46,541 nucleotides of DNA, from assembly GCA_035569855.1 (NCBI GenBank), contig DATMMH010000229.1, forward strand, positions 1 to 46,541. Reading direction: 5' to 3'. This document shows positions 1 to 46,541 of this stretch, one piece after another. The first letter of the stretch is position 1. Every line of letters starts with the position of its first letter. The position numbers and the translations under genes were made by a program. The DNA is from Candidatus Dormiibacterota bacterium (GTDB lineage: Bacteria > Methylomirabilota > Methylomirabilia > Rokubacteriales > CSP1-6). The notes beneath the pieces were generated by a model that was given only the letters and a program-made list of their open reading frames with translations, did not search any database and was not told where the DNA came from.

Positions 1-671
1 AGGGGAATCTGACGACGCCCGTGCAGGTTAAGGCCCGCGACGAGATCGGTCTCCTGGGCAATGTCTTCCACCTCATGGTGGATCGCCTGCACGCCTCCCA
101 TCGCAGCATGGTGGACGTCCTCGAGCGTGCCCTGGAGTCGCGCGATGGGGCGCCCGGGTCCCTGGCCCGCCTCGCCCGAGCTAGCGTGGCGCTGGCCGAC
201 AAGTTCGAGCTGCACCCAGCGCAGCGCGAAGCGCTCGAACTGGGGGCGCTGCTGCATGACATCGGCGAGATCCGGACACCGGAGGCCGTGCTGCACAAGC
301 GTGGCCCACTAACACCGGAGGAGCGGAACCTGGTGCACGAGCATCCTCAGGCCGGCGTGGAGATCCTCGAAACCGTGCCGCTCTTGACACCCGCGCTAGA
401 CGTCGTCGGTGGCCATCACGAGCGCTGGGACGGCGCCGGCTACCCGCAGGGCCTTAAGGCAGAGGAGATCCCGCTCCCCGCGCGGATCTTTGCCGTGGTA
501 GACGCGCTGGATGCCATGACGCATGATCGACCCTACCGGCCCGCGCGGCCACTCGAAGAGGCGTTGGAGGCGCTGAAGAAGGAAGCCGGCCGTCAGTTCG
601 ATCCGCGAGTTGTGGAGGCGGCGCTCGCGATCCCGGCGGAGCGCTGGACGGAACTTCTCAACCCCGGATGA
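1..671 (+). CDS. HAMP + HD-GYP domain protein (c-di-GMP phosphodiesterase-type), 5' end cut by the window edge
   Basis: The frame is open from nt 3. HAMP-like DEIGLLGNVFHLMVDRL is followed by HDIGEI and HHERWDGAGYP, which are diagnostic HD-GYP motifs. Stop at 669-671. Confidence 0.85.
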   Translation, partial: GNLTTPVQVKARDEIGLLGNVFHLMVDRLHASHRSMVDVLERALESRDGAPGSLARLARASVALADKFELHPAQREALELGALLHDIGEIRTPEAVLHKRGPLTPEERNLVHEHPQAGVEILETVPLLTPALDVVGGHHERWDGAGYPQGLKAEEIPLPARIFAVVDALDAMTHDRPYRPARPLEEALEALKKEAGRQFDPRVVEAALAIPAERWTELLNPG

Positions 672-917
672 TGGGACGAGATGCGGACTGGCTTCGGCGC
701 TCGCGCCGCCCGCCGCGGCATCGTCCTTCTCAGATACCGGAGAAGCACGCGAATGAACAGTTACGGGAAAGCAGTGAACAAAGCCTTGAGAGGCAAGTAT
801 TTGTCGGACCGGCTGAGTAACGTAGCGAAAACGTGGTTGTGACTGAAACACGATTCCGGCCGTGACGTCTTCGGCGACCATCGATTGGCGGCAGCAGACG
901 GCGCCGCCTGTCGACCG

Positions 918-957
918 TGGTGAGGCCGGGTTGAACCAGCGACCTTGGGGTCATGAG
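918..957 (-). other. tRNA 3'-half-like remnant (T-arm to anticodon-loop region), not a functional tRNA
   Basis: 931-957 (ttgaaccagcgaccttggggtcatgag) matches 5916-5942 of the tRNA-fMet gene at 25 of 28 aligned positions, in the same orientation. The T-loop is one nt short and the anticodon stem cannot pair. The 5' half would run into the amidohydrolase CDS. Confidence 0.4.
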
Positions 958-972
958 GGGAAGACCGGTGGC

Positions 973-2178
973 CTACCAGGGCGTCGACGTCAGACGGAAG
1001 AAGCGCGCCGCGTTCTCCCACATGAGCTTCTGCGTCGCCCGCTCACCCAGCGACTGGCGCCACGCGATCACGGTCTCGGCGTGATCGGGAAAGATGGTCT
1101 CGGGGTGCGGGTAGTCCGACTCGAACATGAGCACATGATCGCCGAGGAGGTCGATCACCGCTCGGGTCAGCTCGATGCCCTCCGAGAAGTCGATGCCGCA
1201 GAAGATACGCCCCATCTGGGCATACTCGACCGGCGTGTGCTGGAGCGTCGGCGACACGGAGCCGCGGACGTAATCGATCTGCCGCGTGAGGCGCACGAGC
1301 CAGTGAGGCAGCCAGCCGTGGCCACACTCGAGCGTCGCGACCCGGAGCCGCGGATGGCGATCCAGCATGCCGCCCATCAGCATGAACGACAGGAACCGCT
1401 GACCACCCCAGGTCTGGCCCGCGCACCGGCTCATGGCCGGGTTCTCCCAGACGTCGCGATAGCCGGGGAAGTACGGCGTCTCGATGGTGAAGCCGTGATA
1501 CATGATCGGCAGGTCCGCCTCGTTCGCCGCCGCCCAGATCGGCTCCAGGTCGGGATCGTCCACCGGTAGCCCCTCGGGCAACAGGGGCCACACGGCCGCC
1601 ACCCAATCATCCTTGGCGAGCTCCTCGATCGCCCGCGCGCTTGCCGTCGGATCGGTGGCCGGGGCGAGCACCATGCTCTTCAGACGGCGCGGGTCCGCCG
1701 CGCAGTATTCCGCCATGTAGCGGTGATAGGCGTCGACCAGCCCCCGCGTGAGGTGGGGAGCGAGCGCTGGCGCGCCGAACGCCCACGGGCCCGGGATGAT
1801 GAAGTCGATGTCGCGGCCCTCGGTGTCCATGTCTGCGAGTCGGCCCCGCGCATTGTCGTCGGCCACGCGCGCGGTGATGGGTTGTCGCGTGACCATGTGC
1901 GTCCGTGCAGAGAGAAAGCCGCGATCGCCCTCCGGCCCCGTCGGCGCGCTCGGCTTGGCGCCGGCCACGCGCGCGTAGCGAAGCTGCTTGATCGATAGGA
2001 TCGTGGCTTGGCCCTGGTCCTCGGCGTCACCCCGGCCGGGCGAGACCTTCACCTTCCTGAGGTACGGCGCCAGATCGGCCATGCGGTCGCGCAGCGCCGC
2101 GTCGGCGTACCGCAGGAGCACGTCCATCGATGGGTTGACATGCGTGTCGGAGTCGATGACACGGATCCCGTGTTTCAT
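973..2178 (-). CDS. amidohydrolase-2 family metal-dependent hydrolase (ACMSD-like)
   Basis: 401-aa ORF. The N-terminus VIDSDTHVNP and C-terminal FESDYPHPE are typical of the PF04909-type amidohydrolase family. Confidence 0.85.
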   Translation of the reverse strand: MKHGIRVIDSDTHVNPSMDVLLRYADAALRDRMADLAPYLRKVKVSPGRGDAEDQGQATILSIKQLRYARVAGAKPSAPTGPEGDRGFLSARTHMVTRQPITARVADDNARGRLADMDTEGRDIDFIIPGPWAFGAPALAPHLTRGLVDAYHRYMAEYCAADPRRLKSMVLAPATDPTASARAIEELAKDDWVAAVWPLLPEGLPVDDPDLEPIWAAANEADLPIMYHGFTIETPYFPGYRDVWENPAMSRCAGQTWGGQRFLSFMLMGGMLDRHPRLRVATLECGHGWLPHWLVRLTRQIDYVRGSVSPTLQHTPVEYAQMGRIFCGIDFSEGIELTRAVIDLLGDHVLMFESDYPHPETIFPDHAETVIAWRQSLGERATQKLMWENAARFFRLTSTPW

Positions 2179-2210
2179 GGCGCGTCCACGACTCAGCCCC
2201 GGAGCCCTTC

Positions 2211-2369
2211 GGTCATGAGGTCGGCGACGATGCGGGTGGTGCCGCAGGCCATGGTCCAGATGTGCCGTCGGCTCGTGGGGTGGCCGGCGTCCGCGTCTGG
2301 TACCTTATGTCACGGTGACGGGGGCAAGGACAGGGCCGCCTCCGGAGCTCGTTCATGTTGCCTATCCTC
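2211..2369. repeat. Copy 1 of a ~160-bp duplicated segment, bracketed by an 11-bp direct repeat
   Basis: Aligns to 4361-4522 with 4 substitutions and one 3-bp indel. The motif ccccggagccc occurs at 2197-2207 and again at 2369-2379. The minus strand carries a DadA-like C-terminal fragment (WTMACGTTRIVADLMT). Confidence 0.9.
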
Positions 2370-2604
2370 CCCGGAGCCCGGCGTCGGGGCTCCCTGGCGC
2401 GGCGGCGGCGGCGATGTGCTCCCGCTCATCGCGAATGCTCAGCAGCTCGAGATAGTCCTCCTGGAGAAACGAGATGGCGTTGTGCGTCCCCTTGCCGGGA
2501 TGGACCCCGCCGCGGAAGACGTTGAACCCGAGGCGCGCGTAGGTGTCGATGCCGCGCTCGAGGTCGGGCGCGCAGATCATCACATGGTCGACGCGGTTCG
2601 GCAT
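2362..2604 (-). CDS. short VOC/glyoxalase-like domain protein (80 aa, probably a truncated remnant)
   Basis: MPNRVDHVMICAPDLERGIDTYARLGF...GKGTHNAISF resembles the N-terminal module of glyoxalase-like VOC proteins. GGAGGAG lies 5 nt upstream of the ATG at 2604. It is far shorter than typical family members and ends inside repeat copy 1. Confidence 0.5.
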   Translation of the reverse strand: MPNRVDHVMICAPDLERGIDTYARLGFNVFRGGVHPGKGTHNAISFLQEDYLELLSIRDEREHIAAAAAPGSPDAGLRGG

Positions 2605-2700
2605 GCCGGCTCCTCCGCTCCGTGGCCGGGGCAGTCGCACATCGGTGGAGGGCATTATAGTAGACGCGCGGCCCCGCGGCCGGGGACAAGGAGGTGTCAC

Positions 2701-4311
2701 ATGCGACACGCCAAACCGATGCTGAACGGCGTCCGGATTCTGATCGCGATGGCGTGCCTGTTGGGGCCAATGCTCGCGCAGGCTCAGGACAGGCCCCGCT
2801 ATGGAGGCGAGCTGGTCTTCCTAGTGCCCTCCGAGCCACCCTCCTACGACGGTCACCGCGAGGGAACCTTCGGTACCATCCACCCGCTGGCGCCACTGTA
2901 CAATACCCTCCTCCGCATCGACCCCAGCGATCGGACCGGCACGCGGCCGGTGCCGGACCTGGCCGAGTCGTGGACGATCTCGCCCGACGGGCTGACATAT
3001 ACCTTGAAGTTGCGCAACAGCGTCCGCTTCCACGATGGCAGCCCGATGACCTCGCGCGACGTCAAGGCCAGCTACGACAAGATCATCTTCCCGCCGCCCG
3101 GCGTGATCTCGATCCGCAAGGGTGCCTACCGAGCCGTCGAGGCCGTCGAAGCGCCCGACCCGCTCACCGTGCGGTTCCGGCTCAAGTGGCCGGAGGCCTC
3201 CTTCCTGGTCATACTGGCCTCGCCCTATAGCTGGATCTACAAGGCGGACATCCTGGCCAAGGACCCGCGGTGGTACGAGACGAACGTGATGGGCACCGGC
3301 CCGTTCAAGTTCGTCGAGCACGTGAAAGGCTCGCGCTGGGTGGCGAAGAAGAACCCTGACTACTGGGACAAGGGGAAGCCCTATCTCGACGGGTACCGGG
3401 CGCTCTTCATCTCGTCGTCTTCGGCGCAGGTGGCGGCCATCCGCGGCGAGCGCGCCCACATCCAGTTCCGCGGCTTCACTCCGACGGAACGCGATGGCAT
3501 CGTCCAGACGCTCGGCTCGAAGATCACCGTCCAGGAAAGCCCCTGGGACTGCGTCGCGCTCGTGGCGATGAACCACGACAGGAAACCGTTCGACGACAAG
3601 CGCGTTCGCCGTGCGCTGACGCTGGCCCTCGACCGGTACGAGGCCTCGCGCAACCTCTCGCGCATCGCGGTCGTGAAGGAGGTGGCGGGTATCCAGGTGC
3701 CGGGCACGCCCTGGGCGACGCCGCCCGCGGAGCTGGAGAAGCTGGCGGGCTACGGTCGCGATATCGCCGCCAGCCGGGCCGAGGCGCGTGGACTCCTGCG
3801 GGAGGCCGGCGTCCCCGAGGGCTTCGCGTTCACCTTCAAGAACCGCGGGATTCCTCAACCGTACGAGACGGTGGGGATCTGGCTCATCGACCAGTGGCGC
3901 CAGATCGGGCTCACCGTCAAGCAGGAAGTCGTCGAGCCGTCGGCGATGGTGTCCGTCCTCCGCCGGGGCGACTTCGAGGTGGCGATGGACGCACAGTGTG
4001 GCTTCATCGTCGAGCCCGACACCGACGTGCAGAAGTTTCAGTCGGTCGGGCTCTCCGACAACAACTATGGCCGCTACAAGGACGCCGCCCTCGACGAGCT
4101 GTACGTCAAGCAGGCGCGCGCCCTGGACGCCGAGGAGCGCAAGCGGTACCTCCGCGCTTTCGAGAAGCGCCTGCTCGACGAGGAGGTCCACTACATCTAC
4201 ACGCTACAGTGGCACCGTATCGTTCCCCACAGCGCCAAGGTCCGGGGCTGGGCCGTCACGCCGTCGCACTACCTGAACCAGCAGCTCGACACGGTGTGGC
4301 TCGCCGAGTAG
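2701..4311 (+). CDS. ABC transporter substrate-binding protein, family 5 (peptide/nickel/opine type)
   Basis: The ATG at 2701 is preceded by AAGGAGG. There is a signal peptide (ILIAMACLLGPMLAQA), then YGGELVF and a length and pattern typical of DppA/OppA-like SBP_bac_5. The upstream part of the 767-aa track ORF is ignored. Confidence 0.9.
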   Translation: MRHAKPMLNGVRILIAMACLLGPMLAQAQDRPRYGGELVFLVPSEPPSYDGHREGTFGTIHPLAPLYNTLLRIDPSDRTGTRPVPDLAESWTISPDGLTYTLKLRNSVRFHDGSPMTSRDVKASYDKIIFPPPGVISIRKGAYRAVEAVEAPDPLTVRFRLKWPEASFLVILASPYSWIYKADILAKDPRWYETNVMGTGPFKFVEHVKGSRWVAKKNPDYWDKGKPYLDGYRALFISSSSAQVAAIRGERAHIQFRGFTPTERDGIVQTLGSKITVQESPWDCVALVAMNHDRKPFDDKRVRRALTLALDRYEASRNLSRIAVVKEVAGIQVPGTPWATPPAELEKLAGYGRDIAASRAEARGLLREAGVPEGFAFTFKNRGIPQPYETVGIWLIDQWRQIGLTVKQEVVEPSAMVSVLRRGDFEVAMDAQCGFIVEPDTDVQKFQSVGLSDNNYGRYKDAALDELYVKQARALDAEERKRYLRAFEKRLLDEEVHYIYTLQWHRIVPHSAKVRGWAVTPSHYLNQQLDTVWLAE

Positions 4312-4319
4312 CGCGACGC

Positions 4320-4459
4320 CGGAGTGTCAGGCCGTCGATGTCGAGGTCGGGCATGCGGCCGGTCATGAGGTCGGCGACGATGCGGGCGGTGCGGCAGGCC
4401 ATGGTCCAGCTGTGCCGTCGGCTCGTGGGGTGGCCGGCGTCCGCGTCTGGTACCTTATG
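4320..4459 (-). pseudogene. C-terminal remnant of a DadA-like FAD-dependent oxidoreductase
   Basis: The minus frame reads DAGHPTSRRHSWTMACRTARIVADLMTGRMPDLDIDGLTL, which resembles the DadA C-terminus (GHG..GWTMACGSG..L.D...GR.P). An in-frame TGA immediately upstream (4460-4462) leaves no N-terminal body. Confidence 0.45.
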
Positions 4460-4522
4460 TCACGGTGACGGGGGCAAGGACAGGGCCACCGCCTCCGGAG
4501 CGCGTTCATGTTGCCTATCCTC
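4361..4522. repeat. Copy 2 of the ~160-bp duplicated segment (likely the source copy)
   Basis: Near-identical to 2211-2369. Here the DadA-like reading frame continues leftward past the repeat boundary. The right end abuts a truncated SDR fragment. Confidence 0.9.
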
Positions 4523-4602
4523 TGTTGGATCTCGCGTCCTTGGAGTCGGCGTTCATCGTCGGCACCGAGCTGGTGATCGACGGCGGCATGACCCAGCTGT
4601 AG
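4523..4602 (+). pseudogene. C-terminal remnant of a short-chain dehydrogenase/reductase
   Basis: The frame ending at TAG 4600-4602 reads LDLASLESAFIVGTELVIDGGMTQL, the classic SDR C-terminus (..aS..asfitG..l.vDGG). It begins exactly at the repeat boundary and has no N-terminal Rossmann part. Confidence 0.5.
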
Positions 4603-4723
4603 GTCAACCTGAAACGCCAGGTCAACACCCTCCCAGGCTTACGTGGCGAGCCTGCCCATCAGCAGAGGAGTGGCGAAACTTCCGGTGAAGCCAGCACAGA
4701 CCCGCTAGTCGAGAACCGCTCGG

Positions 4724-4963
4724 TTACCCTGTACTTGTGCTAGATATCTGGAAGGTATTCTCAAAGTAGCGGCGGTGGGTTTTCCGTAGCGCTTCCTGGC
4801 TCGCGGCTTCGAGGAGGACGACTTCGTGATCGATCTTCCTGCTGTTCAGATCCAACTCAATCCTGAGCCGATCGTTCTCCGCGACCAAGCGGTCTGAATC
4901 ATTGTAGATCTTGAATTGCTCGATCCGTCCGGGTCGGCGACTGTACTGTATTAGGAAGATCAT
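4724..4963 (-). CDS. hypothetical 79-aa protein, translationally coupled partner of the RelA/SpoT-domain protein
   Basis: Its ATG overlaps the upstream TGA (ATGA at 4960-4963). It shares the AT-richer composition of its neighbour. The sequence is charged and non-membrane (MIFLIQYSRRPGRIEQFKIYNDSDRLVAENDRLRIELDL...HEVVLLEAASQEALRKTHRRYFE), and I recognise no motif. Confidence 0.6.
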   Translation of the reverse strand: MIFLIQYSRRPGRIEQFKIYNDSDRLVAENDRLRIELDLNSRKIDHEVVLLEAASQEALRKTHRRYFENTFQISSTSTG

Positions 4964-5772
4964 GGCTTCTTGCTTACCTCCTGTTGACCCAGAAGATAAA
5001 TCATGTCGAGAAACTCTTTTATAGTCCCTTTCGCCTTACTCGTGTCCCTTCGCACTTCTTTGAACGAACGCTCGAGCTCCGCGCGCTGTTCTCTAACCTT
5101 CTCATACTGTTCAACTGCATCGACGTCCGCTTTGTCTATGCTGGCGCTAATCCTTGACACTTCAGCATCCACTTCCGATACCGCCGCATAGATCAGCGCC
5201 AACTTAGCCTCCAGCTCCTCAAATCTCGCAATCGTATTGGATGCTGAGATGAGCGCTTCCTGAAGTCTTTCCGGGCCTCCCCCGTACTTCACATTCTTAT
5301 CGACGACATCAGATAGCTTCTCTGAAAGCTCCGCCCAGAGGTGTTGGGGCGCACTTCGGACCTGTATTTCAACCGCCCTCCCGCCAACCTTAGGCACGAC
5401 GTGAACGGCCCGATATCCAAAACTCGGGGTCTGCCGACGATCGATGACCGCGGCACCAGGAAAGGCACCGCGCAACGCCGCTACGATCGCGTCTTGTTTC
5501 TGCCGGTCCGGTACGACGACTCTGCACCCCGCGATATCCTGAACCTGTGTAAGTCTGATGCTCTCGCGGTGAAGCTTCTCGATGATCGAGCCCGTTGACT
5601 TAGCCGGTCTTCCGGTCGGCTCAAGACCGATTCGCTCTATGGATTGGATCACGCTCCCATATGCCTCTCCAAAGGAGCGCCGAAACTCGTCAAGTGTCGT
5701 TAGGTCTGAATCAGTAGGGCTCCCTGCTCTGAGCCGATCACCTTGCCGGTCAATCTGCGTGTTGCTCAACAT
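4960..5772 (-). CDS. RelA/SpoT-domain nucleotidyltransferase (small alarmone synthetase / toxSAS-like) with a C-terminal coiled-coil-like extension
   Basis: The synthetase motifs are all present: RPAKSTGSIIEKL, DIAGCRVVV, GYRAVHVV, EIQVRS, LWAELSEKL. The last ~100 aa are rich in Glu, Lys and Ala with heptad-like spacing. AGGGA lies just upstream of the ATG at 5772. Confidence 0.85.
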   Translation of the reverse strand: MLSNTQIDRQGDRLRAGSPTDSDLTTLDEFRRSFGEAYGSVIQSIERIGLEPTGRPAKSTGSIIEKLHRESIRLTQVQDIAGCRVVVPDRQKQDAIVAALRGAFPGAAVIDRRQTPSFGYRAVHVVPKVGGRAVEIQVRSAPQHLWAELSEKLSDVVDKNVKYGGGPERLQEALISASNTIARFEELEAKLALIYAAVSEVDAEVSRISASIDKADVDAVEQYEKVREQRAELERSFKEVRRDTSKAKGTIKEFLDMIYLLGQQEVSKKP

Positions 5773-5850
5773 GACAATCCCTATCTTCGCCTATGGGCCG
5801 CCCACACCCCGGGAGTTACCCGAGACTCTGCCACCAAGAGTGCCTATCGC

Positions 5851-5890
5851 CAAAGACAACAAACCCCCGGGACCTGTTTGATCTCGGGGG
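5851..5890 (-). terminator. intrinsic terminator after tRNA-fMet
   Basis: On the minus strand, CCCCCG...CGGGGG forms a stem (5864-5869 with 5885-5890), followed by TTTGTTGTCTTT. Confidence 0.45.
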
Positions 5891-5897
5891 CTTGTGG

Positions 5898-5974
<77 letters not shown>

Positions 5975-5986
5975 GTGACGAGTCAC

Positions 5987-6015
5987 AATGTAACGGAGAG
6001 ACTGGGCGGAGTCAA
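5987..6015 (-). promoter_or_regulatory. candidate sigma70-type promoter for tRNA-fMet
   Basis: On the minus strand, TTGACT (6015-6010), a 17-nt spacer and TACATT (5992-5987). The -10 element ends 12 nt upstream of the mature tRNA 5' end. Confidence 0.35.
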
Positions 6016-6034
6016 CCGGTCGTCTGCTCCTGAA

Positions 6035-6095
6035 GCCTCTACGACCCCTCGCCTCTACGACCCCTCACCCTGCCCTCTCCCCACCGGCGAGAGGG
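6035..6095. repeat. perfect 16-bp tandem duplication plus REP-like palindrome at the 3' end of the GT2 gene
   Basis: gcctctacgacccctc occurs at 6035-6050 and 6051-6066. The palindrome is ccctctc (6073-6079) with gagaggg (6089-6095). It translates as the C-terminal LSPVGRGQGEGS of the GT2 ORF. Confidence 0.8.
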
Positions 6096-7590
6096 TAGAG
6101 ATGAGGCGGCCGGTCACGCGGTCGGTCTTGGCGGGCTCGTAGCGGCCGGTGCGGGCCAGGCTCCTGAGCACGCGCCAGGCACCCCGCGTCGCGAGCAGCC
6201 AGTAGGTCTGGCAGCGGAAAGTGCCCAGGAACTTCTCCTTGAGGCTCTTGCGGCGCAGGTCCACGCGGCGCGGCAGGTACGGGTGCAGATCCTCGATCAG
6301 GGCCTGGGTCATGATGCCGCCCACCCACACGGTCAGCAGCAGCGAGACCGTCGGGGCGCCCGTCGCCATGTAGAACCAGAAGCGGTGGCCCTCGTGGTGA
6401 TAGGCCAGATACCAGCCGAGCCAGCCGGTGGCCGGATAGACGAGCGCCGCGATGGGCCACTCCACCACTTTGTTGCCCATGTGCCGGACGAGCTGGGCCA
6501 GGTTGAACGCGGTCGGCTCCTCCCGCCAGGCGCGCCAGAGATACGGGATGTCGTTCAGCACGCCCAGGTACCAGCGGGCGTTCTGGCGGATCACCTTCTC
6601 CGAGGTCTCGGGCAGGTCCGTCACCTCCACCATCGGGATGGCCTGGATCAGGATGCCGCGGCGGCCGAGAGCGTAGCCGAGCGTGGAGTCCTCGGTGGCG
6701 CCGGAGGTGGGGAAGCCGCCCACCGCCTGCATCACGTCGAGCCGCACGAACTGGTTGTGGCCGAGGCAGATCTGCGAGCGGCGGAAGCACAGCTCGAAGG
6801 CCGGGCGCACGAGCCAGGCCAGTCGCGGCAAGCGCGCGCTCAGGCGGGCCAGCAGCCGCACCCGCTTGGCCTCGTTGAGCAGCCGCGCGATCGAGACGCG
6901 GATGAAGATCGACGATTGCTGGATCGCGCAGATCTTCCCGCGGATCGGCAGCCGGTCGTAGTTGGCGAGGGAGAGCGGAATGCCCTGGTAGGCCATGCTC
7001 CCCCGCCCGCCCAGCTCCTGATTCGCGATCCAACGATAGGTATCCAGGTCCGGGATCGAATCGGCGTCGCTCACGCCCACGAAGACGCGCCGCGCGTCGG
7101 TCTCCTCGCTCAGGACCTCGCGCAGCACCTCGGGTCGCAGCCCCCAGTTGAGCTGGTGGGCCTTGCGGCCGGAGCCCGGCATCACCACGTGAGAGAGGCG
7201 CTTCTGCTGATAGGGCGGCAGCGTCTCCCGCAGGCGCCGCACCAGCTCCCCGGTGCTCACGCCCATGGCCGGGTGCGGGGCGTGCTCCTCCTCTTCCTTG
7301 GTGATCACCACCACGTGCAGGCGCCCGTGTGGATAGCGGGAGGCGACCAGGGCGCTCACGGTGGTGGCGATGTCCGGCTCCTGGAACGCGGGCACCAGAT
7401 GCAGGAACACCGGCGTGCCCGGCGCGCGCTCGAGCTGCTCCTCGGTGGGGAGCCGGCCCAGGCGCGCGTAGCCCTCTCGCACGAAGCGGGTGGTCACGAG
7501 CATGCCGCGCCAGTCGAGGGCCAGCTTGAAGGAGGCGCGGATGTTGAAGAAGAGGGCGATGAAGAAGAGGAACGGGATGATGTCGGCCAC
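6055..7590 (-). CDS. membrane glycosyltransferase family 2
   Basis: 511 aa with an N-terminal TM segment, VSDADS (DxD-like), TEDSTLGY and QNARW motifs, and C-terminal TM helices. The last ~12 aa are derived from the REP-like element. Confidence 0.8.
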   Translation of the reverse strand: MADIIPFLFFIALFFNIRASFKLALDWRGMLVTTRFVREGYARLGRLPTEEQLERAPGTPVFLHLVPAFQEPDIATTVSALVASRYPHGRLHVVVITKEEEEHAPHPAMGVSTGELVRRLRETLPPYQQKRLSHVVMPGSGRKAHQLNWGLRPEVLREVLSEETDARRVFVGVSDADSIPDLDTYRWIANQELGGRGSMAYQGIPLSLANYDRLPIRGKICAIQQSSIFIRVSIARLLNEAKRVRLLARLSARLPRLAWLVRPAFELCFRRSQICLGHNQFVRLDVMQAVGGFPTSGATEDSTLGYALGRRGILIQAIPMVEVTDLPETSEKVIRQNARWYLGVLNDIPYLWRAWREEPTAFNLAQLVRHMGNKVVEWPIAALVYPATGWLGWYLAYHHEGHRFWFYMATGAPTVSLLLTVWVGGIMTQALIEDLHPYLPRRVDLRRKSLKEKFLGTFRCQTYWLLATRGAWRVLRSLARTGRYEPAKTDRVTGRLISTLSPVGRGQGEGS

Positions 7591-7594
7591 GGGG

Positions 7595-9171
<1,577 letters not shown>

Positions 9172-10062
9172 TCAGGCCTTCCGCTCGAGGATGAAGCGCC
9201 CGAGGGCGCGAATGGGCTCGGCGCACGGACCGAGCGGAACCAGGGCCTCGTCGGCCTCGCCGATGAGGAACGCGGCTCGCGCCCGCGAGGCCTCGATGCC
9301 GTGGATCGCGGGATAGGTCGCCTTCTGCTGGATCTGGTCCTTGCCCGCGGTCTTGCCGAGCTCCTCGGAGCTCGACACCACGTCGAGGATGTCGTCCACG
9401 ATCTGGAAGGCCAGGCCCAGGTCGGCGCCGGCCACGCTGAGCGCGCGCACCGCCGAGGGGTCCGCGCCGCACAGCATCGCGCCCACGCGCAGCGAGGTGC
9501 GGATGAGCGCGCCCGTCTTGTGGGCGTGGATGTAGTCCACCGTGTCGGCGCCGACCTTCTTGCCCTCCGCCTCCAGATCGGCCACCTGGCCGGCCACCAT
9601 GCCGTCGTGGCCGGCGGCGTCGGCGATGTCGAGGATGACGTCGCGCAGGGCGCCCGCGTGCACGTGGCGCGCGTTGTCGGCCACCAGGCGGAAGGCCAGG
9701 GTCAGGAGCGCGTCGCCGGCCAGGATCGCGGTGGCCTCGCCGAAGACCTTGTGGTTGGTGGGCATGCCGCGGCGGAAGTCGTCGTTGTCCATCGCGGGCA
9801 GGTCGTCGTGGACCAGCGAGTACGTGTGGATCAGCTCGAGCGCGCACGCGGTAGGCATCACCCGCTCGGCGCTGCCGCCCACCGCCTCGGCCCCCGCGAT
9901 CACCAGCACCGGGCGCAGCCGCTTGCCGCCCGCGAACACGCTGTAGCGCATCGCCTTGTGCAGGCTCTCCGGCCGGTCGCTCTCGGCGGGGAGGAAGCGG
10001 TCCAGGGCCGCGTCGACCGCGGCGGCCCGCTGCTTCATGTAGTCGCCGAGATCGAAGCTCAT
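9172..10062 (-). CDS. ispA: polyprenyl (farnesyl/geranylgeranyl) diphosphate synthase
   Basis: HDDLPAMDNDDFRRG and the second Asp-rich motif FQIVDDILD are present. 296 aa. Confidence 0.9.
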   Translation of the reverse strand: MSFDLGDYMKQRAAAVDAALDRFLPAESDRPESLHKAMRYSVFAGGKRLRPVLVIAGAEAVGGSAERVMPTACALELIHTYSLVHDDLPAMDNDDFRRGMPTNHKVFGEATAILAGDALLTLAFRLVADNARHVHAGALRDVILDIADAAGHDGMVAGQVADLEAEGKKVGADTVDYIHAHKTGALIRTSLRVGAMLCGADPSAVRALSVAGADLGLAFQIVDDILDVVSSSEELGKTAGKDQIQQKATYPAIHGIEASRARAAFLIGEADEALVPLGPCAEPIRALGRFILERKA

Positions 10063-10298
10063 GCGCGGTCGTCGTCGGGCAGATCGTAGGGCGAGGTCTT
10101 GAGCGCGCCGGTCTCGTCCCGCGTCAGGACCTCGATGCGCTTCTCGGCCTCGTCGAGGTACTTGCCGCAGCGGCGGGCCAGCCCCACGCCTTCCTCGAAG
10201 ACCTGCAGCGACTCCTCGAGCGAGAGGTTCCCCGCCTCGAGCTGATCCACGATCTGCTCGAGGCGCTGCAGCGCCGCTTCAAACTTGAGGTCGGTCAT
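10059..10298 (-). CDS. xseB: exodeoxyribonuclease VII small subunit
   Basis: MTDLKFEAALQRLEQIVDQLEAGNLSLEESLQVFEEGV is a typical XseB sequence. I chose the internal ATG at 10298. Its stop overlaps the ispA start (ATGA). Confidence 0.9.
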   Translation of the reverse strand: MTDLKFEAALQRLEQIVDQLEAGNLSLEESLQVFEEGVGLARRCGKYLDEAEKRIEVLTRDETGALKTSPYDLPDDDRA

Positions 10299-11637
10299 CC
10301 CGTTCCTTGAGGCGCTCCACCCGGGCCTCCAGTGCGCCCCGGTGCAGCAGCACCTCGATGGCATCGCCCGGGCGTGCCTGCGTCGCGCTGCGGACGATCA
10401 CGCCCGACGGCAGCAGGCGGGTCAGGCTGTACCCTCGCCCGAGCACCGCCAGCGGTGAGAGGCTGTCGAGCTGTCCCACCACCCCGTCGAACCGATGACG
10501 GGACGTCTTCGCGCCGTACGCGGCCGCCGCCACGAGCCGGCCGTGGAGCTGCGACAGCAGCACCGCGCCGTTGGCAATCCTAGCCACCGGATTCAGAGAG
10601 CGCAAGGCGTTTCTGGCCAGCGACAGCCGATGCTCGGTCTGCCCCGCGCGAGTGCGCGCGCCCCGGGCCAGCCGGGCGCCCAGCTCGTCGAGGCGCCGGT
10701 GCATGTCGCGCAGGGCGCGCGAGGCGTCGGTGAGCACGCGGCGCTTGGCCGCGTGATCGAGTCGCTCCCGCTCGCGCTCGAGCCGGCCGGTGATCGCCTG
10801 CTTGAGACCTTCGTAGAGCTCGAGCAGCGCGCGGGCGACCTGGAGCTTCTCCTGCACCACCAGCTCCGCGGCGGCGGAGGGGGTCGGCGCGCGCAGGTCG
10901 GCCACGAAATCGGCGATGGTGAAGTCGGTCTCGTGGCCCACCGCCGAGATCACCGGCACCCGGCAGGCCGCGATCGCGCGGGCCACCCGCTCGTCGTTGA
11001 ACGCCCACAGGTCCTCGATCGAGCCGCCCCCGCGCCCCACGATCACCACGTCGAGATCGGAGACCTCCTCGAGGTCGCGGAGCGCGCGCACGATCTCGCC
11101 CGGTGCGTCCTCGCCCTGCACGCGCACCGGGGTGATCAGGACCCGCAGGTCGGCGAAGCGCCGGTCGATGACGTGGAGCATGTCGCGGATGGCCGCGCCG
11201 GTGGGCGACGTGACGATGCCGATCGTGCGGGGGAACGGCGGCAGCGGGCGCTTGCGGGCGGCGTCGAAGAGCCCCTCGGCGTCCAGCCGGCGCTTGAGCT
11301 GCTCGAACGCGAGCTGGAGCGCGCCCACGCCCTTCGGCTCCAGCAACTCGACGACCAACTGGTACTCCCCACGGGCGAGGTAGACGTCGAGGCCGCCGAA
11401 GGCCAGCACCTGCATGCCGTCCTCCGGCTGGAAAGCCACCCGGCGCCCGCGGCTCCGGAACAGCACGCAGCGGAGCTGGGCCCCGTCGTCCTTCAGGGTG
11501 AAGTAGGCGTGCCCCGACGACGGCGTGCGGAGGTTGCTGATCTCCCCCTCCACCCACACCGCCGGGAACGAATCCTCGAGCTGCGCCTTGATGCGCGTGG
11601 CCAGCTCGCTCACCGTCAACACCGCCCGCTCGCTCAT
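10279..11637 (-). CDS. xseA: exodeoxyribonuclease VII large subunit
   Basis: 452 aa with an OB-fold N-terminus (VWVEGEISN..RTPSSGHAYFTLKD) and catalytic core (GRGGGSIEDLWAFNDE). Confidence 0.92.
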   Translation of the reverse strand: MSERAVLTVSELATRIKAQLEDSFPAVWVEGEISNLRTPSSGHAYFTLKDDGAQLRCVLFRSRGRRVAFQPEDGMQVLAFGGLDVYLARGEYQLVVELLEPKGVGALQLAFEQLKRRLDAEGLFDAARKRPLPPFPRTIGIVTSPTGAAIRDMLHVIDRRFADLRVLITPVRVQGEDAPGEIVRALRDLEEVSDLDVVIVGRGGGSIEDLWAFNDERVARAIAACRVPVISAVGHETDFTIADFVADLRAPTPSAAAELVVQEKLQVARALLELYEGLKQAITGRLERERERLDHAAKRRVLTDASRALRDMHRRLDELGARLARGARTRAGQTEHRLSLARNALRSLNPVARIANGAVLLSQLHGRLVAAAAYGAKTSRHRFDGVVGQLDSLSPLAVLGRGYSLTRLLPSGVIVRSATQARPGDAIEVLLHRGALEARVERLKERDDRPQV

Positions 11638-11650
11638 GCCCTCCGACCGT

Positions 11651-12529
11651 TTAGCTCTGACTGGAGGCGAGAGGGTTCAGGAGCTGGCGCTGGGCGGCGC
11701 GGTGCGTGTTGCGCATGAGCATCGCGATGGTCATGGGGCCGACGCCGCCGGGCACCGGGGTGATGGCGCGGGCCTTCACGCTCACCGAGTCGAACTGCAC
11801 GTCGCCGGCGAGCCGGCCAGTGGAGAGGCGGTTCACGCCCACGTCGATGACGACGACCCCCTCGCGGACCATGTCCCCGGTGATCACGCCCGGCTTACCG
11901 GCCGCGACGCACAGGATGTCGGCGCGGCGGCAGTGCGCGGCCAGGTCGCGCGTACGGGTGTGGCACATGGTCACGGTCGCGTTGCGGGCGAGCAGGAGCT
12001 GCGCGAGCGGCTTGCCGACCAGGCGGGAGCGGCCCACCACGACCGCCTCGGCGCCCTCGATCGGGATGCCGTAGTGGTCGAGGATCTCGATGCAGCCGGC
12101 CGGCGTGCACGGGATCGCGCCCGGCTTGCCGCCCAGCAGATTGCCCAGGTTCACCGGGTGGAGCCCGTCGACGTCCTTCTCGGGCAGGATGGCGGCCACC
12201 GCCTGGTCCTCGTCCATGCCCTTCGGCAGCGGAAGCTGCAGCAGGATGCCGTGGACGGAGCGGTCGCGGTTGATCCCCGCGATGGTCTCGAGCAGCTCGC
12301 CCTGGGGGCAACCCTGCGGGAAGAGGAAATCGCGCGTGGAGATGCCCACCTCGTCGGCGGTGCGCTTCTTGTTCCGGATGTAGACCTGCGAGGCGGGGTC
12401 TTCGCCGACCAGGATGACGGCCAGCGTGGGCTGCGCGCCGGTCTTCTCGCGGAGAACGGCGACGTTGGCCTTCACGTCGGCCAGGACCTTCGCCGCGACC
12501 TCCTTGCCGCTCAGGATCAGCAACGGCAC
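11651..12529 (-). CDS. folD: bifunctional methylenetetrahydrofolate dehydrogenase/cyclohydrolase
   Basis: 292 aa containing LAVILVGEDPASQVYIRNK, VVVGRSRLVGKP and PVPGGVGPMT. Confidence 0.95.
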   Translation of the reverse strand: MPLLILSGKEVAAKVLADVKANVAVLREKTGAQPTLAVILVGEDPASQVYIRNKKRTADEVGISTRDFLFPQGCPQGELLETIAGINRDRSVHGILLQLPLPKGMDEDQAVAAILPEKDVDGLHPVNLGNLLGGKPGAIPCTPAGCIEILDHYGIPIEGAEAVVVGRSRLVGKPLAQLLLARNATVTMCHTRTRDLAAHCRRADILCVAAGKPGVITGDMVREGVVVIDVGVNRLSTGRLAGDVQFDSVSVKARAITPVPGGVGPMTIAMLMRNTHRAAQRQLLNPLASSQS

Positions 12530-12531
12530 GA

Positions 12532-13326
12532 TCAGCTGGCGAGGGGGACGCGCAGACGCTCGATGGACAGGCCGCGACCGGATTCGGGGTCGATGCGGAT
12601 CACCGCGCCCTGGAGCATGGCCGGCCCCTTGGCGGGCTCGAAACGATTCGGCATCTGGGAGAGGAAGCGCCCGAGGGCCAGCTCCGGCTCCACCCCGATC
12701 ACGGAGTCGACCGGGCCGGTGAGGCCGAGGTCGGTGATGTAGGCGGTGCCCTTGGGCAGGAGCCGCTCGTCCGCGGTCTGCACGTGGCGATGGGTCCCGA
12801 CCACCGCGCTCACGCGCCCGTCGAGGTGCCAGCCCATCGCCTGCGACTCCGACGTCGCCTCGGCGTGCATGTCGACCACGATGATGGGCGTCTCGGCGCG
12901 CAGCCGCTCCAGCTCCTCGTCGGCCTTGCGGAACGGGCAGTCCAGCATGGGCAGGAACACGCGCCCCATCAGGTTCAGCACCGCGACCTTGTGCGGCCCG
13001 GCCTTGATCACGATGGAGCCCGCGCCCGGAGTGCCGGGCGGGTAGTTGGCCGGGCGCAGGAGGAGGTTCTCCTTGCCGATGTACTCGATGATCTCCTTCT
13101 TGTCCCAGATGTGGTTGCCGGAGGTCATCACGTCCACGCCTTGCTCGAGAAAGGTCCGCGCGATCAGCGGCGTGACCCCGAAGCCCGAGGCGGAGTTCTC
13201 CACGTTGACCACCGCCAGGTCGGCCTCGTGCTGCTTCTTGAGCTTGGGCAGGAGCATCTGGACCGCGCGGCGGCCCGGCTCTCCGAACACGTCGCCCACG
13301 CAGATGACGGTGAGCGGCTTGGTCAC
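12532..13326 (-). CDS. ymdB: YmdB-like metallophosphoesterase (TIGR00282-type 2',3'-cyclic-nucleotide phosphodiesterase)
   Basis: The GTG at 13326 overlaps the rny stop (GTGA). Contains [22 protein letters not shown] and GNHIWD. The position directly downstream of rny matches the Bacillus rny-ymdB arrangement. Confidence 0.85.
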
Positions 13327-14933
13327 TTGGCCACCTCGACCGCGCGGGTCTCGCGGATCACCACGACCTTGATGTGGCCGGGGTACTGCATCTCGGCCTC
13401 GATGCGCTTGGAGATGTCCTTGGCGAGCTGATGCGCGTCGAGGTCGGAGATCTGCTCGGCCTTGGTCATCACGCGTAGCTCGCGTCCGGCCTGGATCGCG
13501 TAGCAGAGCTCCACGCCCTTGTAGGACATGGCGATCTCTTCCAGCTTGGCCAGGCGCTTGATGTAGCTCTCCAGGACGTCGCGGCGGGCGCCGGGCCGGG
13601 CGGCCGAGATCCCGTCGGCGGCCTCGGTCAGCACCGCCTCGATGGTCTCGGGCTCGACGTTCTCGTGGCCGCAGAGCGCCGCGTTGATCACCTGCGGCGA
13701 CTCGTTGTACTTCGTGAGCACCTGCAGCGACAGCTCGGGATGGCTCCCCTCCTGCTCGTGGGTGAGCGCCTTGCCGATGTCGTGGAGCAGACCCATCCGC
13801 TTGGCCAGCTGCACGTCGGCCCCGATCTCCGCGGCCATCATGCCGGCCAGCCACGCCACTTCCTTGGAGTGCTGCAGACAGTTCTGCCCGTACGAGGTCC
13901 GGTATTTCATCCGCCCCACCAGCTTGATCAGCTCGGGATGGAGCCCGTGGACGCCCACCTCGAAGCAGGCCTTGTCGCCCTCCTCGCGGATGTGCTGCTC
14001 CATCTCTTTCTTGACCTTCTCCACCACCTCCTCGATGCGCGCGGGGTGGATGCGACCGTCGGCGATCAGCTTCTGCAGGGCCAGGCGGGCGATCTCGCGA
14101 CGGTAGGGATCGTAGGCGGAGATCAGCACCGCCTCCGGGGTGTCGTCCACGATCAGGTCCACGCCGGTGAACCCCTCGAGCGCGCGGATGTTGCGGCCCT
14201 CGCGCCCGATGATGCGGCCCTTCATGTCGTCGGAGGGCAGGTCCACGATGGAGACCGCGGTCTCCACGGTGTAGTCCGGGGCCAACCGCTGGATGGTGGT
14301 GGCCAGGACCTCCTTGGCCTTGACGTGCGCGGTCTCCCGCGCCTCTTCCTCCAGGCGCATGCCGAGGAGCTGCGCCTCGCGCCGGGCCTCGATCTCGACC
14401 TGGGCCATGAGCTGGCGCTTGCCCTCCTCCGCGGTGAGGCCCGCGATGGACTCGAGCTTGCGGCGCTGCTCCTCGAGGGCCGAGCCCAGGCGGGCTTCCT
14501 TGTCGGCGAGTCCCCGCTCCCGGTCGGCGAGGCCGCGGTCTCGATTCAGGATCTCGGTTTCCCGGCGGTCGAGCTGGTCGAGCCGCCGGGTGAGCTGCTC
14601 TTCCTGGTGGAGCACGCGGCGCTCCACTTCCTGCATCTCCCGCTGCCGCGCGCGGGATTCCTGATCCAGCTCGGCCCGCACCTTCAGGACCAGCTCTTTC
14701 GATTCCAGCTCGGCGGCGCGAATCTTGGCCTCGGCTTCACGCATCTTGGAATCGGCGTCGCCGCGGGCCTGATCCACCAGGCGCTTGGCGTCGTCTAGGA
14801 TGCGGGCGGCGCGGGTCTCCGCGTCGCCCAGCGTGCGCGCGGTGACCGCGCGCGCGCCGAAGTAGCCGACAAAGATGGCCAGGAGAGCGACGACCGGCAG
14901 CAGCACTACCAGCCAGGTCATGGCGTTCATCAA
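13323..14933 (-). CDS. rny: ribonuclease Y
   Basis: 536 aa with an N-terminal TM segment, a long coiled coil, a KH domain ([12 protein letters not shown]) and an HD domain (LLHDIGKA). Confidence 0.93.
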
Positions 14934-15014
14934 TCACTCCATCCCGGGTGGTAACCCGGTCCGGATCACGTGCACTCGAGGCGACGGACGGCAAATAGCC
15001 GCTAAAGTTGACGA

Positions 15015-15044
15015 ATTATAGGCCTCGTCGGAGAGGAATGTCAA
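15015..15044 (-). promoter_or_regulatory. near-consensus sigma70 promoter upstream of rny
   Basis: On the minus strand, TTGACA (15044-15039), an 18-nt spacer and TATAAT (15020-15015). It lies ~80 nt upstream of the rny ATG, which is preceded by GGAG. Confidence 0.5.
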
Positions 15045-15067
15045 CGAAGCCGGCAGGCCCTACGAGG

Positions 15068-15262
15068 AAAGAAAGACCCCACCTCTGCCGTGTGCCGACG
15101 GTGTTTCGAACCTGGTATGCACCAGGTGGGCGCCAAAATGGAGGGCTTTAGGCTTCCCCTCTGGGAGGGGCATGCGCACCACCCTCGTGAGCGGCTCCCA
15201 ATCTTTAAACGAGGTTGAAACTTCCCCCCGGCATCACGAACAGTGCAGGGCCCTTAAGGTGT
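15068..15262 (-). ncRNA. ssrS: candidate 6S RNA (ends approximate)
   Basis: A ~190-nt non-coding stretch lies directly downstream of zapA on the same strand, mirroring E. coli zapA-ssrS. The ends form a long imperfect helix (about 15232-15257 with 15072-15097). Internal hairpins lie at 15156-15170 and 15111-15126. The blocks GCAUGC-hairpin-AAGCCUAAAG and CACCUGG..CCAGGUUCGAA resemble my recollection of E. coli 6S. Confidence 0.55.
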
Positions 15263-15295
15263 ACCCCCGGCCCCGGTGGGTGGTCAAGCGAATCG

Positions 15296-15598
15296 TTATC
15301 TCTCCGGGACCACCGCGTCGAGCAATTGGCGCAGCGCGCCGAGACGAGCGCTCACGTCCTTCTGGTCCACGTCCTGCTCCTTGCGCTCGTCGCGCAGCCG
15401 GAAGAGCTCGTCCGTGATGTCGAGCGCGGCCAGGGCCAGCACCCGTACCGGGTCCTGCCCGGCGGCGTCTCCACGGATCTCGCGAGCGCGGCGGTCGACG
15501 AAGCCGGCGAGCTGCCGGACGTACTCCGGCGCCGCCTCACTGCGGATCGGGTACTTCTGTCCGAGGATCTCGATGTCGACGCGTTGCTTCTCGGCCAT
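15296..15598 (-). CDS. zapA: cell division protein ZapA
   Basis: 100 aa. VDIEILGQKYPIRSEAAPEYVRQLAGFVD...ALAALDITDEL is a typical ZapA pattern. Confidence 0.85.
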   Translation of the reverse strand: MAEKQRVDIEILGQKYPIRSEAAPEYVRQLAGFVDRRAREIRGDAAGQDPVRVLALAALDITDELFRLRDERKEQDVDQKDVSARLGALRQLLDAVVPER

Positions 15599-15631
15599 GG
15601 CGCCCCTCGCGTGTTAGTGCCCGCGCTATTG

Positions 15632-15877
15632 CTATTGAATGTCCAGCCGATCCAGCTCTTTGAGGATGCCGTCGACCTGGGTCAGCACTTCCTTCCGCTC
15701 CTGTCGCAGGCTCTGCAGCTCGGCCCGCTCGCCTTCGAACGTGGCCATCCTGGCCTCGACCGAGACCACCTTGGCCTGCAGGGTGTCGCGCTCTTTCCGG
15801 AGCCGCGTGATGGTCTCGGCGGCCCGGCGCACCGACTTCTCGAGCTGCTCGAGACGTTCCACGAGACCTTCGGCCAT
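15632..15877 (-). CDS. ZapB-like coiled-coil protein (81 aa)
   Basis: I chose the ATG at 15877. The sequence is entirely heptad-like (MAEGLVERLEQLEKSVRRAAETITRLRKERDTLQAKV...) and lies between pheT and zapA. The remainder of the 298-aa track ORF overlaps pheT out of frame. Confidence 0.55.
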   Translation of the reverse strand: MAEGLVERLEQLEKSVRRAAETITRLRKERDTLQAKVVSVEARMATFEGERAELQSLRQERKEVLTQVDGILKELDRLDIQ

Positions 15878-15888
15878 CGCCTCCTCCG

Positions 15889-18324
15889 TCACGCGCCGCG
15901 GACTTCGGCCCGGAACCGCTCGACGACCAGGGCCACGATGCGCTCGTGTAGCCGGTTCACCTCGGCGTCGGTGAGGGTCCGGTCGGGCGCCTGGAAGGTG
16001 AGACTCCAGGCGAGGCTGCGCCGACCCGCGCCGACCTGGCCGCCAGTGTACACGTCGAAGAGGGTGAGGCGTGTGAGCAGCGGCAGGTTCAGGGTCCGGA
16101 TCGCCGCCTCCACCTCCCCCGCGGTCACCTCGGTGCCGACCACGATGGCGAGGTCGCGCTGGACGGCGGGGAAGCGGGGTAGCGGCTCGTACCGGGCGAC
16201 CGGGGGCGGCAGCGCGGCGAGCGCGGTCACCGACAGCTCGGCCACGAAGACGGGCGCCGGGAGATCGAATGCTTCGCGGGCCGCGCGCGCCACCTCGCCG
16301 AACCACCCCAGCTCGACGCCGTCGCGCACGAGCCGGGCCGCACGGCCCTGCTCGAGGTACACGGGGCCGCGGTCGTCCGGCCAGCTCGCGACGTCCGCGT
16401 CGCTCACCCCGGCCGCGGCCAGGGCGAGCTCGGCTATGCCCTTGGCGTCGTACACGTCCACGCGATCCCGCGCGCCGGTGAACCAGGCGCGCGGCGCGCG
16501 AAGACCGGTCAGGGCGATGCCGAGCCACAGCTCTTCATGAGCGGGCCGGTCGCCGTCCTCCGGGCGGTGCGGCGCGAAGATCGTGCCCACCTCGAAGAGG
16601 CGGGCGTCGGGATTCTGGCGGTTTGCGTTGATCGCCAAAGCCTCGAGCAACCCGGGCACGAGCGACGGACGGAGCACCGAGCGCTCGACGGAGAGCGGAT
16701 TCTGCAGTGTGAGGAGTGCGCCGAGGTCGCTCCAGCCCATGCGCTCGAGCCGGTCCGGATCGAGGAAGCTCCAGGTCACGCTCTCGAAGAGCCCGGCTGC
16801 GGTCAGCACCCGGCCCACCGCGCGCGACACCCGGAGACCCGCCGGCCGGTTGACCGGGATGATCTCGCCGCCCCCGGCCAGCACGAGCGGGATCTTGTCG
16901 TAGCCCCAGATGCGGACGATCTCCTCGACCAGATCGTCTTCCTGGTGGATGTCGCGCCGGAAGCTCGGCACGACCACCTGGACGTCTTCGGCCGAGCCGT
17001 CCACCGCGAACCCCAGCCCCTGGAGGATCCGCACTGCCTCCTCGCGCGGCGGGGCCGCGCCGATCACACGCTCCACCCGGGAGAGACGGAGCCCGAGGCG
17101 GCGATGCGGCCGCGGGTCGGGATAGGCGTCGAGCACTCCGCGCGCCACCGTGCCCCCGCCGAGCTCGGCCATGAGCTGGGCGGCGCGGGCCAGCACGTCG
17201 GGCGGGGCCTCGACGTCCCCTCCCCGCTCGAATCGGTACGCGGCATCCGTCGACAGACCGAGCGCCCGTGATGTCCGCCGGATCGAGCCCGGATCCCAGT
17301 ACGCGGCCTCGAGCAGCACGCTGGTGGTGCTCGCGGTCACCTCGCTGTCGGCGCCGCCCATGACCCCGCCGATCCCCATCGCCCGCTCCGGGTCGCAGAC
17401 CAGGGCCATGTCGGGACCCAGCGCGCGCTCCTGACCGTCGAGGGTCTTGACCCGCTCGCCCGGACGAGCCCGGCGCACCACGACCTTGTGCTGGGCGAGC
17501 ATCTCGAGGTCGAAGGCGTGGAGTGGCTGCCCCAGCTCCCACATGATGTAGTTGGTCACGTCAACCAGGTTGTTGATCGGCCGCAGGCCGACCGCGCGCA
17601 GCCGCTGGGCCAGCCACGGCGGCGACGGCTTCACGGTGAGCCCGGTGACGACGCGGGCACAGAAGCGCGGGCAGAGATCCGGCGCCTGCACCTCGATCGC
17701 GGCGAGCGTGGAGGCGTCCGGCTCGCTCTCGCTGACCAACACCTTGGGGAAGCGGAACGGGGCGCCGGTGAGCGCCGCGATCTCCCGCGCGACCCCGACC
17801 ACCGCGAGCGCGTCGGGACGGTTGGGCGTGATCTCGATGTCGAGGACCCAGTCGTCGAGCCCGAGGTAGGTCGTGAGATCGGCGCCCAGCGGAGCCTCGG
17901 GCGGCAGCACGAGGATGCCGCTATGGTCGTCGCTCAAGCCCAGCTCCTTCTCGGAGCAGAGGATGCCCTCGGAGACCACCCCACGGATCTTCGCGGCTGC
18001 CACCTCACCGAATCCCGGCAGCCGCGCCCCCGGCGGCGCGAAGGCGGCGCGCAGCCCAGGAGCGGCGTTGGGCGCCCCGCAGACCACGGAGAAGCGGCGA
18101 TCGGGTAGCGCCACCCGCACGAGTCGATTGTGATGGCCCGCCGCGCTCATTCCCAGATCCTGCTCGACGGCCTCGATCTCGCCGACCACCACCCCCGCGA
18201 GTCCCTCCACGACCGGCGCGACCTGCTCGACGCCGATGCCCGCGTTGGTGAGCCGGTCGGCCACCGCGCGCGCGTCCAGCTCGGTGTCGACGAACTCCTT
18301 CAACCAGCGGTAGGTGATCTTCAT
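15889..18324 (-). CDS. pheT: phenylalanine--tRNA ligase beta subunit
   Basis: Starts MKITYRWLKEFVD at 18324, overlapping the pheS stop (ATGA). 811 aa with B3/4, B5 and FDX-ACB region patterns. Confidence 0.93.
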   Translation of the reverse strand: MKITYRWLKEFVDTELDARAVADRLTNAGIGVEQVAPVVEGLAGVVVGEIEAVEQDLGMSAAGHHNRLVRVALPDRRFSVVCGAPNAAPGLRAAFAPPGARLPGFGEVAAAKIRGVVSEGILCSEKELGLSDDHSGILVLPPEAPLGADLTTYLGLDDWVLDIEITPNRPDALAVVGVAREIAALTGAPFRFPKVLVSESEPDASTLAAIEVQAPDLCPRFCARVVTGLTVKPSPPWLAQRLRAVGLRPINNLVDVTNYIMWELGQPLHAFDLEMLAQHKVVVRRARPGERVKTLDGQERALGPDMALVCDPERAMGIGGVMGGADSEVTASTTSVLLEAAYWDPGSIRRTSRALGLSTDAAYRFERGGDVEAPPDVLARAAQLMAELGGGTVARGVLDAYPDPRPHRRLGLRLSRVERVIGAAPPREEAVRILQGLGFAVDGSAEDVQVVVPSFRRDIHQEDDLVEEIVRIWGYDKIPLVLAGGGEIIPVNRPAGLRVSRAVGRVLTAAGLFESVTWSFLDPDRLERMGWSDLGALLTLQNPLSVERSVLRPSLVPGLLEALAINANRQNPDARLFEVGTIFAPHRPEDGDRPAHEELWLGIALTGLRAPRAWFTGARDRVDVYDAKGIAELALAAAGVSDADVASWPDDRGPVYLEQGRAARLVRDGVELGWFGEVARAAREAFDLPAPVFVAELSVTALAALPPPVARYEPLPRFPAVQRDLAIVVGTEVTAGEVEAAIRTLNLPLLTRLTLFDVYTGGQVGAGRRSLAWSLTFQAPDRTLTDAEVNRLHERIVALVVERFRAEVRGA

Positions 18325-19364
18325 CGCCCGGGCAGGCCCGCGAACTGCTGCAGGAAGCGCAGGTCGTTGTCGAAGAAGAGCCGGATGTCGTCGATCTCGT
18401 ACTTGAGCAGGGTGATCCGGTCGATGCCCATGCCGAAGGCCCAGCCCGTCACTTCCTCCGGGTCGTAGCCCACGTTGCGCAGCACGTTGGGGTGGACCAT
18501 GCCCGAGCCCAGGATCTCGAGCCAGCCCGATTCCTTGCAGAACCGGCAGCCGTCGCCGCCGCACTTGAAGCAGCGCACATCCACCTCGGCGGACGGTTCC
18601 GTGAACGGGAAGAACGAGGGCCGGAAGCGCACGGTGGACTTCGAGCCGAACATCTCGCGCGCGAAGAGCTGGAGCGTGGCCTTCAAATCGGCCATCGTGA
18701 TGTGCTTGTCCACCGCGAGACCTTCCACCTGGTGGAACATCGGCGAGTGGGTCGCGTCGAGGATGTCGCGGCGGTAGACCTTGCCGAGGCAGATGATCCG
18801 CACCGGCGGCCGCTGGGCCTTCATGGTGCGGATCTGCACCGGGGAGGTGTGCGTGCGCAGGAGCGCGTCCGCCCCGACGTGAAAGGTATCCTGCATGTCC
18901 CGCGCGGGGTGATCGTCGGGGAAATTCAGCGCCGCGAAGTTGTAGTAGTCCGACTCCACTTCGGGCCCCTCCGCCACCGAGAAACCGAGCCCCTCGAAGA
19001 CGTCGATGATCTCCTCGGTGACCCGCGTGAGGGGGTGCACCGCGCCCGACGGCGGGCGGCGGCCGGGCAGGGTGAGATCGGGCCGGTCCGCCGCGAGGGT
19101 GCGCTGGTGCTCGGCCGCCTTCAGCTCGTCGAGGCGGGCCGCGATGCGCTCCTCGAGCTGGGTCTTGGCCAGGTTGGCCTGCTGGCCCACCTTGGGCCGG
19201 TCCGCGGCCGGAATGTTGCCGAGCGAGCGCAGCACGGTGGTGAGCTCGCCGGCGCGGCCGAGCACGCGGACGCGCACCTGCTCGAGGTCAGACGTGGAGC
19301 GGGCCCCGGCGACCTCCGCCAGGGCCCGATCGAGGACCTCCTGGACCCGCGGGTCCCCCGCCAC
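18321..19364 (-). CDS. pheS: phenylalanine--tRNA ligase alpha subunit
   Basis: 347 aa containing HPARDMQDTF, FRPSFFPFTEPSAEVD and GWAFGMGIDR. Confidence 0.95.
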   Translation of the reverse strand: MAGDPRVQEVLDRALAEVAGARSTSDLEQVRVRVLGRAGELTTVLRSLGNIPAADRPKVGQQANLAKTQLEERIAARLDELKAAEHQRTLAADRPDLTLPGRRPPSGAVHPLTRVTEEIIDVFEGLGFSVAEGPEVESDYYNFAALNFPDDHPARDMQDTFHVGADALLRTHTSPVQIRTMKAQRPPVRIICLGKVYRRDILDATHSPMFHQVEGLAVDKHITMADLKATLQLFAREMFGSKSTVRFRPSFFPFTEPSAEVDVRCFKCGGDGCRFCKESGWLEILGSGMVHPNVLRNVGYDPEEVTGWAFGMGIDRITLLKYEIDDIRLFFDNDLRFLQQFAGLPGR

Positions 19365-19366
19365 GC

Positions 19367-19723
19367 TCAGGCGCGCTGGGCGCGAGCCGTCTCGGCCAGC
19401 TTGGCGAAGGCCGTCGGATCGGACACCGCCAGCTCGGCGAGGATCTTGCGATCCAGCGCGACGCCGGCCTTCTTGAGCCCGGCCATGAACACCGAGTACG
19501 AGAGCCCGAGCTGCCGGCAGGCCGCGTTGACCCGGATGATCCAGAGAGCGCGTGCGCGCCGCTTCTTCTGCTTGCGGCCCCGGTAGGCGAAGGCGCCCGC
19601 GCGGAGCACCGTCTCGGCGGCCGGACGGTACAGCTTGCGGCGCCCGCCGAAGTAGCCCTTGGCCTGCTTGAGGATCTTCTTCCTGCGATGACGGGTCTTG
19701 GCCCCGCCCTTTGCCCGTGGCAT
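19367..19723 (-). CDS. rplT: 50S ribosomal protein L20
   Basis: [26 protein letters not shown]..., 118 aa. Confidence 0.97.
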
Positions 19724-19736
19724 GACTGGCTCCCTG

Positions 19737-19934
19737 TTAGAGGTACGGAACGAGGATCTTGAGCCGCGGCTGGTCCACCTTCGCGACGAGGACCGCCTTC
19801 CCCAGCCGGCGCTTGCGCTTGGGGTTCTTACCCTCGAGCTTGTGGCGCTTCCAGCCGCGCTGACGCATGAGCTTACCGGTGCCGGTGGCCTTCAGCCGCT
19901 TGGCCGCCGCCCGCTTGGTCTTCATCTTGGGCAT
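19737..19934 (-). CDS. rpmI: 50S ribosomal protein L35
   Basis: [25 protein letters not shown]..., 65 aa. Confidence 0.95.
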
Positions 19935-19946
19935 CGAATGAATCTC

Positions 19947-20462
19947 CTAATGTGGCTTCGGCGAGAGGATCATGCTCAGCATGCGGCCTTCCATGCGCGG
20001 GTGATTCTCGATCAGCGCGATGTCCTGCATGCCCTCCGCCATCCGATTGAGCATCTTCCAGCCGAGCTCGGTGTGCGCCATCTCGCGGCCCTTGAACCGC
20101 ACCGTGACCTTCGCCTTGTTCCCCTCCTCGAGGAACCGCCGCACGTGCTTGGCCTTGAAGTCGAAGTCGTGCACGTCGGTCTTGGGGCCGAGCTTGACCT
20201 CCTTGACCTGGATCGTCGTCTGCTTCTTGCGCGCGTCCTTCTGACGGCGCGCCTGCATGTACTTGTACTTGCCGAAGTCCATGATCCGGCACACCGGAGG
20301 CTGGGCTTCGGCCGCGACCTCGACCAGGTCCATGTCCCGCTGGCGCGCCAGATCCAGGGCCTGCTGGATCGGCAGGATCCCGAGCTGCTCGCCTTCGGCG
20401 CTCACCACCCGCACTTCCCTCACCCGAATACCTTCGTTGATCCGAATATCTTTTGACTGGAT
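19947..20462 (-). CDS. infC: translation initiation factor IF-3, probable non-canonical ATC start
   Basis: The frame upstream of the track ORF reads IQSKDIRINEGIRVREVRVV, the conserved IF-3 N-terminus. AAGGAG lies 6 nt upstream of ATC at 20460-20462. There is no ATG, GTG or TTG in that stretch. Confidence 0.85.
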   Translation of the reverse strand: MQSKDIRINEGIRVREVRVVSAEGEQLGILPIQQALDLARQRDMDLVEVAAEAQPPVCRIMDFGKYKYMQARRQKDARKKQTTIQVKEVKLGPKTDVHDFDFKAKHVRRFLEEGNKAKVTVRFKGREMAHTELGWKMLNRMAEGMQDIALIENHPRMEGRMLSMILSPKPH

Positions 20463-20489
20463 CGCGTGCTCCTTCGGTTCGGGGCCGGC

Positions 20490-22286
20490 TCAGCCGGCGC
20501 GGCCCGCGGTGAGGGTGGCGGAACGGCTTCCGATCTCCGTGACGAGGTCGCTGACGATACGGTCCACCGGCACCGCGCCGAGATCCTCGCCGGTCCGCCG
20601 GCGCAGGCTCGCCGCGCCGCTCTGGGCCTCGCGCTCGCCGACCACCAGCATATAGGGCACCTTGCGCACCTGGGCGTCGCGGATGCGATAGCCGAGCTTC
20701 TCGTTGCGGTCGTCGAGCTCGGCCCGGATCCGCGCGGCCCGCAGCGCCGCGAACACCTTCCGCCCGTACTCGGCGTGCTTCTCGCTGATCGGAAGCACCC
20801 GCGCCTGCACCGGGGCGAGCCAGGTCGGGAACGCGCCCGCGAAGTGCTCGGTCAGGATCGCCACGAAGCGCTCGTAGGAGCCGAAGATCGCGCGGTGGAT
20901 CACCACCGGGCGCTTGGCATGGCCGTCCGCGTCGATGTACTCGCACTGCATGCGCTCGGGCAGCATCGTGAGATCGACCTGGATGGTGGCGAGCTGCCAC
21001 TGCCGGCCCAGCGCGTCCTCCACGTCGATGTCGATCTTGGGCCCGTAGAACGCGCCGCCACCCTTGTCCAGATCGGAGACGAGGTTGTTCGCGCGCAGAG
21101 CCTGGTGGAGTGCGTCCTCCGCCTGGTCCCACTGCTGCTCGGTCCCGAGCTTGTCGGGCGGCCGCGTGGCGAGCCGGTACGAGGGCTGCAGGTTGAAGGT
21201 GGCGTACCACTCGCGCACCAGCTGGAGGAGGTCCGTGATCTCGGACTGGACCTGTTCCGGCCGGCAGTAGAGGTGCGCGTCGTCCTGGGTGAACTGGCGC
21301 ACCCGCACGAGGCCCGAGAGCACCCCCGACCGTTCGTTGCGGTGGCAGCGCCCCATCTCCGAGTAGCGGATGGGGAGGTCCCGGTAGGAGCGCAGCGCCC
21401 GCTTGTAGACGTAGGCCGACTCCGGGCAGTTCATGGGCTTGAGGCTGAAGACCTCGTCCTCGACCTCGAACTTGAACATGTTCTCCTGGTAGAGCTCCCA
21501 GTGACCCGACTGCTCCCAGAGCTTCTTGTTCACGAGCAGCGGCGTCGAGATCTCCTGGTAGCCCCGCGCGTCGAGCGACTCCCGCGCGAACTTCTCCAGC
21601 TCGCGCACCAGGACCATGCCCCCGGGCAGCCAGAAGGGCGCGCCGGGCGCGATGTCGTAGAAGTCGAACAGGTCGAGCTCGCGCCCCAGCTTGCGGTGGT
21701 CGCGCTTGCGCGCCTCCTCGAGCCGCCAGAGGTGCTTGTCGAGCTCCTCCTGGGAGAGCCACGCGGTCCCGTAAATCCGCTGCAGCATCGGGTTCTTCTC
21801 GTCCCCGCGCCAGTAGGCGCCGGAGGAGGAGAGCAGCTTGAAGGCGCGGATCTGGCCCGTCGAGGCCACGTGCGGCCCGCGGCAGAGATCGACGAAATCG
21901 CCCTGCCGGTAGATGGAAACGGCCGGCGCGTCGATCCCGCGCAGGATCTCGACCTTGAACGGCTCGCCGCGCTCCTCGAAGAAGGCGATGGCGCGCTCGC
22001 GGGCCATCTCCTCGCGAGTGAACGGGTAGTCGGCCTTCACGATCTCGCGCATGGTCTCCTCGATGCGCGCGAGGTCGTCGGGCGAGAAGGGGGTCGCCTT
22101 GAGGAAATCGTAGTAGAAGCCGTCCTCGATCGCGGGACCGATGGCGACCTTCACCTCGGGGAAGAGCCGTTTCACCGCCTGCGCCATCACGTGGGAGGTG
22201 GAGTGGCGCAGGGTGGGCAAGGGCTCGGGGACGCAGTCGAACTCCCCCGCGAAGCTCAGATGCCGCGACTCCTCGGACTCGGCCAT
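20490..22286 (-). CDS. thrS: threonine--tRNA ligase (no N-terminal TGS domain)
   Basis: I chose the ATG at 22286, because the TTG at 22310 lies inside the terminator U-tract. RHSTSHVMAQAV occurs ~30 aa from the start, followed by class II motifs and an anticodon-binding domain. 598 aa. Confidence 0.92.
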   Translation of the reverse strand: MAESEESRHLSFAGEFDCVPEPLPTLRHSTSHVMAQAVKRLFPEVKVAIGPAIEDGFYYDFLKATPFSPDDLARIEETMREIVKADYPFTREEMARERAIAFFEERGEPFKVEILRGIDAPAVSIYRQGDFVDLCRGPHVASTGQIRAFKLLSSSGAYWRGDEKNPMLQRIYGTAWLSQEELDKHLWRLEEARKRDHRKLGRELDLFDFYDIAPGAPFWLPGGMVLVRELEKFARESLDARGYQEISTPLLVNKKLWEQSGHWELYQENMFKFEVEDEVFSLKPMNCPESAYVYKRALRSYRDLPIRYSEMGRCHRNERSGVLSGLVRVRQFTQDDAHLYCRPEQVQSEITDLLQLVREWYATFNLQPSYRLATRPPDKLGTEQQWDQAEDALHQALRANNLVSDLDKGGGAFYGPKIDIDVEDALGRQWQLATIQVDLTMLPERMQCEYIDADGHAKRPVVIHRAIFGSYERFVAILTEHFAGAFPTWLAPVQARVLPISEKHAEYGRKVFAALRAARIRAELDDRNEKLGYRIRDAQVRKVPYMLVVGEREAQSGAASLRRRTGEDLGAVPVDRIVSDLVTEIGSRSATLTAGRAG

Positions 22287-22308
22287 GATCTCTTTCTTCG
22301 TTAGAGAC

Positions 22309-22341
22309 AAAAAAGCATCACAGGGCTGCGCCCGGTGATGC
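22309..22341 (-). terminator. intrinsic terminator between tRNA-Val and thrS
   Basis: On the minus strand, GCATCAC (22341-22335) pairs with GTGATGC (22321-22315) around a 13-nt loop, followed by TTTTTT. It ends ~22 nt upstream of the thrS ATG. Confidence 0.5.
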
Positions 22342-22421
22342 TCGCAACTCCCTCACTCGCTCACGCTCGACCGGCTGGCGATGGGCACCCCCAAGGGGTC
22401 ACGTCACGCACAAAGCAGAAA

Positions 22422-22496
22422 TGGTAGGCTCGGGCGGTTTCGAACCGCCGACCTCTACCGTGTCAAGGTAGCGCTCTCCCACTGAGCTACGAGCCT
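22422..22496 (-). tRNA. tRNA-Val (anticodon GAC)
   Basis: The 75-nt cloverleaf is aggctcg-ta-gctc-agtggga-gagc-g-ctacc-ttgacac-ggtag-aggtc-ggcgg-ttcgaaa-ccgcc-cgagcct-a-cca, with all stems pairing. Confidence 0.93.
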
Positions 22497-22541
22497 ACGT
22501 CCCCAAAGCATTGAATACACTACCGGACCGCCCGGAGCACG

Positions 22542-23999
22542 TCAAGGGGAGCGGCCCGCCGAGAGAGCCTCCAGCACCGCCTCGATCAGGCCCGGCCCAT
22601 CTTCCGGGCCGAGGAGTACCCGCGCGGTCGCCAGCATGGCGTAGCCGTCCTGGCCGCGGGCCAGGTAGTCGGGGACCGCGACCCGGTACACGCCCGCCGG
22701 ATCGAGCGGGCGGCCCTCCACCTCGACCGAGCCCACCCGCTGGCCCGGCGGCCGGGCGGCATCCACCTCGAAGCGGAGGCCGGAGGTCTGCAGAAAATGG
22801 CCGGAGGGCCGGGGCAATTCGTCCACCGAGTGCTCCAGGGCCGCGCGGAGCGTCGTGCCGGTCACCTCGAGCAGGGTGATCGTGTTGCGGAACGGGAGCA
22901 CCTCGCGGATGTCGCGCGCGGTAATGGGGCCGGGCGGCACCACGCGGTTGCCGCGGATGGCGCCGCCGTTGAGCAGGCCGACGGCGGCCCCCGCTCGCTC
23001 GCGCATCAGGGTGGCGAGAAAGCGGCCGAGGGGCGTCTCCTGGCGTCGCACGAGGCTCTCGCGCGCGTCGAGGACAACGGAGGTCCGCCCCACCACCGTG
23101 TCGAGCTCGTGGGCCAGCCGCGCGGCCTGGCTCGCCACGAACGCCGCCACGTCGGGCGCCTCGGCCAGACGCTCGTCGACCGGGATCAGGCGCTGTCGTC
23201 GCGCGATCACCGCCCCGCAGCGGATCTCGTACTCGACCTGTCCCACGTTCAGCGCGTCGGAACCCGCCTTCACGATCACGGCGCGGCCCTGCCCTTCCAA
23301 CATCGGATCGTGGTCGTGTCCGCCCAGGATCGCGTCGATCGGGAGCGCGGCGGCCAGCTCGCGATCCTGACGCAGCGGCAGGTGCGTCACGGCCACCCGG
23401 AGGTCGAGCGGGCCGAGCGCGGTCAGGGCCGCGCGTGCGGCGGCGATCGGCTCGTCGAAGCGCAGGTCGAGCCCGCCGGCGGACGTCTTGGCCGCGTCGG
23501 GCGTGGTGAGCCCGATCACGCCGACGCGCACTCCGTCCCAGTCGCGGCGCAGCGAGCGCCGCGCGCCCGCGGCGGGTCGGCCGGTGGCGCGATCGGTCAC
23601 GTTGCTCGACAGCCACGGGAAGCGCGACTCCCCCACCCGCTGCACGAGCACCGCCAGGCCGAAGTCGAACTCGTGATTGCCGAAGGTGGCGAGGTCGAGG
23701 CCGAGCGCGTTCCAGCCCTCGATCATCTGCGCTCCGCGCCGCAGGGTCGAGAGCACCGACGGCGAGAGGGTGTCGCCGGCCAGCACGAAGAGGGTGTTGG
23801 GCGTCTCCTGCCGCAGCGCGCGCACGAGGGTGGCGACGCGGGCGAGGCCGCCGCGGCCCGCGACCGGCTCGAGCACGTAGACGTCGTTGACGAGCAGGAA
23901 CTGGATGCGAACCGGAGGCCGATCCGCACAGCGGCTCTCCGCGCAACCCGCGCAGGCCAGCAGCGCGAGCAGCCAGACGACGCGGCGTCCGGGCTTCAG
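22542..23999 (-). CDS. 5'-nucleotidase / metallophosphatase family lipoprotein (UshA-like), start uncertain
   Basis: Contains GDTLSPS, GNHEFD and GGHDHD motifs plus a C-terminal 5'-nucleotidase domain. The track start (GTG 23876) omits an in-frame upstream KPGRRVVWLLALLACAGC lipoprotein signal. The only start-like codon before that signal is CTG at 23997-23999, 4 nt after the TonB stop. Confidence 0.75.
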   Translation of the reverse strand: MKPGRRVVWLLALLACAGCAESRCADRPPVRIQFLLVNDVYVLEPVAGRGGLARVATLVRALRQETPNTLFVLAGDTLSPSVLSTLRRGAQMIEGWNALGLDLATFGNHEFDFGLAVLVQRVGESRFPWLSSNVTDRATGRPAAGARRSLRRDWDGVRVGVIGLTTPDAAKTSAGGLDLRFDEPIAAARAALTALGPLDLRVAVTHLPLRQDRELAAALPIDAILGGHDHDPMLEGQGRAVIVKAGSDALNVGQVEYEIRCGAVIARRQRLIPVDERLAEAPDVAAFVASQAARLAHELDTVVGRTSVVLDARESLVRRQETPLGRFLATLMRERAGAAVGLLNGGAIRGNRVVPPGPITARDIREVLPFRNTITLLEVTGTTLRAALEHSVDELPRPSGHFLQTSGLRFEVDAARPPGQRVGSVEVEGRPLDPAGVYRVAVPDYLARGQDGYAMLATARVLLGPEDGPGLIEAVLEALSAGRSP

Positions 24000-24003
24000 G
24001 GCC

Positions 24004-24993
24004 CTACCGGAGGAACTGGTTCACCAGCCCGCTCACGATCTGGTAGCGGAACTGCCCATTGACCGCGACCGCGCCCTTGGAGATCGCATCCGGCACCGGC
24101 GGAAACGGCTGCGCGAGCTTCACCGCATTGAGTGCGGCCTGGTCGAGGACCAAGGTCCCGGACCCCGCCACCAGCTCGATGTACTCGAGCCGCCCATCCT
24201 TGCCGATATGGAACTCGATCAGGAGCTGACCCTCGACACCGCGGTCGCCGGCCTCCCGTGGGTACACCCAGTTCGCCCGGATGCGCTCCCGCACCTTCAT
24301 GAAATAATCCTGATATCTCGGGTCGGGCGTATCGAGCGGGATCGGCTCGCCCTCCACGCCCCCGCGACCACCGCCGTGCAACCCGCCGCCGCCACCGGGC
24401 TGCCGCCAGATGCTCGGCCCGGGTGGGCGCGAGGCGACCTTCGGTGGCGCGGGCGACGACGGAGTCTGCGCCGCCTCCGAGGGCCGCGATTCCGGAGGAG
24501 TGGGAGCGACCGGCCGGGGCTCCGGCGTCTTCACCAGCGCATCGGGCGCGGGCGGCTCCGCTTTCGCGACCGCCTGCGGCGGCGCCGGCGCGGGCGGAGC
24601 GGGGCGCGATGCCGGCACTCGAGGCGCGGGCGGGATCCTCGGCGCGGGTGGGACGGGCGGCGGCGACGGCCGCTGGTTTGACTCGGGTGGGCCCACCGGG
24701 CGCGATGGATTGCCGAGGGGCGCCTTCTCCTCGGGCTTCTCCGGCGCGATGTCGACCAGCAGCGGCTCGCCGCGCTTCTGGTACGTGGGGAGCACGAAGT
24801 TGCTATAGACGAAGAACGGGCCGAGCAGCAGCAGGTGAAACAGGACCGAAGTCACGATGGCCAGAACCAGCGTGCGCTTGGTCCGGTCTCGCGGGAGCCT
24901 CAGCATCGACCATCTACCCCGCCGCCTCACGCGGTCAATTATTGCACGCAGTGCCGCCCTCCGCCGCGAGGCGGCCCAGGTCCCTGAAATCAC
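24004..24993 (-). CDS. TonB family energy transducer
   Basis: It has an N-terminal TM segment (LVLAIVTSVLFHLLLL), a long Pro-rich spacer and a TonB C-terminal domain (YPREAGDRGVEGQLLIEFHIGKDGRL..LDQAALNAV). An alternative start is the ATG at 24906. Confidence 0.8.
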   Translation of the reverse strand: MISGTWAASRRRAALRAIIDRVRRRGRWSMLRLPRDRTKRTLVLAIVTSVLFHLLLLGPFFVYSNFVLPTYQKRGEPLLVDIAPEKPEEKAPLGNPSRPVGPPESNQRPSPPPVPPAPRIPPAPRVPASRPAPPAPAPPQAVAKAEPPAPDALVKTPEPRPVAPTPPESRPSEAAQTPSSPAPPKVASRPPGPSIWRQPGGGGGLHGGGRGGVEGEPIPLDTPDPRYQDYFMKVRERIRANWVYPREAGDRGVEGQLLIEFHIGKDGRLEYIELVAGSGTLVLDQAALNAVKLAQPFPPVPDAISKGAVAVNGQFRYQIVSGLVNQFLR

Positions 24994-25145
24994 GGCTTTC
25001 TGACGAATTCTGTCCGTCTGGTGACACCCCTCGGGAGAAGCGCTGATCAGCTTACGGGGCAGGAATATTTAGGCCCAGTATTTCAATATGTTACGGCATG
25101 GTATCACTTGGCACGACACTGGAAGGCGCTTCGTCCCACAAAGTC

Positions 25146-25967
25146 ATGCGCCGCCGGACAAAAGTTCTCGTTGCCCTGGTCGGCCTCATGGCCGGGCTCG
25201 CCCGCACCGCCCACGGGCAGCCGGCCGCACCGCTGACGTTCGGGGTCCTCAACCAGCAAAGCCCGGCCCTCACCGCGGAGCGCTGGAACCCGATCCTGCA
25301 TCACCTCAGCAGCGTGAGCGGCGTGCCGCTCATTCTCCGGATGGGCCGCACCGTCCAGGAGACCGACACGATGATGGGGCGCGGCGACTTCGACTTCGTG
25401 TTCACCAATCACAACTTCCAGTCCGAGTTCGACGGCGTCGGCTTCAAGGTCCTCGCGCGCTGGGCCGGCGAGCCGATCCGCACCGTGATCGCGGTGCCCA
25501 GCGACAGTCCGATCCGCGAGCTGCAGGAGCTCGCGGGCAAACGGGTGTCCTTCCCGTCCACCGACGCGTTCGTGGCCTACGCGGTGCCGGCGGTCGCGCT
25601 CAAGCGCGCGGGCGTGAAGGTCGAGGAGGTCTTCGGCGGCAATCAGGAAGGCTCGCTCGCGCAGCTCAAGGCCAAGCGCGTGGAGGCGGCCGCGGTCAAC
25701 TCCCGCTTCCTCGCCCAGTACGCGGAGCGCGAGCACGTCCAGTTCCGCGAAATCTACGTCTCAGAAGGCTACCCGGATCTCGCGGTGAGCGTCCATCCGC
25801 GCGTCCCCGCCGCCACCGTGGAGCACGTGCGGCGCGCGCTACTCGGCATGAGCACCGATCCCGCCGCCGCGCCGGTCCTGGCCCTCGGCAAGTTCCGGGG
25901 CTTCGAGCCCGCCTCTGACCGCGACTACGAGGGTGTCCGGCGCATCTACCGGCTGATCGGCCAGTGA
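25146..25967 (+). CDS. PhnD-like (phosphonate-type) periplasmic substrate-binding protein
   Basis: The ATG at 25146 gives a signal peptide (MRRRTKVLVALVGLMAGLARTAHG). The overall pattern matches the PhnD/PF12974 family. Its stop overlaps the kinase start (GTGA at 25964-25967). Confidence 0.75.
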   Translation: MRRRTKVLVALVGLMAGLARTAHGQPAAPLTFGVLNQQSPALTAERWNPILHHLSSVSGVPLILRMGRTVQETDTMMGRGDFDFVFTNHNFQSEFDGVGFKVLARWAGEPIRTVIAVPSDSPIRELQELAGKRVSFPSTDAFVAYAVPAVALKRAGVKVEEVFGGNQEGSLAQLKAKRVEAAAVNSRFLAQYAEREHVQFREIYVSEGYPDLAVSVHPRVPAATVEHVRRALLGMSTDPAAAPVLALGKFRGFEPASDRDYEGVRRIYRLIGQ

Positions 25968-28360
25968 AATCGAGCCTCCGGACGCTCCTGATCGGACTCA
26001 CCAGCGTCGCGATCGCCGCGGTCACGCTGGGCGGCCTCGCCATCAACCTCCGCGACCGCAGCACCGCGGCCCAGGTCCGGCTCAGCGAGCAGACCGAGCG
26101 CCTCGCCACCGCCGCCGCGCCGCTCTTGCTGGACTCGCTGGTGGTGGGTGACCTCGCGCGGGCCGAGCAGACGCTGCGGAACCTCAACTCCGACATGGTG
26201 TGGAGTCGGGTCACGCTCTACGAGAGCGACGGCCAGCGCGTCATCTTCGACGCCTCCCCCACCGACGTGCGGCCCTCCGACGCGCCCCGCTGGCTGAAGC
26301 GGCTGGTCCCGGTCACCCTCGACGAGCACCGCGTGGCGATCGCCGCGACGCCGGTGGTCTACGGCGTGCTAGTGGTCAGGCCGTCGCTGCAGAGTCTCGA
26401 GAACGAGCTGTGGACCGAGGTCCGTACGATCATCGCGGTGACCGGCGTGCTGCTCCTGACCTTGCTCGGGCTGATGCACGTGATCCTGGGCGTGGGTCTC
26501 CGCCCGGTGCGCGCCCTCGCGGAGAGTGCCGCCCGCCTGGGCCGCGGCGATCTCACCGCGCGCATGCCCGAGACCAAGCTCAGCGAGATGGCGCCCACCG
26601 TGCGCGCATTCAACTCGATGGCGGCCAGCCTGGAGCAGGCGCTGCACGAGGCCCGCACCCGCGAGACGCGTCTGGAGAGTCTCGTCGAGGTGAGCGGCGA
26701 GCTCTCGCGGATGCAACCGCTTGATTCCCTGCTCGCGCGCATCGTGCAGTCGTGCGGCCGCCTCGTGCCCACCGAGTGGGCGGGGTTGCGCCTGGTGGAC
26801 GGCGACGAGCTGGTGATGGCGGGCACGCTCGAGGGCGGCGACGCGCTTCCGGTGCACCACCGGATCAAGATCGGCGAGAGCCTGGCCGGGCTGGTGGCCG
26901 CCACCGGGCGGCCCCTGCTCCTCCGCGACCCGGCCAACCATCCGAGCGTGCTCCCCGACCACGCGGAGGTGCTGCGGCGCTTCGGGTATCGCGGCGCGCT
27001 CACGGTGCCGGCCAAGGTCGGCGACCGGGTGGTCGGCGTGCTCAGCTTCCTGACCGCCCGGGAGGAAGGCTTCTCCCTGGAAGACATGGCGATCGCCACC
27101 GCCTTCGCCTCCCACGCCGCGGTCGCGCTGGAGAACAGCCGCCTCCTGCACGAGGCCCGGCGCGCCTACGACGAGCTGGCGCAGACCCAGGGCCAGCTCG
27201 AGCAGGCCCAGAAGATGGACGCGATCGGCCGCCTCGCGGGAGGCGTGGCGCACGACTTCAACAACCTGCTGACCGTCATCCTCGGGCGGACCGACATCCT
27301 GCTCCATCCGCTCAAGCCCGAGGACCCGATGCGCCGGGGCATCGAGCTGATCCAGCGCACCGCGGGGCGCGCCGCCGATCTCACCCGCCAGCTCCTGGCC
27401 TTCAGCCGCAAGCAGGTCCTGGAGTCGGTCGTGCTCGACCTGAACGCGGTGACCAGCGACATGAAGGACATGCTCGGACGCCTGATCGGCGAGGACATCG
27501 CGCTGCTCGCCAACCCCACCCCCGGACTCGGCCGCGTCAAGGCCGACCGGGGCCAGATCGAGCAGGTGATCATGAACCTGGCGGTCAACGCGCGCGACGC
27601 GATGCCCCAGGGTGGCCGCCTGATCGTCGAGCTGGAGAACGTGGAGCTGGACGCCGAATACGTCCGTCGGCACGTGGGAGCGCGCCCCGGTCTCAACGTG
27701 ATGCTCGCGGTCTCGGACAGCGGGGTGGGCATCCCGCGCGAGATCCAGGCGCACATCTTTGAACCGTTCTTTACGACCAAGGAGCAGGGGAAGGGAACCG
27801 GGCTGGGTCTCGCCACCGTGTATGGGATCGTCAAGCAGAGCGGCGGCTACATCGAGGTGGACAGCGAGCCGGGTCGTGGCACCACCTTCCGAATCTACCT
27901 GCCCCGCGTGGACACGACGGTGCCGGTGGTGGATCGCGCCACGCGGCCGGCCGCGGCGGCGGGCGGCACCGAGACGATCCTGCTCGTGGAGGACGAGGAA
28001 GGCGTGCGCGAGCTCGCCCGCGACATCCTCCGGTCGAGCGGCTATACCGTGCTGGAGGCGCGCAACGGCTCCGAGGCGCTCCTGATCTGCGAGCGCCACC
28101 AGGGCCCGCTCGATCTCCTGCTCACCGACGTGGTGATGCCACGGATGAGCGGGCGCGAGCTGGCCGAGCGCCTGGCTCCGCTGCGGCCCGACCTGTCGGT
28201 GCTGTACATGTCGGGCTACACCGACGACGCGGTCATCCGCCACGGCGTGCTCGGCGCCGGCACCGCCTTCCTGCAGAAGCCGTTCACGCCCGCCGCGCTC
28301 ATCCAGCGCGTCCGCGAGACGCTGGATCTGGCCGGGCGCGAAGCCGCGCCCGCGGTCTGA
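25964..28360 (+). CDS. hybrid sensor histidine kinase/response regulator (2 TM, HAMP, GAF, HisKA, HATPase, REC)
   Basis: Contains the H-box GGVAHDFNNLL, the G-boxes DSGVGI and GTGLGLATV, and a receiver domain (ILLVEDEEGVREL...LLLTDVVMPRMSG). 798 aa. Confidence 0.9.
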   Translation: MKSSLRTLLIGLTSVAIAAVTLGGLAINLRDRSTAAQVRLSEQTERLATAAAPLLLDSLVVGDLARAEQTLRNLNSDMVWSRVTLYESDGQRVIFDASPTDVRPSDAPRWLKRLVPVTLDEHRVAIAATPVVYGVLVVRPSLQSLENELWTEVRTIIAVTGVLLLTLLGLMHVILGVGLRPVRALAESAARLGRGDLTARMPETKLSEMAPTVRAFNSMAASLEQALHEARTRETRLESLVEVSGELSRMQPLDSLLARIVQSCGRLVPTEWAGLRLVDGDELVMAGTLEGGDALPVHHRIKIGESLAGLVAATGRPLLLRDPANHPSVLPDHAEVLRRFGYRGALTVPAKVGDRVVGVLSFLTAREEGFSLEDMAIATAFASHAAVALENSRLLHEARRAYDELAQTQGQLEQAQKMDAIGRLAGGVAHDFNNLLTVILGRTDILLHPLKPEDPMRRGIELIQRTAGRAADLTRQLLAFSRKQVLESVVLDLNAVTSDMKDMLGRLIGEDIALLANPTPGLGRVKADRGQIEQVIMNLAVNARDAMPQGGRLIVELENVELDAEYVRRHVGARPGLNVMLAVSDSGVGIPREIQAHIFEPFFTTKEQGKGTGLGLATVYGIVKQSGGYIEVDSEPGRGTTFRIYLPRVDTTVPVVDRATRPAAAAGGTETILLVEDEEGVRELARDILRSSGYTVLEARNGSEALLICERHQGPLDLLLTDVVMPRMSGRELAERLAPLRPDLSVLYMSGYTDDAVIRHGVLGAGTAFLQKPFTPAALIQRVRETLDLAGREAAPAV

Positions 28361-28364
28361 CCGA

Positions 28365-29377
28365 CTAGAGCCCCCGCCCCACCGCCTCCGCCACCGGGCG
28401 CAGCTCGCGCATCAGCTGGGCGAACTTCGTCGGTTTGAGCGACTGGGGCCCGTCCGAGAGTGCCTCCTCCGGCCGCGGGTGCACCTCGATGATCAGCCCG
28501 TCCGCTCCGCAGGCCACCGCCCCCTTGGCCATCGGCGCGACCAGGTCCCAGTGACCGGTACCGTGCGAGGGATCCACCACGACCGGAAGGTGGCAGAGCT
28601 TCTTCAATACCGGGACCGCGTTGAGATCCAGCGTGAACCGGGTCGCGGTCTCGAAGGTGCGGATGCCGCGCTCGCAGAGGATGACGTTGGGATTGCCGGC
28701 GGAGAGGATGTACTCGGCCGAGAGCAGGAACTCCTGGATGCTGGTCGCCATCCCCCGCTTGAGCAGGACCGGCTTGCCGATCTCACCCACCCGGCGCAGC
28801 AGCGTGAAGTTCTGGATGTTGCGGGCGCCGATTTGAAGGATGTCGCTGTACTCCGCGACCACCTCCACGCTCTCCGTCTCGAGCACCTCGGTGACCACCG
28901 GCAGCCCGGTGCGCTTGCGCGCCTCCGCCAGGTAGCGCAGCCCCTCTTCCTTCAGGCCCTGGAAGGCGTAGGGCGAGGTGCGCGGCTTGTAGGCGCCGCC
29001 CCTCAGGATCTTGGCTCCCGATCCCTTGACCGCGTCCGCCACCTCCAGCATCTGGGCCTGCGACTCCACCGAGCATGGTCCCGCCATCACGACCACGTCG
29101 TGGCCACCGACCGTGACCCCGTTGATGCGCACCTCGGTCGATTCGCGGCGCACCTCGCGGCTGGCCAGCTTGAACGGCTGTTGCACCGGCATGACCGACT
29201 CGACCGTCTCCATCGCCTCGAGCAGGCGCAGATCGGGACGGCCCCGCTCCTCGCCCACCGCGGCGACGATGGTCTTGAACTCCCCGCGGATCACGTGCGG
29301 ACCGTAGCCCATCTCGGTGATCCGGCGGCACACCTCGTCCACGTCGGCGTCGTTGATCCCGGACTTGAGCACGATGA

Positions 29378-29381
<4 letters not shown>
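28365..29381 (-). CDS. 3-deoxy-7-phosphoheptulonate (DAHP) synthase, type I-beta with N-terminal ACT/ferredoxin-like regulatory domain (paralog 1)
   Basis: The ATG at 29381 begins MIIVLKSG. Contains [23 protein letters not shown] and DPSHGTG. 338 aa. The ATGA overlap with paralog 2 is at 29378-29381. Confidence 0.9.
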
Positions 29382-30394
<1,013 letters not shown>

Positions 30395-30410
30395 GGCCAC
30401 CCTCCTGGTT

Positions 30411-30447
30411 AAAAGTAAAAACGCCGCGGGCCGGTTGGCCGCGGCGT
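30411..30447 (-). terminator. strong intrinsic terminator (attenuator) immediately upstream of the DAHP synthase RBS
   Basis: On the minus strand, GACGCCGCGGCC-aacc-GGCCCGCGGCGT forms an 11-12 bp GC stem with one bulge, followed by TTTTTACTTTT. It ends ~6 nt before the SD, which leaves no room for a promoter. Confidence 0.65.
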
Positions 30448-30634
30448 CTGTCTTTTCTCTGGCGCCACGGCCGGCGGTTCGTCCGCCCGTGGCTCCTTGG
30501 AACTAGCTCATCGGAGCCAGGAGGCGGACGGGGGGAAAGTAAAAATACGACCGCCACGCGCTGTGGCTGCTGGCCGTGGTCCCCGTTCCCGTCGTGCTCA
30601 CCGGCTCGAACCCTCCATGGAGCAAAGTGGCCAG

Positions 30635-30663
30635 AGTCTACGGGCCCGGCTTCTCCCTGTCAA
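30635..30663 (-). promoter_or_regulatory. candidate sigma70 promoter for the DAHP synthase leader
   Basis: On the minus strand, TTGACA (30663-30658), a 17-nt spacer and TAGACT (30640-30635), overlapping the stop codon of the upstream TVP38 gene. It predicts a ~230-nt leader. Confidence 0.4.
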
Positions 30664-31393
30664 GCTCCCTGTCGGGGGCCTCGCTCGGGGCCGCGGTGCG
30701 AGCCGCGCTGCGCCCCTGGAACCAGGTCACGATCCGGTGACGATAGTAATAGAGGGGAAGGGCCACCGCGACCGCGACCGCCGAGACCAGGATCGCCTGC
30801 ATGTAGTCCCCGGTGGCGGTGTGGGCCCCCTGGGCCGAGAGCACCCAGGTACCCGGAATGCGCCCCAGCCCCGACACGACCGCGAACACCCAGAGGGGCA
30901 TCGGGCTGATCCCGAAGAGATAGCAGACGATGTCTTTGGGCAGGCCCGGGATCAGGAAGATGATGAAGCACAGCACCGTCCCCTCGGCCTCCACGACGAA
31001 GCCGAGCCGGTTCCACGTCTCGGCGCTGACCAGGTTCTTGACGTAGTGGGCACCCAGCCAGCGCCCGATCGCGAAGGACACCACCGATCCGATGGTCAAC
31101 CCGATGGTGGAATAGAAGAGGCCCAGCCACTGGCCGAAGAGATAGCCGCCGAGAATGCCGGTGGCCTCACCGGGAATGGGCGAGATGATGACCTGCAAGG
31201 CCTGCAACGCGATGAAGATCACGGGGGCGAGGACGCCCCACTCGCGCAGCGTCTTCTTGAGGAAGTGCTTGTCGACGTAGAGGCGAACCAGGAACTGGTA
31301 GGACGGGGCGTCGGTCCAGACGAGCCACGCGCAGTACCCGCACAGCAGCCCGATCGCGCCGATTCCGATCGCCCAGCGGACCCGCGTGGTCAT
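30638..31393 (-). CDS. TVP38/TMEM64 (DedA-related) family membrane protein
   Basis: A multi-TM protein with [18 protein letters not shown] and GLPKD patterns. I prefer the ATG at 31393 (MTTRVRW) to the track start at 31483. Confidence 0.8.
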
Positions 31394-31463
31394 CGCATCC
31401 GCGATTTCGAGGGAGGCATCGGCGTTGACACCTCGATCATCGTCATCCTGGGACCATCTCCGA

Positions 31464-32531
31464 TCAGGTCGCCGCGGGCACACCCAGTCCGGGATGCCCG
31501 AACCAGCCGTAGCGCGGCCACCACCGCGGCAGGAACGGTTGCGTCGCCGCGATCTCGGTGACCACCGCGAACCAGCGCGTCGGCGTGTGGGCCGCCATCC
31601 ACTGGCCGAACTGGAGCATCCGGTAGGGCCGACGGTAGCGCGCCACCACCCGCCGGTAGATATCGAGCCCGGCCTCCAGGGTCAGGGCCCCGTCGAGCAC
31701 CCGCTGGACGATCCGCCCACACTCGCCGCCGAAGTACAGCGCCGGGCGAATGCCCTCGGCGGTCAGCGGCAGGCACTGACCCGCCGCGTCGCCGACCGCG
31801 AACACCCCGCCGGTGGTCGGCCGAAGCAGCCGGTTCGGGAAATAGGTGCCGTGGTACGAACCGGCCGCGGTGCCCTGGTCCCGTAGGAGCCGCTCGAGCG
31901 CGGGCTTGAGCTTGGACCGTCCGGCGTACGAGCCCAGGCCGATGAGGCTGCCGCTGCCCACCGGAAAGATCCAGCCGAGCCCCTGCGGGATCAGCCGCCG
32001 GTCGAGAAGGAACGTGAGTCCCTCGTCCCGGAGACTGGTCCGGGTCTCAAGCCCAAAGGAGTGATGGCGGGCCGGCTCCCCGGCCTCTCCTCCGGTCAAC
32101 GCACGACGCCACCCCGAGCAGTCCACGATGACCGGCGCGGTGAAGCGGCCCTCGCCGGTCACCACCGCTCCATCCTGGATTCCCGACACCGAGGTACGCA
32201 AGAAGCGCACGCGGCACTGCGCCAGCAGGCCCTCGCAGAAAGCCCGGTAGTCGAAGGTGCAGAAGGGTACCGCGGAGAGATCGTAGCGGACGGTGCGGGT
32301 CGGCGTCCGGATCACCAGCCGGTCGTGCACCTGCAGGACGCTCGCCGCCACGCCGAGGGCCTCCGGCACCCAGAGCGGAGTCCCGCAGGCGGAGGTCTGA
32401 ACGGCGCCGACCTCGTTCCGGTCGAGCAACAGCACTTTCCCCCGCAACTCACGGGCGACGGCGAGGCCGGCGAAGCTGGCCCCCACCACGATGGCGTCGT
32501 AGTCTCGGGCGGGCATCTTCAGCCACAGCAT
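31464..32531 (-). CDS. FAD-dependent oxidoreductase (geranylgeranyl reductase-like)
   Basis: It has an N-terminal dinucleotide-binding motif YDAIVVGASFAGLAVARE and a later GDAAG motif. 355 aa. Confidence 0.72.
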   Translation of the reverse strand: MLWLKMPARDYDAIVVGASFAGLAVARELRGKVLLLDRNEVGAVQTSACGTPLWVPEALGVAASVLQVHDRLVIRTPTRTVRYDLSAVPFCTFDYRAFCEGLLAQCRVRFLRTSVSGIQDGAVVTGEGRFTAPVIVDCSGWRRALTGGEAGEPARHHSFGLETRTSLRDEGLTFLLDRRLIPQGLGWIFPVGSGSLIGLGSYAGRSKLKPALERLLRDQGTAAGSYHGTYFPNRLLRPTTGGVFAVGDAAGQCLPLTAEGIRPALYFGGECGRIVQRVLDGALTLEAGLDIYRRVVARYRRPYRMLQFGQWMAAHTPTRWFAVVTEIAATQPFLPRWWPRYGWFGHPGLGVPAAT

Positions 32532-32556
32532 ACCCGAATCCCCGCGAGAAAAGGGA

Positions 32557-33654
32557 TCAAGCCTCGGGTCCGACGGGTCGGCGCCGCCGAGCCGCGGTCT
32601 CGCGCAGGGTGCCCAGCACGCCCTTTGGGAAGAAGAAGACGACCAGCACGAACAGGATGCCGAAATAGAGCAGCCAGCGCTCGGACAAGCGCTGCATGAT
32701 CTCCGAGCCCGCGAACATCGACGCCCCCACGCCGCGGAGATTGGGCAGGAGGGTGCGGGCGGACAGCAGGAAGGCGGCGCCCACGATGCCGCCGTAGAGC
32801 GTCCCGATCCCGCCGATGATCACCATCAAGAGCACGTCGAGCATGATCGGAATGCCCAGCGCAGATTCCGGATTCACGTAACGCACCCACATCGTGTAGC
32901 CGCCGCCGAGCACCGCGGCGATCACGCTCCCGAAGGACGTGGCCACGAGCTGGAACGCGAAGGTACGATACCCGAGCGCCTCCGCGCGCAGCGCGTTGTC
33001 GCGGATCGCCTGGAGCGTGCGACCGAGCGGCGAGCGCACGAAGCGACTCATGAGCAGGAAACACCCCAGGCAGATCAGGAGCACCGCGTAGTACGTGACG
33101 AGCCGGCTGCCGAGCCCGAAGGGGCCGGTCGCGCCCGCCGCGAGCGCCCCGGGCAGCTTCGGAGAGAGCCCGTCCTCGCCGCCCGAGAGCTGACTCCACT
33201 GCGTGGCCAGGATCAGCGCGAACTCCGCGAACGCGAGCGTGATCATGGCGAAGAAGAGCGCCTTCACCCGCAGCGAGAACGCCCCGATGATCAGCGCGAG
33301 GAGACCGGAGAGCACGATCCCGGCCAGGAAGCCCAGGGCGAGGTGGCCGTAGGTGGGCGCGCCGAGCTTGCCCATGGCCAGGGCCACCGTGTAGGCGCCG
33401 ACACCGAAGAACATCGCGTGCCCGAACGAGACGATGCCGGTGTAGCCGAGCACCACGTCGTAGCTCGCGGCGAGCGTCGCGAACAGCGCGATCTTCAGCG
33501 CCAGGTCCAGCAACTGGAAGGACGGCGCGGCCGCGGGCAAGAGGGCCCACGCGAGCACCAGCGCCAGCCGCAGGCAGCGGGTCGGCTGCCGCCAGCGCCC
33601 CCGCCGCGCCGCCGCGCGCGCGGCCTGGACCGGGGTCACCGCGACCACGCTCAC
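32557..33654 (-). CDS. livM: branched-chain amino acid ABC transporter permease (LivM type)
   Basis: The GTG at 33654 overlaps the livH stop (GTGA). Contains GYTGIVSFGHAMFFGVGAY, with ~10 TM helices. Confidence 0.88.
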   Translation of the reverse strand: MSVVAVTPVQAARAAARRGRWRQPTRCLRLALVLAWALLPAAAPSFQLLDLALKIALFATLAASYDVVLGYTGIVSFGHAMFFGVGAYTVALAMGKLGAPTYGHLALGFLAGIVLSGLLALIIGAFSLRVKALFFAMITLAFAEFALILATQWSQLSGGEDGLSPKLPGALAAGATGPFGLGSRLVTYYAVLLICLGCFLLMSRFVRSPLGRTLQAIRDNALRAEALGYRTFAFQLVATSFGSVIAAVLGGGYTMWVRYVNPESALGIPIMLDVLLMVIIGGIGTLYGGIVGAAFLLSARTLLPNLRGVGASMFAGSEIMQRLSERWLLYFGILFVLVVFFFPKGVLGTLRETAARRRRPVGPEA

Positions 33655-34625
33655 TTGCCGCTCCCGAAGAGCCCGGTGGGCCGCACCAGCAGCACCAGCA
33701 CCATGATCGCCATGGTCACGCCGATGGCCGCCTTGGGGACGAGGTAGGCGACGTAGTTGTAGGAGAGGCCGACGAGGAGCGCGCCTACCAGAGAGCCGGT
33801 GACGCTCCCGAGACCGCCGATGATCACCACGATGAACGCGAAGATGAGCTGTTCGCCTCCCATCGACGGTCGGATGGACTGGTTGAACATGCCCCACATG
33901 AGCCCGCCCAGCCCCGCCAGCGCCGAGCCCGCCGCGAACACCCCGGTGAAGTAGCGGAGGATGTCGTGGCCCATCACCTGCACCATCTCGCTGTTCTCGA
34001 CGCCCGCCCGCACGATCAGCCCCACCCGGGTGCGGCCGAGCAGCCACCGCATGCCCGCGTAGACGAGGACGCCGAGCCCGATCGCCAGCACCGGAAAGCG
34101 CAGCATCACGACGTCGGCCACGTCCCACGAGCCCTGGAAGGCGGTCGGCACCGGCATCACCTGGTCGTTCGGCCCCCAGACGATGCGGATCAGCTCCTCG
34201 AGCACGATGGTGGCGCCGAGCGTGATCAGGATCTGGAAGAGGTGCTGGCCGTAGACGGGCCGCACGATGACCCGCTCGAGCGCGATCCCGAGCACGAAGG
34301 CCACCACCGCGGCGCCCGCCACCGCGAGCAGGAGCAGGCCCGCGTTGGCCAGCACCGACGGGGAGGCCGCCCAGCCCCAGCGCCCATTCACCAGCAGGAT
34401 CACCGTGAAGCCCGCGTAGGCGCCCCACGCGAAGAGCGCGCCGTGGGCGAAGTTGAGCACGTCCATGAGCCCGAAGATCAAGGTGAGGCCCGCCGCCACC
34501 AGGAAGATGAGCATGCCCATGGCGAGCCCGGCCACCGTGAGCGTGAGCCAGGCCCGCGGCTCGATGGCGGTGAGCGGCAGCAGGAGCAGCGCCAGCCCCA
34601 GGAGCGGCCCCACCGCGCGCCTCAT
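33651..34625 (-). CDS. livH: branched-chain amino acid ABC transporter permease (LivH type)
   Basis: 324 aa containing GLMDVLNFAHGALF and GGLGSVTGSLVGA. Confidence 0.9.
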   Translation of the reverse strand: MRRAVGPLLGLALLLLPLTAIEPRAWLTLTVAGLAMGMLIFLVAAGLTLIFGLMDVLNFAHGALFAWGAYAGFTVILLVNGRWGWAASPSVLANAGLLLLAVAGAAVVAFVLGIALERVIVRPVYGQHLFQILITLGATIVLEELIRIVWGPNDQVMPVPTAFQGSWDVADVVMLRFPVLAIGLGVLVYAGMRWLLGRTRVGLIVRAGVENSEMVQVMGHDILRYFTGVFAAGSALAGLGGLMWGMFNQSIRPSMGGEQLIFAFIVVIIGGLGSVTGSLVGALLVGLSYNYVAYLVPKAAIGVTMAIMVLVLLVRPTGLFGSGK

Positions 34626-35318
34626 ATGCCGAGATACTTCCGCTTGAGCGCATGGTCCGTCGCGAGCGCGGCCATCGGGCCCGCGTGCACGGTGCGCCCG
34701 TCGTCCATCACGTAGCAGTCGTCGCCGAGGCGGCTCGCCATCGAGAAGTTCTGCTCCACCAGCACCACGGTGGCGTGCCGCTTCATGGCCCGGAGCGCGC
34801 CGATCAGGTGCTCGACCACGATCGGCGCGAGCCCCTTGGACGGCTCGTCGATCAGGAGCAGCCGCGCCGGGTTGACCAGCGCGCGCCCGATGGCCAGCAT
34901 CTGCTTCTGGCCGCCCGAGAGCGTGCCCGCGCGGGCCTGACGGAAGCGCTCGAGATCGGGAAAGAGAGTCAGGACGTCTCGCATCCGCTCGCGGCTGTCC
35001 GCGGTCTCGGCGAGCATGGCCACGCGCAGGTTCTCCTCCACGGTCAGGGTCGCGAAGATCCCCTGCCCCTCCGGCACGTAGCCGATGCCGAGCCGGGCGA
35101 TGGCGTGGGGCGGCAGCTCGTGGATCGGCCGGCCGTCGAAGCGGACCGTGCCCCGCCGTGGGCGCAGCACGCCCATGATCGTGCGCATCGTGGTGGTCTT
35201 GCCCGCGCCGTTGCGCCCGAGCAATACCGTGACCGCGTCGGGCCGCACCCGCAGCGACACCCCCTGCAGGATGTGATGCTGCCCGATGTCCGTGTGCACG
35301 TCTTCCAGTTCGAGGAGA

Positions 35319-35326
<8 letters not shown>
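34622..35326 (-). CDS. livF: ABC transporter ATP-binding protein (LivF type)
   Basis: Walker A GRNGAGKTT, signature LSGGQKQ and Walker B LLLIDEPS. 234 aa. Confidence 0.92.
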
Positions 35327-36094
<768 letters not shown>

Positions 36095-36098
<4 letters not shown>

Positions 36099-36937
36099 GT
36101 CCCCTTGAGGAACGCGCGTAGGGCGGCCTTGACCTTCGGGTGCTGGCCGAGCAGTACCGTGTAGTGGTTCGTCCCCGGCACCACGACGAGCTTCGATCGC
36201 GAGATGGCGCGGGCCATCGCGTTCGCCTCCTCCGGCGTCATCAGGCAGTCGCTGGGCGTGAGGAGGCCCTCGGGCGCCCGCAGGATCAGGGTGGGCGCCT
36301 TCACCTGGTGGTGCCAGACCCAGAGCCGCTCCCGCTCCTGGTTGGCGATCTCCTCCTCGATGGCGCGGCGGGCCGCCTTGGAGCGGACCGTGCCGGCCGG
36401 GAGCACCTCCACGTCGTAGCGGAAGTAGCGCTCGAGGTAGCCGTTCCAGCGCCCTTCGAACATCGGCAGCATCCGCACAAACCCGAGGAACATGTCGAGC
36501 GAAGGGAACTCGACCCCGAGGCGATCGATGGCGGGCCGCAGCGACTCCAGCACCTCGTGGCGAACGTCGAGGCCGCCGTCCACGAGCACGAGCCGCGAGA
36601 CCCGCTCCGGATGCTTCGCGGCGAACCGCACGGCGATGTGAGCGCCCAGCGAGTGGCCGATCAGGACCGCCTTCTTCAGGCCGAAGTGGTCGAGCAGCCC
36701 TCCCAGATCCTCGTCGTGGTGCGCGAGGCTGTAGCCCTTCTCCGGCTTGTCGCTCTCGCCCCGCCCCCGCAGATCGTAAGCGATCAGTCGATGGGCCGGC
36801 GCGAGCACGTCGGCCACGCTGGCCCAGCAGGTGTGATTCGCGGTGAGCCCGTGGATGCAGACGATCGCCGGGCCCTTGCCGGAGCCCGGCCATTCCTCGA
36901 CCGCGAGCGAGACGGAGCCGACCGCGACGCGACGCAT
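36095..36937 (-). CDS. alpha/beta hydrolase
   Basis: 280 aa with IHGLTAN and the nucleophile elbow GHSLGA. It sits between the Liv-type binding protein and the ATPase genes. Confidence 0.85.
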
Positions 36938-36942
36938 TCGAC

Positions 36943-38154
36943 TCAGCGCTTGTTGGTGATCGCGGGCGCGGTCTCCGACGGGGAGAGCTCGCGGGTCAGG
37001 GTCGGCACGAGCCAGGCCACGTCGGGCTTGGAGACCATCTTGAACGCGTACATGCTCTGCAGCGCCTGGTGGTCCTCCTTGCGGAAGGTCATCTTGCCCT
37101 TCGGGGTCTGGAACTCGAGCCCCTCCATCGCGGCGACGAGCTTTTCGGGGTCGGTCCCCCCCGCCTTCTGGATGCCCGCCACCGCGGCCATCGCGGCCGC
37201 GAAGCCGCCGCAGGTGAAGAAGTCGGGCGGCTCGTTGAAGCGCTTGACGTGCTCGCGCACCAGCCAGTCGTTCACCGGGTTCTTGGGGATCTCGTAGTAG
37301 TAGTAGGCTCCGCCCACCATGCCCTCGAGCTTCATGCTTTTCATCGCCTTGAGCACGTCCAGGACATTGCTACCGCTGGTCAGCGTGATGCCGTACTTGT
37401 CCAGGCGGTTGTCCACCAGCTGCGGAAACGGCCCGCCCTTGCCGGCCCAGATCACGAACACGTACTTCGGCCCCGACTTGTCCTTGAGCGCCCCGATGAT
37501 CTTCTGGATCGGCGCGGTGAAGTCGGTGGCGGTGGTCGGGGTGTACTCCTCGTGCACCACCTGGGCCCCCGCCTTCTCGACCGCGGCCTTGTAGGCGGCG
37601 ACGCCTTCTCGTCCGAACGCGTAGTCCTGCGCGATCGTAGCGATCGACACGCCGGGCTTGGCCACCGCGAGCGCGTTGGCGATGGCGTCCTGGGTGGAGT
37701 TGCGGGCGGTGCGGAAGACGTAGCGGTTCCAGTTCTCCCCGGTAATGCTGTCGGCCACCGCCGGCTCCACGATCAGCACCTTCTTGAACTCGGCGGCCAC
37801 CGGCAGCACCGCGAGGGCGGCCGCGCTGGAGGTGGTTCCCACGATCAAGTCGACCTTGTCGTCGGCGTAGAGCTTGGTGACCTTCTGCTTGGCCACGTCG
37901 GGCTTCAGCTGATCGTCCTCCTCGATGACCACGATCTTGCGACCCAGCACTTCTCCCTTGCCCGCGGTCGCGTACTCGAGCCCCAGATCGAAGCCGCGCT
38001 TGGCCTGCTTGGCGTAGACCTCGAGCGCGCCGGTGAAGCCCTGCACCAGGCCGACCTTGATCGGGGCCTGGGCCCGCGCGACGGAGGGGCTGACCGCGGC
38101 CACGAGGGCGAGCGCGAGGGCGGTGGAGAAGCGGACCAGTCTCGGCATCGTCAT
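36943..38154 (-). CDS. branched-chain amino acid ABC transporter substrate-binding protein (LivJ/K-like)
   Basis: The ATG at 38154 is preceded by GGGAGGG 7 nt upstream. There is a signal peptide (ALALALVAAVSPSVARA) and a type I periplasmic binding fold pattern. Confidence 0.88.
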   Translation of the reverse strand: MTMPRLVRFSTALALALVAAVSPSVARAQAPIKVGLVQGFTGALEVYAKQAKRGFDLGLEYATAGKGEVLGRKIVVIEEDDQLKPDVAKQKVTKLYADDKVDLIVGTTSSAAALAVLPVAAEFKKVLIVEPAVADSITGENWNRYVFRTARNSTQDAIANALAVAKPGVSIATIAQDYAFGREGVAAYKAAVEKAGAQVVHEEYTPTTATDFTAPIQKIIGALKDKSGPKYVFVIWAGKGGPFPQLVDNRLDKYGITLTSGSNVLDVLKAMKSMKLEGMVGGAYYYYEIPKNPVNDWLVREHVKRFNEPPDFFTCGGFAAAMAAVAGIQKAGGTDPEKLVAAMEGLEFQTPKGKMTFRKEDHQALQSMYAFKMVSKPDVAWLVPTLTRELSPSETAPAITNKR

Positions 38155-38191
38155 GAATGATCCCTCCCGTTGGAACATTTGCGGCTCGATG

Positions 38192-38821
38192 TCACTCTCC
38201 CAGGAACCAGCGACGCCGGGCCAGCGGCCCGTAGCTGAGCCCGAACCGGCGCATGGCCACCGCGGTGACCCACTCCACCGCTTCCGCGGGCGAGTCGGTC
38301 ACCCTCAGGCGCTGCTCGTCCCCGGGGTCGATGGTGCCCTCGACCAGGAGGCGGTTCCGGATGAAGTCGATGAGCGGGCGCCAGTAGTCGCGCCCGATGA
38401 GCACGATCGGGTATTCCAGGATCTTGCCGGTCTGCACCAGGGTGGCGATCTCGAACGTCTCGTCGAGCGTGCCGAAGCCCCCGGGCAGCGCGAGGAACGC
38501 GTAGGAGTACTTGGCCAGCATCACCTTGCGCACGAAGAAGTGGCGAAAGGTGATCCAGCGATCGAGGTACTCGTTCGGCCGCTGCTCCCGCGGCAGCTCG
38601 ATGTTGCAGCCGATGGAGTGGCCGCCCGCCTCGCGGGCGCCCCGGTTCACCGCCTCCATCAGGCCGGGCCCGCCCCCGGTCATGACCGTGAAGCCGACGC
38701 GGGCCAGCCGGGCCCCCAGGTCGCGGCCCAGCTCGTAATAAGGATGGCCGGCCTTGAACCGGGCGGAGCCGAACACGCTGACGCAGGGCCCGACGAAGTG
38801 CAGCGCCCGGAAGCCCCGCAT
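38192..38821 (-). CDS. LOG family / TIGR00730 Rossmann-fold nucleotide-binding protein
   Basis: Contains VFGSARF, MTGGGPGLMEA and PGGFGTLDE motifs. The true start may lie upstream (see findings). Confidence 0.85.
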   Translation of the reverse strand: MRGFRALHFVGPCVSVFGSARFKAGHPYYELGRDLGARLARVGFTVMTGGGPGLMEAVNRGAREAGGHSIGCNIELPREQRPNEYLDRWITFRHFFVRKVMLAKYSYAFLALPGGFGTLDETFEIATLVQTGKILEYPIVLIGRDYWRPLIDFIRNRLLVEGTIDPGDEQRLRVTDSPAEAVEWVTAVAMRRFGLSYGPLARRRWFLGE

Positions 38822-38976
38822 GAACTCCCAGAAGATGCGAACGGCCCGGGCCAGCTCGAAGGAGCGCGGCTGCGGGCCCTGGAGGAAGCGGATCTCCTTG
38901 GAGGGCTCGGTCCGCTTGCCCCACTCCGAGCGGTCCGAGGCCGGCGGCGCTTCCGTGATCGGACCGCTCCGCGCCG

Positions 38977-39375
38977 CTACTGGGGGCCGCGAGACGACTG
39001 GACGGTCACCACCGACACGCTGTCGGGCGTGGAATCTTCCCGCGGCCGATAGCTGGCGGTGTAGCCGAGGGCCAGCGAGAAGTGGCCGGTGGGACTCTCG
39101 TCGCCGCCGTGGGGGCGCGCCGTGGTCGGGCGCGCCGCGTCCTCGGACTCGGCCATCGCGTTGAGCTGGGTGAGCAGCGGCCCCAGCTCCATGACGTTCT
39201 GCCGCGCGAAGTCGCCCACCGTGAGCCCGGGGAAGCGCGCGTACAGATCGTGCAGCTGGTCCACGTAGAGGCGGCGTCCCTGGGTGAAGATGGGGCCGGT
39301 GCCCGGGTGGCGCGCGAGCACGTCGTTGATCTTCGACTCCGCGGTGACGCGGAGGGGCCCCGGCGCGTCCACCAC
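38977..39375 (-). CDS. hypothetical protein, weak DUF1858-like N-terminal pattern
   Basis: A GTG at 39375 lies 2 nt after the USP stop. KINDVLARHPGTGPIFTQ...LGPLLTQLNA loosely resembles DUF1858/ScdA-N-type domains but has no Cys pair. The C-terminus is low complexity. Confidence 0.4.
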   Translation of the reverse strand: MVDAPGPLRVTAESKINDVLARHPGTGPIFTQGRRLYVDQLHDLYARFPGLTVGDFARQNVMELGPLLTQLNAMAESEDAARPTTARPHGGDESPTGHFSLALGYTASYRPREDSTPDSVSVVTVQSSRGPQ

Positions 39376-39377
39376 GG

Positions 39378-39824
39378 CTACCGCCCGCGCACCGTGAGCA
39401 CGGGGCACGCGGCCATCGAGACCAGGCGGTTGGCCACGCTGCCCAGGAAGAACTTGGCGAGCCCGCTCCGGCCGTGGGTGCCGATCACGAGCAGATCCGC
39501 CTTCTGCGACCGCACCGAGCGCACGATCAGCTCGTGGGGCACCCCTTCGAGCAGTAGCCCGCGCGCCCGCGCCCCCGCTTTCTTGGCCCGGGCCACGATC
39601 GCGTCGAGCCGCCGCCCGGCCTGGCTACGCGCGGAAGCCTCGAGCGTCTCGTAGACCGCCGGGGTCACGTACCCCTCGCCGGGGATCCCGAGGGCGGGCG
39701 GCGTCATCACGTGCAGGATCACGAGCTGGGCCCGATGCATCGTGGCCAGGTCCACCGCGTACTTGAAGGCGCGGGTGGATGCGGGAGAGAAATCGGTCGC
39801 GTGGAGGAGTCGTCGTATCCGCAT
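39378..39824 (-). CDS. universal stress protein (UspA family)
   Basis: 148 aa. The sequence MRIRRLLHATDFSPAS...LVILHV...ADLLVIGTHGRSGLAKFFLGSVA is the classic USP pattern. Confidence 0.88.
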   Translation of the reverse strand: MRIRRLLHATDFSPASTRAFKYAVDLATMHRAQLVILHVMTPPALGIPGEGYVTPAVYETLEASARSQAGRRLDAIVARAKKAGARARGLLLEGVPHELIVRSVRSQKADLLVIGTHGRSGLAKFFLGSVANRLVSMAACPVLTVRGR

Positions 39825-39915
39825 GGCGCTATCTCACAGTGCGCACATCCTACCACGCCGACCGCGGAGGCGCTGAGCGCCCGACGGCAGAGCCGCTCGG
39901 CCCGCGTTTGCTATC

Positions 39916-40143
39916 ATGCCCACCATGACGCGTGCGTGGTCCCGCTCCCGCTCGGCGCTCGGCGCTCTGGCGCTCGTGGTGGTCGTGGTCGTGGCCTTCC
40001 TCGCCGGTATGCTGGTGGAGCGGCTCATCTCGCACGCGGAGCGCGACGACATGCTGCGGCGGTACGATCAGGCCCTGCGCGAGCACCGCGCCCGCGTCAT
40101 GGAGACGGAGAAGCAGCAGACGGGCGACGCGGCGAAGCCCTAA
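39916..40143 (+). CDS. possible small single-TM protein (75 aa)
   Basis: A hydrophobic segment (ALALVVVVVVAFLAGMLV) is followed by a charged helix. It is the only plus-strand ORF in a gap between minus-strand genes and has a weak RBS. Confidence 0.3.
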   Translation: MPTMTRAWSRSRSALGALALVVVVVVAFLAGMLVERLISHAERDDMLRRYDQALREHRARVMETEKQQTGDAAKP

Positions 40144-40269
40144 CCGGGGCGGTTGTCGTCGTACTTCAAGACCCGCACAGATGCTCCTGCGGCCGCCCCG
40201 CGCAGCGCCGATCGCTCTCACCGATGAAGATTCGCATCAGGACCTGCTCGCCCTCCAGCGTTCGCGTCG

Positions 40270-40665
40270 CTACCACCCTCCCTTCCCTTCCACCAGCACC
40301 CGGCCGAGGGACAGCCCCATCACGCAGCCCACGAGGCACAGGGTGGTCGTGAGCACGACGTACGCGCCGGCCGCGCTCCACGAGCCGGTCTCGACCAGCT
40401 TCACGGTCTCGTAGGAAAAAGACGAGTACGTGGTGAATCCTCCCATGACGCCGACCGCGAGGACGAGCCGTACGGTGTCCGGAATCATGAGGGTGGAGAG
40501 GCCGACCTGCTGCACCACTCCGATGAGAAAGGAGCCGAGCACGTTGATCAACAGCGTGCCGTACGGGAAATCGGGGCCGGCCACCCGCGCCACGAATCCG
40601 CCCAGCAGGTACCGCGCCCCGGTGCCCACCGCTCCCCCGAAGCAGATCCAGATGAATCGCGTCAT
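40270..40665 (-). CDS. crcB: fluoride ion channel CrcB/FluC
   Basis: 131 aa with 4 TM helices, containing GGAVGTGARY and FPYGTLLINVLGSFLIG. GAGGAG lies upstream and the gene is preceded by a fluoride riboswitch. Confidence 0.92.
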   Translation of the reverse strand: MTRFIWICFGGAVGTGARYLLGGFVARVAGPDFPYGTLLINVLGSFLIGVVQQVGLSTLMIPDTVRLVLAVGVMGGFTTYSSFSYETVKLVETGSWSAAGAYVVLTTTLCLVGCVMGLSLGRVLVEGKGGW

Positions 40666-40704
40666 GTGCGCCGATCTCCTCGTGTCGGATCCATTCCCCG
40701 GAAC

Positions 40705-40783
40705 AAAAAAAGACTCCTACCGGTCGAGCCGGTAGGAGTCATCAGCCCGGAGGCCGGGCGGTCTCGGGCGAACTCCATCGCCC
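40705..40783 (-). promoter_or_regulatory. fluoride riboswitch (crcB RNA motif) with terminator expression platform
   Basis: The minus strand reads GGGCGAUGGAGUUCGCCCGAGACCGCCCGGCCUCCGGGCUGAUGACUCCUACCGG, which matches the crcB motif, with a GGAGU/ACUCC pseudoknot. The 3' aptamer strand is also the 5' arm of the hairpin GACUCCUACCGG-cucg-ACCGGUAGGAGUC, which is followed by U7. Confidence 0.85.
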
Positions 40784-40854
40784 TTGTTCTTCGTCGCGTC
40801 GGGAACCGGCCTTAGTATGCATGCAGGGCGACCGCAGTCAAGGAGGGAGACGGC

Positions 40855-41274
40855 ATGAACTGGCTGGCCTACGCGACGCTGTCCGCCGGATTCGCAGGGC
40901 TCGTGGCGGTGCTCGGCAAGATCGGGGTGCGGGGCGTGGACAACACGCTGGCCACCACCGTCCGCGCCGCGGTGATGTTCGGAGCCCTGCTCGTCCTGGC
41001 CCTGGTCCGCGGCAATCTCACGGGGGTGAAGGAGATCGAGGGCCGGGGCCTTCTCTACATCGCGCTCTCGGGGCTCGCCGGCGCCGCCTCGTGGCTCTGC
41101 TACTTCCGCGCCCTGCAGCTCGGCGATGCGCTGCGAGTGGCGCCGATCGATCGGCTGAGCGGAGCGGTGACGCTGGTGCTGGCCGCGGTGCTGCTGCACG
41201 AGCGGGCGCCGGTGTCGGCCTGGCTCGGCACCGGCATGATGCTGCTGGGCGCGGTGATCGTCGCGCGGAGCTGA
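40855..41274 (+). CDS. EamA-like (DMT superfamily) small transporter
   Basis: 139 aa with 4-5 TM helices and a single EamA-type domain pattern. AAGGAGGGA lies upstream of the ATG. It is divergent from crcB. Confidence 0.75.
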   Translation: MNWLAYATLSAGFAGLVAVLGKIGVRGVDNTLATTVRAAVMFGALLVLALVRGNLTGVKEIEGRGLLYIALSGLAGAASWLCYFRALQLGDALRVAPIDRLSGAVTLVLAAVLLHERAPVSAWLGTGMMLLGAVIVARS

Positions 41275-41288
41275 GCGACCCGAGCAGC

Positions 41289-42701
41289 TCACTCCCCCGG
41301 CGGGCGGCGGTCTCCCCAGGGCTGCTCGGCCTCGAACGCGGCGGAGGCGGCCAGCACGGTATGGTCGGCGTGACGACGGCCGACGATCTGCAGCCCCACC
41401 GGCAGGCCCGCACTGGTCATGCCCACCGGGACGGTCGCGGCGGGCTGGCCGGTGAGGTTGAACGGGAAGCAGAACGGGGCCCAGCCGAGCGGCGAGGACG
41501 GCTGGCCGTTGACCTCGTTGAGCCCGGCCCGGCCCACCTCGAACGGCGGGACCGCGACGGTGGGCGTGATCAGGAGATCGAAGCGGGCCAGGAACCGCTG
41601 GACGTCCGTCCAGAGCTCGTGCCGCCGGCGGGTGGCGGCCAGATACTGGGGCAACGTGATGCCGGCGCCGAAGCGCAGCAGGGCGCGGAGCGAGCGGTCC
41701 ATCTTCTCGCCGTCGGCCTCGAGGCGGTCGCCCCACGCCCCCCACGTCTCGGCCCCGATCGTGACCCGGAACATCTCCTCGGGATCCTCCCAGGACGGCG
41801 TCACCACTTCCACGTGGCCGCCGAAGCTCTCGAAGCGCTCCGCGGCGGCCGCGCAGAGATCGGCGACCTCGGGATCCACCCGCGCGTAGCCCAGGTCCGG
41901 CGACCACGCCACGCTCAGGCCCGCGATCCCCCCGTCGCATGCGGCCAGGAACGAGCGACCCGCGGCGGGCAGCGAGTACCGGTCGCGATCGTCGGGCCCC
42001 GCGACCGCGTCGAGCATGAGCGCCGCGTCGCGGACGGTCCGGGTCATCGGGCCGGTGTGCGAGAGCGTCTCCCAGCCCGGAAAGCCCGGAAACTGCGGCA
42101 CGCGGCCGAACGACGGCTTGAGCCCGTAGATCCCGCAGAACGACGCGGGGATCCGGATGGAGCCCCCGCCGTCGGTGCCCACCGCGAGCGGACCGAGTCC
42201 GGCCGCCACGGCGGCTCCCGCGCCGCCGCTCGAGCCGCCGGGGGTGAGGGCCGGATTCCACGGGTTGCGGGTGATCCCGCAGAGCGGGCTCTCGGTCACC
42301 GCCTTGTGCCCGAACTCCGGCGTCGTTGTCTTCCCGACGATGATGGCCCCGGCGCCCTTGAGACGCTCGACCACGACCGCGTCCTCCTCCGGCACGTGAT
42401 CGGCGAAGAGCCGCGAGCCGCCGGCGGTGAGCACCCGTCGGGTGAAGAGCAGGTCCTTGATCGAGACCGGCACGCCGTGCAGCGGGCCGAGCTCCTCGCC
42501 GGTCATCACCGCGACCTCGGCCGCGATGGCCGCGTCGCGCGCCTCCTCGGCGGTCACCGTCGCGAAGCAGTTGAGTGTCGGATTGAGCCGCCCGATGCGG
42601 GCGAGCACCGCTTCCACGACCTCGACGGGCGAGACCTGCTTGGCCCGGATCAGCGCGACGAGCTCGTGCGCGGGAAGCCAGGTGAGATCGGCCGGGCCCA
42701 T
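41289..42701 (-). CDS. amidase (amidase signature family)
   Basis: 470 aa with the AS signature GGSSGGAGAAVAAGL and a conserved KD..., GGSIRIPA pattern. Confidence 0.9.
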   Translation of the reverse strand: MGPADLTWLPAHELVALIRAKQVSPVEVVEAVLARIGRLNPTLNCFATVTAEEARDAAIAAEVAVMTGEELGPLHGVPVSIKDLLFTRRVLTAGGSRLFADHVPEEDAVVVERLKGAGAIIVGKTTTPEFGHKAVTESPLCGITRNPWNPALTPGGSSGGAGAAVAAGLGPLAVGTDGGGSIRIPASFCGIYGLKPSFGRVPQFPGFPGWETLSHTGPMTRTVRDAALMLDAVAGPDDRDRYSLPAAGRSFLAACDGGIAGLSVAWSPDLGYARVDPEVADLCAAAAERFESFGGHVEVVTPSWEDPEEMFRVTIGAETWGAWGDRLEADGEKMDRSLRALLRFGAGITLPQYLAATRRRHELWTDVQRFLARFDLLITPTVAVPPFEVGRAGLNEVNGQPSSPLGWAPFCFPFNLTGQPAATVPVGMTSAGLPVGLQIVGRRHADHTVLAASAAFEAEQPWGDRRPPGE

Positions 42702-42714
42702 CAGCGGCGGCTCC

Positions 42715-43119
42715 TCATCGCGCCGGGTTCACCCGGGCGACGGTGTAGTCCACGTGCGTGGCGCCGGCCCCCTCGATCACGGTCACCCGGCAGAGGTCGT
42801 CCCCCTTGATGAAGTCGGCCCACACCCCGGGGAACTTCTCCGCGTTCACGAAGCGCTCGCTCCGGCTCTCGTTCCACCCCGCGTTCGCGAGCAGTCGACG
42901 CGCGTCGGCCAGCGTCTTGTCGACCGTGTTCTGGGTGAAATAGATGAGGCGGGCCGCGGTGACCTTCTCGGTCCTGATCATGGCCCAGTCGTCGGAGTAC
43001 GGGGTCCACTCGGCGGGCACCGGGATATCGACGAAGGGCTGGATCGGCATCGGCACCGTGACCGGTGCGCACGCGCCCAGGCAGAGCGCGGTTCCGATCA
43101 GCATCGCCCGTGCCTTCAC
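42715..43119 (-). CDS. hypothetical lipoprotein
   Basis: The GTG at 43119 gives (M)KARAMLIGTALCLGAC, a signal peptide with a lipobox. It lies upstream of and co-directional with the amidase. The rest of the 261-aa track ORF is upstream noise. Confidence 0.6.
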   Translation of the reverse strand: MKARAMLIGTALCLGACAPVTVPMPIQPFVDIPVPAEWTPYSDDWAMIRTEKVTAARLIYFTQNTVDKTLADARRLLANAGWNESRSERFVNAEKFPGVWADFIKGDDLCRVTVIEGAGATHVDYTVARVNPAR

Positions 43120-43195
43120 CCGCGGGATTGTATCGTCCGGGGCGCGCAGGGGCAAGCGACGGACCCGGCCAGCGGATGCCGGTATCATCATCGTC

Positions 43196-44539
43196 ATGGA
43201 CCGCGCCGCGCTGCCGCGGCTGCGCGCCTGGCTCGCGCGCGCCGACATCGTCGCCCTCGATCCCGAGCGCATCCCGGCGCTACGCGCCGCGCTCGACGAC
43301 GCCGATCCGCCAGTCACCGCCGGGCGCGGGGGCGCGCTGACCGGGTTCGCCCCGGAGGCCGGACGGCGCCGGCTCGTGCAGTTCGATCGCCGCGGGCGTC
43401 TCGTCGCCGCGTGCCGGTGGGGCGCCGAGGGCGCGCTCGCGTGGGCCAAGTGCCTCCTCCCGGACGGGCGCTGGCTCGGCATCGAGCCGGGCGCGGACAC
43501 GCATCCGGCCTGGGGCCGCTCGGACCGGGTGTGGCTCCTCGAGGCCGGCGTGCCCTGGCGGCCGCGCGAGCTGCTGACGAGCTTCCAGGCGCTCGACTAC
43601 ACGCGCCCCGACTTCATCCCGCCGCTGCTCGAGCCGCGGCGTCTGCCTCCGGGCGGCGGCACCGCGCTGCTCAACCTCGTCGCGGGCCTCATGAAGGATC
43701 AGGGCGTCGCCGCCGTGCGCTATCGGGGCCCCTATCCGACCGAGCAGCTCTTCACCGCCCTGCTCGAGTGCTTCCGCTACGACGCCCGCGAGGCGCTGCC
43801 GCTCGAGCGCTTCCTGGCCGACGGAGCGCTCGACTGGCACCCGGCGCCGTTCGAGACCCACCACGTGACCCCCGGCGTATCGGTCCAGCTCCGGAACGAG
43901 GTCGAGAAGGTGGTGCTGGACGGCGTGCCGTTCTATCGCGCGGAGTGGCAGGAGATCCGGCGGCGCGAGCCGCGGGTGATCCGCCAGGACGGCGATCGGG
44001 TGATCTGCTCGTTGTGGGCGCTCGGCGGGCCGATCGAGGACCGGCTGGTGCTGGATCGCGCCGGCGAGGTGCTGGAGACGCCGGCCCCCGAGTTGGACCG
44101 CGTCGCGCCCGCGCCGCTGCCCCCGGTCTGGCAGGGCGCGCTCGCCGAGCTGATCGCGCGCGAGAGCGCGCCCGCGCTCGCCCCCGCCATCGCCGCGGTG
44201 ACCGCCGCTCTCGATCTCGAGTGGGGCCCGGTGCCGGCGGATCTCCTGCACGTCCACGGCCAGCGCGTCCGCCTGAGCCGGCGCCTGCGCGAGGCCGGCC
44301 TCGCAGCGCGGGCGGGCGCCGTGTCCCCGCAGGAGCGCGCCGAGCAGGCGCTGCGCTTCATCCTGGAGGTGGCCCGTCTCCTCGGGCCCGAGGTGCGCGA
44401 CCGCGCCCAGGCCCATCTCGAATCGCTGAGCGACGCCGAGCAGCGCCGGATCCTCGAGGAGGCCCCGCCCGAGCCACCCGAGACGCTCGGCGAGTCGGTC
44501 GGTCGGCTGATCAGCCTCGTGGTTCGCGGCGGCGGGTAG
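43196..44539 (+). CDS. hypothetical protein (447 aa), no recognised domain
   Basis: I chose the ATG at 43196 within the 531-aa track ORF. Amino-acid usage looks coding (W, Y, F, C spread throughout; not just Arg/Pro/Gly). It is divergent from the lipoprotein-amidase pair. Confidence 0.55.
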   Translation: MDRAALPRLRAWLARADIVALDPERIPALRAALDDADPPVTAGRGGALTGFAPEAGRRRLVQFDRRGRLVAACRWGAEGALAWAKCLLPDGRWLGIEPGADTHPAWGRSDRVWLLEAGVPWRPRELLTSFQALDYTRPDFIPPLLEPRRLPPGGGTALLNLVAGLMKDQGVAAVRYRGPYPTEQLFTALLECFRYDAREALPLERFLADGALDWHPAPFETHHVTPGVSVQLRNEVEKVVLDGVPFYRAEWQEIRRREPRVIRQDGDRVICSLWALGGPIEDRLVLDRAGEVLETPAPELDRVAPAPLPPVWQGALAELIARESAPALAPAIAAVTAALDLEWGPVPADLLHVHGQRVRLSRRLREAGLAARAGAVSPQERAEQALRFILEVARLLGPEVRDRAQAHLESLSDAEQRRILEEAPPEPPETLGESVGRLISLVVRGGG

Positions 44540-44552
44540 CCCGCCGCGAGGG

Positions 44553-45806
44553 CTACGACTTGCCGGCGTGGGCGATCAGCCAGACGTTGAGCAGCACGAA
44601 CCCGGCGACGGAGGCGAGCGACAGCGTGAAGTAGGCGAGGCAGATCGTCTCCTGGCGCGTCAACCAGGTGGCCGAGCGCAGGCGCGACCACAGCGTCTCG
44701 CGCACGAAGCGCGCCGAGTCGTGATTGAGCGTCGGCACCCCCACCAGCTCCACGAGGATGTGATAGCCGTCCATCTCGAGGAACCAGAACGGGTAGAGGC
44801 TGATCAGGAACGACTGCAGCTGCAGGAGCGCGGAGGCGGCCACGAAGCCCTGGATGAGTCCGGGTGAGAGGTGGACCGCGATCCAGAAGCAGAAGCAGCC
44901 GAGGAAGAGATGGAAGAGCGGGCCGGCGACCGAGTTGACGATGCGTGCGCGGCGGGTGGCCATGAAGATGTCGGTCACGTCGGCGTAGAAGGTAGGGATG
45001 AAGCCGTGCAGGATCGTGAAGCCGAACTCCCGCACCCGCCGGCGATAGTGGACGCAGGCCAGCGCGTGGATGATCTGGTGGTTGATCACGGTGAGCCAGA
45101 ACACGATCTTCACGAGCAGGATCGCCAGGAGCGGGTGGCTCGCCAGGCCGTGGGTGACGTCGCTCAGGTCGTGCCAGATCGCCACCCCGCTGCGGGTGCC
45201 CAGCACCACCATGATGCCCAGCGCCACGAGGGCCCACGGCGAGAAGAGCAGGAAGCCGCCGTAGCGGTACATGCGCTCGAAGACCTGATGCGAGCGCCGG
45301 CTCGTGACGGTGAGCCGCTCCAGGGCGTGGAGCGTGCCCTCCATCGCGCGCGCGGCCGGGTTGCGACGGTTGCGGGCCAGCACCGCGCGCAGCCGCGACA
45401 CCGGCCGCATCGTGAGCAGATCGGCGCGCAGGAGCTTGACGATCAGGGTCGGGATGATCTCGAAGTCGAACGAGCCGTAGTGGAGCAGGTACGAGGTCGC
45501 GATCTCCTGGAGCGAGGCCTGCCCGTCCATCTGCTCCCAGAGGAACTTCTCGGTCTCGGTGATCTGGATGATCTGCTCGGTGCGGCGGTTCTTGAGCGCG
45601 TAGGTGACCACGCCCAGCGGGGCGTAGGGCAGGCGCGCCATCTCCCAGTCGGCGTCGGGGATGCGCTGCGGGCGGCTGTGCAGGTAGGCGACCGCGCTGG
45701 GGATCTCGCGCGTCTCGAAGCCGTCACCGTCCGGCTGGCGGACCAGCAGCTCGATTCGCGTGCGCTTCGGTCTGCTCTCCGCGGCCTTGTCGCCGGCCTC
45801 GCTCAC
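44553..45806 (-). CDS. PqqD-like (RRE-type) domain fused to an M50-like membrane metalloprotease homolog with HQxxH in place of HExxH
   Basis: Residues ~80-135 (EKFLWEQMDGQASLQEIATSYLLHYG..IIPTLIVKLLRADLL) fit the PqqD pattern. The TM core has NHQIIHALACVHYRRRVREFG..PTFYADVTD and FLEMDGYHILVEL, which resembles the peptide zinc metalloprotease branch of M50 (HELGHALACKH..., DGYYIL). Confidence 0.7.
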   Translation of the reverse strand: MSEAGDKAAESRPKRTRIELLVRQPDGDGFETREIPSAVAYLHSRPQRIPDADWEMARLPYAPLGVVTYALKNRRTEQIIQITETEKFLWEQMDGQASLQEIATSYLLHYGSFDFEIIPTLIVKLLRADLLTMRPVSRLRAVLARNRRNPAARAMEGTLHALERLTVTSRRSHQVFERMYRYGGFLLFSPWALVALGIMVVLGTRSGVAIWHDLSDVTHGLASHPLLAILLVKIVFWLTVINHQIIHALACVHYRRRVREFGFTILHGFIPTFYADVTDIFMATRRARIVNSVAGPLFHLFLGCFCFWIAVHLSPGLIQGFVAASALLQLQSFLISLYPFWFLEMDGYHILVELVGVPTLNHDSARFVRETLWSRLRSATWLTRQETICLAYFTLSLASVAGFVLLNVWLIAHAGKS

Positions 45807-45824
45807 GATCGAGCCCCGGGGGCG

Positions 45825-46325
45825 CTACTTGTGCTCGATGTCGAGACCCGTGGCCTCCAGCCCCCAGCGGGTGACCTCGGCGACCAGGTCGCTGGAGTCG
45901 CGCAGACGCTTGAAGGCCACCTGGGCCATCTGCTGGAAGAACTTGGCCGCGGCGAGCGGGCTGCTCGCGGTGAAGCGGCTCAGGCTGTCGCGGTCGAGGC
46001 TGAAGAGCACCGTGTCGATCTCGGCCTGGCAGGTGGCGGACCGCCGTCGCTCGTCGCCGAAGAGGCTCATCTCGCCGAACACCTCGCCGGGGGCGATGCG
46101 CGAGAGCACCTGCTCCACCCGGCCGGTGACCGGCTTGGAGACGACGATGCTGCCGTCCTTGATGAGGAACAGCTCCTCGCCCATGTCACCCGCCCGGAAG
46201 AGCACGTCGCCCTTCTTCAGCCGTCGCTCCCTGAAGCTCGGCCACAGGGCGAGCAGCACGGGTTCCTCCAGATCCTTAAACAGGACGACGCGACGCAGGA
46301 ACCCGATCTCGGGGAGGTTGGCCAC
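45825..46325 (-). CDS. stand-alone cyclic nucleotide-binding domain protein (no DNA-binding domain)
   Basis: 166 aa containing LFKDLEEPVL, GDVLFRAGD and FGEMSLFGDERRRSATCQA, a canonical cNMP-binding fold pattern. GTG start at 46325. Confidence 0.85.
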   Translation of the reverse strand: MANLPEIGFLRRVVLFKDLEEPVLLALWPSFRERRLKKGDVLFRAGDMGEELFLIKDGSIVVSKPVTGRVEQVLSRIAPGEVFGEMSLFGDERRRSATCQAEIDTVLFSLDRDSLSRFTASSPLAAAKFFQQMAQVAFKRLRDSSDLVAEVTRWGLEATGLDIEHK

Positions 46326-46354
46326 TCAGCGGGATCCGGCGGGGCGCGTGGTCA

Positions 46355-46540
46355 TCAGGTCGCCCAGCGCTTGAGCATGACGTTTTGCAACGCGCGGGCC
46401 CGATCTCGATCCGAGACGTTGGCGGTGCTCCCGAGCGCCTGCATGATGACGGCGCGCTCGTCGGCGGTGAGCTCGAAGCCGGCCAGTACCTGGGCGGGGT
46501 CGCGCACGAGGTCGACAAGGAACTCCTTGTCGATCATCAC
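46355..46540 (-). CDS. small protein with LigA/NHLP-clan-like motif, possibly cut by the window edge
   Basis: (M)MIDKEFLVDLVRDPAQVLAGFELTADERAVIMQAL resembles the LigA-subunit/NHLP-clan helical motif (DP..vL..y.Lt.eEr.al). No in-frame stop is visible upstream before the window ends, so the N-terminus is unproven. Confidence 0.4.
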   Translation of the reverse strand: MMIDKEFLVDLVRDPAQVLAGFELTADERAVIMQALGSTANVSDRDRARALQNVMLKRWAT

Positions 46541-46541
46541 C

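Follow-up and report, generated by a model that had tools for sequence, protein, structure and literature searches.

We found that two overlapping genes beside an initiator tRNA gene in the window (the whole stretch of DNA analysed, 46,541 nt) likely form a bicistronic type II toxSAS toxin-antitoxin (TA) cassette of the PhRel/CapRel kind, in which the first gene (A) would encode a toxin, probably a tRNA 3'-CCA pyrophosphokinase, that is plugged by the product of the second (B). This assignment draws on sequence comparison, structural models and analogy with characterized systems, and its direct support is that both genes are homologous to a validated pair, that the catalytic residues are intact, that fold and topology agree, that A is obligately linked to B and that the segment is of foreign origin. 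As both genes are homologous to an already described pair, we regard the module as real, though not as a new type of system. The features of the locus are listed in Table 1.

Table 1. Features of the A-B module and its surroundings, with positions in the window
Feature	Position	Strand	Basis or remark
SDR (short-chain dehydrogenase) C-terminal fragment, remnant outside the module	4465-4602	+	Pfam adh_short_C2, 209-236 of 236, weak, E 0.006
Gene B, ATphRel/ATcapRel-type (pseudo-zinc-finger-like) putative antitoxin, 79 aa	4724-4963	-	hhalign, hmmsearch, AF2, PADLOC
HRRYF, B residues 63-67, between the last two helices	4763-4777	-	Invariant columns, alignments
Gene A, whole ORF, 270 aa	4960-5772	-	RelA/SpoT domain
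ATGA, stop of A over start of B	4960-4963	-	4-nt overlap, predicted translational coupling
Gene A residues 171-270 and stop, predicted helical hairpin tail (coiled-coil-like)	4960-5262	-	AF2 of fused homolog P0003, gp29 alignment
AGGAGG, putative Shine-Dalgarno sequence for B	4977-4982	-	Read from sequence; in 3' end of A, 13 nt before ATG
Gene A residues 1-170, predicted toxSAS nucleotide pyrophosphokinase (SYNTH) domain	5263-5772	-	Pfam, profile and HMM matches
GC-rich hairpin and U-rich run, terminator-like, directly after tRNA	5859-5895	-	RNA fold -28.6 kcal/mol, z = -4.2
tRNA-fMet, anticodon CAT, insertion landmark	5898-5974	-	ARAGORN; Rfam tRNA, 64 bits
Sigma-70-like promoter of tRNA gene, TTGACT-17-TACATT	5987-6015	-	Consensus scan, pattern match only

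Gene A encodes a predicted toxSAS-type protein

The initial annotation had described gene A as a 270 aa ORF carrying RelA/SpoT motifs, and all of the motifs that it quoted were found (GRPAKSTGSIIEKL, QDIAGCRVVV, GYRAVHVV, EIQVRS and HLWAELSEKL), together with a Pfam RelA_SpoT match over residues 57-149 (E 2.2e-12). All residues of the catalytic set are in place (R55, K58, D79, R84, Y120, E135, Q137, R139, Q143 and H144), and R55, K58, D79, R84, Y120, E135, R139, Q143 and W146, all present in A, are invariant in 42 family members. The catalytic and ATP-binding residues also line up with the R78/R79 region, R116 and Y155 of CapRel. When searched against the PDB, the A-family profile matched CapRelSJ46 with 2.3e-12 over A residues 4-195 and RelQ with 2.5e-12 over residues 57-205, and the N-terminal helix of A is present in CapRelSJ46 too. 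The best phage match of A was gp29 of mycobacteriophage Phrann (tblastn 3e-15), with which it aligns by BLASTP at 1e-21 and 27% identity across residues 3-241, most of the tail included. Scored with the A-family HMM, Phrann gp29 (PhRel) reached 98.9 bits, compared with 52.6 for CapRelSJ46 and 51.0 for RelQ. These data support, at the level of sequence, the assignment of A as a toxSAS-type RelA/SpoT enzyme that had been proposed at the outset.

The C-terminal part of A had been noted earlier as a heptad-like tail, and in the AF2 model of the fused homolog P0003 this region forms a long hairpin of two helices (171-198 and 203-240, with pLDDT above 90). The accompanying suggestion that the tail is unlike known types finds no support in the gp29 alignment, which runs through most of it. 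The tail is the hypervariable part of the protein: in 39 pairs its mean pairwise identity was 16%, with lengths of 54-128 aa, compared with 62% for the SYNTH domain and 66% for the core of B.

Gene B encodes a homologue of a validated antitoxin

In the initial annotation the 79 aa partner was thought to resemble none of the known antitoxins, a claim that must be withdrawn, as profile comparison indicates clear homology between B and the validated antitoxin ATphRel (Phrann gp30; hhalign 96.3%, E 1.9e-9, 34% identity), and gp30 in turn was matched by the B HMM (hmmsearch, 30.2 bits). General databases returned little: the search of Pfam with B gave zero matches, the sole NCBIfam match lay far under its cut-off (E 0.01; 15.9 bits against 200), and sequence and profile searches of the PDB gave no meaningful match. 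With B alone, the top Foldseek match in the PDB was CapRel (9erv), at an insignificant E of 0.47 that would not by itself establish a relationship, and hhalign of the B profile against the C-terminal domain of CapRelSJ46 was weak (3.7% probability). The link of B to the CapRel domain thus runs through the gp30 bridge and through topology. The AF2 model of B (pLDDT 83.9) has strands at 2-8, 13-20 and 46-52 and helices at 22-41, 56-62 and 64-67, i.e. strand-strand-helix-strand followed by two C-terminal helices, which is the topology of the CapRel antitoxin domain; CapRelSJ46 and the B-type antitoxin would share a three-stranded sheet, a helix between strands 2 and 3, and an aromatic motif joining the two C-terminal helices. 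Published work likewise relates the ATphRel family by homology to the antitoxin domain that is fused at the C-terminus of CapRel (PMC7229694; PMC9712102).

The aromatic motif of B is HRRYF, in which H63, R65, Y66 and F67 are invariant in the family and R64 almost so. In alignments it corresponds to THSRYF in Phrann gp30 and to the YXXY motif of CapRelSJ46 (Y352-P-N-Y355-F; AYPNYF), in place of which B has HxxY. Motifs of the YXXY type have a role in neutralization in toxSAS antitoxins (PMC9712102; PMC11782079). The protein as a whole is well conserved, with 66% mean identity across phyla.

A is always accompanied by B

A and B are two ORFs in differing frames, joined by the ATGA overlap that the initial annotation had taken as a sign of a translationally coupled small neutralizer, a reading with which the gp30 homology of B agrees. 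The 4-nt overlap recurs in 46 of the 77 split A-B loci from metagenomes and is also more frequent than any other spacing in the genomes examined. Among 80 metagenomic A loci, B lay immediately downstream in 77 and was fused to A in one, and the remaining two were cut by the contig end; every assessable A gene (78/78) therefore has B. The converse does not hold. In 80 species-representative genomes with B, an A-family sequence lay directly upstream in 59; A was intact in 39 by strict HMM coverage and likely intact in about nine more (those with a divergent tail or at a contig edge), in about ten it was frameshifted or only a fragment, and 21 were without A. Ca. Manganitrophus GAC4 has lost the catalytic region of A but kept B, in a locus whose synteny is otherwise preserved (L010 compared with L101). 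A frameshift in A was also seen in a same-population contig. Such one-sided linkage, in which A always occurs with B but B often without A, is the expectation for a toxin and its antitoxin. We also considered that orphan B might serve an alternative conserved toxin; some of the 21 A-less loci adjoin RelE/HTH or HicAB pairs, but their neighbours are unrelated and no recurrent partner emerged, and this idea was rejected.

The family comprises about 2000 protein clusters of the A type and 800-1100 of the B type, with hosts in Methylomirabilota, Acidobacteriota, Planctomycetota, Nitrospirota, Elusimicrobia and other environmental phyla. Fused A-B relatives are rare (P0003, P0004, P0005, P0104 and L139). 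The AF2 model of P0003 (pLDDT 92.6, pTM 0.80) had CapRelSJ46 (7ztb) as its best Foldseek match in the PDB, at E 4.5e-12 and over the full length.

The cassette lies in a foreign segment 3' of tRNA-fMet

The initial annotation had placed the two genes in an AT-richer islet, horizontally acquired beside tRNA-fMet, and composition and synteny are both in line with this. A and B together have a GC content of 0.541 (z = -6.8), whereas the remaining 1049-nt windows have 0.699 ± 0.023, and no other stretch of the 46.5-kb window is lower in GC; GC3 is 0.59 in A and 0.68 in B, compared with 0.88-0.95 in flanking genes. The adjacent tRNA-Met(CAT) has initiator features that can be read from its sequence (a mismatched C1 x A72 pair and an anticodon stem with GGG/CCC). 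A close relative (L105) is 97.8% identical to the window by blastn over 7875-5895, and synteny stops at 5895, 3 nt beyond the 3' end of the tRNA, and is not regained within the 7.8 kb of L105. A tRNA-like fragment at 931-957 is a candidate for the far end of the variable region. Given this loss of synteny at the tRNA 3' end and the compositional outlier, horizontal acquisition of a cassette of about 1.2 kb 3' of the initiator tRNA gene is supported. In a relative, a serine-recombinase element takes the place of the cassette at this 3' end, and, as stated earlier, no integrase ORF lies near the module.

The terminator reported after the tRNA is seen as a hairpin with a U-run where the foreign segment adjoins the tRNA; it folds with significant stability, but it was not called by a strict terminator scan. 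The 'field of gene remnants' at the distal flank stood in part and comes down to a weakly matched SDR fragment, a truncated Glyoxalase_3 gene and a duplicated segment of 160 nt.

Relationship to known toxSAS systems

The nearest described counterpart is PhRel:ATphRel (Phrann gp29:gp30; Dedrick 2017; Jimmy 2020, PMC7229694), which has the same order of toxin followed by an antitoxin of ~70-80 aa. PhRel and A (292 and 270 aa respectively) both consist of a SYNTH domain and a long helical tail, and gp30 and B have in common an FLIE(F/Y)xRR N-terminus and an L(K/R)(R/K)TH(S/R)RYF C-terminal motif. The two systems differ in that the Phrann pair is prophage-borne and the A-B module chromosomal, and in that gp29 and gp30 lie 7 nt apart whereas A and B overlap; moreover, the environmental host phyla of A-B were not named for PhRel by Jimmy et al. 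(PMC7229694). Given the low identity to gp29, the module may belong, judging from sequence, to PhRel, to CapRel or to a sister clade within toxSAS.

CapRelSJ46 (7ZTB/9ERV; Zhang 2022, PMC9712102) is the best structural match of P0003 and resembles A in its N-terminal helix, its QDI(A/G)GCR strand and the Tyr of its G-loop. The CapRel family, like the A-B family, includes both fused and split members, but CapRelSJ46 is one polypeptide with a YxxY motif, whereas the window holds the split form with HRRYF, fused only in rare relatives. A further difference concerns variability. CapRel varies most in its antitoxin domain, which evolves fast and senses phage proteins; in A-B the opposite holds, with the antitoxin most conserved and the toxin hairpin variable.

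PADLOC model PDC-S33 matches A (8.3e-26, model positions 8-241) and B (3.3e-4, positions 266-331) consecutively, although it describes a single fused protein of 349 positions and the window has two ORFs. PDC-S33 is a single-gene phage-defence candidate put forward by 'guilt by embedding' in known defence systems (10.1101/2024.01.29.577857); the name is absent from the paper texts that we searched, and a published functional test was not found in them. The match of fused relatives to this model, along with the homologies of tail and partner given above, leaves the proposal of an undescribed subfamily, which had been built on a novel partner and tail, unsupported. Finally, FaRel2:ATfaRel2 (8PU1/8PU3; PMC11782079) is a bipartite tRNA-targeting toxSAS with a small, well-folded pZFD-like antitoxin acting in trans, whose aromatic xYxxY turn closes the donor site for ATP (PMC11782079). 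It offers a mechanistic template for split systems. Its structural match to the P0003 model is much weaker (E about 1e-4), ATfaRel2 is circularly permuted relative to the CapRel domain (PMC11782079), and no sequence similarity between ATfaRel2 and B was detected.

Proposed mechanism and alternatives

We propose that a recent insertion placed the cassette 3' of the initiator tRNA gene in a genome of high GC, probably one of Methylomirabilota, and that A, as a RelA/SpoT-fold pyrophosphokinase, would transfer pyrophosphate from ATP to the 3'-CCA of uncharged tRNA, by analogy with PhRel, CapRel and FaRel2, a modification that would stop translation. By this analogy tRNA 3'-CCA is the most likely substrate. 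The gp29:gp30 pair is toxic, neutralizing and complex-forming (PMC7229694), and PhRel blocks translation and binds tRNAi-fMet (10.1101/2021.04.30.441581; PMC11782079). Translation of B would start at the overlapping ATGA, with a separate AGGAGG site, and B would bind A, its HRRYF turn most likely entering the ATP (pyrophosphate-donor) pocket, as in CapRel and FaRel2:ATfaRel2, between the counterparts of the adenine-coordinating arginines of CapRelSJ46, which in A are most likely R55 and R84. Once released from B, the toxin would arrest the cell. A phage protein could act as the trigger, as could some disturbance of the complex, and the result may be either abortive infection or no more than post-segregational addiction.

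This last point leads to the best-surviving alternative, namely that the module is a selfish addiction or island-stabilizing TA cassette with no phage-sensing or immune role, which we consider a serious possibility even if somewhat the less probable one. In its favour, B is strongly conserved and not diversifying, decay to orphan antitoxins is frequent, and the family is almost missing from mobile replicons: 2.9 million viral contigs contained one distant A relative and no B, plasmids contained no B, and the near-absence extends to phage records, in which a second A-B-type pair was found in Pasteurella phage PMP-GADVASU-IND. Given this scarcity in viral contigs and plasmids, phage defence is only a candidate role. 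Neighbouring genes are often other TA pairs and transposases, and clear defence islands are less frequent. However, HEPN, PLD and SLFN-helicase genes do occur in some neighbourhoods, the closest validated relatives (Phrann gp29/gp30 and CapRelSJ46) act in phage exclusion, the fused form matches the embedded defence candidate discussed above, and the hypervariable toxin tail is what arms-race selection on a surface predicts.

A different chemistry, in which A would make (pp)pApp and kill through ATP depletion, as FaRel and Tas1 do, with B still its antitoxin, appears unlikely. The SYNTH fold is common to such enzymes, and the P0003 model also matches Tas1 (6ox6) and the FaRel/FaRel2 structures (E about 1e-5 to 1e-4); Kurata et al. 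found no clear sequence signature to separate tRNA-modifying from (pp)pApp- or ppGpp-making enzymes (10.1101/2021.04.30.441581). Against this, PhRel and CapRel, which appear closest to A, are both specific translation inhibitors, and donor-site blocking by pZFD-type antitoxins is associated with tRNA-targeting toxSAS, whereas for (pp)pApp makers neutralization is at the acceptor site, through Tis1-like domains, or by way of SAH hydrolases (PMC11782079); neither a hydrolase nor a Tis1-like gene adjoins the module.

We hold it to be very improbable that A is a housekeeping or regulatory ppGpp synthetase of the RelQ/RelP kind with B as a small regulatory partner. RelQ/YjbM is indeed the top solved structure in a single-sequence search with A (4e-6), GTP diphosphokinase YjbM (GTPPhKinYjbM) is the closest NCBIfam model, and homologues of A are named 'putative GTP pyrophosphokinase' in the source databases. 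However, the NCBIfam match reaches 22.5 bits against a cut-off of 320, the HMM score of PhRel is almost twice that of RelQ, and the N-terminal helix and GCR motif common to A and CapRel are absent from RelQ. A is also no core, vertically inherited gene of the sort that housekeeping SAS (RelQ/RelP/RelV) are: the cassette is accessory (392 members in the enolase protein cluster against three for A and one for B) and compositionally foreign, close relatives differ at the locus, and repeated deletions and frameshifts affect A but spare B, a homologue of a validated antitoxin.

That the two genes are a frameshifted pseudogene of a fused PDC-S33/CapRel-like ancestor can hardly be right: the PDC-S33 model spans both (270 + 79 = 349) and fused relatives exist, but split loci outnumber fused ones by 77 to one among the 78 assessable, an invariant M-I-F-L-I start is common to more than 800 stand-alone B proteins, a separate AGGAGG precedes the ATG of B, the ATGA overlap is seen again in other phyla and the validated Phrann pair is likewise split, and on these grounds we dropped the split as a frameshift artefact.

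Implications

toxSAS enzymes are a studied model for the shut-off of translation in infected bacteria, and with the A-B family, read as we prefer as a toxSAS TA module, the PhRel/CapRel type would extend to many, mostly uncultured, soil and groundwater phyla, in which the split form dominates. The unusual feature of the family is a conserved antitoxin that goes with a hypervariable toxin tail. As this is opposite to the pattern in CapRel, it raises the testable question of where trigger specificity is seated in split toxSAS. One tentative and rather doubtful answer is that the environmental clade is a distinct toxSAS subfamily in which B is an interchangeable 'plug', the toxin hairpin is the specificity or sensor surface and orphan B genes are stand-alone immunity genes. 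If this were so, the roles would be reversed relative to CapRel, whose antitoxin domain senses phage proteins, and orphan B genes would not be mere debris but could cross-neutralize incoming A-type toxins, which is conceivable because B is so conserved. In terms of annotation, what would be listed as two genes, 'hypothetical' and 'GTP pyrophosphokinase', becomes a predicted toxSAS toxin and antitoxin at a tRNA-linked variable locus.

Identification of the probable toxin and antitoxin

Gene A encodes a probable RelA/SpoT-domain toxin in which all of the motifs quoted in the initial annotation are present and the catalytic residues are intact, and Pfam RelA_SpoT matches it at 2.2e-12. Its partner gene, B, had no Pfam match, and a search of NCBIfam returned a far-sub-threshold match only. 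The positions of both reading frames and of their ATGA overlap were reproduced as first described.

Features of the A-B cassette and the adjoining tRNA gene in window coordinates
Feature	Position	Strand	Remarks
A	4960-5772	-	270 aa; all quoted RelA/SpoT motifs present
B	4724-4963	-	79 aa
ATGA overlap common to A and B	4960-4963	-	
AGGAGG coupled-expression signal	4977-4982	-	
tRNA, anticodon CAT	5898-5974	-	initiator features read from the sequence: C1 x A72 mismatch, three G-C pairs

In phage genomes, the top match of A by tblastn (3e-15) was gp29 (PhRel) of Mycobacterium phage Phrann, and BLASTP aligned the two proteins at 1e-21 over A residues 3-241, so that the greater part of the helical tail aligns as well. 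With an HMM of 120 A-family members, gp29 scored 98.9 bits, against 52.6 for the fused toxSAS-antitoxin protein CapRelSJ46 and 51.0 for the RelQ core. Against PDB sequences, the family profile matched CapRelSJ46 at 2.3e-12 in an alignment running from the N-terminal helix (LSKTQIDRLGDRLR against YSKSQIEKAARKIR) and placing QDIAGCR opposite QDIGGCR, the arginine of which is CapRel R116; the alignment with RelQ begins only at residue 57.

The gene following gp29 in Phrann is gp30 (ATphRel; MPGFLIEFNRRT...LKRTHSRYF), and the B-family profile matched it with an hhalign probability of 96.3% (E 1.9e-9, 34% identity) and with 30 bits by hmmsearch. gp29 and gp30 are an experimentally validated, complex-forming toxSAS toxin-antitoxin pair, and ATphRel and ATcapRel are described as homologous to one another (PMC7229694) and to the domain at the C-terminus of fused CapRel (Zhang et al., PMC9712102). 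As B is homologous to a validated antitoxin it is of a known antitoxin type, and the earlier claim that the partner resembles no known antitoxin therefore fails. The proposal that a toxSAS gene and a coupled neutraliser lie on an islet acquired horizontally stands, that of a novel antitoxin does not: the module is a previously unrecorded environmental member of the PhRel/CapRel kind of toxSAS toxin-antitoxin system, and is neither a new antitoxin type nor demonstrably a new subfamily. On sequence grounds, Pasteurella phage PMP-GADVASU-IND (KY203335.1, 14279-15044) looks likely to carry another unannotated toxSAS-antitoxin pair, as an unannotated A-like gene (35% identity to the A core) stands immediately before one for a B-like ‘hypothetical protein’ (37% identity).

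Fused and split forms and predicted structure

A single PADLOC model of 349 positions, PDC-S33, covers both proteins, with A on 8-241 (8e-26) and B on 266-331 (3e-4). A joined A+B query retrieved about 2000 relatives, a few of which (P0003, P0004, P0005 and P0104; 304-326 aa) span both halves in a single polypeptide, so that the module exists in fused and split versions, as published for CapRel and PhRel (PMC9712102). A few B-family proteins of 160-270 aa (P0248, P0313, P0257, P0264, P0277 and P0299) have the B domain at the N-terminus followed by a C-terminal extension, and may be genuine fusions or result from read-through gene calling.

The fused relative P0003, modelled from a mixed alignment of fused proteins together with separate A and B sequences (pLDDT 92.6, pTM 0.80), has a predicted synthetase domain (1-160) and long helices at 171-198 and 203-240, after which come two strands, a helix, a third strand and a pair of short helices at the C-terminus. 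In the PDB the model was closest to CapRelSJ46 (E 4.5e-12 over approximately 364 columns), followed by RelP and RelQ (1e-8 to 1e-7); the RMSD to CapRelSJ46 was high, as expected if the model is closed and the crystal open. In a model of B by itself (pLDDT 83.9) the elements follow in this order too, strand-strand-helix-strand-helix-helix. The CapRel pseudo-ZFD is described with this predicted topology: three strands form a sheet, a helix separates strands 2 and 3, and a C-terminal helical extension carries a YXXY motif at its hinge (PMC9712102). In a Foldseek search with B alone CapRel again ranked first, but at an E-value of only 0.47. In the corresponding hinge the B family carries HRRYF, with His63, Arg65, Tyr66 and Phe67 invariant and Arg64 nearly so; this motif is paired with AYPNYF of CapRelSJ46 (Tyr352 and Tyr355) by hhalign and by hmmsearch, in alignments that are non-significant alone. 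The models thus show a CapRel-like predicted fold for A-B, and we infer that HRRYF docks in the active site.

Linkage of A to B and decay of A

B was surveyed in 80 species-representative genomes from Methylomirabilota, Nitrospirota, Planctomycetota, Acidobacteriota, Elusimicrobia, Omnitrophota, Chloroflexi, Firmicutes and Proteobacteria. An A-family sequence lay directly upstream on the same strand in 59 of them, usually overlapping B by 4 or 17 nt or separated from it by 0-24 nt, and the remaining 21 had no A, with B in unrelated contexts. By strict HMM coverage A was intact in 39 of the 59; approximately nine more seemed intact save for a divergent tail or a contig edge, and approximately ten were broken over several frames or present as fragments only. 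Conversely, among 80 metagenome loci carrying A, B was directly downstream in 77 (46 with the 4-nt overlap) and fused in one, and two broke off ahead of the place where B would lie. These data show that the linkage of A to B is obligate, since A was never seen without B, while B often outlives A, an asymmetry that a toxin-antitoxin pair would be expected to show.

A clear example of the birth of an orphan antitoxin is shown directly by Ca. Manganitrophus GAC4 (L010:5799-6351) and a metagenome contig (L101:2909-4158) with 85% identical flanks: the former has lost the catalytic part of A and keeps a short tail remnant and B, synteny being otherwise preserved across the locus (UDP-glucose dehydrogenase, SIS, TP_methylase ... 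LexA). In two contigs of the same population as the window the changes lie in the toxin only, and B differs by no more than a synonymous change. In L090 a 1-nt insertion at approximately window position 5494, possibly an assembly error, truncates A after approximately residue 93 and leaves B intact; L095 (P0001) has phenylalanine in place of the catalytic G-loop tyrosine (Y120F), and also Q10L (window positions 5414 and 5744). In Ca. Binatia (L007/L011/L013, ~5363-7064) an orphan B lies right after a RelE-like/HTH (Xre) pair and before a 239-aa protein without a Pfam match.

Origin of the cassette

The AT-richer islet noted initially is a real and large anomaly: the GC content of A+B is 0.541, compared with 0.699 +/- 0.023 across every other 1049-nt stretch (z = -6.8), making it the lowest-GC stretch in the window, and GC3 drops to 0.59 in A and 0.68 in B from the 0.88-0.95 of neighbouring genes. 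The protein clusters of A and B have three and one members respectively, whereas that of the neighbouring enolase has 392 at at least 90% identity, including a protein named for a Methylomirabilota MAG. A relative, L105, is 97.8% identical to the window over the glycosyltransferase and tRNA genes, the match ending at 5895, three bases beyond the tRNA 3' end, and at this site it carries a 651-aa serine recombinase (Resolvase/Recombinase/Zn_ribbon_recom; L105:1935-3890) and unrelated genes instead of the cassette. The 3' side of tRNA-fMet is therefore variable and insertion-prone, an integration hot spot, and the low-GC cassette is foreign even against the remainder of this variable region. Its horizontal origin is thus shown.

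The tRNA is followed by a strong hairpin with a U-rich tail (-28.6 kcal/mol, z = -4.2). On the far flank, a weakly matched C-terminal SDR fragment, a truncated glyoxalase gene and a duplicated 160-nt segment bear out, broadly, an earlier remark on gene remnants. The two copies of this direct repeat (2210-2369 and 4360-4522, 96-97% identical) lie either side of an SBP_bac_5 solute-binding-protein gene and occur also in contigs of the same population, suggesting a duplication or recombination scar inside the variable region. Approximately 5 kb from tRNA-fMet, flanked by genes for an HD-GYP-type protein and an amidohydrolase, 27 nt at 931-957 are 93% identical to its T-arm-to-anticodon part (5916-5942), with a looser match of approximately 40 nt; neither ARAGORN nor Rfam called a tRNA there. 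This could be a decayed tRNA copy bounding a larger tRNA-linked island (931-5897) on its far side, or no more than what is left of some other tRNA. PhRel-type toxins bind tRNAi-fMet (PMC11782079), and the cassette adjoins an initiator tRNA gene; this is most likely coincidence, tRNA genes serving as insertion sites.

Possible mechanism and role

By analogy with PhRel, CapRel and FaRel2, A would place pyrophosphate on the tRNA 3'-CCA end and so block aminoacylation, the aromatic turn of B would neutralize it by filling the pyrophosphate-donor ATP pocket, and displacement of B would activate it. The role may be either abortive infection or mere addiction: the PDC-S33 match and the nearest relatives favour defence, but the near-absence of the module from phages and plasmids and the conservation of the antitoxin advise caution.

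A comparison of 39 A-B pairs, all of different species, gave mean pairwise identities of 62% for the synthetase domain and 66% for the B core, but only 16% for the helical tail of A, which ranges from 54 to 128 aa. In CapRel the most variable part is the antitoxin/sensor domain (PMC9712102), whereas here it is the helical tail of the toxin, and this variable toxin surface is the sole feature of the module that might repay experimental work.

Follow-up and report, generated by a model that had tools for sequence, protein, structure and literature searches.

A three-gene cassette at the end of the contig

The window analyzed here (46,541 nucleotides) is an entire contig, C229, of a 514-contig MAG, and since it is the whole contig, the locus has no possible extension beyond 46541. 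Inspection of the open reading frames at this end revealed three co-directional genes, all on the minus strand and separated by spacers of 29 nt and 18 nt, exactly as the original prediction had placed them. The motifs named in that prediction are likewise present: NHQIIHALACVHY...VREFG and EMDGYHIL in the 417-aa membrane protein, and DPAQVLAGFELTADER in the small ORF. The genes and features discussed below are the following.

46355..46541 (-): 3' part of the small NHLP/LigA-clan gene (ORF 46355-46540, 61 aa; residues 13-73 of 73, plus stop)
46326..46354 (-): spacer of 29 nt between the small gene and the cNMP gene
45825..46325 (-): gene for a stand-alone cNMP-binding protein of 166 aa (PF00027)
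46032..46079 (-): phosphate-binding cassette of the cNMP domain, F83-T98, FGEMSLFGDERRRSAT, from orthologue conservation
45840..45869 (-): C-terminal tail RWGLEATGLD of the cNMP protein, near-invariant; candidate docking motif
45807..45824 (-): spacer of 18 nt between the cNMP gene and the M50-like gene
44553..45806 (-): gene for a 417-aa membrane protein with a beta-rich N-terminus, an RRE and an M50 core (NF041824, AF2, Foldseek)
45402..45647 (-): predicted RRE/PqqD-like winged-helix domain, about residues 54-135 (AF2, Foldseek)
45066..45080 (-): H243-Q244-I-I-H247, HExxH with Gln for the general-base Glu (codon CAG at 45075-45077)
44763..44777 (-): E344-M-D346-G-Y348, counterpart of the S2P LDG motif, with D346 as candidate third zinc ligand
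43196..44539 (+): convergent gene for a 447-aa protein, a syntenic neighbor in many loci

Through a 20-mer overlap we found another contig of the assembly (C118) that bears a second, non-identical partial copy of the cassette, broken by its own contig end. Relative to the window, identity is 84% for its small gene and 88% over the first 68 aa encoded by its cNMP gene; this copy is either a paralogue or a strain variant. A promoter and terminator scan of 44300-46541 gave no sites, but such a scan is uninformative at the 70% GC of this genome.

The 417-aa protein is predicted to join an RRE to a site-2-protease core

Among NCBIfam models, the 417-aa protein is matched best by that of the daptide protease, NF041824 (daptide_HExxH; E 8.6e-20, residues 73-404), at a score of 71.2 bits that lies below the equivalog cut-off of 300, and the YydH/LiaK model also matched (E 5.8e-8). 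In Pfam, both halves of the protein were sub-threshold (PqqD, E 0.075; PF02163, 12.5 bits vs 27.2), and PqqD rises above the Pfam threshold in relatives of the protein. A profile of the protein found no match in the PDB by sequence; fold comparison alone succeeded. In the AF2 model (pLDDT 79), the RRE segment is made up of three strands, then three helices (about residues 54-127), and Foldseek aligned it to TbiB1 (5v1u/5v1v) with probability 1.0 (TM 0.63-0.65), and further to 6jx3 and 8hi7; over all RRE matches (TbiB1, lasso B1, TglI) the probability was 0.82-1.0. The M50 core was matched to MjS2P (3b4r_B) with probability 0.99 over 205 columns. Thus, with Pfam sub-threshold, it is the two Foldseek results that uphold the predicted fusion of PqqD and M50 segments, and the model indicates that the 417-aa protein consists of an RRE (PqqD-like) and a polytopic site-2-protease (M50) core.

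Gln is fixed at the position of the catalytic Glu

The replacement of Glu by Gln, which had been predicted for this one protein, turned out to be a property of the whole clade when homologues were aligned: Gln occupies the position in 82/82 orthologues, over an identity range of 48-92%, encoded by CAG in 79 and by CAA in one. A single base change separates CAG from Glu, and no reversion was seen among the orthologues. In the tree, the sequences with Gln form a single clade (SH-aLRT 100) that lies within the HExxH relatives. Its neighboring clade has HVxxH, which argues for loss of the catalytic residue, because Val cannot serve as a base.

The surroundings of the motif have not changed. The core around the candidate zinc ligands is invariant, and H243 and H247, together with D346, G347 and Y348, do not vary in either the 15-sequence or the 81-sequence alignment; judged by these alignments, H243, H247 and D346 are candidate zinc ligands that have been kept. 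E260 is invariant in the subgroup. Invariant zinc ligands and a conserved active-site region are also expected of an enzyme that still works, and another acidic residue, such as E260, could serve as the base.

The E-to-Q mutants of other zinc proteases (SpoIVFB E44Q, RseP E23Q, thermolysin E143Q) provide a precedent for inactivity, and to our knowledge this substitution abolishes activity in every zinc protease tested. By analogy with these mutants, the protein with Gln244 may be inactive or only very slow. We considered instead that the 417-aa protein might be a working intramembrane peptidase, whose Gln zinc site, perhaps with another acidic residue, processes the small protein. A C-terminal peptide might then be released, or the C-terminus trimmed (as with TglG and TmoG), in a cNMP-gated RiPP or pheromone unit. 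The invariance of the zinc ligands and the entire catalytic core, the invariant E260 of the subgroup, and the identity of the relatives as RiPP leader peptidases all fit such an enzyme; nevertheless, both the loss of activity in E-to-Q mutants and the Val of the neighboring clade speak against it, and we regard it as unlikely, also for reasons that emerge from the small protein and the genomic distribution below.

Relatives that retain HExxH

More distant loci with an intact HExxH motif (L005, L087, L088) encode a homologous RRE-S2P protein of 30-38% identity, and they carry a Frankia_peptide-type small gene and either a cNMP-binding partner or a fused cNMP domain. Indeed, among the HExxH relatives there are proteins in which cNMP, PqqD and M50 segments form a single chain (P0153, P0163, P0182, P0234). 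These relatives also have a protein of ~300 aa with DDxxD/NDxxSxxxD motifs and a weak FPP synthase match (polyprenyl-synthase-like), and L088 encodes two more, a nucleotide cyclase and a protein of 550 aa. For the ~300-aa polyprenyl-synthase-like protein, the 550-aa protein and the adjoining cyclase, we found no homologue in the genome of the window or in the Rokubacterial cassette. Thus, the chemistry of the HExxH loci appears to have been lost, which argues for a non-RiPP role of the cassette. The two groups differ in that the catalytic Glu is kept in one and replaced in the other, whereas the C-terminal motif of the cNMP protein is common to both. In their own right, the HExxH clusters are an undescribed candidate RiPP class, in which an NHLP-clan peptide goes together with a polyprenyl-synthase-like enzyme and an RRE-S2P protease, under cNMP control.

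Conservation of the small protein extends to its last residue

In orthologues, the small protein has 71-74 aa (73 aa in relatives) and begins with M/V-xGKxIQDLVGx. The copy in the window, which ends in ...LKRWAT, lacks its first 12 codons, which lie beyond the contig end, and the GTG at 46540 that might be taken for its start is an artefact of the contig end, given the length and N-terminus of the orthologues. Thus, of the original description of a ~60-aa protein of the LigA/NHLP clan, the clan stood and the completeness did not; with orthologues of only 71-74 aa, nor is the ORF the end of some longer protein of an unrelated kind.

The clan assignment was made by NF038399, the model of the Os1348 family, which matches 81/81 orthologues of the small protein at E <= 1e-3 (best 4.8e-16); the full-length protein of the same genome, at 39.8 bits, falls just short of the cut-off of 40, and the truncated copy in the window reaches 27.4 bits. 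It was reinforced by a profile of the small protein, which found 6lk7 (Os1348) in the PDB at E 8e-6 and also DesB and nitrile hydratase alpha. A structure model has five helices (pLDDT 84), with weak fold matches to LigA/DesB/SonA. An NHLP leader-peptide RiPP precursor (TIGR03793) was tried as a description of the small protein and rejected: the model matched 1/81 at E 1e-3, no GG cleavage motif was found in the orthologues, and the C-terminal third holds no variable core.

The small protein is conserved over its whole length, including the "core" region in the C-terminal third, and this conserved "core" sets it apart from bacteriocin precursors. The C-terminal residue is Thr in 79/79 orthologues, within a strictly kept tail, [KR]R[WVL][AS]T. 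These properties bear on the working peptidase in both directions, since M50 enzymes are known that recognize a free C-terminus (PMC10885120) and the tail is strictly kept, but a putative "core" of this kind would be expected to be variable, not conserved.

The terminal Thr also raises the possibility that the small protein is a C-terminally modified precursor, daptide-like or pearlin-like, with modifying enzymes encoded elsewhere in the genome. In daptides, too, the precursor has an invariant Thr as its last residue, and maturation is the work of an RRE-fused site-2 protease (bioRxiv 10.1101/2023.03.08.531785); it is moreover the model of this protease that the 417-aa protein matches best in NCBIfam. 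However, that match stops at 71 bits where the equivalog cut-off demands 300, the 417-aa protein has no Glu at the catalytic position, and the small protein is predicted to be a folded 73-aa NHLP-clan domain rather than a short peptide with an ELExMEAP leader. Furthermore, the flanks of 80 loci hold no conserved gene for a dehydrogenase, an oxidative decarboxylase, an aminotransferase, a methyltransferase or DapB, and the class-defining DapB (NF041823) had no match in this 90%-complete genome, a result to be read with the control genomes, which likewise gave no positive match. We therefore consider a modified precursor very improbable.

The cNMP-binding protein retains a phosphate-binding cassette and a distinctive tail

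The stand-alone cNMP-binding protein without an output domain was called correctly: its 166-aa product matches PF00027 at 73.5 bits (cut-off 27.5). Its phosphate-binding cassette is, to judge from the sequence, intact, with FGE and Arg-Ser/Thr-Ala kept across orthologues (FGE...R-S/T-A). The most conserved stretch of the protein is the C-terminal tail RWGLEATGLD, which is kept also in the partner of the HVxxH clade (L003) and recurs as EWGLDAASLD in the HExxH locus L088. TIGR03896 (cyc_nuc_ocin) matches the protein at 46.1 bits (E 4e-12), against a cut-off of 161. The genome of the window encodes at least 20 homologues of class III cyclases.

A cyclic-nucleotide sensor with a membrane protein as its partner could also belong to a defence system of the Pycsar or CBASS kind, in which the cNMP protein senses a phage-induced nucleotide and activates a membrane effector, and in PADLOC the models of Pycsar effectors do find the cNMP protein with their cNMP-binding portion (E about 1e-10). 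These matches are confined to the generic cNMP domain, and the other two proteins have no PADLOC match. Moreover, no cyclase is adjacent, and the cassette is core and syntenic instead of lying in a variable island; a defence role is thus hardly credible.

The cassette is conserved in most of the Rokubacteria searched

We asked how widely the arrangement of the three genes is shared. The triad occurs in the same order in 79/80 related genome loci, and in the 80th the small gene is masked by N. The cNMP gene lies upstream of, and adjoins, the M50-like gene in every Rokubacterial locus, and the two overlap by 4 nt in 27 related loci. For all three genes dN/dS is 0.10-0.35, and all three are under purifying selection. 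The common order, the overlaps and these ratios together indicate that the triad is not a chance arrangement, and the three genes are indeed co-conserved. The 417-aa gene is found in 150/251 genomes of the phylum (Methylomirabilota), mostly as one copy, and in nearly all genomes of its own family. Thus, the cassette is core, syntenic and vertically inherited in Rokubacteria, and it behaves like a housekeeping unit, given its frequency, its usually single copy, the low dN/dS and the conserved "core" of the small protein. This near-universal, single-copy, vertical distribution also weighs against a working peptidase of a natural-product cluster, since such clusters are patchy.

The genes on either side are less constant. 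The convergent 447-aa gene stands tail-to-tail with the cassette in 65/85 loci (80 of them from the genome scan) and is absent in a subclade of the L001/L002 type; its product has no recognisable domain and no Pfam or PADLOC match, and the gene is a frequent neighbor outside the minimal cassette. Upstream of the cassette, the closest relatives have the gene of an FtsX/MacB-type permease and a block of ECF-sigma, Metal_resist and RND genes in divergent orientation; both were rejected as components, being found in 11-14/80 loci and not in the wider family, with FtsX also not in C118. The original prediction had expected an HlyD protein, an ABC transporter or modifying enzymes beyond the contig edge. 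Where relatives have long contigs, the genes upstream of the triad differ from one relative to the next, and neither HlyD nor an ABC exporter nor a modifying enzyme is a constant partner beside it, which is a further point against the working peptidase; no Lant_dehydr domain occurs among the gene calls of six annotated contexts.

A proposed non-cleaving receptor under cyclic-nucleotide control

The original suggestion of a RiPP-like or pseudo-protease module thus survives in its domain calls and in the Gln, now seen to be fixed, and fails in its expected partners for export and modification and in leaving the combination unmatched to any described system. The evidence best supports a pseudo-protease that descends from RiPP machinery and is possibly inactive. 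Specifically, we propose, with a probability of roughly 0.5, that the cassette arose from RiPP peptide-maturation machinery and now serves as a membrane receptor that binds the small protein under cNMP control without cleaving it.

According to this proposal, the three genes, a self-contained, operon-like cassette that is vertically inherited in Rokubacteria, would derive from RiPP-type peptide maturation. The 417-aa protein would not cleave, or would cleave very slowly. It would be a naturally occurring substrate trap on the cytoplasmic side of the membrane, with an RRE that binds the small protein by its helical, leader-like segment and a Glu-less zinc site that grips the conserved C-terminal tail. 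The cNMP receptor might dock through its RWGLEATGLD tail, such that the level of cAMP or cGMP would set capture vs release of the small protein. The link to the cNMP receptor is suggested by its adjacency in every locus, the 4-nt overlaps, the single-chain fusions of relatives, the conserved tail and the numerous cyclase homologues. The full version of this idea, in which RiPP machinery has become a signalling device, with a ligand-receptor pair, an E-to-Q trap that holds zinc, and a cAMP/cGMP receptor that gates release of the small protein, we offer more tentatively.

If the proposal is true, the 417-aa protein would be a bacterial intramembrane pseudoprotease that keeps its metal site and a peptide-recognition domain, an instance of natural-product machinery recycled into regulation, and the cassette would serve the whole lineage as an output module for second messengers, of a type for which there is no described bacterial example. 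Rokubacteria are an uncultured soil lineage with many nucleotide cyclases and few known effectors, for which the cassette offers a testable output pathway of cyclic-nucleotide signalling. It also suggests caution in genome mining, in that the signature of an RRE plus a precursor need not always mean a RiPP product.

Comparison with known systems

The combination, which the original prediction could not match to a described system, can be tied to the RRE-fused site-2-protease leader peptidases of the daptide MpaP type, and fused cNMP-PqqD-M50 relatives exist. Like MpaP/DapP (NF041824), the 417-aa protein has an RRE N-terminal to the S2P core and an adjoining small precursor-like gene with an invariant terminal Thr. 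It differs from them in having HQxxH for HExxH, in its score (71 vs 300 bits), and in that no DapB/C/D/M was found; moreover, its partner is a 73-aa NHLP/LigA-clan protein, and a dedicated cNMP receptor gene is attached. EpeP/YydH of epipeptides and TglG/TmoG of pearlins resemble the system in pairing a membrane M50 enzyme with one small peptide, and the recognition of a free C-terminus by the M50 enzyme TglG (PMC10885120) makes the ...AT-COOH tail a possible analogy. In contrast to the 417-aa protein, these enzymes are catalytically competent and belong to radical-SAM or PEARL clusters, neither enzyme of which is seen beside the triad.

The small protein is predicted to share the helical LigA-like fold (ECOD LigA-like group) of Os1348 (NF038399; Pseudomonas sp. 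Os17; 6lk7) and Frankia_peptide (PF14407). The neighbors of Os1348, however, are a GNAT, a soluble HExxH protein and a SagB-type dehydrogenase (PMC7726476), whereas the partners here are a cNMP receptor and an RRE-S2P protein. We found no paper on Franean1_4349, nor on NHLP with M50 and cNMP. TIGR03896 (cyc_nuc_ocin) likewise describes a cNMP-domain protein genomically linked to NHLP-clan peptides, but the match here covers one cNMP domain of a 317-position model, and no HlyD or peptidase-ABC exporter is nearby.

With respect to the proposed loss of activity, parallels are found in intramembrane pseudoproteases, namely the conserved plant protein EGY3 of the S2P family (PMC10978774) and the iRhoms of the rhomboid family (PMC3149277). 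In contrast to them, the 417-aa protein is bacterial, bears an RRE and is paired with a cNMP receptor; EGY3 has lost its whole HExxH, while the 417-aa protein has only its general base replaced, with the ligands kept. Nevertheless, all have lost one or more catalytic residues and are conserved, and EGY3 and the iRhoms act by binding or stabilising clients.

The triad and its conservation

The window is an entire 46,541-bp contig (C229) from a 514-contig, 4.8-Mb MAG, and three minus-strand genes, the triad, lie at its right end, separated by spacers of 18 nt (M50-like and cNMP genes) and 29 nt (cNMP and small genes):

43196-44539, plus strand: 447-aa convergent protein, tail-to-tail with the M50-like gene, 13 nt apart
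44553-45806, minus strand: 417-aa M50-like protein (ORF call)
45825-46325, minus strand: 166-aa cNMP-binding protein (ORF call)
46355-46540, minus strand: predicted small NHLP/LigA-clan protein, 61-aa ORF as seen (ORF call; 5' end beyond the contig)

The motifs quoted in the original prediction were all found: NHQIIHALACVHY and EMDGYHIL in the 417-aa protein and DPAQVLAGFELTADER in the small ORF. Orthologues of the small gene encode only 71-74 aa and begin M/V-xGKxIQDLVGx; thus, the ORF is short of 12 codons, the GTG at 46540 is not its true start, and it is not the C-terminus of a larger unrelated protein.

Scanning one genome per species gave 164 relatives, and the best 80, which we analysed, all come from Rokubacteria/Methylomirabilota or are closely similar contigs under other labels. 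The loci L007, L010, L016, L018 and L021 (85-91% identical M50-like protein) and L079 (about 50%) come from records labelled Nitrosotalea, Verrucomicrobiia, Deferrimicrobiaceae, Limnocylindria or Acidoferrum; mistakes in binning or labelling are the probable cause, rather than horizontal transfer. We found the order small-cNMP-M50-like in 79 of 80 loci, with the small gene masked in the 80th, and a 4-nt overlap of the cNMP and M50-like genes in 27. The 417-aa gene is present, mostly in single copy, in 150 of 251 genomes of the phylum, including nearly all of the window's own family, and pairwise dN/dS is 0.11-0.32 (M50-like), 0.11-0.29 (cNMP) and 0.10-0.35 (small gene). A Pycsar-like defence role is unlikely, since the cassette is core and syntenic and PADLOC matches generic cNMP only.

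Genes flanking the triad on both sides vary between long contigs, and no more than 11-14 loci share the upstream ECF-sigma, FtsX and RND genes of the closest relatives; the flanking genes are not part of the unit. HlyD, ABC transporter or modifying-enzyme partners had been suggested as possible past the window edge, but across the 80 loci the triad flanks show no conserved HlyD, ABC exporter or modifying enzyme. In 65 of 85 loci, 80 of which came from the genome scan, the 447-aa protein keeps its tail-to-tail position, at identities as low as about 40%; it is missing where the triad sits elsewhere (the L001/L002-type subclade); a small lipoprotein and an amidase, the latter also syntenic in 65 loci, come after it. 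It had no match in Pfam, NCBIfam or PADLOC; by eye only, its PPGGGTALLNLVAGL stretch resembles a GNAT-like motif.

A second, partial and non-identical copy lies at the end of another contig of this MAG (C118:12357-12782; locus L090:3358-3783), comprising a full-length 73-aa small gene (84% identical) and the first 68 cNMP codons (88% identical residues). Directly upstream are a divergent ECF sigma/putative anti-sigma/Metal_resist operon and an RND pump. The MAG has 5% contamination, and this copy may be either a paralogue or a strain variant binned along with it.

An RRE-S2P protein that has lost its general base

The PqqD and M50 assignments of the 417-aa protein were sub-threshold in Pfam (E 0.075 and 0.093) and were borne out by other methods. 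The NCBIfam daptide intramembrane metalloprotease model aligned to residues 73-404 (E 8.6e-20; 71 bits against a cut-off of 300), and the YydH/LiaK epipeptide protease model also matched (5.8e-8). An AlphaFold2 model (81-sequence input, pLDDT 79, pTM 0.60) has three strands then three helices at about residues 54-127, followed by a helical membrane core. Foldseek against the PDB matched this model to TbiB1 with leader peptide (probability 1.0, TM 0.63-0.65), to the RREs of lasso B1 and TglI, and to the M. jannaschii site-2 protease (probability 0.99, 205 columns); the architecture is thus RRE + S2P.

The Gln in place of Glu proved to be fixed, with H-Q-x-x-H in 82 of 82 orthologues (48-92% identity), encoded by CAG in 79 loci and CAA in one, one base away from Glu. 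H243, H247 and D346 (of EMDGY) never vary, and nowhere in the protein is conservation higher than in the region around them. At about 30-38% identity, relatives have HExxH, and a small neighbouring clade (L003:3579-5351; L004:1135-2907) has HVLVH, with Glu changed to Val, a second, possibly independent, loss of the catalytic base. In that clade a cNMP gene with the tail RWGLEATG is directly upstream, and a GST-like gene stands where no small NHLP-like gene was found (L003, L004). A quick ML tree places the Gln and Val clades (SH-aLRT 100 each) together with an HExxH clade (98), all within the HExxH relatives; thus, Glu was ancestral and then lost.

The small and cNMP-binding proteins

NF038399 (Os1348 family) matched 81 of 81 small-protein orthologues, the genome's own full-length copy scoring 39.8 bits against a cut-off of 40, and the orthologue profile matched the Os1348 crystal structure 6lk7 (8e-6), the DesB LigA-like domain and nitrile hydratase alpha. 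The fold matches of a five-helix AlphaFold2 model (pLDDT 84), to DesB/LigA and the borosin precursor SonA, were weak but agreed with this. By profile and predicted fold, the small protein is a member of the NHLP/LigA clan, as the resemblance first seen had suggested; ECOD assigns Frankia_peptide, Nif11 and ComX to its LigA-like group (PMC12353581). It is conserved over its full length and ends in Thr in 79 of 79 cases.

The 166-aa protein is a cNMP-binding domain (Pfam, 73.5 bits; cut-off 27.5) with a conserved phosphate-binding cassette and a near-invariant C-terminal tail, RWGLEATGLD. R-W-G-L-E-A-T in this tail (45840-45869, minus strand) and the K-R-W-A-T end of the small protein in this clade (46358-46372, minus strand) share an RW...AT pattern, perhaps a sign that the two compete for a single site; the likeness may be coincidence, because it is lost in clades whose small protein ends RRVAT. 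By tblastn, homologues of class III adenylate/guanylate cyclases number at least 20 in the MAG (e.g. on contigs C147, C467, C365, C216 and C132), which indicates a heavy investment in cNMP signalling.

HExxH relatives

Three clusters of HExxH relatives were located:

L005:1436-5594, HExxH relative cluster
L087:2-2161, HExxH relative cluster
L088:2633-8692, HExxH relative cluster

Beside the HExxH relatives lie a bona fide Frankia_peptide gene (59 bits) and the gene of a homologous ~300-aa protein, which contains DDxxD and NDxxSxxxD motifs and matches FPP synthase weakly (E 0.005). L088 additionally encodes a 550-aa protein (weak squalene-cyclase-like match), a class III nucleotide cyclase and a 164-aa cNMP protein bearing the tail motif of the triad's. 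From their gene content, the clusters look like an undescribed RiPP-like type, with Frankia_peptide/NHLP-clan precursor, ~300-aa protein and RRE-S2P protease; their putative modifying enzymes have no homologue in this genome. In other HExxH relatives a single chain joins two or three cNMP domains to PqqD and M50, in some cases with FHA domains as well. Given these fusions and the cNMP gene in an HExxH locus, the link between cNMP and this protease family is old. The HExxH proteins P0163, P0225 and P0250 carry one to three N-terminal FHA domains before PqqD-M50, alone or with cNMP domains, which suggests phospho-threonine signalling as a possible alternative input to the module.

Discussion

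Judged by sequence, the cassette goes back to machinery for RRE-dependent peptide maturation; it has lost its chemistry genes and general base, and has kept the leader-binding domain, candidate metal ligands, small protein and cNMP receptor. The main rival is that the 417-aa protein may still be a slow or alternatively catalysed peptidase. Zinc proteases with an E-to-Q change are known to be inactive. Together with the intramembrane pseudoproteases EGY3 (PMC10978774) and iRhoms (PMC3149277) as precedents, this argues for a non-cleaving protein, and the most economical mechanism is that the 417-aa protein would serve the small protein as a membrane receptor or tether under cNMP control.

No enzymes cluster at the triad, and DapB (NF041823) had no match in this 90% complete genome, in a search where control genomes likewise gave no positive DapB match; a pathway of the daptide or pearlin kind is therefore unlikely. 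The RRE + S2P architecture itself is that of the daptide peptidase MpaP, which was found through its RRE-S2P fusion (10.1101/2023.03.08.531785), and the ~300-aa protein beside the Frankia_peptide gene in the HExxH clusters is reminiscent of ComQ acting on ComX.
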